A stretch of DNA of 64,000 nt from Mobula hypostoma (taxonomy: Eukaryota). The translations under genes and the position numbers were made by a program. Of this stretch, positions 1 through 64,000 are shown one piece after another. The stretch covers positions 52,206,001 through 52,270,000 of the forward strand of contig NC_086097.1 in the NCBI RefSeq assembly GCF_963921235.1, read 5' to 3'. The notes under the pieces were generated by a model, which was not told where the DNA came from, made no database searches, and saw only the letters and a program-made list of their open reading frames with translations. Position 1 is the stretch's first letter, and the number at the start of each line of letters is the position of its first letter.

Positions 1-300
1 TTTGATAAAGAGCAGACCATGGGCACGGTAAAAAAAAAGTCTCAAAGTCCCAATGGACTCATCATCTCATGCAGGCGGCAGAAGGGAGAAACTCTCCCTG
101 CCATGCACCTCCAAGCGCCGCCAACTTGCCGATGCAGCACCATTGGAAGCACCCGACCGCAGCGGACTCTGAGTCCGTCCGAAAATGTCGAGCCTTCGAC
201 GCAACAAGCAAAGCCGAGGACAGGGCCTTCTCCTCCAGAGATTCTGGACCACACAGTGGCTGCAGCAGCAGCGAAGCAGGCATTTCAGAAGTTTCACCAG
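1..300 (-). mobile_element. Non-autonomous retroposon fragment, same family as 57731-58423 (runs off the window edge)
   Basis: Collinear similarity to ~57922-58290 (tttgataaagarcagaccatgggcacggtaaaaaaaa...gcatttcagaagttt), with an internal deletion relative to that copy. Confidence 0.8.
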
Positions 301-302
301 AT

Positions 303-2515
303 GAATCATTTCCCCCTCAACCCTATTCATTGGCCTTCTCCCCATAACCTTTCATGCCCTGACGTATCAAGAATCTATCAATATCTGCCCTAAGTACACC
401 GCTTACTTGGCCTCCACAGCCACTTAGGAATGAATTTCACCGATTCACCACCCTCTGGCTTAAGAAATTCCTTTTCATTTCCATTCTAAGTGGATATCCC
501 TCTATTCTGAGGTTGTACCCTTCGGTTCTAGACCTCCCCACTATAGGAAACATCCTTTCCACACATGCTGTATCTAGGCCATTGAAACATTCGATAGGTT
601 TCAATAAGATTCCCCTTCATTGTTTTAAATTACAGCGAGTAGAGGTCCAGAGCCATCAAGCGCTCTTCATAGGACAAGGCTTTCATTCCTGGAATTATTT
701 TAGTGAACCTCCTTTGAACCTTCTCCAATGTCAACACATCCTTTCTTGGATAAGTGGCCCAAAACTGCTCTCAGTACTCTAAGTAAGGCCTCACCAGTGA
801 CTTATAAAGCATTACATTCTTGTTTTTTATATTCTAGTCCTCTCCAAATGAATGCTAACATTGCTTTCACCTTTCTCATAACTGACTCAACCTGCAAGTT
901 AAACTTTAGGGAATCTTTCACGAGGTCCCCAAGTCCCTTTGTACCTTGGAGTTTTGAATTTTCTCCCCAGTTAGAAACTAGTCCATGCTTTTATTCCTTC
1001 TACCAAAGTGCATGACCGTACACTTCCTGACGTTATACTCCATCTGCCATTTCTTTGCCTCCTACTAATCAGCCAGTGCTCCATCCATGCTAGAATCTCT
1101 CCGGCACCTTGTCAAAGGCATTCTGAAAATCCAAGTACACAACATCCATCAATTCTCCTTTGTTTATCCTGCTTGTTATTTTCTCAAAGAATTCCAACAG
1201 ATTTGTCAGGTAAGATTTTCCTTTAAAGAAACCATGCTGACTTCAGCCTGTTTTGCCATCTGCCTCTAAGTACCCCGAATCCTCATCCGTAACAATTGAT
1301 TCTAACATCTTCGCAACCACTGAGGTCAGACTAACTACCTTATAATTTTATTTCTTTTGCCTCCCGCCCGTCTTGAAGAGTGGAGTGACATTTGCAATTT
1401 TCCATTCCTCTGGAACCATTCCGGAATCATGGTTCTTAAAAGATCATTATTAATACCTCCACAATCTCCTCAGCTACCTTTTTCAGAACCCTGGGATGTA
1501 GTCAATCTTGTCCAGGTGATTTGTATACCTTCAGACCTTTCAATTTCCCAAGTATCTTCAGAATAGCAACTACACTCACTTCTGTCCTCTGACGCTCTAG
1601 AGCTTACAACATTCTGCTGGTATTTTCCACAGTGAAAAATGATACAAAATACTTAATTCAGTCCAACTGCTATTTCCCTGTTCCCCTTTACTACCTCTCC
1701 AGCATCATTTTCCAGTGGTTGGATATCTACTCTGGGCTCTCTTTTACTCTTTATATATCTAAAAAAAATTTTGGTATCCTCTCTTTGATGATATTGGCTA
1801 GCTTACCTTCATATTTCATCTCTTCCTTTATAGGATTTTTTAATTGTCTTCTGTTGGTTTTTAAAAGCTTCCCAATCCTCCAGCTTCTCACTAAGTTTTG
1901 CTGTATTATATGCCCTCTGTTTGGCTTTTTTGACTTCTCTTGTCAGCCACTGTTGTGTTACGCTCCCTTTAGAATAATTCTTCTTTGGGATGTACCTATT
2001 CTATGTGTTCCGAATTTCTCCCAGAAACTCCAGCCATTGCTGCTCTGCCATTATCCCTGTTAGTGTCCCTTCCAATCAGCTTTGGCTAGCTCCTCTCTCA
2101 TGTCTTTGTAATTCCCTTTGCTCCACTGCAATACTGATACGTTTGACTTTTGCTTTTCCTTCTCAAATTACAGGGTGAGTTCTATCATATTATGATCACT
2201 GTCTCCTAGGGGCTCCTTTACCTTAAGTTCCCTAAACAAATCCGGTTCATTATACAACACCCAATCCAGAATAGCTGTTCCTTTAGTGGGCCCAATAGCA
2301 ATCTCATAGGCATTCTACACATTCTATCTCTTGGGAGCCAAAATCAATACCAACCTGATTTCCTACCTGCATATTGAGACCTCTCATGACTATCGTAACA
2401 TTGCCATTTTGACATGCATTTTCTATTTCCTGCTGAAATTTTTAGCCCACAGCCTGCCTACTGTTCAGAGGCCTGTATATAACTTCCATCACAGTCTTTT
2501 TAACCTTGCAATTTC
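303..2515 (-). mobile_element. Degenerate CR1 LINE (3' UTR, RT and endonuclease remnants)
   Basis: CR1 3' end motif (ggccttctccccataacc; caccaccctctggcttaagaaattcc) and fragmented ORF2 remnants resembling the better preserved CR1 copies in this window. Confidence 0.75.
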
Positions 2516-3138
2516 ATAACTCGATGGAGAACTGCTTGGTAATAGAAAGCTGGTACTGAAATGAGTTCCCACCAGTTGTTCCTGCAATATTTCAGCTGTT
2601 CGACTGCAGGAGGATGCTTTCTGATTGGGCTCCCTTGTTTGCTGTAGCTGAGAAGTAAGAGTTTCTGACTCCATTCTGGCTATTTGACTATAACTTTTTT
2701 CCAAATGAATTAAAGCAAATCATGGTGATGTGTTGACGCTTGGCACCAAACATCTGCATAGTCCACAACAATGCTAGCCTTGATTTAAATGCAATGTACC
2801 TACTGTAAATGGCATTTATCAGTTGCTTTAATTACTACACCTTACTACATTGTGGCCTCTGGAACACACCTGACTGACGTAGATCAGATATGATCTACCC
2901 AAAAATAAGCAGGTACTTTTTGAGTAAGTAATGATGATTTCAATCAAGTACCATTGAAATTGTCGGGGGGTTGCGGGGAGGGGTCAGAGGTCCCACCCAG
3001 CAGCAAGCCAACTGAATAAAGCCAGAAGTAGACCTTGTTCTGACGTCACCATAAAAATAAGAACATAGTTTCAATAATATTATAACAATGGTAGTCTTTC
3101 TGGCCCCATAAAGCTACTGTACATTTCAGCAAGATCAT

Positions 3139-4275
3139 TAGACAATAGGTGCAGGAGTAGGCCATTCGGCCTTTGAGCTAGCACCGCTATTCACTGTGAT
3201 CATGGCTGATCATCCACAATCAGTACCCCGTTCCTGCCTTCTCCCCATATCCCTTGACTCCACTATCATTAAGAGCTCTATCTAACTCTTTCTTGAAAGC
3301 ATCCAGAGACTTGGCCTCCACTGCCTTCTGAGGCAGAGCATTCCACAAATCCACAACTCTCTGGGTGAAAAAGTTTTTCCTCAACTCCGTTCTAAATGGC
3401 CTACCCCTTATTCTCAAATTGTGGCCTCTGGTTCTGGACTCCCCCAACATCAGAAACATGTTTCCTGCCTCTAGCGTGTCCAATCCCTTAATAACCTCAT
3501 ATGTTTCAATCAGATCCCCTCTCATCCTTCTAAATTCCAGTGTATACAAGCCCAGTCGCTCCAATCTTTCAACATATGACAGTCCCACCATCCCAGGAAT
3601 TAACCTTGTGAACCTCCACTATACTCCCTCAATAGCAAGAATGTCCTTCCTCAAATTTGGAGACCAAAACTGTACACAATACTCCAGGTGTGGTCTCACC
3701 AGGGCCCTGTACAACTGCTGAAGGACCTCTTTGCTCCTATACTCAACTCCCCTTGTTATAAAGGTCAACATACCATTAGCTTTCTTCACTGCCTGCTGTA
3801 CCTGCATGCTTACTTTCAGTGACTGATGAGCAAGGATACCTAGATCTCGTTGTACTTCCCCTTTTCCTAACTTGACATCATTCAGATAGTGATCTGCCTT
3901 TCTGTTCTTGCCACCAAAGTGGATAACCTCACATTTATCCACATTAAACTGCATCTGCCCACTCACCCAACCTGTCCAAGTCATCCTGCATTATCTCAAC
4001 ATCCTCCGCACATTTTGCACTGCCACCCAGCTTTGTGTCATCTGCAAATTTGCTAATGTTACTTTTAATCCCTTCATCTAAATCATTAATGTATATTGTA
4101 AATAGCTGTGGTCCCAGCACCGAGCCTTGCGGTACCCCACTAATCACTGCCTGCCATTCTGAAAGGGACCCGTTAATCCCCACTTTTTGTTTCCTGTCTG
4201 CCAAACAATTTTCTATCCATGTCAGTACGCTACCCCCAATACCATGTGCTCCAATTTTGCCCACTAATCTCCTAT
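3139..4275 (-). mobile_element. 5'-truncated CR1 LINE (RT C-terminal half and 3' tail)
   Basis: ORFs 3944-4264, 3619-3984 and 3220-3591 give [32 protein letters not shown] and RRMRGDLIE; ATCAT flanks at 3134-3138 and 4276-4280 (putative TSD). Confidence 0.92.
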
Positions 4276-4671
4276 ATCATGACTAACTCATGGCTGATTT
4301 TTCACCTCAGAATGATTTTCTTGCCATCTGCTTGTAACCCTTGATTTCCTTAATATCCAGAAAGCTGTCCTCTGTTTTAAATGTATTCAGTGACTCAGTT
4401 TCCACAGCCTTCCAGGCCAGAGAATTCCAAGGATTCACCTCTCTTTGAAAGAAGAATTTCCTCCTGTTTCAATACTAAATTACCTACTAATTTTGAGATG
4501 GACCTTTGGTCTTAAACCTCCCGCATTGATGCTGTTGAGCCCGCTGAGAGTTTTGTATGTTTCAGTGAATTTGCCCCTCATTCCTCTAACTGCTACAGAA
4601 TGGAGGCTGCACCTCGTACCATGGAGTTCCAGGAACCAGCCTGATGTATCTTTGCTGCACTCCCTCTAAAG

Positions 4672-4736
4672 CAGGGTTCCCAACATTTTTATACCATTAA
4701 GGAAGGGGTCTGTGGACCCCAGGTTGGGAACAACTG
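4672..4736. mobile_element. Tiny hAT-type MITE
   Basis: TIRs cagggttcccaac / gttgggaacaactg; 8-bp TSD ctctaaag (4664-4671) / gtctaaag (4737-4744); related copy at 21293-21371. Confidence 0.75.
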
Positions 4737-4810
4737 GTCTAAAGGAATTATAGGTAAAGTGACAGTGATTATACACAATACTCCAGATATGGTCACAACA
4801 ATGCTCTCTA

Positions 4811-5830
4811 TTCAATTCAATTCAAGTTCAATTGTCATTTAACCATAGAGGAATAGGGCCAAACGAGACAGTGTTATTACAGGGTCAAGGTACAAAGACA
4901 CATTACCAACAGTCACACACAGACCATAATCGCATAATAAGAGTCCCGAATCCCTCCCCACCACCCCCCACCACCCCGTGATGCTGCAGTTTGATGCATA
5001 CAAGTCAACAAACCTACGTGGAATATCAGTAAAAATACAATGACACAGAATAGCATGTATACAATATATACAGTCCAGACCCCCTCCCCAGCCCACCGAT
5101 ATCAACTGTCGACTGGTCCCCGATGCCCACTAGGCGACACCATGGCTTTGAGGCCTAGTTCTCGCATATACTAGCACATAAAGAATATTAGTGAAAAAAC
5201 AAACAGGCAGATCCAGACTCCTCAGTCCATTTCAAATCATTTCAAAGACCCAACTGCTTGAGGCCCAAGTTCACTGAGTGGCTCTAAAAAGATCTGCAGT
5301 TTGCCACCACAGAGCTTGTCTTCTGCTGAGTGAAGCTCTGGGAGGGCAGCTCCGACTCTGTTCTGAACACCGTGCCACACAGCCCCCGGTGACGCACAAC
5401 AGCTTTGTCCCCTCACTCCGAGTGGCTGCAAACAGGCGACACTGTGGCTTCAGGCCTAATCCTCACTATGACCTAAAACTAGACCCAATGCATCAGCCCC
5501 TGCTGGCTTATAATCAATCAGTGAGTCCAACTTGCAGCATAACAGATTAACAATGTCTAAAGGGATCTTACAATCACAAGAAAAGCGACCAAGACGGCCA
5601 CTGGCTGTTTGATTGAAAGCCTCCATCGACTCAGGTAGCAGCACATTACACAGCTCCTTCACTTTCTGCACCAGGGAGCGACTTGCTGATGGAGTGGACC
5701 TGCAGTACCTTAAGTTCTTAAGGGATAGCAGGATTTTGCAATTATTAGACATGTGTTTAAGTATAAAGGTAGCACCTTTTGTAGACCCCGAAGAAGCTGC
5801 TGCAACCAGTCACCCTGCCATTTTGCTGGA
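4811..5830 (-). mobile_element. ~1 kb non-autonomous retroposon with (TTGAA)n tail
   Basis: ttcaattcaattcaagttcaattgtcat tail at the left end; aaaatggc (YY1-like) motif near the inferred 5' end at 5817-5824; no recognisable protein. Confidence 0.5.
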
Positions 5831-7280
5831 TTGGAGGCCAATGTTTCTCAGGCAGCTGTGTTCCTTAATGCACCAGAGGTCTGGACTACATACAGCTGGC
5901 AGCTCAAGACAGTAGAGGAAAAATAAAATGCTACTAAGGGAGTCTCTGCAAAATTTTGCAAATTCATCAATGTCCTCTTCCAGGCCAACATATCTATTAC
6001 TGAAGGCCTATCTACACTAGGTCTATATTGGAAAAGCCACCAAAGACCAAACTCCCGAAACAGACGGTATTTTGAGTTCCATCACAGGATAAGACCAGGC
6101 AAGCAGAGGAAAAGACTTGAGGATGTACTCGAGGCTTTCTTGAAGTACAACATTCCCTCTGATGCCTGAGTATCTCTGGCCCATGGCCCCTCATAGTGAA
6201 CAAGTATATACCCAAGGCCATGATTTAGCACCACACAGAAGCCCCATATAAGCAACAGAAGTGGGTCAACTTACAAACTATCCTCCTGCCTGGCCTCTCA
6301 GTCACCTCCTGCTCTATCTGTGGAAGACTGTGGTATTCACATTGGTTTCTCATGTGACGAGAATACACATAAAATTAAGATGTTTGCTGGCCTGGGTTAG
6401 CATCAGTGACATCAGCAAGTGGTCTGCCACCTGCCCTCAGGGGAAGGAGAGATAAGGAACAATGGAGCAGCGTCTGGAGATGTGTAATGAAGGAACGGGG
6501 GAGAGAGAGCTGTCTGGAGCGGCTCCCCCCTTTGAACCTTGAACTGTTTGAAGTGATGGACAGGCGATACCCCAGCAGGGGGATAAAAAGGGACAGGTTC
6601 GCTAAAGCGACACACGCCACCCGAGGTAACGAGACCCTGGAAGCGGTACGCTTCTCACGAGTCGGTGGGAAGTATCAGACAACGGCCAGGGTGGAAAGGT
6701 ACGATCAGCGGGAACCCGGTGTGTGTCCGCCCTTGCCTGGGTGCCGGGTTCACTGCAGAGGATCGACTGCATCTGGAGGAGGGGTCACAGTCGGTGACCT
6801 CAGGTGACATCACCAAGGACCCACCCAAAAGCTGCTTGTGAGCCATATCGCCGGTCTGTGAGTGAAGCCGTGTCTGAATGATCAGTTGTTCCTGTTCCCT
6901 CTCTCTCTCCCCGCCCCACCACGTTGTCCATCGCCATGGCAACGATTACTGCGAACTGAACTACTAAACTGGACTGAACTTTGAGTCACTTTGAAATTTG
7001 GTCATTTACCCCTAGACAACGATAGAGCTTGATTGATGCTGTTATCTTAATTCTGTGCACATGTGTGTTTATCATCGCTGAACTGTTGCATTTATTATCC
7101 TTTCGATTACTGTGTTGCTTGTTTCTTTAATAAAACTTTCTTAGTTCTAGTACTCCAGACTCCAACTGAGTGATCCATTTCTGTTGGTTTGGCAACCCAG
7201 TTACGGGGTACGTAACACTCAGAACTCATAATCCTGGAACAAATCATCCTTGGCTGTTGCCTATGAAGAAGAATAAGATA
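5830..7280 (+). mobile_element. Degenerate RTE-clade LINE 3' fragment, interrupted by a solo LTR
   Basis: ~6050-6190 decodes with frameshifts to the RTE C-terminal pattern LPKQ...GKQRKRLEDVLEAFLKYNIPSDA*VSLA; gaagaagaataaga tail at ~7265-7278. Confidence 0.6.
6353..7217 (+). mobile_element. Solo LTR (865 bp, gypsy or ERV type)
   Basis: Termini TGTGACG...CGTAACA; perfect 4-bp TSD CTCA (6349-6352 and 7218-7221); TATA-like gataaaaag ~6582; AATAAA 7129-7134; visibly CpG-rich. Confidence 0.9.
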
Positions 7281-7529
7281 TTCAAGTGAGATGTCTTTAC
7301 TCTTGTATTCAAATCCTCCAGCAATAAAGGCTAACATATTAGTAGCCTTCCTAACTGCCTCCTGCACCTGGATGTTAGCTTTCAGAAGCTTGTGCATACC
7401 CAAGTGCCTTTGAAGTCCTTTCTGCCGAAGCAGATAACCTCACATTTTCCACATTGTGTTTCTGACAAGATGTTGTCCACTCACTCTTGAGGTGTCACAT
7501 CCTCTTCACTGCTTTTATTTCCACGTGCC

Positions 7530-9308
7530 TTGTGTTACTGGGATCCTGTTAGCCAGGTTACTGATATGGACTGTGAAGAGTATAAAGTTAAATCAAACAA
7601 CATGGCTTCATTTCCAGATGAGTTCATTGACTTCTTTGTTCACTTTGACCCTTAATACATGGAGGAACCGTCACAAACTCCCACAGCCGCGAAAATCCTG
7701 TGATTTGTCTGAGACTGATGTGTGAGCAACCTTCATTAGGGTGAACTTAGAAAAAGCATCTCCCCCAGACGAGGTACCTGGCCAAGTACTAAAAAGCTGT
7801 GCTGATCATCTGGAGTGTTCACTGAGATCTTTAACCACTTGTTTTGTCCCACCTGCTTCAAGCAAGCTTCAATTATGCAGGTGCCTAAAAAGAATGTGGT
7901 AACCTGCCTTAATGACTATTATCCAGAAGTACTTACATCCACCATGAAGTGTTTTGAGCGTTTGGTAAAGAAACACATCAACTCCTGCCTGAGAACCGAC
8001 ATAGATTCTCTCCAATTTGCCTAGCAGAGCAACAGGTCCACAACAGATGCCGTCTCACTGGCTCTTCACTCAACTGTGAAACATCTGGATAGCAAAGATG
8101 CATACATCAGGATGCTCTTTACCGACTACAGCTCAGCATTCAATACCATCATCCCCTCAAAACTTATCAATAAACTCCAAGACCTTGGCCTCAGTACTTT
8201 CCTTGTGCAATTGGATCCATAGATTTCTCACTTGCAGAGTCAGCAGCATCTCCTCCATGATCTCTATTAGCACAGGTGCACCACAAGGCTGTGTGCTTTG
8301 CCCCCAGCTCTACTCGCTTTACACTTATAGCTCGGCACCAATGCCAAATTCAAGTTTGCTGATGACAGCACTGTCGTTGGCTGAATCAAAGGTGGTGATG
8401 AATTCGCATACAGGAGGGAGATTGAAAATCTGGCTGGGTGGTGCCACGACAACAACTTCTTGTTCATTGTCAGCATGACCAAGGAGCTGATAATTGCCTT
8501 CAAGAGATGGAAACCAGAGGTCCATGAGTCGATCTTTGTCGGAGACAGGATCAGCAACTTAAATTCCTCGGTGTTATATTTTGGACGACCTGTCCTGGGC
8601 CTAGTACATAAATGCAATTATGAAGAAAGCACGGCAGCACCTCTGTTTGGGAGTTTGCAGAGAATCAGCATGACATCTAAAACTTTGACAAACTTCTATA
8701 GATGTGTACTGTATTGGAGAGTATATTGACTGGCTGCATCACAGCCTAGTATGGAAACTCAAATGCCTTTGAACGGAAAACCCTACAGAAAGTAGTGGAT
8801 ACAGCCCAGTCCATCATGGGTAAAGCACTCCCCACCATTGAGCACATCTACGCAAAACATTGTTGTAGAAAAGCAGCATCTATCCATCATCAGGGACCCC
8901 ACCACCCAGGGCATGCTCTCTTCTCACTGCTGCCATCAGGAAGAAGGTACAGGAGTCTCAGGACTTGCACCACCGGATCCAGGAACAGTTATTACCCCTC
9001 AGCCATCGGGCTCTTCAACCAAAGGGGATAACTTCACTCAACTAATGGTCTCACTTTCAAGGACTCCTCACTTCATGTTCTTGATAATTATTGCATATTT
9101 GTTTATTAATGTTATTTCTTTTTGTATATGTAGTTTGTTGTTTTTCACACGCTGGTTGAATGTCCAAGTTGCTGCGGTCTTTCATTCATTCTGTTGTGGT
9201 TATTATTCTATTATTTATTGAATATGCCTGCAAGAAAATGGTTCTCAAGGTTGTATATGGTGGTATATGTATACTTTGATATAAGTTTACTTTGAACTTT
9301 GAACTTTT
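7530..9308 (+). mobile_element. Rex1/Babar-clade LINE, 5'-truncated and frameshifted
   Basis: ORFs 7815-8024 (MKCFERLV...DSLQFA), 8098-8478 (STGAPQGCVL), 8795-9031 (LLPSGRRYRS); (tttgaac)n tail ending ~9308. Confidence 0.85.
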
Positions 9309-9989
9309 AAACTTGTTCACCAACCTTTAATGTTGGCCTTTATGGAAGGCCTTTGAAAGTCCAAATAAATTACTGGCATTGGTTTTCCCTGCTCTGTGAG
9401 AAATATCCTGTGTACTCCACTTTTATAATGATCTGAGGTTCGAGGTAGGCAAAGACTATACACAGATTCTATAAGCAGCTTCTGTTTGCAAACAAAACCC
9501 TAAACCCTCAATAAGCAGCACCCTCCATTCATGCAGTAGTTACAGACCAGGAAGGGTAACATAAAGAAAAACCTAAAGCTAAGGCATACATGTTTTGTAA
9601 AGCCATACGAGGGGGTTCATACTATTTGACTTGAAACCCCTGGTGTAATCCAAAATCCAAACTTAAGTAAATTGATCTGCACTGACATCATCTTCCTTTC
9701 TCAATTAATCTGACCAGACATCTTGTGCTTGATTGTGTGAATATAACGTTACTGCTTGAGGTGAGCAAGTCTTGACGTCAACCTGAAAGAATCTATTTAT
9801 AACATCTGAGTATTTATTGACTTTTGTTGAGTGGAATCGAATGTTAAATGCATCATTTGAAATCTGACCGGATACACTAATCAGGAGTTTCCTGTCACTT
9901 TTTTTTTGCAGCATTTTAGTTTTTTGTGGAGAATGAATTAATAGAAACTTTTGAGTGTCAAGGTTATTTCAGATTTGGAAGTCTTTTGA

Positions 9990-10316
<327 letters not shown>

Positions 10317-13300
10317 GCATTAAGATTTAACTATGCATTGGTGAAATGTACGGTATGCCTGGCTGCCTACTGCATTCACAATGACCTTTCAAAGCCATTA
10401 CCTGACACTTCTATCAAGCAGCAAATCTTTCTTTTTATTTCAGCTTGCTAATAAACAGTTTATACTCCGCAGTTCTTCCATGGTTCTGGACAAAAGCAGC
10501 TGACAAAGTAATGGATGTCAAGAAACCAAAGAAAAATGTTCATTAGGAATCTAAGATGTATATTTTTGCAAGTCTGAGAAAGAACTTTCGGGTAAAGCAA
10601 GCCTACGGGAATTCTTTGCACACTTACTTTTCTGTGGAGAATCAAATCCATCGTGTTCAGTATTACACAGACAGATCTTTCTACAGATTTTTTTAACCGA
10701 GCAGAATAGTTTAAATGTTACAATTTAGTGGAACCTTAGTGTTCTTACCATGTGTGTTAGAGGCTTCATTTTATGTTGTTGATCAACTTCAAAGTGTCCC
10801 ATTGAATGCATAGACATGACCTTGGTACTGTGAACCTTACTGTGTTGTGATCCTGTACCTTTGCTCATTTGTCAGTTGTGTATGTATGAGTGACAATCAG
10901 AATTGTCTGTCCACTGACTCCCACCACTGTCAATAATACAAGATGTATAATAGAAAATTGCAGATGCTGTGGGAATTTATTTGACTTGGGATTGGTGGCG
11001 GGTTGAATTTCACTCCAATTAGTTGGTTAATTCCAGTTAATGGAAAGATAACCTGTGTAATCATGGTGGCAGGTGACCAGAGACAGCGAATTTTTGAAAC
11101 GGAGAGGATTTGTGTATTAACAAAAGTAAAGCTGCTGGAAAGCGTGGATAAGCCTCACTAAGTATCAGTGTGCCAAGGAACTGATTCATATATCAAAGAG
11201 TTTTGAATGCAAAAGGGTTGAATCAAGTATATGTTATTTTTGTTTTAATATAGTTATGCAATAAACTTCGGGATTGATTTGTCCTTGGTCATATACACTA
11301 AATGCTTGATAATGTATTTCCAAAATGCAGTTCCATTGATTTCAGCTGCAGTTATATTGTCCATTTAGCACATGGAATTCTCACCCAAATTACTGCTCCA
11401 CTATATTTTTCAAAGCTATTGTATCTAATCTAATGTAAATTATTAGCCACAGTTTAGATCACTGTACCTAGGTACAATGGTTCTTGTATGATATAAAATA
11501 TTATGTCAGACAAGTGCTCATTCCAAGCACTAGCATCAAGAATACCAATATTAAAAAAAGTCTCGTGTAAATGAAAAGATTCACAGAAATGACAGAAGAT
11601 AGCTAAAGTTTGAACAGATTTTGGTACCTATCAAATTTAAGTTGTACTACAGGTGTAATAATTGATAAGGAAATTAATGGAATATGTCATAGGAAATCTT
11701 TTGTTTATTAAGATGAACTGGTGTTTACATTGAGGCAGAAAAACTATTAGAATGAATTTGCTTTGTAAAGTGAAGTAACGTGATTATCAAATAGCTAATT
11801 TTCAATCTCATCAGTGTTTTGCAATACACTAATGGTTACCATATTAACATTTAGCTGTGTTTTTGCAACTGGAATAGTTTCTTAAAATATTTTTTGATAT
11901 AAAACTTGTTTATTGGTATTTTTATATAATGGATATTTTTACATGAAATTATATTAATCAAGTAGCTGTTAAGGTCAGTGCAATTTTTAGCAGTATTATG
12001 ACAATCGTTAGCAGGTGTGGAAGCAGTATTATAAACTAATGAGGTTAATATTTGTAGTTCAGACTTGTGTCTGTGTCAGTGAATGAACTGGCCATGTGGA
12101 AATTCTGGATTACTCTTTCCCTTCTCATAAGTGTGCTTTTGGTTTCAGCAGAGATGGAAAGGAATGATATTACTTCAAGAAAGATTGGTGACATATTTTT
12201 GAACAAAGATGAACTCATTTATTCTATTTTCAGTAATATACATTAAGCAAACCAATCACCAAGTCATGCTGGACTCAGTGACTAGATAGACGAACTTGAG
12301 GTTTTCATCAGTCTTTTGGATTTTTCTGTCCTTTGTAACTTTTTTTAAAAAATTCCTTATGCTGTCACTGAATGAATGATCAAATAATATTAAGTTGTAT
12401 TCATGAAAAGTTATCATTGGATATCATGTTTAAACATATCTTAAGGCTCCAAGAATGTATCAGAAACAGGATGTTCTGTGCTGGTCAGAATAGTATCTAT
12501 TCGGTGGATTGTTGCAGTTCCATCAGTAGAAGAAGATTGATGATATCAAGAACAAGAGGCTTAATTGAATAATGTCCATTTTGAGCATTAACTTCCTACT
12601 TGTCAGCACACCATTGCTATAGCGTATCTATTGGATGAAATGTTTTCCATCGAGGCTTCTTCAACTGCATCTTCCATTGTCATCACCTTCCATGTTCATG
12701 TTTAATTGGGAAACATTGCTAATTCTTCATTTTCCTGTGGTCAAAAATCCTGGAACTCCTGACTGAACAGCATTGTGGAACTCTCTACAACACAAACTGC
12801 AGCATTTTAAGTAAACAACTCAATATATTTTCAAGGACAGTTGTGAATGGTCAATAGACATTGGTCTGTCTTGTATTCCATGGAAAATTAAATTATTTCC
12901 TATGGTTTAGATCACATTTTGAAAATGGTCTTCATGCTTAAACTTTACAAAAACTTTAAAATTTCTCGTAATTTTTGATTCATATTTTAAATCTTGATAA
13001 ATCTTAAAGTCTGCATGTGAACAATGTCCTCATTAGAAAAGCAGTGATTTATCCACAAAGTTAAGATGAGGTTACTGAATTATTAGGATTTCATATTTCT
13101 CAAAAATTGTGAGGTATTTTAATGAAATAATACCAAATGATAATTAGTACTATCCTAAACTAGAACCCAAGTCTTCACAGTACAAGACATTGTTTCATAA
13201 CTACTAGTAATGACAGGGAAGTTTGGCTTCAATTAGAAACATTTGGGCTGCAGGACAATGTTAAAATTCTCTCCAGTAGATCTCAGCAATCAGTATTGCT

Positions 13301-14520
13301 CAAAATGCCCCCATTTCTAAATATAATTATCTGTTAGGGTATCACACAAAATTGCATTCTTTAAACAAGTATATACAAATCCATTTTTTCCATGGGCGTG
13401 AAATTCTCAGTACAAATATAGCTGCATATGAAAGAGCTATGACAGCAGGTTCAAATCAAGTACCCAGGGCAACTTGATTGAAAATTAACTCTGTTCAGAC
13501 TAGCACACAAGATGCAGTACTGATTAGTTATGTAGAATTTAAAGGAACATCAAATTTGGCAATTTATCAAGACTCCATACACTAACTGACGAGTTTATTG
13601 AGACATTTGACACTCTGATATCGATTGTCATTTAGTAAAATAAATTATTTAAAAATCTTAAATCTTCCCTAAAAATTTATATTTTCACGTTTGTCAGTTC
13701 TTCATCAAGTGCACGGTTTTTGCTGATTCAGTTGGTTCTTTGTGCAAATTGCTCTAGGACAGTTGATCTGCCCATTTGATACTGAGAACTTATTAATGTG
13801 TGTTACTCAAAATTAACCTGTCACCTTGCAAGATTTTTGGAATAGTGATTCCAAATCGCTGATGAGAAAAGACATATAAAGGTTAGAGAGCACAGGTTAA
13901 ATAATGTGCACGTTCACTGCTCACATAATAGAAAAAGGGTCCTTATTTGCAGTAAGTTATCATTCAATGCTAATTAAAGTTGGGTGAGATTGCTGTCTCA
14001 AGGAAGGTCAGTTAAGCTTATTGAATTATATAGCCAATGGGTGTGTTAGCTTCAAATTTCCTGTAAGTTGTAAATTTCTTCAGAATGTTCTACATTGATG
14101 GATTACTTTTCAAAATAATCACACTTCCGTCTCTTGCAAACGTGCAATCCTCAGTCATGCTCGCAGCTTCGTTTTCTTTTGTTATGTTTTATAGAACTTG
14201 AGCATTACTCTATCACTCTGGAAATGTGCTAAAAAGCTGCTTGTCATTTGTTTGCGAACCAGGATTTATGCATAAATTTTAAAATATGGCCAACTTTTCA
14301 ATAGCTTATAAAAATGTTTGCTACATTTCATATCCTTTCCTATAATAGTTGCACAAACTGTAAAGGTTCCTTTCTGTGAAAGGAGGTTCTGTCAGGATAT
14401 GTAAAAAAAAGAGCATTTTTCAACCTGTATCTGAACTACTTTAAGAGAAAATGAAGTCCAATAGTATCTTCAAGGTACAAATGCCATTATATAATAAAAT
14501 GTCAATATGTTTGCCACCAT
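10317..14520 (+). other. FRMD6: Putative long 3' UTR of FRMD6
   Basis: AT-rich and free of recognisable repeats; AATAAA at 10450, 11260 and 14493, the last followed by a GT/T-rich tract. Confidence 0.5.
14493..14498 (+). terminator. Candidate distal polyadenylation signal
   Basis: AATAAA followed ~25 nt later by cagtgttgtgttttaatttt; repeats resume shortly downstream. Confidence 0.45.
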
Positions 14521-15084
14521 CAGTGTTGTGTTTTAATTTTGAAAAGACTTTGTAATTTGTTTAATAATGGGTTTTTGGACACCACATGGATTCTGATACG
14601 AGTTCCAGGGCAATGTCACGGTATAATTGTTGATTGGTTAGCCATTAAGGGGGCTTAGTTAGAGTATCACGTAGAATTAATAGCTAGTACCTTATTTCCC
14701 TATTTCAGAGTAGATAGAATGATTGCCCTGGAGAAATTGACTCTCTCTGTTTATATCACCCTTCCAGAAAGTGCTTCAGCTCTTAACAACTCTTCATTAA
14801 AAAATAACCCCAAATTTTTTCTTCAGTTTCTCTGATTATTATTTTCCTTCTATTTCCTTTGGGTTCACCAGGAAAATGATTATCCATATGGGAAAGATTT
14901 CAGAATGTTCCACTTGTTTCCTTTTTGATGGGCAGTGGCAGTGGTGGGAACGAAAAGTAAATCACAAAATAAAGCAGTTTCATTTTAAATTTGGGAACTT
15001 GAGCAGTCAGGGATTGCTTGAAAAGGTCAGCACTAAAAATATGTGCTAGAATTCATTACTGTTATATGTTGTGATTCAGCCTAT

Positions 15085-15450
15085 CAGTACTTCTGATGAA
15101 ATGTCTCAGCCTAAAACCTTGACTGTTTGCTCCTTTCCAAAGACGCTGCCTGGCCTGCTGAGCTCCTCCAGCATTTTATGTGCGTTGCTTGATTTCCAGC
15201 ATCTGCAGATTTCCTCATGTTTAAGTTTTTCTATTGGCTTCAGCAAAGGAGAATACACAGGAGTCTCTTCACAATTATGAGTAGCCAAGTGTTTTTCCTA
15301 TAAGCAACGCACACTAAATGCTGAAGGAACTCAACAGGTCAGGCAGCAACTATGGAGGCAAATAAATAATTGACATATGGGGCCAAGACCATTCATCAGG
15401 AATTTGATGAAGTGTCTCAGATTTCCAGCATTTTCAGACGTTCTTGTATC
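15085..15450. repeat. Two oppositely oriented Penelope pseudo-LTR-derived repeats
   Basis: ctgatgaa...gactg...gctgcctggcctgctgagctcctccagcatttt motif and its reverse complement; same unit as at the end of the Penelope fragment at 55410-56070. Confidence 0.6.
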
Positions 15451-16014
15451 TCTGCTTTTCCCTAACTAAGATTTGCACGAGCTGCTAACATTTAGAGCAT
15501 TAATTATTCCATGTTTACTGACTAACTATAACTTGCAGAGCTTTTTATAAATTGTCTAAGTATTCTTTATAAGCTTGCAACTTCGATGCGTTTAAAGGAA
15601 ATTGTTCATGTAGATTCAATTCTGATAGTTGTAAAGTCTGTTTCGAAATTTGTATGGAGACTGTCAGCCCTAGATTTTATAAGATTAATTATGATAAATG
15701 GAGTACGTGGAATTTATGTGAGACTTTACTGATTTAAGTGACAACTTGGTCAGTATCCAGGAGACATGGATTAAAAATATTTGATGAAGGAACTAGCGAG
15801 ATTTTTAGAAGAATTTTTAATATAAGTTGTTAAGGTCTTAAAATGCATTTTCTGGAAGGATAATACGAACATCAACATTCAAAAAACAACTTAGTGTGCA
15901 CTGAGGTTGACATTGTATGATTAGAGGGAAAAGGGCAGGGCGTGAAACAAAATTGCGTGCCTTTCTGAAACTGCTGGTACAAGCATGGCTTGCCAAGTAG
16001 CTTCCTTTGTTACA

Positions 16015-16700
16015 TTCAAGATTCAAAAAACTTTATTGTCATTCTAACCATACATCAGCTCTGCAGGGCAGAATGAGACAGCGTTCCCTCAGGGGCAGTG
16101 CAATCATAACATAACAAACGCAACACTAAATAATAAACATAACAATAAATAGTAAAACACAACAGCCACATGTCAGTTAAATCAGTTATAAGTGTCCAGT
16201 GCAAGTTAAAAGTGTCCAAAGCAGAGTCAGGTGGAGCAGCTATTTAGCAGTCTGACTGTCTGTGGGAGGAAGCTGTTTAGTAGCCTTGTGGTTTTAGTTT
16301 TGATGCTCCTGTAACGTTTGCCTGATGGCAGAAGAACAAACAGTTCATGGAGAGGGTGTGAGGGGTCTTTAATGATGTACCGTGTCTTCTGGAGGCATCG
16401 ACTCTGAAATAGGTCTTGGACAGAAGGTAGGGAGACCCCAATAACCTTCTCTGCTCCCCTAACCACCCTCTGCAAGGCTTTTTTGTCGACAGCACTGCAG
16501 CTGGAGTACCAGGTTGTGATGCTAAAGGTCAGCACACTCTCAACCACGCCTCTGTAAAATGTAGTTAAGATGTTAATGGGGAGTGATGCTTGTTTAAGCT
16601 TCCTCAGAAAGTGCAATCTCTGCTGGGCCCGTGTTCCTGGACCAGGTGAGATTGTCCGAGATCTGCACCCCAAGGAACTTGATGTTTTCCACTCTCTCAC
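16015..16700 (-). mobile_element. Rex1/Babar LINE 3' fragment
   Basis: ORF 16227-16700: AQQRLHFLRKL...VESVLTFSITTWY...LLPSGKRYRS; tail ttcaagattcaaaaaactttattgtcat. Confidence 0.88.
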
Positions 16701-17263
16701 TACATCATTTAATACTAAGAGGTCTTGCTTCGAGGATGAGTGAAACTATGATGTTCATGCCACACCAGCTTCACACATGTGCTTCCATTTATTCCACCAT
16801 ACAAGTGAGGGCAGCCAAATTGAAAAGTATTAGTAGACTTTGTTTCTAGACTCCCTACAGTTGAATTTGGGGTAAAACACTGGACAACAATGATGCCAAG
16901 CAGTGTTGTAAAGTAGCAATGGGAGAATATTAAAACAGTTTAACTAGAAAAATATTATGCCCTCTTATTGCCTCCTGTTGGATGCGACAGAAGGTGTTTT
17001 CTTCCCTTTTTATCAGGTGCTGATGAAAAAGAGCACAGGATGAGGGCAGTCTGTCAACACATGCCATATGTCCTCATGTCCTATATGAACTGAGTCAGCC
17101 AGGTTATTGTGGTAAGCCATGTTTGCAAAGGCAGCCTCTCCATTTTATTGCTATGCTATTAATACCAGGTTTCTGGCATTGTGTGAAGTCTCGATAGACA
17201 TCTTTGAAGTATATGGGTTATGTATCCTCTTAAAGCTACCAATGTATCAGTGTGCACCTACAG

Positions 17264-17456
17264 CAGGGGTGGCCAACCTTTTACATTCCATGCGTCAATT
17301 TTTTCACTCACGAGTTCAGATTCGCCATACTTCTCTTGTACCCCCATTCAATTCTTGTAAAAATATGTTAATATAGAACTCATGCGTGAAAAAATTGCAA
17401 CTAAACTCGTGCGTGAAAAAATTGATGCATGGAATGGAAAAGGTTGGCCACCCCTG
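17264..17456. mobile_element. hAT-type MITE (193 bp)
   Basis: ~53-bp TIRs starting caggggtggccaacctttt; perfect 8-bp TSD ACCTACAG (17256-17263 and 17457-17464). Confidence 0.92.
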
Positions 17457-18423
17457 ACCTACAGCCTTACTTGCCTGTGTGCACATACAGCCAAAAGACC
17501 CACAGTGTGGATTACCATGGTACAGCCCTGGAGAGACTTTAGATCCAATCTCCAATTAGGATAGGCGATTATAAATAGACCGTTGGGTAGGTGTGAGAAT
17601 GAAATTTACCTCCATGAAATCAAAGTGGTTATGTTTTAGTACTAAGAATGAGAAGAGATAACATAAACTGGAGGGGACAAATTCTAAAAAGGATATAAAG
17701 AACAGAGAAATGAATCTTGGGTATGTATGCTTAATTTATTGAAGGTGGCAGGGTAGGTTGGGAAACTAGTTGAAAATAGCACACTGGGTCTTGTACATTC
17801 ATATTTGAAATAAATAGCTCAAGCATAATAATTTTCAATGTATTCTAGTATTAAATATATATCAGAATTGTCTGAATTAAAAGAAGTGTTCACTACATTT
17901 AATCCTCTCAAATTACTTGAATAATACAAATATGCTGATAACGATCCCTGACACAGAAGGAAATGTATTTGCTTGCCAGGATAATATGATAGAATATTCC
18001 TTAAGTTCAATTGATATCTCCTAAATTAAGAATCTGAGGAACTGCAACATCCATTTACTTTTATTTATACTGAAATGTCAGGTTTCCTTAAGGTGATAAG
18101 ATTCAGTGACCTTGTACTAAGTGCTCGGCTGGTATTAGTCAGTGCATTGTATCTGTGTGCAGTTTGTAGCGGAATCTGATTTTAGGAGTATAATATACAC
18201 CAGTCCTGTTGAAGAAGTGTGCAGGATATGACCAAACACTTTGAACTTTAGAGATACAAAATTTGTGCACAGATAGAAATGAAATAAAAGGAGATCTGAA
18301 AATAATTTCAAATAAAATTTAGTAAATTCCTTTCTTACAATTACTCTTTAAAAATATTAGTTAATACAGTTGATAATTGTATTGGGTGAACTGATTCAAA
18401 ATGGTTGTTTATTTAATTTGAAA

Positions 18424-19210
18424 CAGAATCAGGTTTAATATCGCTGGTATATGTCATGAAATTTGTTGTTTAACGGCAGCAGTACATTGCAATACATAAT
18501 AACACTATAAAATACAATAAGACATAATAAAAATATGTAAAATAAGTTGTTCAAAAAGAGACCTAAAAGCAGAAAAAAGTGAGGTAGTATACATGGGTTC
18601 AACGTCCATTCAGAAGTCTGCTGGTGGAGGGGAAGAAGCTGTTCCTGAAACATTGAGTGGATGTCTCCAAGCTCCTGTATCTCTTTCTTGATGACAGCAA
18701 TCAGAAGAGGGCACGTCCTGGGTGATGGCACTCCTTAATCATGGATGCTGCCTTTTTGAGGCGTCACCTTTTGAAGTCATCCTTGATGATGGGGAGGATA
18801 TTGCCCATGGTGCAGCTGACTGAGTTTACAACTTTATGTAGCTCTTTTTGATTCTGTGCAGTGGCCCCTCCATATCAGACTGTGATGCAACCAGTTAGAA
18901 TGCTCCCCACAGTACTTCTGTAGAAATTTGCGAGAGTATTTGGTTGCAGATCAGATTTCCTCAAGCTCCTAATGAAATATAGCCACTACCATGCCTTCTT
19001 TATAATTGCATCAATAGATTGGGGCCAGGATAGATCTTCTGTGATGTTGACACCCAGGGACTTGAAACTGCTCATCTTTTCCACTTCTGATCCCTCAATG
19101 AGGACTGCTGTGTGTTCCCTTCCTGAAGTCCACAATCAATTCCTTGGTCTTACTGATGTTGAGTACAAGTTTGTTGTTTTGACAACACTCAACCAGCTGA
19201 TATATCTTTC
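18424..19210 (-). mobile_element. Rex1/Babar LINE 3' fragment
   Basis: agaatcaggtttaatatc tail; gggaagaagctgttcctgaa and catgccttctttataattgc segments shared with the other Rex1 copies. Confidence 0.7.
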
Positions 19211-20515
19211 TCCAGAGATTCCAATTGACTTATTGGGATTGGATTATTACTGGCAAGGGCAAGCATTTATTGCTCATTCCTAATCCCTAATTGCCTTTCA
19301 ACTGAGTGACTTGCAGAAGGCATTTAACAATCTACCATTTTGTGAATTTAAAATCATATAAAGGCTAAGCCAAGTATGGACAGCAGATTTTGTCCCCTCA
19401 AAACCAGTAATGAACCATGGGAGTTTTTATAACAATCCAATGTTAAAATTGGAAAATGAAAAGTCATTGTCTTCAGTTCTGCCACAAATTATATGGATTT
19501 TTATCACTCCCATCCCTTTCCTGGCCATTATCCCAGACTGAACCAGTGTATTTTCAAGTTTTGCAATCTTTCTGGCCTTTGTCAATCTGTTACTCTGTCA
19601 AAATCTACTCACCCCTCCTAATGTATCCTTATTTGGCTTGTTCTCAGTAGTGAAGTGACTATGCCTCTTATGTCATTGAAGGTATAGTCTAAGTGCAAGT
19701 TGTCATAGTTCAATAATTAGCTACTCCCCAATGATGTGAGTCATGCTATGCACAACAACATCTCAATTGATTACCTAAGAAAAATGGGAGATCCTGTGGG
19801 ACAGCTAACTAACAATGCATTAGAAGTTCCTGGATAAAGAAGGGTACAAAAGGTGTTAGGAGGACACTGAGATCTCAGTTCAGCCAACTGGACAACCCGC
19901 TAAGTTCAGCCCATCAAAATACAGCTTGATAGGTGGAGGCAGGTGAAGAGAGAGAGGAAGGTGAAAGTGGAGACTGCTACTTCTATCTGTCTTTTAGTTG
20001 TTTGCGTCCTTACAACGTTCACCTTCCTGCCTCCCAGACACCCCTTCGAGTACTACTCTCCCATCACCCTCCATCTGTCTATCATCCTGTCCATCTTTAC
20101 TTTCATACTACCTCGATCCACCAATAACTATTGGTGCCTGTCTCTTCCCCTTTCCTATTTATACTGGCTATCTTCCCTAGCCATACTATTTCCCAGTGCA
20201 GGACTTTGACCTGAAATGTCAACAGTTCCTTTCTTCTCACAGATGCTGCTTGATCTGCTAAGTTTCTCCAGATTCCAGCATCTGCAGTCTTCTTTGTCTT
20301 TATCTTTGAAGTAGGCTTGTGTTAGAGTATTCATTTAAGATTGAGCTTAGGTTTAGGTAAATTCATTTTGGTGCAGATAATATTTCAAAGAAGGGAATGT
20401 ATCAATATGATTAGAAAGACTTGTTTGACAGAGTCGAATAAGGGGGTATGATTGGTGTTTGATCTCTTTCATGATGTCACTCTTCCTGCTCTTATTACTG
20501 TCCTATATTCCAGGT

Positions 20516-20907
20516 TGGGTGGTGAGGTGGAGACACGACTCTACCAAAGGAGGTGTAAGGCGCTTCTTCCCTCCGCTAGCCTGCAGGTTACCCTTGGGCA
20601 AGGCGTAGCTCTTGCTTAGCCCCCTGATCAGGGTCACGTGAAACCATGGGAGCAGGTGGTGAATGGTTGTATGAACAGCTGGTGTATATCACAAATCCTG
20701 GCTATGCAACCAATGAAGCCAGGGAGATAATCTCTGAAGATTATTGATAATAGCTTGGGGGGGTGGAGGGGGGGTCATCCGTGTTATAAAGCCAGTGCCC
20801 AGAAGAAGGCAATGGCAAACCATTTCTAGAGAAAAATTTGACCCCAAGAACAACCATGATCGCCCACATCATACAACACGACACGGTTCATAATGAATGA
20901 ACGAATG
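20516..20907 (+). mobile_element. RTE-related non-autonomous retroposon
   Basis: 8-bp TSD TTCCAGGT (20508-20515 and 20908-20915); gaagaaggcaatggcaaacca motif resembling RTE/BovB 3' ends; (aatg)n-like tail. Confidence 0.7.
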
Positions 20908-21292
20908 TTCCAGGTCCTGGTAATCCATTAAAAGGATTTCACAATTATGATTAAATTTCAATGTAACTTTTCCCATATATTGCAAGATTTAATAAACTAA
21001 GCAGCTTTTGTGAATGTAAGTTGATGTCATAATAACTTGAAGTGAATTCTCTATCAGATTTATTGCAGCAAATATCATTTCATGATCGTGTTAATTAATA
21101 GCATTCTGCATTTTGATCAATGATCAAAATCACTTTTACCAGTCAATCACCTCACTGCTTCTCTGTGTCCAGGTGTTGGAGGACTTGATTTTTCCAATGA
21201 CTCCAGGTTGTCCTCGTGCTCCGTACTCCAAGCTCTGCATGCAGTCCAATTGTTGCTCCCCATTGGCCTCCTTGTCTCCAGTTCCTCTAGAT

Positions 21293-21371
21293 TAGGGGTT
21301 CCCAACGTTTTTATGCCCTGGATCCCTGCCAGTAACTTAGGGTTCTGTGGACCACAGGTTGGGAACCTCTG
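21293..21371. mobile_element. Tiny hAT-type MITE
   Basis: TIRs taggggttcccaac / gttgggaacctctg; TSD ctctagat / atctagat (NTCTAGAN type). Confidence 0.8.
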
Positions 21372-21679
21372 ATCTAGATGATTTTATTAAACATAATTTG
21401 CTGTTTCTCACTCCTCCCCTCTTCCTGTCTTCTCCACCTTATTACAATACCTCAAGGAGAACTCTTCAACAGGGCCAGGAGTCATGAAAGTGTACCCCAC
21501 CTGCACCTTTCTATATATGTGATTTTCTTTAGACCTCAGTTCTGAATAACATTTTGACCACCACATCTTAGTAATCAACATAAATTCTTATCTCATTCTA
21601 TTGGTGTGGAGCTCCCTAGGATACTTTACCACATTAAAGAAACAATATAAATGAAAGTTATTAATGTTAGCAGGGATCC

Positions 21680-22015
21680 ATCCATTGTATGTCTACATTT
21701 TGTGATGCCTCACTAAAGCAGCCGGTAAAATCAAAACCACCTCCATCCCAGATATTCTCTCCTCTCCTCTCTCCCATTGGGCAGAAGATTAAAAAAACCT
21801 GGAAGTACATACTACCAGGCTCAAGGATAGTTTCTAGCCTGTTGTTATAAGACTGATGAATGGTCTCCTAGCACTTTAAGGTGGACCCTTGACTTCACAA
21901 TCCACCTCATTAGGGCTTCTTCATTTTTGCCTGCTCTGTAACTGAACTACCTCAATGCATTGATCTAATGATATCAAGGCCAGCTTTTCACTGTAATGTG
22001 ACAATTAAAAAAAAA
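21680..22015 (+). mobile_element. Degenerate Rex1-like LINE 3' end
   Basis: ccattgggcagaagat...actaccaggctcaaggatagtttc corresponds to the LP.GRRYRS...TTRLKDSF region. Confidence 0.55.
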
Positions 22016-24389
22016 ACAATCTCCCTATTTATTCACTCCTGCATAAACCAAACGTCCAGGAACCAGGGTTGAAGGCTCAGTGCTGCTAACAATGTCTTTT
22101 TGTGGTGCATCAGGGGAAGAAAAGTTAGGATTGCAAATAGAATGATTTTTCAACATTAATCTCAAGCTCACTGCTCAATGGATATGGCATCATATCATAT
22201 GCTCAATAAATATGACATCTTTAAATGAATTATCCTTATCGCCAAGATGACTCAAATTGGAAAGTTGGCCTCTGCATATCTTTGAAATTATATTCTTGTT
22301 TGTTGCATTGAGTAGCATTATAGAAATATTATTTGTAGTCTAAAGGAAATAAATCCTTAACACAATAGATTGTTGACCAAGAGAAAACTAATACAAAATC
22401 TTTATGCTATAAATACAGTGGATTAAACAAGCACAAATGATAGCTTTAATAGGAGTTGAAAGAACAAGGGATTTTATTGGTTATAGTGTCTTCTCCAATT
22501 CATGCTGAAAGTTTCATAGTGTCCACATGAGGATCTAATCTTTTCATTAAAACTATTAATTTTCTATTGCATGTACTTGTGGCTACTTTTGTTGTAACAG
22601 AGGTTGTTCTTCATAGAAAGCAGTTATAGGAAACCATAGCAGCACATGCAAATCGCTGGAGGAACTCAGCAGGTCAGGCAGCATCTATGGAAATGAATAA
22701 ATGGAAGTCGATGTTTCAGGCTGAGACAGGACAGGAATAGGAAACTATTCCTGGTTCTCTTTCTTTATGTATGTATGACATGTATTAGTTTTAGGTTGAG
22801 GGTATCATTGGTAGTACCACCATTTGCACATGTCCTTAAGTTAGTTTGAAGCAACTTTCTTGAATCATTCGAGTTCTTCTGTAGTAGACATTCACACAGT
22901 TGCTGAGTGGAGAGATATATGACTTCGACCTCAGACCAACAAAGGAATAGCAATATATTTGCAAACAACAATATTGGAGGGAAACATTAAGATGGAGGTA
23001 TTCCCATGTTTTTGCCACTCTTGTCAGTCAAGGTAGTGGAACCAGTCAAATCTTCTGCTTTGCCCCAAATGATGCCAAGTTAATCAGCTGTTGTTGGAGC
23101 TGGACTCATCCAGTCATGTGTGACAGTCATATGCCTGCAGATTGTGGAAAAGCCTATTGGAAGACAAGGTGAATTGCTTATTCTAAATTGCATTCAAGAC
23201 TGAATTATCCCCTCCTCCTGAAACCTTGTTGGAAAAAATGTGTGAAATATTTTCTGCTCAAAAACTAATAATTTCTGGTTTTCCAGTGTTAAACCAATTC
23301 TTGAAGACTACTGAGTCCTTCAAAAAAGGAAAGTGCTGTTAGACACATGCTAATATGAATTATTTGAAACTATCCTCCTTGTGCTGAATATGAAATTTTG
23401 CAGCACAACCCAGCTGAAGTGAGTTTAGTAACCAGTCAGAATCATCACTAAGCATTTACATTGACTCCGCATACTTGAGTCGGAGTCTACATGTAGCTGA
23501 ACTCTTTTTAAAAAAAATAATCCTCCAAATACACTATGACATTTTCACAGTGCATGACTGTCAATCAGAATATCTGTAAGGTAGTTGTTTTCCTGTATTA
23601 GGATGGTCCAAACTTCATTCCAGCTTTATGGTAGTGTTAAAATCTATCCTGCTTGCAAATTCTCAGTGTTCCAGCTTGCTACATCATCAAATGCAAAGCC
23701 CTAACTGTGGCAGGTTTACAAGCAGATGTTATAAATTATGTTCCAGGCGTATGTATTTTAAGTTTACTGTGCAAAATGGAACGCACATGAAACCACGGTA
23801 GACTGTGTTAATTTGAAATGAAAGAGCAGGTTGAATTAATGTTGTGTCTGATCACTTCAACACATTTCCTTCATCTGTTGCCAAATTCCTGAAAGATTCT
23901 AAAAAAGTAATGTTTTCAGCTTCACTAATTTTTCAAAGTAAACTTTAGAAGAATTTCTGTTTAGCCAATCCAAATAAATTAGTTATAAGTTGTCAGCTCT
24001 GGTCAGTGGTTCAAAATTTCCTGCATCAAAAACAGTTGCAAATTTCCACTGGCTAAGGTACCAAACATAGCACTCATCGTACTAATGAGAATGTATCACC
24101 TGCAGAGCTCATTTTCCTGAATCAGATTGTAAATACCCAAGCATAAAGCAGACAGTTTTTTAAAACAATATCAGCTTGCATTCTATTTTGCATATTCTAA
24201 ATAGTAGGTTTTATGTTAAATCTTGTCATAAAGAGGTGGACAACAGATTTTGCTAATAGTTTTCTGACTAGCATTTTTTTACTTCATGGCAAATTCTATA
24301 GATAATCAAACTCACTTAACCTTACTGACCTGCAGCCTTAATTCTGTACCTCCATGAGAGCTGCTATGCCTGCTGTGAATTTCCATCTA

Positions 24390-25914
<1,525 letters not shown>

Positions 25915-26378
25915 TATGTTGCCTGATACTGCTGCCTCAGTTAATGTAAGATTTTTTGTAAGTAAATTACCTTTGTAATGTACCAAACTGGTTTATCTAC
26001 AGTAACTAAAGTTGTTAATAAATGAAGATACTAAAATATATTCTGTAAGAGGCCAAGTCATTACTGTCTCAAGGGTGCAGATGGTCAGGCAGATTGATTC
26101 CACACTAGGAACAATTATTGTTCTGAAGAATGTTATTCATTTTCACCAGCCCTGCTTGTCCTTTGGTACAAGGCCAGAGCCTGCTCAACAGATGGGGGAA
26201 TGCACGAACTTTGGGTGGTAAGTCAAATTCAGTATCTCCAGCCCAAAGTTTCATACAAACATCTTCATACTGGTATTGCCGATTTAAATCAAGATTTAGT
26301 TATTTTAAATTTTGCTAATAATTTCTATAGCAAGTGTTTTTGGATTTGATATTGTACTCAGATTAAATCAAAGATAAG

Positions 26379-26605
26379 ATACAGCAGATGTTGGAAATCT
26401 GAAATAAATCAGAGAATACTGGAAATACTCAGCAAGCCGTGCAGTATCTGCAGAGAAGGAAGTAGAGTTATTGTTTCATGTTAATGACCTTTTATTAGGA
26501 AAGACCTGATAATAAGTTATTGATCTGACATGTTTATTCTTTTTCTCCACAGATACTGCCTGATTTGTTGGGTGGTTCCAGCAATCTCTGCTTTGGTTCA
26601 GATCA
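26379..26605. repeat. Inverted pair of Penelope pLTR-like units
   Basis: gcagatgttggaaatctgaa...ctggaaatactcagc at left; inverted counterpart cacagatactgcctgatttgttgggtggttccagca at right. Confidence 0.5.
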
Positions 26606-27529
26606 AATGTTCATTTAAATATCTTATTGTTAAATAGTAATCATAACATTATTTAAGAACTTAGATAGTTACAGTGGTTTTTATTTGATGATGATAGATA
26701 TTCATGTGAAAGGAAATGAAAATGGAGTATTATTAATTATTACAATTGCTAAAAAAGAAATTAATGCTAATAACCTACTGTGCTGATACTGTCTGGTGTC
26801 CTGTCCTGCTCGATCTAATAGGAGGGCTCTAAATATAAGGAGTGACATGACTGGTGTAAATCAATAGTACTCTTCACAACTATAATTTTTATAGTGTGGG
26901 CCTGTACAAGATAAACAGAAATAATGCCTGAGGAAATTGATGCACAGAAATGTTTTTGCTGTAACACGTAAGTTTCATATGTAAATATCTGCATGTTTGC
27001 CATAGTGTATCACAAAACTCACGGAACTTCCATGGTAGTTTGTCATTTGCAACTCCAGGCATTAAAGGATGCTTTAACTTCTCATAAGACTTGACTATGC
27101 TCTCCATAGGGATCTTGCTAACACAATTTATATGAATGCCATCATTTTCCTCTTTATATGTTTTATATACATTCCCCTGTGCCTTTTTATTTGAGCTTCA
27201 TGGACATCCCTTTGCTCGGCCCTGATATTGAGTGCCAGCTATTCAGGCAAGGCAATATGCATGCAGAAGGCTATTTCTGACTCTTGAGATACCTAATTCA
27301 TTCCATGATTGACAGCAGTTGGTCTGCAGTGTTCTTTTGCTTCCCTTTCCTTCTGCAGTAATCTGAAAACAAAGATAATCCTGTCAGGAACTGACAACCA
27401 GGGAACTGTGTATGTTGTACCAGTTATTGCCTTATGAATTTGATATAACTCGACTGAGCCACTTAAGACAATGTTTTTTACTGAAAGTATCAGCTGAGAA
27501 GGCCGTAGCTTCTTATTCGTATAGATATA

Positions 27530-29200
27530 TACTAATTTCTATAGGTGTGTAAGTGGAGAGAATTCTGACTGGTTGCATCAGACACTAGTTGGAACCACCA
27601 ATGCACAGGATCACAAGAGGCTGCAGACGGTTGCAGACCCAGCCGGCTCACGGACAGAACCCTCTCCACTGTCAAGGGCATCTTCAAGAGACGGTACCTC
27701 AGGAAAGCGGCAGAGAGTGCAGAGACTGCAGAGAGTGGTGCGGACGGCCCAGCGCATCTGTTGATGTGAACTTCCCACTATTCAGGACATTTACAGTGAC
27801 AGGTGCATAAAAAGGGCCTGAAGGATCATTGGGGACCCGAGTAACCTCAACCACAAACTGTTCCAGCTGCGACCATCCGGGAAACGGTACCGCAGCATGA
27901 AAGCCAGGACCAACAGACTCCAGGACAGCTTCTTCCACCAGGCCATCAGACTGATTAACTCACACCGACACAATCGTATTTCTAAGCTATATTGACTTTT
28001 GTTGTATATCTTACTGTTCATACTATTTATTACAAATTACTATAATTTGCACATTACACATTCTGATGGAGGTGTAACATAAAGAGTTTTACTCCTCATG
28101 TATGTGAAAGATATAAGAAATAAAGTCAATTCAATTCATAAATCACTAAATATCTTCAGCAGGGGCAATGCTCTTTTAGAGTCATAGAGAAATACAACAC
28201 AGAAACAGGCCCTTTGGCCCATCTAGTCCATGCCAAAACCATTTAAACTGCCTACTCCCATCGACCTACATGAGGACCATGACCCTTCATACCCTCCATG
28301 CACCTATCCAAACTTCTCTTAAATGTTGAAATCGAGCTCGCATACACCACTTGTGCTGGCAGCTCAGGTCTCAGGACCCTCTGAGTGAAGACATTTCCCC
28401 TCATATCCCCCCTAAACTTTCCACCTTTCACTCTTAACTCATGACCCCTGGTTGTAGTCCCACCCAATCTCAGTGGAAAATACCTGCTTGCATTTACCCT
28501 ATCTATACCTCTCATAATTTTGTATACCTCTATCAAATCTCCTTTCAATCTTATATGTTCTAAAGAATACAGTCCTAACCTATTCAATCTTTCCTTATAA
28601 CTCAGGTCTTCCAGACCCGGCAACATCCTTGTACATTTTCTCTGCACTTTTCAACCTTGTTTACATTTTTCCTGTAGGTAGGTGACCAAAACTGCAGACA
28701 ATACTCCAAATTAGGCCTCACCAACATCTTTTACAACCTCAACATAGCACCCCATCTGCTGTAGTCGATACTTTGGTTTATGAAGGCCAATGTACCAAAA
28801 GCTTTCTTTATGACCCCATCTACCTGTGACGCCTCTTTCAACAAATTATGGGCCTGTATTCCCAGATCCCTTTGATCTACCACACTCCTATCTTGTAAGA
28901 CCTACCCTGGTTGGTCCTACTGAAGTGCAAAACCTTGCACTTGTCTGCATTAAATTCCGTTAGTCTTGTTCTTGTTATTACCATTGGGGAGTAGATACAA
29001 AAACCTGAAGAGAGATACTCTGTGATTTAGGAACATCTTCTTCCCCTCTGCCACCAGATTTCTGCACACTCCAGGAACCCATGAACACTACCTTTTCAAT
29101 AATTTTGTACTATTATGTATTTTGTAATTAATAGTAACTTTAATGTCTTTGCAACATACAGCTGCCGCAAATATCATGTCAAATAAGTGATTCTGATATT
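27530..29200 (+). mobile_element. Rex1-like 3' fragment carrying a nested second Rex1 3' end (~27715-28138) and a nested CR1
   Basis: AQDHKRLQ.V motif; nested copy LQRVVRTAQRI...PSGKRYRS with (aattc)n tail; outer copy resumes ~28975 (ccattggggagtagatac). Confidence 0.65.
28178..28960 (-). mobile_element. CR1 LINE 3' fragment
   Basis: ORF 28252-28647: TRMLPGLEDLSYKERLNRLGLYSLE..RLKGDLIEVYKI; tagagtcatagag tail. Confidence 0.9.
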
Positions 29201-29966
29201 CACAGGGCAACTAATTATGTGGAACTATGTGGACTGAGAAAAGTATTTCCAAATCTTCAATAATGTCTAGAAGTCAGACTTGGTTTCCAGAGTACAAATA
29301 TTCAGTGCTGTATTGGACAAGATAAAGTGACTGAAAGTAAATTCTGTCACTGTTTTTTCTGAGCCAAATTGGATTTTGGAACTAAATGAAAGCATTTGTG
29401 TCTCTAGGTGACATTAATCAACTTCATGCAGAGTAAAATGGGAAGGAGGGGAACTTTGACACAGTTTCAATTAACAGCAAGTATTATTGACCTCATTGTG
29501 AACAATAACAGTTTATTAGTAACAGATGCCTTTCCCTCAGTGTCTTAGTTCAGCATTCTTCTTCGTTCATTCTTTGTACAGCATGTTTCCTGTCAGAAGA
29601 TAAGTGTCCCACCAGATCAGTTAGGATTCTGGACTCAGTGCTTTAGAACTCCCTAGATCAGGAAGCTGCATTGTAACCAAATGATGGCTAGAGAACAAGG
29701 GTCAAGATGGAAACTGAGCCCAGATGCTGACTCATTTAGTCTGAAGCCATGGCAAGGGAGGCTACAGGTTCCCCTGGGTCTAAATATTGTCCAGTATCAA
29801 CCAATCCTTAAATAAGGTTAAATACTGAAAATGGCCATTAGATTACATCTTGTCAAACAATTATGTTAAACTCAGCTGTCAATATTAACAGGCATTTCAC
29901 ATATGGTGAATTCAGTAACGTTGGCCAAGAAATCCTTATGTGCCAGACAAGACATGGGACTGAAGG

Positions 29967-30112
29967 AACACACACAAAATGCTGGAGGAGCTCAGCTGGT
30001 CTCAGCCTGAAATGTCGATTGTTTATTCATTTCCATAGATGCTGCCTGAACTGCTGAGTTCCTCCAGCATTTTGTGTGTGTTGCTCTGGATTTCCAGCAT
30101 CTGCAGAATCTG
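29967..30112. repeat. Hairpin-forming Penelope pLTR-derived repeat
   Basis: acacacacaaaatgctggaggagctcagc ... gctgagttcctccagcattttgtgtgtgt inverted arms. Confidence 0.65.
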
Positions 30113-30399
30113 TCCATAGCACTGAGGAACTACCTGCTTCCATTGTGTGAGGGTGGAAGCTAATGGTAGAAAGGAATTCAGAGGTGGGAGAGTCAAAGCA
30201 TCAGTTGGATTCAGGAATTTTGGGGTGGTGGGAAGAGAGTTGGCACCTTAGTTGGGTTGGGGCAGTGGTGGGGGAATGGATAGTGATATGGTCATAAGCA
30301 GGTTGAACACCAAGTTGAACGTATAATGGAGGTGGGGGAAGGAGATTCAGGATTGTGTTCTGGATGAATTAGTAAGAGCAATAGAAGTGGGATGCAGGT

Positions 30400-33300
30400 A
30401 GGTTCGCTAGCATGGTTCGGGAGGGTTTAAACTAACTTGCAAGGGGGATGGGACCCAGAGCGATAGAGCAGTGAAAGAAGTGCATGGAATAAAGCCAGAT
30501 CTAACATATAGGGAGGCTTTGAGGAAAGAGAAGCAGAATAAACGGTGTAAAGACAGTAAAGTAGAAGGGCTGAAATGTGTATACCTCAATGCAAGAAGCA
30601 TCAGGAACAAAGGTGATGAATTGAGAGCTTGGATACATACATGGAATTATGATGTAGTGGCCATTACAGAGACTTGGCTGGCACCAGGGCAGGAATGGAT
30701 TCTCAACATTCCTGGATTTCAGTGCTTTAAAAGGGATAGAGAGGGTGGAAAAAGGGGAGGAGGGGTGGCATTACTGGTCAGGGATACTATTACAGCTACA
30801 GAAAGGGTTGGTAATGTAGCAGGATCCTCTTTTGAGTCAGTATGGGTGGAAGTCAGGAACAGGAAGGGAGCAGTTACTCTACTGGGGGTATTCTATAGGC
30901 CCCCTGGTAGCAGCAGAGATACAGAGGAGCAGATTGGGAGGCAGATTTTGGAAAGGTGCAAAAATAACAGGGTTGTTATCATGGGTGACTTTAACTTCCC
31001 TAATATTGATTAGCACCTGATTAGTTCCAAGGGTTCAGATGGGGCAGAGTTTGTTAAGTGTGTCCAGGATGGATTCCTGTCACAGTATGTGGACAGGCCG
31101 ACCAGGGGGAATGCCATACTAGATCTAGTACTACGTAATGAACCGGGTCAGGTCACAGAGCTCTCAATGGGTGAGCATCTGGGGGACAGTGACCACCGCT
31201 CCCTGGCCTTTAGCATTATCATAGAAAAGGATAGAATCAGAGAGGACAGGAAAATTTTTAATTGGGGAAGGGCAAATTATGAAGCTATAAGGCTAGAACT
31301 TGCGGGTGTGAATTGGGATGATGTCTTTGCAGGGAAATGTACTATGGACATGTGGTCGATGTTTAGAGATCTCTTGCAGGATGTTAGGGATAAATTTTTC
31401 CTGGTGAGGAAGATAAAGAATGGTAGGGTGAAGGAACCATGGGTGACAAGTGAGGTGGAAAATCTAGTCAGGTGGAAGAAGGCAGGATACATGAGGTTTA
31501 GGAAGCAAGGATCAGATGGGTCTATAGGAAAGCAAGAAAGGAGCTAAAGAAGGGGCTGAGAAGAGCAAGAAGGGGGCATGAGAAGACCTTGGCGAGTAGG
31601 GTAAAGGAAAACCCCAAGGCATTCTTCAATTATGTGAAGAAAAAAAAGATGACAGGAGTGAAGGTAGGACCGATTAGAGATAAAGGTGGGAAGATGTGCC
31701 TGGAGGCTGTGGAAGTGAGCGAGTCCTCAATGAATACTTCTCTTCGATATTCACCAATGAGAGGGAACTTGGTGATGGTGAGGACAATATGAGTGAGGTT
31801 GATGTTCTGGAGCATGTTGAGATTAAGGGAGAGGAGGTGTTGGAGTTGTTAAAATACATTAGGACAGATAAGTTCCCGGGGCCTGACGGAATATTCCCCA
31901 GGCTGCTCCATGAGGCGAGAGAAGAGATTGCTGAGCCTCTGGCTAGGATCTTTATGTCCTCGTTGTCCACAGGAATGGTACCGGAGGATTGGAGGGAGGC
32001 GAATGTTGTCCCCTTGTTCAAAAAAGGTAGTAGGGATAGTGCGGGTAATTATAGACCAGTGAGCCTTACGTCTGTGGTGGGAAAGCTGTTGGAAAAGATT
32101 CTTAGAGATAGGATCTCTGGGCATTTAGGGAATCATGGTCTGATCAGGGACAGTCAGCATGGCTTTGTGAAGGGCAGATCGTGTCTAACAAGCCTGATAG
32201 AGTTTTTTGAGGAGGTGACCAGGCATATAGATGAGGGTAGTGCAGTGGATGTGATCTACATGGATTTTAGTAAGGCATTTGATAAGATTCCACATGGTAG
32301 GCTTATTCAGAAAGTCAGAAGGCATGGGATCCAGGGAAGTTTGGCCAGGTGGATTCAGAATTGGCTTGCCTGCAGAAGGCAGAGGGTCGTGGTGGATGGA
32401 GTACATTCAGATTGGAGGATTGTGACTCGTGGTGTCCCACAAGGATCTGTTCTGGGACCTCTACTTTTCGTGATTTTTATTAATGACCTGGATGTGGGGG
32501 TAGAAGGGTGGGTTGGCAAGTTTGCAGACGACACAAAAGTTGGTGGTGTTGTAGATAGTGTAGAGGATTGTCAAAGATTGCAGAGAGACATTGATAGGAT
32601 GCAGAAGTGGGCAGAGAAGTGGCAGATGGAGTTCAACCCAGAGAAGTGTGAGGTGGTACACTTTGGAAGGACAAACTCCAAGGCAGAGTACAAAGTAAAT
32701 GGCAGGATAATTGGTAGTGTGGAGGAGCAGAGGAATCTCGGGGTACATGTCCACAGATCCCTGAAAGTTGCCTCACAGGTGGTTAGGGTAGTTAAGAAAA
32801 CTTATGGGGTGTTAGCTTTCATAAGTCGAGGGATAGAGTTTAAGAGTCGCAATGGAATGATGCAGCTCTATAAAACTCTGGTTAGGCCACACTTGGAGTT
32901 CTGTGTCCAGTTCTGGTCATCTCACTATAGGAAGGATGTGGAAGCATTGGAAAGGGTACAGAGGAGATTTACCAGGATGCTGCCTGGTTTAGAGAGTATG
33001 CATTATGATCAGAGATTAAGGGAGCTAGGGCTTTACTCTTTGGAGAGAAGGAGAATGAGAGGAGACATGATAGAGGTGTACAAGATAATAAGAGGAATAG
33101 ATAGGGTGGATAGCCAGCGCCTCTTCCCCAGGGCACCACTGCTCAATACAAGAGGACATGGCTTTAAGGTAAGGGGTGGGAAGTTCAAGGGGGATATTAG
33201 AGGAAGGTTTTTTACTCAGAGAGTGGTTGGTGCATGGATGCACTGCCTGAGTCAGTGGTGGAGGCAGATACACTAGTGAAGTTTAAAAGACTACTAGACA

Positions 33301-33414
33301 GGAATTATGGAGGAATTTAAGGTGGGGGCTTATATGGGAGGCAGGGTTTGAGGGTCGGCACAACATTGTGGGCCGAAGGGTCTGTACTGTGCTGTACTAT
33401 TTTATGTTCTATGT
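30400..33414 (+). mobile_element. CR1 LINE with nearly complete ORF2 (APE endonuclease and RT), few disruptions
   Basis: 30471-31013 LNARSIRNK, AITETW, MGDFNFP; 31089-31547 GDSDH; 31696-33276 (526 aa) [31 protein letters not shown]; (tatgttc)n tail. Confidence 0.97.
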
Positions 33415-34752
33415 CCTGAAAATACCCACAGAAAAGTTTTAACTTAGAAGATACCCACCAGTAGCTGGTTCTTAGCACTGCACACTTCTGACTAGAACTT
33501 GTTCAAACAGCTCCTCATTGAATATTGCCTCAAGGATCTGGACTCAGTGCTGTCCGGGTGTAGCTTGTGGGGTTTCCTCATAGCTCATTCTCTGTCAGCG
33601 GCTCCAGTATTCTGCAATATCACAAAGATGATCATTTTTTTTCCAGTAAATTGTCCCTTAGTGTAAGTAAGTAGCAAAATAATTTATAATAGAGTTGGTG
33701 GCCAAGTGAAAGGGAATGAAAACAAGATGACAAAGTTACACCAAGCACAGTAAATACTCAAAGGCGTTCAATAAATTTCACTCATAGATCATGAGATAGG
33801 TTTTCTAAACTATTAGATTTTGCCAGTGTTATGCCTTGAGATACAATACCATCATCCCACTATGTTTAAAGAGATGGATATTAACCTTTCAAGCAACATG
33901 GCTGATCAGTTCTTTTTAACCTCATTTGTTTCAAATGGAACAAAAGATTGTCCGCCTCAGTAACAAGAAATTCGTTTGGTCCAGCATCCATGCTTTATCA
34001 TGGAGGGAGTTTTCAATTTCCATTGCCCTTTAGTTGAATGTGAGTTCCCATCCCTCTCACCAATTCACCCCATTCCGTCCAGGATGGACTGGTGAGGTGG
34101 ATGGAGGTAGGAAGGCCTTGGGAAACCCATGGTAAAGCTTTTTATTTAAAGGATACATACCAGTAGCCGGCTCCCAGTGGAACTTCCATTTTTAAACATG
34201 CAATAAGATCACCCTTCAGTCTCCTAAACTCGGGGAACAGAAGCCAAGTTTTTGTAACCTAAGTACAATCTTTAAGTCTGTAATTCCTAATAGCATTCCA
34301 ATGAATATGCACTCCCCTTCACTGGTCAACATCCTGGAGACAGTAGCCAACAATTCATCGGTGCATCAAAGTCCAAATCCCTTTTATCCTATTGTTCTCC
34401 CGTAATACAAAAAATAATGCTTGTAGCATTCAGATTTGTCTTTCTAAGTCAATGACCTCAGAGTTCCACGTTCAGGAAATAAAACCTGGCGATGGTAATT
34501 GGAGTGATTAAAAATTGGCCATTCAATTCAGATGCAGGTGAGGGAATTACTAGATCTAAAAGTAGTGCTACATCAATTGTAATTATGGCACTGTCTTGTT
34601 AACCGTGGTACAACTTAGATGGGTAAAAGGCATGTTTTAAAAGTAGAATGAATATTTAATTCCTGAGTGGAATCAGTTAAGGAGAAATGAATTAATAATG
34701 AGACATTATATGGAAATGCAACACATGTTAAATTCATTTTCTGAAGTGGTGT

Positions 34753-35008
34753 TTATTTATTTATTTAGCGATGCCGCTCAGCAACAGGCTCTTACGGCCC
34801 AACGTGCCCACACTGCCCAATTGCACGCATGTGACCAATTAACCTCCTAGCCCGTACGTCTTTGGAAGGTGGGAGGAAACCGGAGCACCTAAAGGACACC
34901 CACATGGTCATGGGGAGAATGTACAAACTCCTTACAGACATCAGCAGGAAATGGACTGGGGTCACTGGCACTGTAATAGGCTTACGTTACCATGGGCCCT
35001 GTGCTGCT
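34753..35008 (-). mobile_element. HE1-like V-SINE
   Basis: V-domain-like ggaggaaaccggagcacc...acccac..ggtcatggggagaatgtacaaactcc; (ttta)n tail. Confidence 0.75.
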
Positions 35009-35989
35009 GTGCAATTACCACACTACAGGCAGCAACTAATTCTTTTAGTTTGGAACTTAATTATTTCTCAATGAGAAACATAAACGAGAAAGATGAATTA
35101 ATATCACAACTGGTTAAAAAAATAGATGTTAGAAGCTCTCAGCCGGTCAGGCAGTCTCAGATTCTACTCACTCAATATTGAATTAATGGTTCCAGACATC
35201 TGCTGGAGGAACTCAAAGTTGAATGTTCAAAGTAGATTTGTTACCAAGTTTATTATCACTGTGTACATCCCTGAGGTTCATTCTCTTGTGGGTATTGACA
35301 GTAAGTACAAAGAAGCACAAATGAAAAACTGCACACAACAAGATGGACAAACAAACAATGTGAAAAAGACAGGAAGGTCCCAATACTACAAAAACAAAAA
35401 CCTTATTCTCCCACCCAGCCTCCTCTAAAAATACCTTCCAGCTTGCTAAAGCTCTATCTGGGCTTCCCCCACTCTCCCACCCACCTTTAGGCTCCCAAAT
35501 CTCTATCATCACACCTCATTCTCCCACCTACCTTCATGCATCCAAACTACTGTCATCACACCTTGCTCTCCTCCCCAGCCCCGAGCTCACAAATCCACGT
35601 TCGAGAAATGAAACAGATCTATGAGCCTTCATCAGAATATATATGTGAGAAATCAAGCATGATTTACATTTCAGAAAGGGGCAGGGTGGAGAGAATACCG
35701 GATGGCTGTGCAAAACAAAGTTGTCAAAGTAGTCATTACTTCAGACGGGCCACAAGAGAATGCAGATGCTGGAATCTGGAGCAGCAAAAAAAACTTGGTG
35801 GGAGGAAATGAATTGTTAAAGTTTTTTGGGGGGGGTTATCAGTGCATTAGGTGCTTTGGGCTGGGTGGGAGAGTGGGTTTTTATTTGCAAAGCATTGAAG
35901 CTTCCTGAAACATCGTTAATTCATTTCCTCCCACAAATGTTGATCGTTGCACTCCAGTAGATAATTTGTAGCCATTAACTGCAATATCA

Positions 35990-36470
35990 AGACAAAAGGG
36001 TGCAGGTCAAGCACTGATAGTTAGTCTGTGACATTCCTGAGGTTTCCTCTTCATTGGAGAGATCAGACTCGGATTGCCCACTTACATTGATCTAATGTTG
36101 CCCAACGGAAGCTCAAGGTACAGTACCTCATCTTTCATCTGACATATTATAGCCCCCATGATTCGGTGTTGAACTCAACCAATTCTAGTAAGCAATTGTA
36201 ATTTCTTTCCAATGACGTTGCTGGAAATTTCATTTTTTAAATTTCTTTACCCTTTTACTTCTAACTGCTGGACCTTGACAATTTTGTTCTGCATTCAGTC
36301 ACAGACATGCTCCTTTTTCTTTGCTCCATCCCTCCTCCTTTTTGACACATAAAGCAGCTTTATTTTCTCACTTTTCCAGTTTAGATGAAGATTCGTTGAC
36401 ATGAAACTTTTGTCTCATTTTCTCTCTCCATAGATACTGAGTGCTGTCTGCATTTTCAGTTTTATTTTCG
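35990..36470 (+). mobile_element. Degenerate Penelope-like element 3' end
   Basis: FIGE...QRKLKVQYLIFHL resembles the GIY-YIG C-terminus; followed by a pyrimidine-rich tract and a degenerate gatgaa...gaaac hammerhead-like motif near 36380. Confidence 0.45.
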
Positions 36471-36724
36471 ATCTCAGGTTTTTACTCCAGCCCTTACTGA
36501 TTGTATAGAATAACTTTAGCAGATCTGATAACCCTTTTCCTTCAGTGCTTGCCCTTGACAGGCCATGCACAAAATTATTGATCACCATTGTGTCAGTTTC
36601 AGTGAGAACATTTTGATCAAAAGTTGTTCTAGAAACACAGCATTAGGCTGAAAAGCGCTACTTCTGAAATTCAAGATCTAGGTGGCAGGAGTCATGAGCT
36701 GAAGGCTGGAGTCGGAGAACACCA

Positions 36725-37810
36725 CCACACAGAAACAAGCCCCTCAGCCCACCTAAACCATGCCGAACCATTAATCCGCCTCGTTCCATCAGTCTGCTCC
36801 TGAGCTTTAGCCCTCCACACCCTTCCCATCTATGTACCGATTCAAACTCCTCTTAACTGTTCAGTTTGAACCAACATCCACCATTTGCACTGGGAGCTCA
36901 TTCCACACACTCAGCACCCTCTGAGTGAAGAAATTCCTCCTCACGATCCCCTTAAACATTTCACCTTTCACCCTTAACCCCACAGCCTCCCGTTGTAATC
37001 TCACCCAACTGGAGTGGTTGCATTTATCTTATCTATAAGCCTCATAATTTTGTATACCTCTATCAAATTTCCCCTCAATCTTTTATGTTTGAGGGAATTA
37101 AGTCCTAACCTATTCAATCTTTCCCTATAACTCAGGTCCTCAAGTCCCAGCAACATCCTTTTAAATTTTCTCTGCATTCTTTCAATCTTAATTACATCTT
37201 TCCTGTAGGTAGGTGACCGAAACTGCACACAATACTCCAAATTAGGCCTCGCCAATGTCTTCTACAATTTCAACATAATTTCCCAACTCCTGTACTCAAT
37301 ACATTGATTTATGAAGGCCAATGTGCCAAAAGTTTTCTTTACAACCCTATCTACCTGTGGCACCACTTTGGATCTGTATTCGCAGATGTCTCTGTTCTAC
37401 TGCATTCCTCAGTGCCCTACAGCTCACAGCATAAGACCTACCCTGGTTGGTCTGCCCAAAGTGCTACACTTTACACTTATCTACATTACATTCCATCCGC
37501 CATTTTTAGCCCATTTTTTCAACTGGTTCAGATCCCAGCCTTAGCAGACTTTGGAAGTCTTCCTTGCTGTCCACTGCACCCCCAATCTTGGTCATCCACA
37601 ATTTGCTGATCCAGTTTACCACATTACCACCCAGATCATTGATATAGACAACAAGCAACAACAGACCCAGCACCGAACTCTGCAGCGCACTTGCTAGTTA
37701 AGAAAAGCAACCATCTACTACCAGTCTCTGGCTTCTCCCGCGAAGCCAATGCCTAATCCAATTTACCACCGCACATTGAATGCCAGGTGACTGAACCTTC
37801 CTGACCAACC
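36725..37810 (-). mobile_element. CR1 LINE 3' fragment
   Basis: ORF 37001-37255: RPNLEYCVQFRSP...RMLLGLEDLSYRERL. Confidence 0.88.
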
Positions 37811-37829
37811 CCCCCCCCCCCCACGCAAA

Positions 37830-38156
37830 TGTCACAATCTTTGGACAAGCGGACCCAGGGGTGGAGTAAACTCAGGACTCGATAGTAGAAATTAACAATG
37901 AAGAATACTGAGAATTCGGAGAAAAATACTGAGAATAATCCCAAGCTTGCTTACTTGGCATTTGAACACACAGAACTGGTCAAAATCAAAAAACCATCAC
38001 CTGACAATGAGAAGAAAAAAGAAACCATAATCACATAATGATTATTACAAAAAACACGGCAACAGCTTAATGATAAAAGTAGTCACTAAGTAACTCTAAT
38101 AAACTCGAAACCTGCCGTCACCCAGTGTGCCTGGCTGATTGGAAGGGTTCATGACT
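37830..38156 (-). repeat. 3' LTR (327 bp)
   Basis: Minus strand AGTCATG...TGACA; shares tagtagaaattaac and acagcttaatgataaaagtagtca with 47073-47460; polypurine tract immediately upstream. Confidence 0.82.
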
Positions 38157-38160
38157 GGAT

Positions 38161-38174
38161 CCTCCCCCTGCCCC
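38161..38174 (-). promoter_or_regulatory. Polypurine tract (PPT)
   Basis: Minus strand ggggcagggggagg, 4 nt before the 3' LTR. Confidence 0.8.
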
Positions 38175-38283
38175 ACTTATGGCCAGCATCTGATGGCCCA
38201 GATCAGTCAGGATACATGTTATAAAAGTCCATGGTTAAATGAGGATCCAGAATGTCCTAAGAGGAAACCCAACATCTTTTCTC
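38175..38283 (-). pseudogene. Integrase chromodomain C-terminal remnant
   Basis: EKRCWVSS*DILDPHLTMDFYNMYPD*SGPS resembles the sushi-type EERSWVP.RDILDP.LI.DF....P. Confidence 0.75.
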
Positions 38284-39696
38284 TGCAAAAAGTTTCCATT
38301 TTCCTCGCTAACATAATTGATTTTCACCACAAATGTTCTGCTCATTCTTTGAATTAATCCTAACAGGTAGATTAAGGACTAAAGGAACAGCTACATTATC
38401 CAGAATCTTTCTGTACTTCATAGTTGCAAGATCAAAGGAGAATCATAATAAAGTCAAGATAAGATAATGCGGTCTTCCAGTTAATTCCATCACTTCTGCT
38501 TCTTGTAATGAGGTACATTTATTGAAAATAATATCTGCTATCACCAAACAGCATTTCTGGTGAAAGAAAGTAGTTAATGATATCAGAAACCATCTACAAT
38601 TTGCTGAGTCACACACTTCTTCCCCAGAGGCCACTGAAAAATCATTCTGTGGCAAACAACTAATTCTAGATGCTGCATTCTCCCCTTTTGCTGTTCCATG
38701 GGAACCGATTATTTCAAATGGTACCACTCGCACTGAATGCTCCTTATATTTTGTTTGTGTCTGTTTATTTAGAGTCTTGGCCATCATGTGTTGGTGCTCA
38801 TTTTGTGATGCCAAATTACCTGCACTCGTAATCTTCATTGAAACATTAGGACCACCTTTGTAGAACCTTGTTAGGCAGTGGAAAATGCTCGAGCTGTGTC
38901 TGTAAAAGCTTCCTCTTGGAGGGAAACATTGTAACAACAGTAACAGAAGATCCTAGTCCCCAATTTCCCTCCAAACATTCTTTCTATTACTGTTTTCTCT
39001 GGATCTCAACCTTCTGTACAGGCTTCATTGCCTGAATGTCTCAGTCCATGAGATACTCCTTTACTAGGCTTCTCCTCTTCATGTAGCCTGTCCAATAGAT
39101 ATCTTCAATACTCTGACTGGTTCTAATGCAATCTGTGATTAAACCATGGAGGAGATGAAGCTTTCAAGAAGATATATGGAGAGATGGAGAGATGGCTATG
39201 TTCCAGGAAAGCAAATAACCATGGAAGTTTCATCATTCATAATTGCGAATCACTCTCCTTGAGTAGCATAACAGCATTCCTGAAGTCAGAAGTCATGAAA
39301 AGGACCTGAATGACACTCTTCACGTAGCAGGTATCACCAAGATCTGCCAGTCCTGTCTTTCCTGTATCCAATTTTGCAGGATACCTGGATGGCACAAAGA
39401 AAAATGCATTGGAACCTTTGCATGAGGCAATGAGTGTCAGACAGAAGGTTGAGAAAGTTGAGTCTTGAGTACAAAGGTTCCAATACATTTTACGCTGTGA
39501 CATCCAGGCATTCTGATTGAGCAGCTGCTTTGTTTTTCCCTCATTTGGAACGGGAAAATCCTTTAGTGATTATATGACAGGTTCATTTAGGTCAGGGAAG
39601 CCCGAAAACTGCAAGATCATGCAGAGTACCAAAACAGACCATTGTTGTCGACGGCTTATAGCAGAATTGGACTCTTCTTTAGAGAATGACATTATT
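38284..39696 (-). pseudogene. USP35: USP35 processed pseudogene, 3' segment (catalytic domain, truncated before the His box)
   Basis: KEESNSA...FSGFPDLNEPV...QNAWMSQ; KLDTGKTGLADLGDTCYVKSVIQVLFMTSDFR (Cys box); LLDRLHEEEK; CTSLQEAEVMELTGRPHYLILTLL*FSFDLATMKYRKILDNV; no introns; many stops and frameshifts; closer to recalled USP35 than USP38. Confidence 0.85.
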
Positions 39697-42600
39697 TTTA
39701 TAATTTACTTTTATTGAGTTTCATCATGAAACAAACATTTCCATAGGATGCATTTCAGATACTGTACATATATATCATATAATCATATTTGTCATAAATC
39801 TCCACATAGTATTTATCTAAAGTATACTCTTATAGAAAGAAGAGGAAAGAAAGAACAATCGAAAGAAGAAAACTATGTACAGAGTAGGGAGTGATTTTTT
39901 TAACAAGATATTCATTGATTGTGAAAATAAAAGCAGGCCTATGAGATGTTATGTAGTTAAACCATTTTTTCCAGTATGAATAAAATTGTTTCAACTTATG
40001 ATTAACAGATGTCGTTATCTTCTCCATTTTGTAAATGTCCATTGTAATTTCCATCCATACATTTAAAGTTGGGCTCTCCTGAGATAACCATTTCCTGGTA
40101 AGAGTCTTTTTACCAGCCACCAGCAGTACATTCATTAAATATTTATATTTATCTCTTTTCAACCATTCTTGAGGTTTGTACCCAAAATAGAAACATAGAA
40201 AATAGGTGCAGGAGTAGGCCATTCGGCCCTTGGAGCCTGCACCGTCATTCAGTACGATCATGGCTGATCATCCAACTCAGAACCCTGTACCAGCCTTCCC
40301 CCGATACCCCCTGATCCCTTTAGCCACAAGGGCCATATCTAACTCCCTCTTAATTATAGCAAATGAACTCGCCTCAACTGTTTCCTGTGGCAGAGAATTC
40401 CACAGATTCACCACTCTCTGTGTGAAGAAGTTTTTCCTCATCTCGGTCCTAAAAGGCTTCCCCTTTATCATCAAGCTGTGACCCCTCGTTCTGGACTTCC
40501 CTAACATCGGGAACAATCTTCCTGCATCTAGCCTGTCCAATCCCTTTAGGATTTTATATGTTTCAATAAGATCCCCCCTCAATCTTCTAAATTCCAACGA
40601 GTATAAGCCTAGTCGATCCAGTCTTTCATCATATGAAAGTCCTGCCATCCCAGCAATCAATCTGGTGAACCTTCTTTGTACTCCCTCTATGGCAAGGATG
40701 TCTTTCCTCAGATTAGGGGACCAAAACTGCACACAATACTCCAGGTGTGGTCTCACCAAGGCCTTGTACAACTGCAGTAGTACCTCCCTGCTCCTGTACT
40801 CAAATCCTCCTGCTATGAATGCCAGCATACCATTCACCTTTTTCACTGCCTGCTGTACCCGCATGCCCACTTTCAATGACTAGTGTATAATGACACCCAG
40901 GTCTCGTTGCACCTCTCCTTTTCCTAATCGGCCACCATTCAGATAATAATCTGTTTTCCTGTTTTTGCCACCAAACTGGATAACCTCACATTTATCCACA
41001 TTAAATTGCATTTGCCATGAATTTGATCACTCTCCTAACCTATCCAAGTCACCCTGCATCCTCTTAGCATCCTCCTCACAGCTAACACTGCCGCCCAGCT
41101 TCGTGTCATCCGCAAACTTGGAGATGCTGCATTTAATTCCCTCGTCTAAGTCATTAATATATATTGTAAACAACTGGGGTCCCAGCACTGAGCCTTGCGG
41201 TACCCCACTAGTCACTGCCTGCCATTCTGAAAAGGTTCCGTTTACTCCCACTCTTTGCTTCCTTGTCTGCCAACCAATTCTCTATCCACATCAATACCTT
41301 ACCCCCAGTACCGTGTGCTTTAAGTTTGCACACTAATCTCCTGTGTGGGACCTTGTCAAAAGCCTTTTGAAAATCCAAATATACCACATCCACTGGTTCT
41401 CCCCTATCCACTCTACTAATTACATCCTCAAAAAATTCTATGAGATTCGTCAGACATGATTTTCCTTTCACAAATCCATGCTGACTTTATCCGATGATTT
41501 CACCGCTTTCCAAATGTGTTATTATCACATCTTTGATAACTGACTCTAACATTTTCCCCACCACCAATGTCAGGCTAACCGGTCTATAATTCCCCAGTTT
41601 CTCTCTCCCTCCTTTTTTAAAAAGTGGGGTTACATTAGCCACCCTCCAATCCTCAGGAACTAGTCCAAAATCTAAAGAGTTTTGAAAAATTATTCACTAA
41701 TGCATCCACTATTTCTTGGGCTACTTCCTTAAGCACTCTGGGATGCAGACCATCTGGCCCTGGGGATTTATCTGCCTTTAATCCCTTCAATTTACCTAAC
41801 ACCACTTCCCTACTAACATGTATTTCCCTCAGTTCCTCCATCTCACTGGACCCTCTGTCCCCTACTATTTCCGGAAGATTATTTATGTGAAGACAGAACC
41901 AAAGTAGTTATTCAATTGGTCTGCCATGTCCTTGTTCCCCATGATCAATTCACCTGTTTCTGACTGTAAGGGACCTACATTTGTCTTAACCAATCTTTTT
42001 CTTTTCACATATCTATAAAAGCTTTTACAGTCAGTTTTTATATTCCCTGCCAGTTTTCTCTCATAATCTTTTCCCCCCTTCCTAATTAAGCCCTTTGTCC
42101 TCCTCTGCTGGACTCTGAATTTCTCCCAGTCCTCAGGTGAGCCACTTTTTCTGGCTAATTTGTATGCTTCTTCTTTGGAATTGATACGATCCCTAATTTC
42201 CCCTGTCAGCCACGGGTGCACTACCTTCCATGATTTATTCTTTTGTCAAACTGGGATGAACAATTGTTGTAGTTCATCCATGCGATCTTTAAATGCTTGC
42301 CATTGCATATCCACCGTCAATCCTTTAAGTGTCATTTGCCAGTCTATCTTAGCTAATTCACATCTCATACCTTCAAAGTTACCCTTCTTTAAGTTCAAAA
42401 CCTTTGTTTCTGAATTAACTATGTCACTCTCCATCTTAATAAAGAATTCTACCATATTATGGTCACTCTTACCCAAGGGGCCTCTCACGACAAGATTGCT
42501 AATTAACTCTTCCTCATTGCTCAATACCCAGTCTAGAATAGCCTGCTCTCTAGTTGGTTCCTCGACATGTTGGTTCAAAAAACCATCCCGCATACATTCC

Positions 42601-44869
42601 AAGAAATCCTCTTCCTCAGCATCCTTACCAATTTGGTTCACCCAATCTATATGTAGATTGAAGTCACCCATTATAACTGCTGTTCCTTTATTGCACACAT
42701 TTCTAATTTCCTGTTTAATACCATCCCCAACCTCACTACTACTGTTAGGTGGCCTGTACACAACTCCCACCAGCGTTTTCTGCCCCTTAGTGTTATGCAG
42801 CTCTACCCATATCGATTCCACATCCTCCTGGCTAATGTCTTTCCTTTCTATTGTGTTAATCTCCTCTCTAACCAGCAATGCTACCCCACCTCCTTTTCTT
42901 TCATGTCTCTCTCTCCTGAATATTGAATATCCCTGAATGTTGAGCTCCTGTCCCTGGTCACCCTGGAGCCATGTCTCTGTGATCCCAACTATATCATATT
43001 CATTAATAACAATCTGTACTTTTAATTCATCCACCTTGTTACGAATGCTTCTTGCATTGACACACAAAGCCTTCAGGCTTGCTTTTACAACACTCTTAGC
43101 CCTTATACAATTATGTTGAAAAGTGGCCCTTTTTGATTTCTGCCCTGGGTTTGCCGGCCTGCCACTTTTACTTTTCACCTTACTACTTTTTGCTTCTACC
43201 CTCATTTTACACCCCTCTGTCTCTCTGCACTGGTTCCCATTCCCCTGTTGTGAACTAACCTCTTCTCTCCTAGTCTCTTTAATATATGGTCTTATTCTCT
43301 AAATGTATTTATCTGTTAGTATATCATTAAAATTTGCAGAATATAACTTAATTGATCTACTCCCTGAATAAATAAGAATCAAGAAAAGTGAATAATATAA
43401 AAAAAGGTAACAAAGGTGTGATTCCAAGGCTGGGGTCTCTAGATGACCCTGGGTTGGGCTGGAAGAAAAGTCTAGCCATGGGGGATAGCCCCTCCTACCA
43501 GTGGGTTGAGGGCCCCCGCTGCAGTACCTATAAAAGTAAACAAAAAAAAATATGTCCATTACACAGAAATGATTTCCCTGTGTATTCCTCCCATATATAT
43601 ATTCTCATTTAGGTGGGGAAAAAGGATTGAATAAATGATTTTTTAAAAAAATTGAGTAATATAAAATCCACATTATAACACGTATTTCTTGAGATAGGTA
43701 TATCACCGTCTATTTTTGCTTCCGTTTAGTTTATCAGCACTTTTAAAGTTAGCCAAACCTTATGGCTCTTCTGGAGGAGGTGAGGGCTGCCCTCAGAGAA
43801 CTGACAGTCTCTTCCTAAAATCCTTCTCTCATCCTGTTCCTGCCCCCTGCTTTCTAGGTTTCTCTTAGTATTTCCCAAGCAGTTCAGGATAACTGCTCAG
43901 CCAGACTTTCCCTTGGTTTGACCATGCTAATGGACAGCCCTCTGTTCTTCATGTCTGTAGATGCCTCTTCCACCGTCTGATATAGTCGTATCCCTTCTTG
44001 GTAAAATACCCTCAGTTTAGCAGGGTACGGGGTTTGGAATTTAATCTTTTCTTGCTTTAATATTCATTTCGCTTTGGAATATTCCTTCTGTAAGTATATT
44101 AACTTCCCATTCCAAAACACCCTCTTCTTAGCCCAGGCCCTTCGTAGAATCTCCGCCTTGCTCTTGAATCGAAGGAATCTAAGTACAATGGAGCGCTGTT
44201 TATCTTCTCTGTCTCCGGGAGGCCGCTGGACAAGTGAACGGTGCGCCCTTTCAATTTCAACCTCCGTAGTCTGAGGAATCTCCAGCGCTTCCCGCAGCAG
44301 CTTGTCTACAAAGTCCATCATCAACAATCCCTCCGCTCCCTCGGGAACATTATAAATCCTGATATTTTTCCGTCGTGATCTTCTCTCCTGGTCAAACAAT
44401 TTAATCTCCTGTTGATTTAATATTTTTATCGTCTTACTTAGTTTCTGTTCCATGTTTTGCACCCGATCTTCCATCTTCTCAATTCGAGTCTCTGCCACCA
44501 CTATTTTCTGATTGACGTTGGCGAGCTCCGACTTTATATCATTGAGTTGCTGCTTTATATCTTTTTGGACTTCCCTTATCTCTTCCAGAATCTTTATCAT
44601 ATTTGCTGCTTTGCCTGCACTAGGCCCAGTGTCAGCCTCGCCGCCACGAGCACGTGTAGGAGAGCCACTCGTTGTACCTCTCTCTCCCACAGGCTCTGCA
44701 GTGATGCTATTTTTATCTCCATTCTTTCTCCCCATTCTTGCCCCCCTTATCAATTCAGATATTTTTGAAAGGTCTTATATTTGATGGATTAATGGGGCAA
44801 AATATGTGTTTTTCCAGAGGAGCTGCTGATTTAAGCTGCCATTCTGCACGATGATGTCACCGGAACCTC
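39697..44869 (-). mobile_element. L1-clade element with ORF1 and only the C-terminal end of ORF2 (HAL1-like), interrupted by CR1
   Basis: 16-bp TSD AGAGAATGACATTATT (39681-39696 and 44870-44885); ORF1 44064-44753 (RSRRKNIRIYNVPEGAE, EIERAHR); ORF2 tail FGYKPQ...LTRKWLSQESPT...WKKW; AATAAA near 39710. Confidence 0.92.
40190..43280 (-). mobile_element. CR1 LINE (APE and RT, frameshifted) nested in the L1
   Basis: ORF 42246-43205 (NARSIRNK, ITETW, MGDFN, SDH); RT ORFs 40277-41841; AATA at both flanks (40186-40189, 43281-43284); L1 reads LENKTIY-FGYKPQ across the excised insertion. Confidence 0.95.
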
Positions 44870-44885
44870 AGAGAATGACATTATT

Positions 44886-45401
44886 AATTTAGGAATGTGA
44901 CAAACAAGCACATGGAATGCTTCCAATGAATGTTGGAAAGTGAAAAGCTGATATTTCCGCACAGCAAGTGCTCCTGCTCTTACAACTGGGAAAAAGAGCC
45001 TTGAGAACACCTGTTCGGTTTTTGAAAGCGTGACTTCGAGCAAAACACTGAAGTTTTTCACAGCAGCCAAACATTCAGTAAGCCAATAATCCACTTATCT
45101 ATGATATTGGCTAATGGCTAGAAAGCCAATCGATAATATTGGTCAAAGCAGTCAACATCTCTATATCCATGATGCAATCATTATTTGTCATTTTTTGAAT
45201 GACCCCCTCCATGATTTCCATATATTGGACCACAGTGGCCAATGCATTGATGGGCCATCAAATACATCCACATCCTTAAATGGCTATGCACTGTTCACCA
45301 TCGAGAGGTTCTTTTGCTGCTTCTGAAATACGTCTTACAGGAACATGCTTGACAGAAGTTGGATGGCAAGACAACATCATAGCTTCCAAAATCTTGTCCA
45401 T
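44886..45401 (-). pseudogene. USP35: USP35 processed pseudogene, 5' segment
   Basis: ATG at 45401-45399: MDKILEAMMLSCHPTSVKHVPVRRISEAAKEPLDGEQC; then ALATVVQY...MLTALTNIIDW and CLAAVKNFSVLLEVTLSKTEQVFSRL...TFQHSLEAFH. Confidence 0.88.
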
Positions 45402-47055
45402 TTTTTTCTCCATAGGTTGTCTCTGAGGAGCAGACAAGCCAGAGAGCCTTCCCCAGGGAGGACACGTACCAGGTAGTAAATTGATGGTGCATTCATAGTC
45501 CTTGTATGGCGGGAACATAGTGGTTCTCCTTTGCTAAACACCTCCAACAAATCTGGGTACTCCAACGGCACTCTAGACAACTTAATGGTTCAAAGGTTCC
45601 ACTTAATATCAGAGAATGTATACAACCTGAAGTTCTTACTCTTCGCAGGCATCCATGAAACAGAAGAAAAGCCCCAAAGAATGAATGACAGAAAAACATT
45701 AGAACCCCAAAGCCCCACTCCCATGCACAAGCAGAGCCAAAGCATCAACCCTCTCCCTCCCATTCTCCATTTATTCCAGCAGAAAGCATCAGCTCCTCAC
45801 CATCTGGCATGCAAGCAACAGATCTAGAGTCCATCAAAACCACTGTTCATCCCAACAGTTCAACATCCCACCTGCTCTTTCTCTGTCACTAATGAGGGAT
45901 ATAGAGGTGCCAACAGACCAGTTAATCCAAGGAATGTCTAGAGAATGAATAAATTGGAAATTAACCTTGTGAATTTGGAATCTCTATACCAGTCTGATGT
46001 CCAAAAACTCCCCGCTGAACCAGAGTCTACCAAAGCTCTCTTAGATTGTTGATGTCTCCCCCAAGGTAATCGGGATGGTAAAACCACTCTGGGACTCCAT
46101 GAAACAGGAGAGGGACTTGAGACTGTTACAGTTCTCCCCTCATTAAACAGTCCTGGGAGATTTTCCTGACAACTCGGGTCAGGTGACTCGGAAGTGGTCA
46201 GCCTTACCACTGTATAAGCAACACCTCAGCCTCATGCATCACTCTCACTCAGCTGGGGAGACATCAGTACTTCCAAGTTGCATGGGTTCTTCCAGCAATG
46301 ATTGTGGTGATCTGCAGTGGTTATCAGATTGAGGACCTGAGGTAGACATTGGGTAGTTCTGAGAACCAGTCTCCAGATGAACTCACTACACTTCTCCATC
46401 CTTCTTTCAGAAATATGGTTGTCGATTCTTATGGCCTTCTCCATAAGTTCCTCCAAATCCCCTACCTGTTCTCTGGTCGCAAGAATGTTTTTAAGCTAGT
46501 CAATTAATCTCCACCTAAACTGAGCAACCAAAGCCTCATTGTTCCATCTGCTCTTGGCCACTGGGGTACGGAAATCAATGGTACTGATTTGGCCACAGAT
46601 TGTGTCCCTGATGCAGCTGGAGGAATCTGCTGGCTGCCTCTGAGCCCTCGGAAGATGAAAGAACACCTTCCTCGTCATTTTTAGAAATAAATTTATGTCA
46701 GAACACATGGGAGTATCCTTCACCCATTAAGTCGTTGCCCATGAAAAGGCCCTGCCCAAGATAGGGAAATTATAAAGGCCACCTTATTCCTGCCCAAGGG
46801 GAATTTTGTGGGCTGCAATTCAAGGACTAGGGAGCATTGATTTAAGAACCCACAGCAAGACTCAAGGGTCCCCATAGTACTGCTCTGGGGGTGGCAGGTA
46901 GTTCTGGGGACGTGTAGCAGGGCACACAAGTGTACGCTTGAAACCGGAGTCCTTCTGTAATGGAAGTATCTAATAGAGGAACTGCTCATGGTTCCAGCCG
47001 CCTGCCTTTGGCAGGCCAATGTCATGCAAAGTTGATCAATCACAGCTGGGTCCAT
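45402..47055 (-). pseudogene. Sushi-type gag, protease and RT N-terminus (degenerate), with a ~330-bp SINE-like insert at ~45586-45915
   Basis: ORFs 46720-47145, 46496-46723, 46232-46456, 45938-46210, 45377-45580, 45276-45518; gag ATG (MDPA) at 47055; CLYSGKADHFRVT* zinc knuckle ~46180-46220. Confidence 0.88.
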
Positions 47056-47072
47056 GACTGGCTGAATCCTGC

Positions 47073-47460
47073 TGTCATAATCTTCAGACAAGTGGCCCCA
47101 GATGCGGAATAAACTCTGGGCTCCATAGTAGAAATTAACGATCAAGATTTATTCAGGGAACAATACGGGGAGTAATCAAACTAAGACCTTACTTATTTGG
47201 GGCTTGAGCACACAGAAATTCAGGACTCAGTGATGAGCACTGGTCCAGAATAATCTTAAATAGAACATAAAACACCGGAAATCTGTGCAGAACAATATCA
47301 AAAACTAATCATTTAAGAACATGAAGCATAAGGAAACCATATTCACATAACGAGTGTCATGAAAAACACTGTGACAGCTTAATGATAAAAGTAGTCATTG
47401 AACAACTCTAATGAACTCATGTAAATGGTGTTCAGGGTCACTGAGACCTGCAGCTACCTC
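47073..47460 (-). repeat. 5' LTR (outer end uncertain)
   Basis: Inner end TGACA at 47073, 17 nt before the gag ATG; similar to 37830-38156 with indels; minus-strand ctatttaag and aataaa present. Confidence 0.78.
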
Positions 47461-49174
47461 ACACTCAAAGATGACAAACAGGAGTGCTCCCTGCGGTACA
47501 CCACTAGTCACAGGCTTCCAGTCAGAGAGGCAACCATCTACCACCACTCTCTTGCATCTCCCATAAAACCAATGTCTAATCTAATTTAAAGGATTGTACT
47601 TATACATCCAGTCCCTTAGAATAACTTACCCACCACTGATGTCCAGCTCACCAGCCTATAATTCCCTGGATGATTCTTAGAGGCTCTCTTAAACAATGGA
47701 ACAACATTGGCGATCCTCCAATCCTCTGGTACCTCTCCCATGGCGAAGGATGTTTTAAATATTTCTACTTGAGCCCCTTGAGCTAGTATTTCTATACCAG
47801 CTTCCCACAGAGCCCAAGGGAAATCTTCTCACATCCCGGGGGTTCATCCACCTTAATTTGCCTCAAGACAGCAAACACGTCCTCCTCTGTAATCTGTATA
47901 GGGTCCATGGCCTTGCTGCTGCTTTGCCTCCCTTCTATAGACTCAGTCCTTCTCCGGAGAAAGTACAGATTTAAAACCTTCCCCACCTCTTTCAGCTCCG
48001 TGCATAGATTACCACTCTGACATTCCAGAGAACTAATTTTGTCCCTTGCTATCCTTTTGCTCTTAATATATATGAAGGTTCTTAGGACTCTCCTTACCTT
48101 GTCTGCTAGAGGAACCTCATTCCTTCTTTTAGCCCTGCGGATTTTATTCTTAAGTGTTCTTTTGCATTTTTTATACTCCTCAAGTACCTCATTTCTTCCT
48201 ACCTGCCTATAAACTTATGTCCGAACACATGGGAGTGTTCCCATGTGTCTCCTTCTTTTCTTAACCAAGGCCTCAATATCTCTCAAAAACCATGGTTCTC
48301 TAAACCTGTTATCCTTGACTTTAATTTTGACAGGAACACGCAGTCTCCGTACTCTCAAAATTTCACTTTTGAAGGCCTCCCATTTACTAAGTACACCTTT
48401 ACAAGAAAACAACCTGACCCAATCCACACTTGCCAAATCCTTTCTGACGCCATCAAAATTGGCCTACCCCAATTTAAAATTTCAACCCAAGGATCAAATC
48501 TATCCTTTTCCATAATTACCTTGAAACTAATGACATTATGACAACTTCTGTCACCTGCGGTCTCATTCCCTAATAGGAGATCTAATATTGAACTCCTTGT
48601 ACTTGGGAATCTATGTACCGATTAAGGAAACTTTCCTGTACATATTTGACAAACTCAATCCTATCCAGCACTTTTCCAACATGGGAATCCCAGTCAATAT
48701 GTGGAAAGTTAAAATTGCCTATTATCGCAGTCTTATGGTTCTCGCAATAGTCTGGGATCTCTACAAATTTTCTTTTATAAATCCCATGGACCGTTGTTTA
48801 GTCTATAATATAATCCCATTAACGTGGTCATATCTTTCTTATTCCTCTTTCTGCCCATAAAGCCTCACTAGATGAGCCCTCTGGTCTGTGCTGCCTGCGC
48901 ACTGCCGTGACATTTCCCCTGACTAGTAATGCTACCCCACCCCTCCCCACACTCTACCAGGTCCAAAACAATGGAACCCTGGAACATTGAGCTGCTAGTC
49001 CTTCTCACTAATGGCTACAACATCATAGTTCTATGTGTTGATCCATGCCCCAAGCTCATCCGCCTTTCTAACGATACTCCTTGCATTGAAATTTATGCAG
49101 CTCAGAACATTAGTCCAACCTTGCTCAATCTTTTGATTCCTAACCTTGTATGTAAGCTTACCAATTTTTTTCTC

Positions 49175-50605
49175 CACAGCCTCAGTGAACTAGAAAATTG
49201 CAAATGTTCTCCACTCTTTAAGAAAGGAGGAAGGCAGCAGGAAGGAAATTATAGTGGTTGGGAAGATATTAGAGTCAATTGTTAAGGATGAGGTGATGGA
49301 GTACTTGGTGACACAGGACAAGATAATACAAAGTCAGCATGTTTTCCTTCAGGGAAAATCCTGCCTGATTAACCTGTTGGAATTCTTTGAGGAGATTTCA
49401 AGTAGGAGAGATAAAGGGGATACAGTGGATGTTGTATATTTGTACTTTCAGAAGGCCTTTGACAAGGTGCCACACATAAGACTGCTTACCAAGTTAAGAG
49501 CCCATGGTATTTCAGGAAAGTTACTAACATGTTTAGAGCATTGGCTGATTGGTAGGAGACAGCAAGTGGGAATAAAAGGATCCTTTTCTGGTTGGCTGTC
49601 AGTGACTAGTGGTGTTCTGCAGGGGTCGATGTTGGGACCGCTCCTTTTTATGCTGTATGTAAATGACTTAGATGATGGAATAGGTGGCTTTGTTGCCAAG
49701 TTTGCAGATGATATGAAGATTGGTGGAGGGGCAGGTAGTGTTGAGGAAAAAGGAAGAATGCAGAAGGCAGATTAGGAGAATGGGCAAGAAAGTGGCAAAT
49801 GAAATACAATGTTGGAAAATGCATGGTCGTGCACTTGATAGCAGAAATAAATGTGCGGTCTATTTTCTAAACAAGGAGAAAATCCAAAAACCTGAGATGC
49901 AAAGGGACTTGGGAGTCCTTGTGCAGAACGCCCTAAAGGTTAACTTGCCAGTTGAGCCAGTGGTGAGGAAGGCAAATGCATTCAAGAGGTCTAGAATACA
50001 AGAGCAATGATGTGATGCTGAGGCTTTATAAGGCACTGGTGAGGCCTCACGTTTAGTATTGTGAACAGTTTTGGGCTCCTCATCTTCGAAAAGATGTGCT
50101 GGCATTGGAGAGGGTCCAGAGGAGGTTCACAAGGATGATTCCAGGAATGAAGGAGTTATGATATGAGGAACGTTTGATGGCTCTGGGTCTGTACTTGCTG
50201 GAATTCAGAAGGATAAGGGGGATCTCACCAAAACTTTTCGAATGTTGAAAGGCCCAATCAGAGTAGATGCGGAAAGGGTATTTCGAATGGTAGGAGAGTC
50301 TAAGACAAGAGGGCACAGCCTCAGGATAGAGGGGCGCCCTTTCAAAACAGATGCGGAGAAATTTCTTTAGCCAAAAGGTGGTGAATTTGTGGAATTTGTT
50401 GCCACATGCAGCTGTGGAGGCCAGGTTGTTGGGTGTACTTAAGGCAGAGATGGACATTTCTTGATTGGACATGGCATCAAAGGTTACGGGGAGAAAGCTG
50501 GGAACTGGGGTTGAGGAGGAGATAAAAAAAAGGATCAGCCATGACTGAATGGTGGAGCAGACTCAATGGGCCAGATGGCCTAATTCTGTTCCTTTGTCTT
50601 ATGGT
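49175..50605 (+). mobile_element. 5'-truncated CR1 LINE (RT)
   Basis: ORF 49254-49775: KSCLINLLEFFE, FQKAFDKVPH, SGVLQGSMLGP, KFADD; tail ggcctaattctgttcctttgtcttatggtct. Confidence 0.92.
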
Positions 50606-50816
50606 CTCTCCACTATCTGCCCTGGCACTCTAATTTCCATCTCCCTGCAGCTCTAGTTTAAAACTCCCCATACACCACCAGTGAATGTTCCTGCTAGGGT
50701 ATTAGACTCCCTCCAGTTCAGTTGCAAACCATCTATTCTGTGCAGGTCCCCCTTTTCCTGGAAGAGAGCCCAATGATTCAAACATCTGAAGCCCTCCCTC
50801 CTGCACCATCTCCTTA

Positions 50817-51068
50817 TGATGATGACGTTGAATCAGACCTGAGAGACTGGTGATGCAGTGAGATCAGCGCCGGGCTCGAGAACAGAGGTTCCCGAGTTTG
50901 ACCCAGTGACAGACCGCGCCCATGCGTGCTCTCCATCCATGCCGGGTTGATGTCAAGCTCACAGCTCGGCCTCGTAAAATAATACTGTGAAATGTCTGTG
51001 CGAGGTGTGGTGCCCCACGCAGCCTTTCGAACAGCGCCTTGTAAGGCATGAAAATGCCTGACGCTGGT
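50817..51068. mobile_element. tRNA-derived SINE with head and tail in opposite orientations
   Basis: 9-bp TSD ATCTCCTTA (50808-50816, 51069-51077); (TCA)n tail on minus at the left end; A/B-box-like tggtgatgcagtg and gagtttgaccc on plus at ~50848-50905. Confidence 0.65.
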
Positions 51069-51941
51069 ATCTCCTTAGCCACAGGTTAAACTGCATGATC
51101 TTCCTGTTTCTGGACTCACTAGCATGTGGCACAGGTAGCAATCCTGAGATCACAACCCTGGATGCCCTGTCCTTTGACGTAGCACCTACAGTAACTCCCT
51201 GCCCTCACTTTTCAGGACCTCGTTACCCCTCCTACACATGTCATTGGTATTGACATGGAGCATGACCTCCCACTTACAAACGCTGTGGACTCAGTCCACG
51301 ATATCCCTGACCCTGGCACCCGAAAGTCAACATACCATCCGGGAATCCACAGAACCGCCTTTCTGACCAACAAATCCCCTATCACTACAGCTTGCTTCTT
51401 CTCACTCCTTTCCTTCTGAGCCACAGACCCAGAGTCAGTGTCAGAGACATCAGGCTTTCTACTGCTAAGTCATCCCCCCCTCCCCCAACAGTATCCAAAG
51501 CAGCATACCTGTTGTTGAGGGAAACGACTACAGGTGAACTCTGAACTGGCTGCCTATTCCCTTTCCCCCAGTTGACGGTCACCCAGTTACTAGTGTCCTG
51601 CATTTTGAGTGTAACTACCTCCATGTATGTCCTGTTTATCAATCCCTCAGCCTCCTGAATGATCCAAAGCTCATCCAGTCCCAGCTCAAAACCAGAAGTG
51701 TTGGACGCTGAAGCTGGATGTACTTCTTGCAGGAGTAGTTATCATGGACACTGGAGCTCTCCCTGCCTTCCCACATCCCGCAAGAAAAGCATTTCACTAT
51801 CCAGCCTCGCATCCTCACTGCTTAAAATGTGCAATAAGAAAGAAAGAATAAATAATGAAAAACCACCTCTCCTCGCGAAGCCCGAACTCCTCTCTCTAAC
51901 ACTGGCCCATTCACACAGTGGCCACTCCACTTTTGGACCTT

Positions 51942-52230
51942 GCCAGTCCAATGTCTCCTTGGGAACTGTGGCACAGAAAATACACTGGCTGCCCCCTCTC
52001 ACTTCTTTTAAACTTTCTCCCTCTACACAATCCAATGCCTTATTAGGAACTGTGGTGTGCAAAATGTGTTGGCTACCCCCACTCGCTTCTTTGAATTTCT
52101 CTCTCCCTCTATGGAATTCAATTTCTCCAGGGGAACTGTGGTGCACAAAATGTATCAGCTGTCCCACTCGCTTCTTTAAAACTCTCTCCCCTCTGTGTAA
52201 TCCAATATCTCCCCCAGGAACTGCGCAAAA
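51942..52230. repeat. ~85-bp tandem repeat, ~3.4 copies, at a CR1 5' end
   Basis: ggaactg(t/c)g anchors at 51962, 52046, 52132 and 52217 (periods 84, 86, 85). Confidence 0.85.
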
Positions 52231-53039
52231 TAGGAGATATCTAATAATCTTGGATGAGTGTATCTTGTATCAAAGCGGAGTTACTAACCCAGTTTTGGCA
52301 TTAGACATTTAGCATTTTGGCATTGGTAGTTGGTGGTAGTTCCTAAAAATGAGCAGAGGACTATCCTGGTTTTATGATCAATATTGCCCAGTTTCTTAGC
52401 TTGTTTCTGACTTGAAAGCTTCTGATAGAACTCTATAGAACTTTTCAAACAATAAATTACAATACTCACCATAATTTTTACTGTATGAAAAGGTTTTAAA
52501 TATTTGGATGAGAGACGTAGAAAGGCATTTTAAACATAGACATTTTCTTTCCAGGTGAAATACCACCAATACATATTTTGGACTGGATGGAACTATTGGA
52601 TATGGGTATATTTATATGGGTGTAATTACTTTAAATCATAGAATTTGAAAGAGTGTAATGAATAAATTTAAAGAAAGCATTTTTTTCATGCACCTAATGT
52701 ACATTCCTAATGCACAAGGGAACTAATTGCTTGGTAGCATCAGACAAGTGACTAATCATTTAGAAATATTAAAATGCCTGAGCAGTTTTTACCCTTGACT
52801 AAACAACCAGCTACAAAAATGAATAATTATCTGTCTCTGAAATCATGTTGATTCATGATAAATCCCCTTTGTAACTGAAACTCTAATGTTAGAAACTAGT
52901 TTGGATGTTACCCCATAGGTTGTGTTTGAAGTCATGTTTACCCCACTCTGCCTTTCATTCAAATTGTTCACTTCTGTGTTAATAATTAGTACATATCAAG
53001 ACTTGACCTTTTTCATTTTGTGCAGTAAATTCTCAGAAT

Positions 53040-53315
53040 ACAAGACATCCCTTTCGAACAGAGATAAGAAAGAATTACTTCAGTCAGAGGGGGGTGAATC
53101 TGTGGAATTCATTGCTGCAGGCAGCTGTGGAGACCACATCATTGGGAATGTTTACAGTGGAGGTTGATTGGCTCTTGATTAGTAAGGATGTCAAAGGTTA
53201 AGAGGAGAAGGCAGAATTGGGATAGAGAGGGATAATAAATCAGCCATATGGAATGGTAGAGCAGACTCGATGGGCCAAATGGCCTAATTCTGCTCCTATG
53301 TCTTATGGCTTTATG
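53040..53315 (+). mobile_element. CR1 3' terminal fragment
   Basis: gtgaatctgtggaattcattgc...gatgggccaaatggcctaattctgctcctatgtcttatgg. Confidence 0.8.
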
Positions 53316-53669
53316 CTCTTACAGGCCCTGATATTTCTGGACAGTAGGAATGTATTCTTGTTGGGAAGATTTTTGGGAAAGCTCGAAATGTGGTGGGCTT
53401 GCTGAATCAAATGAATAACTTCTGTATCCTTTAACAGTTTCTCCCCTGTGAACCAGTGAGATTTCAAGGCTCACTTGTTGTTGGACAGGGAAATCACAAA
53501 TGGAAGACCAGTATGATGGATCCACAGCAGTTGGAGATGGGAATATAGATGGAGGAAACCAGGGTAGGGGGGAGAGGTTTAGAAAGATCATTTGGGCTTT
53601 GTAGATTGGTTAATGGTTCACACAAGAGATTCTGTGGATGCTGAAAATCTCAAGCAACACTCAAATACT

Positions 53670-55403
53670 ATTTCAAAGCATCTGTCCTAAAACCAGCACT
53701 TAAATGCAATTGCGAAGGAAGCACAGCACTGCCTCTATTTCCTTAGGAGTCTGTGGAGATTCAACTTGACAACTACAACTCTGACAAACTCTATATAGAT
53801 GTGTAGTGGCGAGTGTATTAACTGGCTGCATCACAGCCAGGTATGAAAACACCAATGCCTTTGAATGGAAAATCCAACAAAAGGTTCTGGATTCCATCCA
53901 GTACATCACAGGTAAAGCCCTCCTAACCATTCAGCACATCTGCATGAAACACTGTCATAGAAAAGCAGTATCCATTATCAGAGATCCCACCATGCTCGTT
54001 TCTTGCTGCTGCCATCAGGTAGAAGATACAAGAGCATCAGGACTCGCACCACCAGGTTCAAGAACAGTTGCTGCCTCTCAGCCGTCAGGCTCTTAAACAA
54101 AAGGGGATAACTGCACTCACTTGCCCATCCATTGAGCTGTTCCCATACCAATAATCTCACTTTTAGGACTCTTTATCTCATTATCAGATATTCCTATTAA
54201 TTATTGCTGTTTATTTATATTTGCATTTGCAGTTTGTTGTCTTCTAAACTCTGGTTGATCTTTCATTGATCCTATTATATTTACTTTTCTATAGATTTGC
54301 TAAGTATGCCCACAGGAAAATAAACCTCAGGGTTGTATTTGGTGACATATATGTACTTTGATAATAAAATTTACACTCAGACCTCTCATAGCACTGATTT
54401 GTTATGACGCAGTTATTCAATTCTTTATTGAACTTTTTTTAAATGACAAAAACTCATTCTAAACAACACTTAAAACTTCTCAAGAGCAAACACTCAATCA
54501 GCCAATGAGAGTGTTTTACATATGTTCTCAGCCACTCACAGCCAATCAGGTATCAGTTCATGCTCTGCCTCCCCCATGTTGGTAAATGTTCTTGCTCCCT
54601 TGCCAACTTATTCCATTTTTTTACCCATATTGTCTGGAAAACGGCCTGCAACTTCCAGTGAGGGTAGTGCTACTAAGATGTCTAGGAAAAGCATTAGCAT
54701 GGATGTGAAACTGCAAGTGATACAGCATTTGGAAGCTGGTGAGTGTCAGGTTGATGTTAGAGAGTTACCGCATTTTCATGGTGAAAGCCTTAATAATGAA
54801 GAGCTTCAAGAATTGGCAGAGCATTGTATCTTGGGGTGAATTTGAGGACATGGATGGAGGAGAGGAAACACCAGCAAGAAATCTTACCACAAAATTCCTC
54901 TGCACTAGCATTACCACGATCACACAAATCATGGACCAGTTCAGCGACAATGACCCTGACCAGGAGCAAAGCAATAAGCAAAGAGAGGTGTTCTCCACAT
55001 GATTTCCTGCTACCGAGAACTGCTTCATGAGAGGAAACTTAAGAAAAGACAGTCAAATCCTAACACCTACTTGAAGAAGTCAAAGCTAGAGAAGGACCCA
55101 GAGCCTGTTTCCTCCTCTAAGATGTAACCATCACCTATTTCCCTCTGCTGCCACTGCGATGTGTTGTTGCTCCACTGGTGTACGGGTTAGGCCTGCTAAC
55201 CTGTTTGTTAGTTCACAAATTACTGTATATACATAAGATAATGTCACATATCCTGGGTTTGATTTTTTTGTCAGGCACACATGTCCATCTACGTAATGTT
55301 ATAATGACCCCACAGAGCCCTGATTTACACAGTGCTCCACCTCCAAAGAATGCACCTTCAGCGTTAAGCGGGGTCTGAGTGTACTTTGAACTTTGAACCT
55401 TGA
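53670..55403 (+). mobile_element. Rex1/Babar 3' fragment whose tail is split by a Tigger element
   Basis: ORF 53806-54096 SVLTGCITA.Y; aataaaatt-TA at 54363-54373 continues as TA-ctttgaactttgaac at 55382. Confidence 0.8.
54374..55381 (+). mobile_element. Internally deleted Tigger/pogo-type DNA transposon (1008 bp)
   Basis: TA TSD; TIRs cactcagacc / ggtctgagtg; RKSISMDVKLQVIQHLEAGECQVDV (CENP-B/Psq HTH) joined to C-terminal ESLNNEELQELAE...FSDNDPD; no DDE core. Confidence 0.82.
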
Positions 55404-55409
55404 AAAAAA

Positions 55410-56070
55410 ATGTTCAGCAGGTCAGGTACCAGCCTTGGAGTGGAATAAACAGTCAACATTTCAAGCTGAGATGCTTCATCAGGACTGGAAGGTAAGGGGG
55501 AAGAAGCCAGAATAAGAAGGTGGGGGTAGAGGAAGAAGTACAATTAGGCAAATGATAGGCAAAACCAGGTGAGGGGGGAGGAGGCAGGTAGTGGAGGAGG
55601 TGAAGTGAGAGGCTGGGAGATGATAGATAGAAGAGGTAAAGGGCTGAAGAAGAAAGAATCTGATAGGAGTGGAGAGAGGGCCACGGGAGAAAGAGAAAGA
55701 GGAGGGGCACCGGAGGAAGATAATAGGCAGGTGAGGAGAAGAGTAGGGGTAAAAGGAGAGCCAGGATAGGGAATGGAAAAAGAAAGAAGAGGAAGGGAGT
55801 GAAATTATCCGAAGTTAGAGAAATTGATGTTCATGCTGTTAGGTTGGAGGCTACCCTGACAGGATATGAGGTGTTGCTCCTCCAACCCGAGTGTGGCCTC
55901 ATCGTAGCAGTAGAGGTGACCATGGGCTGACATGTCAGTTGAGCACGGGAAATAGAATTAAAATGGGTGACCACCAGGAAATCCGGCTTTGGTAGCAGAT
56001 GGAGTGAAGGTACTCAATGAAGAGGTCCCCAATCTATGCCAGTCTCACTGATGTAGAGCAGATTGCACCA
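55410..56070 (-). mobile_element. Penelope-like element 3' end (GIY-YIG C-terminus and pLTR)
   Basis: Minus strand LLYISET...DMSAHGHLYCYDEATLGLEEQHLISCQGSLQPNSMNINFSNF; pyrimidine-rich tract; hammerhead motif. Confidence 0.78.
55450..55487 (-). ncRNA. Minimal type I hammerhead ribozyme motif (Penelope-associated, partly decayed)
   Basis: CAGUC-CUGAUGA-AGC AUCUCA GCU U-GAAA-UGUU-GACUG: stem I CAGUC/GACUG and core CUGAUGA, GAAA, UH present. Confidence 0.55.
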
Positions 56071-56074
56071 CTGA

Positions 56075-56365
56075 CTTGTTATACACCTCTATCAAGTCAC
56101 CTGTCATCTGGCTTCATTCCAAAGGGAAAAGCCCAGCTCGCTCAACCTTTCCTCATAAGGCATGCTCAATAATCCAGGTGGCATACTGGTAAATCTCCTT
56201 GCACTCTCTCTAAACCTTCCACATCCTCCGTATAATGAGGTGACCAGAACTGTTTTATAGAGGTGCAATATTACTTCTGGGCTCTTGAACTCAATTCCCT
56301 GCCTAATGAAGGCTGACATACCTCACGCTTTTTTAACCACCCTATCAACTTGCGTGGCAACTTTG
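56075..56365 (-). mobile_element. CR1 fragment
   Basis: ORF 56104-56319: AFIRQGIEFKS...RRFTSMPPGL..MPYEERLSELG. Confidence 0.75.
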
Positions 56366-56959
56366 AGGGAGCTGTGAATCCTGCCATTACCTGTGTATTC
56401 TGCTGTCAAGTTCAAAGTTTTTCTATATTAAAAACCCTCTTTGGTAATTGGCATTACAGGAAAGGCAAAATGCTTACTGTTCAAATGCATTTCTTTTTTT
56501 ACGTAGCCATCTATCAATGCTCCTTTTTGTCATTGAGGAGTTGATAACCCCTTCCTCCCATCTTTATTGGGGCACTATGTTGATGTGGAATAATAATAAT
56601 AACCAAAAGAACACTGGTTGATGGATCTATTCGAGCAGAGAGCTAATCCATGATTACAGAATTAATTCTTAAGAGGTGTGTAGAAGAAGGACGGAAACTT
56701 GTAGCTGGGGGTACTGCGAGAAGCAGGAGGCCAGCATAGGAGGTGCATGAAGATCTTGGAGAGTTGGAAAATTAGAAGGGATACCAAGAAAGGCAGGGAG
56801 GAGTTATTGTATGAAAGGACACAGTGTAGTCAGCAATAACAGAGATGATGAGAAAATGGGCCCAATACAAATGCAAAATATCGGAGATGATTTTGAGGAC
56901 AGAGTGGGAAGCTAGGGGTCACGTTTCAGTTTAAGGAGAGGGAAGGTATTCTAAGGGGC

Positions 56960-58590
56960 TAGATATATAAATACTTGGAAAGACATGGCCTGATTAAGGA
57001 TAGTCAGCATGGCTTCATGCATGGTAGGTCATGTCTAACCAAGCTTATAGAGATTTTCAAGGAAGTTAACTGTTAAGTTGATGAAGGCTAGGCAGTTGAT
57101 GTTGTCTACCTGGACTTTAGAAAGGCATTTGACAAGGTCCCATGGGAGATTAGTCAAGATGGTTCAGTCACTCGGCATTCAAGATGAGGTAGTAAATTGG
57201 ATTAGACTTTGGCTTTGTGGGAGAAGCTAGAGATTGGTAGTAGATGGTTGCCTCTTTGACTGGAGGCCTGTGACCAGTAGAATATCGCAGGGATCAGTCC
57301 TGGGTCTGTTGTTATTTGTCATCTATATCAATGAAGTGGATGATAATGTGGTTAACTGGATCAGTAAATTTGTGGATGACACCAAGATTGGGGGTGCAGT
57401 GGGCAGTGGGAAAGGCTATCAGGGCTTGCAGCAGGATCTGGACCAGCTGCAAAAATGGCAGAATAAATTTAATGCAGACAAGTGCAAGGTGTTTCACTTC
57501 AGTTGGTTCAACCAGGGTAGGTCTTACACAGTGAACGATAGGGCATTGAGGAGCGCAGTAGAACAAAGGGATCTGGGAATACAAGTGCACAATTCATTAA
57601 AAGTTACATCATAGGTAAATAGGGTTCTAGAGAAAGCTTTTGGCACATTGGCCTTCCTAAACCAAAGTATTGATTACAGGAGATGAGGTGTTATGTTGCA
57701 GTTGTAAAAGATATTGATGAGGCTTAATTTTTTTTAGTTTTTTTAGATTATGAGGACACACAGTCCTCTTTTATTGTCATTTAGTAATGCATGCATTAAG
57801 AAATGATACAATGTTCCTCCAGAATGATATCACAGAAACACAAGACAAACCAAGACTGAAAAACTGACAAAAACCACATAATTATAACATATAGTTACAA
57901 CAGTGCAAAGCAATACCGTAATTTGATAAAGAACAGACCATGGGCACGGTAAAAAAAAGTCTCAAAGTCTCTTGAAGGTCCTGTCATCTCACGCAGACAG
58001 TAGAAGGAAGAAAAACTCTCCCTGCCATGAACTTCCAGCGCTGCAAACTTGCCGATGCAGCACTCTGGAAGCACCCAATCACAGCCGACTCTTGAGTCTG
58101 TCCAAAAACTTCGAGCCTCCGACCAGCCCTCCGACACCAAGCACCGAGCACCATCTCTGCCGAGCGCTTTAACCCCGGCCCTGGCAACAGGCAATAGGCA
58201 AAGCCGAGGATTAGGGGCCTTCCCCTCCGGAGATTCTCGATCGCACAGTAGCAGCGGCAGCGAAGCGGGCATTTCAGAAGTTTGTCCAGACGTTCCTCCG
58301 TGCTTCTCACGTCTGTCTCCATCAAATCAGGATTGTGCACGGTACCTACTTATAAATACAATATCATTTCAGAGCAGCCGCATGTACTGTGTCACGCCGC
58401 CATCTTCTCCTCCCCTCCCACACAATTTGGAGTATTGTGTGCAGTTTTGGCCACCTACCTACAGGAAAGATGTAAATAAGTTTGAAAGAGTACAGAGAAA
58501 ACTCACAAGGATGTTGCCAGGCCTGGAGGACCTGAGTTATAAGGAAAGATTGAATAGGCCAGGATTTTATTTCTTGGAGAGACTGAGAGG
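56960..58590 (+). mobile_element. CR1 RT fragment split by a retroposon
   Basis: ORF 57234-57614 (SQGSVLGLLLF, KFVDDTK); resumes at 58424 with NLEYCVQFW. Confidence 0.88.
57731..58423 (-). mobile_element. Apparently full-length ~690-bp non-autonomous retroposon
   Basis: AATTT at both flanks (57726-57730, 58424-58428); 5' ggaggagaagatggcggc; 3' aatgacaataaaagag...A-rich tail; second copy at 1-300. Confidence 0.8.
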
Positions 58591-59081
58591 AGGTCTTCCG
58601 ACATTGCGATGGAATATGGAGAGCCTGTAGCATGTCGAATTATTGGGTGAACAAGGTAGTCTTTGGGGTAACTGCAAGTCTGTGTCTTTGCTATTGCTTG
58701 GCTCACACTTGAGAGCTGGTAGCAGGTGCGCATTATTTTTACCAGTGGGGGGAGGGGGATTGTTCCTTGCTGCCGCTTATGTGAGGGAGGGAGGGGTGCT
58801 GGTGGGGGACTTTAGGGTTCTAACATTTAATTGTCATTCATTCTTGGGGCACTTCTCTGTTTTCATGGATGGTTGCTAAGAAAAAGCATTTCAGGATGTA
58901 TATTGTATACATTTCTCTGACATTAAATTGTACCTTTGAAATGTTTGAAATTATTATTTTCCATATTATTTCAGGTCAGATAGGATCTATGTAGAAAGAA
59001 ACAAAGTTAACTTTTGTGTTAATGACCAACCGTCAAAAATAGGAATAGTTTATCAGATCTGTAAGCAGTTCTCAACATCTT

Positions 59082-59366
59082 TTTTAAAGTCTGTCACGAG
59101 CCTTGTGACCCATCAGGCTGGTGCTTATGCTGGTCTCTGTGGCGTGAAGCGACTGAGAGTATGAGACTCCCCCCGGAATTGACGCCAGTCTATCACGAGG
59201 TTAACCCCCAGCATTTTTGCTGGTACACATTCTCAGCTGGGTAGACTGGAGCATTGTGTGGTTAAGTGCCTTGCTCAAGGACACACACGCTGCCCTGGCC
59301 GAGGCTCGAACACACGACCTTCAGATCGCTAGTCCAACGCCCTAAACACTTGGCCACACGCCACAC
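59082..59366 (-). mobile_element. tRNA-derived CORE-like SINE
   Basis: A box tggccaagtg, B box gttcgagcc, CORE-like tgtgtccttgagcaaggcacttaac; TSD CAACATCTT (59073-59081, 59370-59378). Confidence 0.85.
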
Positions 59367-59619
59367 TCCCAACATCTTAAAACCTGTTTATTTTTCTTTA
59401 ACTGTTGACCATTCAATGAAAGCTCATTAACCTGAAGCTAACTGGCCGACTGAGGACATGGGCATGGACATTACCAGAAGTTCCATGCAATGGTCAAGTC
59501 TAGATGTAGATGAAAGGTTTCAGCTGAAGTAATGATAAAGGTACTTTGAACTTTGAATTTTGAACTCTTAAGTTACCCATAAAAAGCAACAAGCATACAT
59601 TTCCTTAAAACTGCATTTC

Positions 59620-60350
59620 TGCAATTAGCCAGGGCATTTCTCCAGTGATTCTGTGTGAAAATGCTCACACAACTTGGATGCTTGCCAAATGTTTGCAACA
59701 CATTGGCAGGTTGCAATGTTTGCTGAACTTATGAATCTTTATGTATATATTCTTCAAAAGGACATTATTTTCACGAAGCAGAGTTTTGCAAACTTTATTT
59801 TTATGCAATTCAGGAAGAGAAATTGTGTTGAAGCACATCAGTATTTAACTGAGTATTACTGCCTTTGTGACAAGTACCTCTTTCTGGCTATTTACCCTCC
59901 CAAAATCAAAAGCAAACCCTGATAAGGAATTTTTTTAACAAGTGTAATATTCCTTTAACCAACATGAAGTATTAAACAAGAACATGATGAAACATGTCTA
60001 AAATAAGCCCAAGGCTTGTCGAACACCTTTCCCACATTGTGTCATTATGCTATCTCAAAAACATATCTTCAGGATGACTGTAGGGAAACTTTGGAGATGA
60101 CAAGCACACCTCTCCCAAAATGAGGCAGATGTGTCACTTAAAATGTTTGATAGGTTAACTTTTGGAAACGTATGCTTGCCAATACTTGAATCACCTTACG
60201 TGGTGGCTTAGATTTATCAAAGTTCTGATTCATTGCTTGTTTTTGCTCCTTCTTCCAGGCTTCCAATTCTCTGCGTTCCCTCAGAATTCTCAGAAAACCC
60301 GGAAGCCATTTGGAACGTGATGCCATGCAAATCGCTCTCAGGCTCATTTT
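59620..60350 (-). pseudogene. Possible highly decayed C2H2 zinc-finger gene remnant
   Basis: With frameshifts reads QCGKGVRQA..., HKNKVCKT...KIH and C.MCCK.FGQASKLCEHF...TGEMP; no intact ORF. Confidence 0.3.
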
Positions 60351-61693
60351 GGTTCATGCAAGGCCAGACTGCCTCTGTTGGTGAGTGCAAAGAGGTATGC
60401 TTCTTGCTCAGGTAAAAGGGATGGACCTCTCAACCTGTCCCTCTGCAATCAATGTGACCTTATGGATGAATAACGGGTTAGTGATCCCAAAAGTTCTTCG
60501 TAATCTCTTGAGTCTAAATTGGGGAAAAGACAGCTCAGGCTCTCCTTCATGCCTGCTCCTGTAGTCACAAGGCCTACATTAAATCGGTTCTTCGTGATGT
60601 AGAAGAACATTTGGTGTCAGCCACGCTTTCCTGGGCTGCGTGCCTGATGTGAAATTGGATGAGGGGAAAGGGCTCCTTCCTGATGACAACTAAGGTGGGA
60701 GCATCACCCTGTCTGTAGACCATTTAGAAAGGTGTTAGCAAGAGATTCAGCAAGAGGATGGAGGCTCGACCCTGGACAATAAACAGGAGAATGATCTGTG
60801 GGGTGAAATTGGATGGGGATAGTCTGCCAGTGTGATCACCTTCCTAGCCAGCCAACCTGGCAAAAGAATGGATTCAAACATGATGTTGGCTCTCCATAAA
60901 TGGTCTTCTGGAAGTTCCTAGGGGGAAGCGGATGGATGGTAGAGAATGAGGTCATTGCTCAAATTAATATTGGTCATGGTAAAGACCAAAGGCAGAGAGA
61001 CTGAGTAGGAGTTGTTTGGAGAATTAAAGTGATAGGTGACTACATGTTTAGGGTCTCCTCTGTGGTTTGAAGTGAGTGTTAATATCTGAACTTGGTTTCT
61101 CTAGCATAGAAGAGACTGTATTGTGACCATTGTATGAAATACGCACACACACAATCCTCTAACCCTCTTCTTCAGCTGCCAAGGACGTTGATAGTGGACA
61201 CACGTACATCATTCCTGTCGAATTTGTTATGGGTTAAAAGTCAGATTTCTGTTGTTCTCCAAATTCTTTCGCAAGTGTAGGTTGCTGCAGAAGTCATAGT
61301 TTGTCTCCTAACAAGTTTCAACTGGTTGGTTCTGCTCGACTGCAAGTCTCTCATTAACCATAATTCTACCCTATCCGTCATGTCCGCATGCCAAAATATT
61401 TGCATAATTGTCTTAGGTGGAATTAAAAGTTCGTAGTATGAGTGTATTATTTAAAGTTCAGAAAAAAAAACATTGCTGTGTCCAGGAATGCTTTTCAAAG
61501 AAATAATAACCCAAATATAAATTCAATTACACTATTAATATTATAATTTATCTTTATAAAGTATGGTAACCTAAAACTGATTGGCCTAAAGTTTGCTGAT
61601 GTCATGTGAGGCATCTCAGCAAGAGATAATAATATTTCTGCCTCGAGGCATAAGTGGGGATGAAGTCAACGTTTTCAGTTGAGTCTCAGCTCT

Positions 61694-61998
61694 GTTTATT
61701 TATTTTATGTTATTTGGAGATACAGTGCAGAATAGGTCCTCCCGACCCTTTGAGCCATGCTACCAGCAACCCCAAGTTTAGCACTAGCCTAATCATGGGA
61801 CAAATTCCAATGACTAATTAACCTACTAACCGGTACGTTAGGGCTGTGGGAGAAAACGGGAGTACCCGGAGGAAACCCAGACATTCCATGGGGAGAAAGT
61901 ACAAACTCCTTACAGAGGACACCAGCATTGAACTCTGAACTGTGACGCCCCCGAGCTACAATAGTGTCATGCTCACCGCCACTCTACAGTGACACCCC
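61694..61998 (-). mobile_element. HE1-like V-SINE
   Basis: ggagtacccggaggaaaccca...ggggagaaagtacaaactcc; similar to 34753-35008. Confidence 0.78.
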
Positions 61999-62084
61999 AG
62001 TTAAGTTGCTACTAAGAATGTACTTGAGTTAAAACCCCATGAGTTCAGATCTAACTCTTTTCATACTTCCTTATGACAGTAAAG

Positions 62085-62345
62085 CGGGTAATTCAGTCCA
62101 TTGAATCTGTACTAGTTCACAGAGCAATCTCATTCTTCTACTTATTTTCCATTAACCTATTCTCCTCATAGTCCCATCAACCAACAGCCTCCACCCCTCA
62201 GACTGTGCCATCAGCTTAGGCACTAAGAGCAACTCAGGGTGTCAATTAACCTATCAACCCTCACATCTTCAGGATGTAGGAGGAAACCGCAGCACCTGGA
62301 GGAAACTTGTGCTCTCATGGTGCCAATGCGCAAACTGCACACAGA
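62085..62345 (-). mobile_element. Degenerate V-SINE
   Basis: caattaaccta...ggaggaaaccgcagcacctggaggaaac...gcaaactgcacacaga. Confidence 0.55.
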
Positions 62346-64000
62346 AGAATGTGCAAACTCTTGGGAGCAGATGTCCAGCCCCTTGCTAAAGGAATGTTGC
62401 AAATAATATCTTTTTGATGGGAAAAGGCCCTTTCAAATGGATAAAAATTTGGCATGAGAATGATCAGAAAGTACAAATCTCATGAGCATCTAGTCAAAAT
62501 GAATCACTAACTCCTCATCCACAATGCATGTAAACATCTCGATGGACTTCATTTTCCAAGGAACAGTTCTGCACGTAACTGCTGGGATTTCATTACATGC
62601 ATGTCAGCAAATTCTGGGTATACGTGAATACACGCGTAACGGATTAGGACACCAGTGAAGCAGCTACTGTGCTGCTCAGGGCCTGGGGTCCACATCTAGC
62701 TTTGCTCTTCCTGAAAGAAGCAATAGAATATTTGGAGTAAGGCAAATTTACAGGAGCAGGGTAGGATGTTGGCGATATCGTGTCAGGCAAATGCAAGACC
62801 TGCTGTAAATGGGAGAACAAAAGGTTCGCGCCTTTTCTGCACAAACCTCTTGGGGACACAGTCCAATCTAACTGGGTACCCAGCACTCTCGTCAGAGAGC
62901 CTTAAATGGACCCTGAGTGGGTGTTTCGCAGAACAATCAAGAAGCACTTGAATTGCAAAGAGGAGAAAGCACACCAATTCTCTCAGGAGTTGCCCTCGAT
63001 CCCCTGGCCTCAGGCCACAAGCAATGGACAAGCTGGACCAGTGCAATTTTTCTCAGTGCCGGCAACGTTCACACAGGGCCGAGGGTGGAATGCAACTTGG
63101 AGCTGAGAACTGGCACCAGTGGCTTAACCTCCAAGCTAGAATGGTATGAATTCACACCAGAGGCTGAGGAGAAAATGTAGGCTGATGCGCTCTGCCTCCT
63201 CACTGCTTTGACATAATTCTGAGCAATTAAACCAGAACTTCATCTGTTCCACCAGGTGGGTAAAAAAAAAAGCACAATGCCACTGATTAGGAGAAGAGTA
63301 GGAGAGCTCTTCCCATTCCAGCTCAGCCCCTGAACCAGCATCACTAAAGCAAATGGTCATTATCACTCTCTGTGGAAGTTTACTGTGCACAGATTGCCAG
63401 CAGCACTTCTTAAATGACAACATAGATAATACCTCATTGGTATTTATATGCCTAGACAGCACTTAAGACATCCAAACATTGTTAAAAACACCACAAACTG
63501 TTCTTCATTCTTTATTGGCCATTTATATATTTCAGGGTATGAACCGTGCATTAGAGTTACTGACATTCCAAAGAACAGAAGCAAAAGCTATGGAACAGCA
63601 GAAGGAACTTTTATAGACAAATTTTAATATGAAATTGATTTCATGATAAAAGCATTGCAAATGTTAAAATGGTAACAACTTGAGCTATGAAGGAAATTTG
63701 AAAATGAAATTGGATATTTGCAGGGTGTTTCCACTTGCTCTCCACTCATAAGCTGCCACATGACACTGACCCTCTTCTGATTATAAATCTTCAAGGAGCT
63801 TCTGTTTCAATAAGGGTCACCAAAGTTCAAAGACTCAGCTATACTTTAAACAACTGCATCAATAGTGAAATGTTTTGATTGGATTAAGCCAGATTTAGGA
63901 TTCATTAATGAGCAAATGAAAAGGAACTTGGCAGCTTGACAAAGTAGAGTATGTGATGCTTCAGAGCTAACAAACAAAGGAGGAGTTCAAAGGTTTCAGG

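Follow-up and report, generated by a model that had tools for sequence, protein, structure and literature searches.

Anatomy of the element

The window, by which we mean the whole 64,000-nucleotide stretch of DNA analysed here, contains a chimeric LTR retrotransposon that reads, in order along the minus strand, 5′ LTR, gag, protease, the first reverse transcriptase (RT) codons, an intronless USP35-like copy, half a chromodomain, a polypurine tract, and 3′ LTR. All features described below lie on this strand and are given in window coordinates. These parts had been proposed in an initial annotation, and each was recovered in place or within a few bases by LTR alignment, blastn, Pfam, tblastn, or reading of the sequence. 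The 5′ LTR (47073..47476) and the 3′ LTR (37830..38156) are direct repeats of each other, at 81% between 37830–37904 and 47073–47147 and at 77% between 37981–38106 and 47293–47418. Their 3′ ends, at 47073 and 37830 (…TTACA), were set by alignment to 11 other LTR ends of the family (13 in total), and the same alignment places the start of the 3′ LTR at 38156, immediately after a G-rich polypurine tract (38157..38178) that adjoins the LTR start in 6 of the 7 aligned 3′ LTRs. The 5′ LTR is exact at its 3′ end and blurred at its start, which lies between 47463 and 47476. No primer-binding site was identified in the element, and comparison of the flanks revealed no clean 5-bp target duplication at this copy. 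On either side lies a piece of a CR1/L2-like LINE, and the two pieces overlap (65 bases at 82%), an arrangement that we cannot explain by ordinary integration.

The gag remnant (46180..47054), delimited by reading and by DNA matches, begins at an ATG at 47054 (MDPAV…), extends to the decayed remains of a zinc knuckle, and holds several stops; it is 70–75% identical in DNA to the gag of nine other copies and of two gypsy relatives, L040 and L041. Translation of the frame 45938–46225, together with DNA matches, identifies a protease remnant (45900..46180) with the motif LVDSGSAG, its D-S-G at about 46027–46019. The first codons of the RT region (45405..45582; …DYECTINLLPG…LSAPQRQPME) are the last gypsy sequence before the cargo. 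Matches to this part are at 70–81%, and 21 of 36 cover most of it and 6 more a piece; it is colinear with L040:2748–2914, and the L040 frame that follows carries RVT_1. Pfam assigned no family to the gag, protease, and RT-start frames of the window. On the other side of the cargo lies the C-terminal half of the pol chromodomain (38200..38285), which reads …KRCWVSS, a stop, and then DILDPHLTMDFYNMYPD, and aligns with L040:5398–5470.

Four gypsy relatives, L040 to L043, were fetched. L040 bears pol (RVT_1, 34.5 bits; SH3_Tf2-1, 60.4 bits), the Pfam Chromo family is matched above the cut-off in L041 (30.1 bits) and below it in L040 (22 bits), and the LTR termini in the relatives are TGTCATG…TTACA. 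Both LTR-side halves of the window element are colinear with L040, up to L040:2914 and from L040:5398, and also with L041; as both align to a single pol-bearing relative, they do not come from unrelated families. The RT core, RNase H, and integrase core are absent, as the initial annotation had described, and leave a gap of about 2.5 kb relative to L040. We thus assign the element, by its sequence features, to the chromodomain-bearing Ty3/gypsy class (chromovirus type), an assignment that leans on the relatives, as the window copy itself keeps only gag, protease, RT start, and half a chromodomain. The element had first been called Sushi-type, a label that is borne out as far as the chromodomain-bearing Ty3/gypsy class. 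For the Sushi/PEG10 group in particular there is a single hint, from the gag frame of the relative L003, which matches DUF4939 at 21.5 bits, below the cut-off of 29. The DUF4939 family is linked to PEG10/RTL, and the Sushi-ichi lineage is the source of the PEG10/RTL genes. L041 is a plain internal deletion that is cargo-free, seen in one copy. Five of five further RT-start matches continue past the breakpoint into pol as ordinary pol-bearing copies, and no second type of cargo was seen among the seven elements of this gypsy family that were examined.

Several changes are private to the window copy. The USP35 part is split by one or more nested LINE insertions (39697..44869; 5.2 kb) that contain Exo_endo_phos and RVT_1 and are bordered by a 16-base target duplication (44885–44870 and 39696–39681); other copies cross this site unbroken. 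An interspersed repeat (45589..45878), 64% identical over 325 bases to window positions 58620–58940, is inserted between the protease and the RT start, and the gypsy match of other copies ends near 45900 and resumes at 45582. An insertion had been suspected at about 45586–45915, and the repeat bears this out in part. Additionally, the window copy has a 51-nt deletion and an 81-bp insertion (39460–39380) of its own. With stops in the cargo as well as in gag, the copy is dead, in agreement with the initial annotation.

The USP35-like cargo and its parent gene

The cargo is a USP35-like cDNA in two parts. The first (44886..45401) comprises residues 1–41, the private 51-nt deletion, a splice from a cryptic donor to exon 2, exons 2–4, and the start of exon 5. 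The second (38286..39696) holds exons 5–8 followed by 800 nt from the start of exon 9, a large exon, and ends near residue 808. A tblastn search with a 994-residue USP35-like protein matches residues 1–41 and 233–811 at 45401–44843 and 39695–38263, and Pfam finds Usp38-like_N (4.8e-24) and UCH (2.6e-05; 24.4 bits, cut-off 23.9) in the window cargo. The Cys box is present and the His box absent, and the cargo ends at about residue 806–811, inside exon 9 and ahead of the His box. The cargo lacks the full set of features of an active deubiquitinase, as there is no His box and all copies carry stops.

The parent gene lies at C21:128880192–128920353. Its exons, separated by introns of 1.7–9 kb, are 83–91% identical in DNA to the window copy, and their translations reach 93–97% identity with a Hypanus sabinus USP35-like protein; one C21 match, which extends beyond the end of exon 6, reaches only 64%. 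A second locus, on C9, is a paralogue and is 40–54% identical. Most exon-sized pieces of the C21 gene and the C9 paralogue are free of stops, and two C21 matches carry them, one spanning exons 5–6 with the intron and the other being the last exon. All retrocopy matches longer than about 130 residues carry stops. Both database matches are named USP35-like and the copies are nearest the C21 gene, which points to USP35, and not its paralogue USP38, as the source.

Eight coding splice junctions of the C21 parent are joined in the window copy, and in three other copies (L026, L028, and L035) two 5′UTR introns of 4.4 and 1.6 kb are likewise removed. The cargo is therefore a copy of a spliced mRNA, as had been claimed, and not intron-containing genomic USP35. 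One further join, which removes exactly 501 nt, is common to the six printed copies (window, L022, L026, L028, L029, and L035) and runs in frame from a G|GTAAGG site within exon 1 to the normal acceptor of exon 2. This site is a cryptic donor, and the cargo is an in-frame alternative splice form. The Pristis 'isoform X2' was considered as a counterpart of the 501-nt splice form and rejected, since it starts at residue 249.

Capture of the cargo

Both breakpoints were located by mapping against the gypsy relative and USP35, a check that had been recommended: L040:2914 is joined to the 5′UTR, and about codon 808 is joined to L040:5398. The 3′ junction is crossed unbroken in 8 of 10 dispersed copies, where the cargo runs straight into the chromodomain, and none of these eight has A-rich sequence or pol remnants between the two. 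The 5′ junction with 5′UTR is present in five copies. In the window copy the junction lies exactly at the USP35 ATG. This is not the original point of capture, because the fuller copies hold there about 190 nt of spliced 5′UTR; thus, the in-frame pol::ATG fusion of the window copy reflects a later private deletion of about 210 bp. Short microsimilarities are found at both borders, AGGA(A/T)T at the 5′ junction, where 4 bases are exact and 5 of 6 agree, and TGGAG(G/A)A at the 3′ junction, where 5 are exact and 6 of 7 agree; these are raw match counts in decayed copies. The exact 5′ switch point is uncertain because the roughly 10 bases just past the junction differ, in all chimeras, from the present-day parent at three places. 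Two further points of the initial description are upheld. The cargo has the orientation of the element, and neither poly(A) nor a target duplication flanks it: it stops at about codon 808 and gives way to the chromodomain.

We consider it highly probable that a gypsy element took up a spliced host USP35-like mRNA during reverse transcription. The anatomy of the copies suggests that template switching and subsequent trans-mobilization were involved. Minus-strand synthesis would have covered the 3′ end of the element RNA up to mid-chromodomain, where it would have switched, at the 5-nt match TGGAG, to the large exon 9 of a USP35 mRNA packaged alongside. That mRNA would have been copied back across every splice junction into the first 5′UTR exon, where a second switch, at the 4-nt match AGGA, would have returned synthesis to the element RNA at a point some 35 codons inside the RT region. 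The product has the order LTR, gag, protease, USP35 from the 5′UTR to about codon 808, half chromodomain, polypurine tract, and LTR, and it lacks some 2.5 kb of sequence for RT, RNase H, and integrase.

A LINE-made processed pseudogene would share with the cargo the character of an intronless mRNA copy, and it could have entered a resident gypsy element, lost its poly(A) and 3′ coding end together with 2.5 kb of pol through deletions, and then been copied. LINEs that encode endonuclease and RT are plentiful here, the element itself was hit by them, and the copies are old enough for secondary deletions (LTR K2P 0.23–0.39), three such changes being seen in the window copy. However, LINE processed pseudogenes carry poly(A) and target duplications of 7–20 bp and are usually 5′-truncated, whereas this cargo has neither hallmark, retains 5′UTR, and is 3′-truncated with the mRNA 3′ end missing, which is the reverse of the usual LINE product. 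Furthermore, both of its borders fall at short matches, its orientation is that of the element, and the pseudogene route demands an insertion and two deletions, all before amplification, in place of two template switches in a single step. We regard such an origin as improbable.

Amplification of the chimera

At least 19 copies of the chimera have the same junctions, 10 of them dispersed and at least nine in a cluster on C73, which bears out the earlier suggestion that it was possibly once a mobile family. Capture of the mRNA in a single element would have been followed by copying of the chimera in trans by pol-bearing relatives, as we infer because the product keeps LTRs, the region expected to contain the primer site, the polypurine tract, and gag. 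Duplication of one chimeric locus at the DNA level, as a segmental duplication, could also have multiplied the copies, and it fits the C73 cluster. This cluster consists of nine large copies and four fragments within 8.47–9.11 Mb; no LTR was found in any of the six copies fetched, and four copies form a 100/100 clade with short branches. The C73 copies look like one copy that was later multiplied at the DNA level.

For the dispersed copies, segmental duplication is very unlikely. They lie on 8 contigs, and within the stretch fetched 9 of the 10 carry one LTR or both, with both present in 4; the LTRs of these nine lie at the expected distance. Beyond the LTRs, resemblance between these loci and the window is confined to LINE pieces, which are not colinear. 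Candidate 5-bp target duplications vary by site (TAGAC/TAGGC in L026, CCACA/CCATG in L027, and GAGAA/ATGAA in L022), with 3–4 of 5 bases matching. The tree of the dispersed copies is star-shaped with terminal branches of 0.09–0.12, and the LTR-pair K2P in L022 and L027 is 0.23–0.24, about twice the terminal branch length, as fits separate insertions; across copies, LTR-pair K2P ranges from 0.23 to 0.39 and the LTR pairs are 20–30% apart. The chimera reached no fewer than 10 dispersed sites in a single burst. The window copy afterwards underwent the deletions of about 210 bp and 51 nt and the insertions of the 81-bp segment, the repeat, and the 5.2-kb LINE, and it is now dead.

Selection and age

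Constraint was judged by codon-position counts, in which one of nine exon pieces (ex7) is slightly out of register at its start. Private changes are distributed flatly over the three positions (160:158:171), which argues that the cargo was neutral after insertion. Changes shared by most copies (n = 33) are richer at third positions (9:4:20), a skew that could stem from the parent's own branch or from the cargo having briefly been under constraint. The cargo is best described as a passenger, because its His box is missing and there is no constraint after insertion. That the USP35 piece was kept for its use to element or host, for example as a catalytically dead decoy in the ubiquitin pathway, is scarcely credible: the chimera did out-multiply the cargo-free deletion derivative L041, as far as the one copy seen of the latter shows, and a splice form that is in frame and retains both the N-terminal domain and the Cys box, along with the third-position excess among shared changes, would suit such a role, but the private changes are flat, stops run throughout every copy, 5′UTR separates the pol frame from the cargo ATG in the fuller copies, the His box is missing, and the excess is what the parent's own constrained branch would be expected to leave.

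Contigs of three other organisms (B, C, and D) cover the same window copy. They include its private 81-bp insertion (B), the border between 3′ LTR and flank (B and D), and the junction of cargo and chromodomain (B, C, and D), and they differ from the window copy by about 1–3% (B), 0–1% (C), and 6–7% (D), as compared with 20–25% for paralogous copies. The match of the organism D contig ends at 39696, the LINE border, and it is one side of the nested LINE that was compared. The window copy of the chimera is old and common to related species.

Relation to known systems and implications

Acutely transforming retroviruses offer a parallel, in that spliced cDNA of a host oncogene replaces pol or env through recombination during reverse transcription and the defective product depends on a helper; the classical model of oncogene capture begins with read-through transcription from a provirus lying upstream of the gene. 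The USP35 chimera differs from these viruses in that it lacks env and an infectious stage, and there is no sign that its cargo was selected for. Gene-carrying LTR retrotransposons of plants, such as Bs1 of maize, hold host gene fragments that are amplified with the element, and they differ from the chimera in belonging to the plant lineage and to other element families.

LTR-mediated retroposition in animals has already been published (Tan et al. 2016, Genome Res 26:1663, PMC5131818). Like the retrocopies of that study, in the portions of it drawn on here, the USP35 chimera is an intronless mRNA piece between discontinuous parts of a single LTR retrotransposon, has short microsimilarities at both fusion points, and carries a 3′-truncated cargo that itself lacks poly(A) and a target duplication. 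Unlike the set described in those portions, from which cartilaginous fish are absent, the chimera is old (LTR pairs 20–30% apart), exists in at least 19 copies, and is common to related species. The chimera is a new case of a published kind and represents no new mechanism. In the main texts of the literature searched we found no work on USP35 carried by a retrotransposon, and the main-text passages covered held none on LTR carriage of retrocopies in cartilaginous fish, sharks or rays. It constitutes an old, fully resolved LTR-mediated capture in a cartilaginous fish, with breakpoints mapped, 5′UTR kept, and splice form frozen, and there is clear evidence for multiplication of the chimera as such.

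In a 2026 preprint covering 244 vertebrate genomes, SUDS3 is one of the leading parents of retrocopies in cartilaginous fishes, and the number of retrocopies is linked to non-LTR elements; its passages on these points do not mention LTR carriage. The genome studied here contains at least 32 contiguous Sds3 matches above the cut-off, drawn from 331 first-look candidates. By blastn, the SUDS3 and RBM25 loci of this genome have no LTR or gag DNA in common with the USP35-chimera family, and match it in LINE pieces only. If these loci too hold captured mRNAs, the captures would be separate ones by other families. We tentatively raise the possibility, which we hold to be a little short of even, that the ray lineage had a period when several gypsy families each captured a host mRNA and amplified as non-autonomous 'pack-LTR' families. 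In that case, a substantial fraction of the high-copy 'retrocopies' in cartilaginous fish would be hitch-hikers on LTR elements and not the result of repeated LINE-made copying of germline-expressed genes. Chimeric families of this kind inflate retrocopy counts and yield mis-annotated 'USP35-like' fragments, and they can mislead studies that equate the abundance of retrocopies with repeated LINE-driven retroposition.

Structure of the Element and Its Insertion Site

The element in the window is a decayed LTR retrotransposon that runs on the minus strand from 47476 to 37830, for which the initial annotation gave coordinates correct to within a few bases, and its domains support assignment to the chromodomain-bearing Ty3/gypsy class, within which it may be of the Sushi type. 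Its LTRs are direct repeats with 77-81% identity. When aligned with 11 further LTR ends from the family, they have their 3' ends at 47073 and 37830; the 3' LTR begins at 38156, with a G-rich polypurine tract directly before it. On the same strand, these repeats enclose a gag remnant from an ATG at 47054, a protease remnant with the motif LVDSGSAG, 178 bases corresponding to the beginning of the RT region in related elements, two USP35-like blocks (45401-44886 and 39696-38286) and, directly after this cargo, the last half of a chromodomain (~85 bases). No primer-binding site was identified in the element. The USP35-like part has Pfam matches to Usp38-like_N (4.8e-24) and UCH (2.6e-05), and the window copy covers residues 1-41 and 233-811 of a 994-residue USP35-like protein (tblastn). 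A 5.2-kb LINE with endonuclease and RT frames (44869-39697) is inserted between these blocks and is flanked on both sides by the same 16 bases.

This nested LINE is itself composite in look. It contains an L1-like ORF1 frame at 44774-44064 (Transposase_22 solely at E 0.0045), a CR1/L2-like endonuclease and RT at 43298-40277 (Exo_endo_phos, RVT_1) and a frame at 40267-39830 that by eye resembles the tail of L1 ORF2, and it may hold a second LINE inside the first. A repeat of ~290 bp with no family assigned occurs at 45589-45878, where it took the place of ~170-200 element bases between the protease and the RT start, and again at 58620-58940, the two being 64% alike. Each flank of the element (47588-47524 and 37765-37701) is part of the RT of a CR1/L2-like LINE with the same orientation as the element. 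The two flanks overlap over 65 bases, which are 82% alike, and their reading frames overlap by ~37 residues; this likeness is about equal to that between the LTRs. No clean 5-bp target duplication was seen at the window copy; its flanks may be two LINE copies, or an aberrant integration may have produced a very long target duplication. Behind the 3' LTR stand 13 consecutive G residues (~37822-37810).

The Cargo Derives from a Spliced USP35 Transcript

The cargo is of RNA origin. Across the 3.48-Gb genome, in which the window lies at C1:52206001-52270000, the parent gene was located at C21:128880192-128920353, with two 5'UTR exons, ten coding exons and introns of 1.7-9 kb between the placed exons. 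Its exons match the USP35-like protein of the stingray Hypanus sabinus at 93-97% protein identity, with the exception of one match at 64% that extends beyond the end of exon 6, which places the host among the rays or their near relatives. A second locus, on contig C9, is 40-54% identical and is presumably USP38. Most exon-sized pieces of both genes are free of stops; stops occur in two of the C21 matches, one of which runs across exons 5-6 and their intron, the other being the last exon. In the window copy, eight coding splice junctions are joined. Furthermore, in three other chimeras (L026 on C45, L028 on C40 and L035 on C73) the ATG is separated from the gypsy RT start by ~190 bases. These correspond to the two 5'UTR exons that lie upstream in the parent, plus the 15 bases preceding the ATG, and lack the 5'UTR introns (4.4 and 1.6 kb).

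All six copies compared, including the window copy, share a join between a G|GTAAGG site within exon 1 and the normal acceptor of exon 2. In the parent this site lies at L039:958/957 (exon 1 within the C21 gene stretch), 501 bases upstream of the normal donor, and the join drops exactly 501 bases, that is, residues 62-228, with the frame kept. We read this join as a probable product of alternative or cryptic splicing in the transcript that was captured, and the living parent gene may produce an in-frame isoform without residues 62-228. The cargo ends at about residue 806-811, within the large exon 9 and ahead of the His box, and no poly(A) was seen at this end.

An 81-bp insertion in the cargo at 39380-39460, which terminates in a pyrimidine run and AG, is private to the window copy among the copies of this genome and is also present in a contig from another organism (organism B). 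Contigs without it most likely represent the parent gene or paralogous copies.

Junctions between Cargo and Element

Both borders of the cargo fall at short stretches common to element and mRNA, and they are shared between copies. At the 5' junction, the gypsy match ends at L040:2914 (L040 being a pol-bearing gypsy relative colinear with both halves of the window element), after ~35 codons of the RT region, and the match to the parent 5'UTR starts within a few bases, with AGGA(A/T)T common to both. At the 3' junction, the transition from parent match to chromodomain match (beginning at L040:5398) falls within 38286-38279, with TGGAG(G/A)A in common. The missing piece of pol thus corresponds to L040:2915-5397, which in L040 contains RVT_1 and an integrase SH3 domain.

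The window copy differs from this arrangement in that it lacks the 5'UTR: gypsy sequence continues to 45405 and the USP35 ATG follows six bases on, in frame. Because five other copies retain the 5'UTR, this in-frame fusion is not the point of capture but a private deletion of ~210 bases.

A Dispersed Family of Chimeras

Genome searches, in which the protein and segments of the window copy served as queries, recovered intronless copies at 10 sites dispersed over the genome and in one cluster, counts that are lower bounds. The dispersed sites are C1:52.2M (the window), C1:61.4M, C9:55.2M, C9:78.0M, C22:161.1M, C36:42.0M, C36:98.3M, C40:64.5M, C45:41.3M and C59:65.7M. When 10 kb was examined per locus, at least one LTR was present in 9 of the 10 dispersed copies and both LTRs in 4, and the 3' junction is intact in 8 of the 10. 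The copy at C36:98.3M (L022) has both LTRs and all three junctions. Beyond the LTRs, the loci resemble the window solely in LINE pieces, which are not colinear, and the two sides of the candidate 5-bp target duplications agree at 4 of 5 bases in L026 and at 3 of 5 in L027, a further chimera, and in L022.

The cluster spans 640 kb (C73:8.47-9.11 Mb) and comprises at least 9 large copies and 4 fragments. None of the six examined (L030-L035) has an LTR or reaches the 3' junction, and all stop near window position 38530, so that the cluster looks like a later segmental duplication of one truncated copy. A cargo-free member of the same gypsy family (L041, G000:C55:31630000-31635999) has both LTRs, the best-preserved chromodomain and an internal deletion of L040:2992-4986, the breakpoints of which are independent of those of the USP35 chimera.

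Age and Absence of Constraint

In a maximum-likelihood tree of the cargo (16 copies and the parent, 1593 columns), relationships among the dispersed copies are unresolved and star-like. Their terminal branches measure 0.09-0.12, and the branch leading to the parent is short. The C73 copies are weakly grouped (85/81); within this clade, four cluster at 100/100 with short branches, a pattern that points to later duplication at the DNA level. In L022 and L027, paired LTRs are separated by K2P distances of 0.23-0.24. This is double the length of the terminal branches, the ratio that simultaneous insertion and burst would produce. The value for the window pair is 0.39, but its 5' LTR start is blurred and aligns poorly.

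The copies show no constraint. Private changes, each in a single copy, fall at codon positions 1, 2 and 3 in the ratio 160:158:171, and no retrocopy match longer than ~130 residues is free of stops; the cargo drifted freely after insertion. The 33 changes common to at least 80% of copies are distributed 9:4:20, a skew that would most simply reflect the parent's own constrained branch.

Public contigs of four organisms (A-D) were compared with the window over 37600-39900. Those of organism A, probably the species from which the window comes, show zero differences. From organism B, a 675-base contig over 37781-38467 has 14 differences and 12 gap letters and spans the flank/LTR border, the entire 3' LTR and the cargo junction, and a 387-base contig over 39142-39528, which includes the private 81-bp insertion, has 4 differences. 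Three short contigs from organism C (38244-38606) have 0-2 differences each, and those from organism D have 12 (37712-37903) and 43 (38072-38652). Because the window copy and its paralogues are 20-25% apart, we conclude that these contigs represent the same insertion, which is therefore older than the split of these organisms.

Origin of the Chimera and Implications for Retrocopies

We propose that a USP35 mRNA was co-packaged with the element RNA. During minus-strand synthesis, a first template switch would have led from the chromodomain region to exon 9, and a second from the 5'UTR of the mRNA to the RT start of the element; the defective product could then have been copied by pol-bearing relatives. 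Such relatives are present, namely L040 and five of five further RT-start matches examined, which continue into pol, and all those examined are decayed. Tan et al. (PMC5131818) describe retrocopies that lie between discontinuous parts of LTR elements with microsimilarity at the switch points, that are 3'-truncated and without poly(A), and that show signs of renewed retroposition as non-autonomous elements. The USP35 chimera has each of these features, although it is unlike the cases described there in host group, age and copy number. The literature searched contained no account of a retrotransposon with USP35, nor of retrocopies carried by LTR elements in cartilaginous fishes.

A 2026 preprint counts SUDS3 as one of the leading retrocopy parents in cartilaginous fishes and relates retrocopy numbers to non-LTR elements. 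SUDS3 retrocopies are very numerous in the present genome, where a whole-genome search with Pfam Sds3 (PF08598) gave, from 331 first-look candidates, at least 32 contiguous matches over the cut-off on many contigs, with stops in 22 of the 32 listed. At blastn level, the SUDS3 and RBM25 loci of this genome have neither LTR nor gag DNA in common with the USP35-chimera family. Part of the SUDS3 retrocopy signal of cartilaginous fishes may be explained by carriage within LTR elements.
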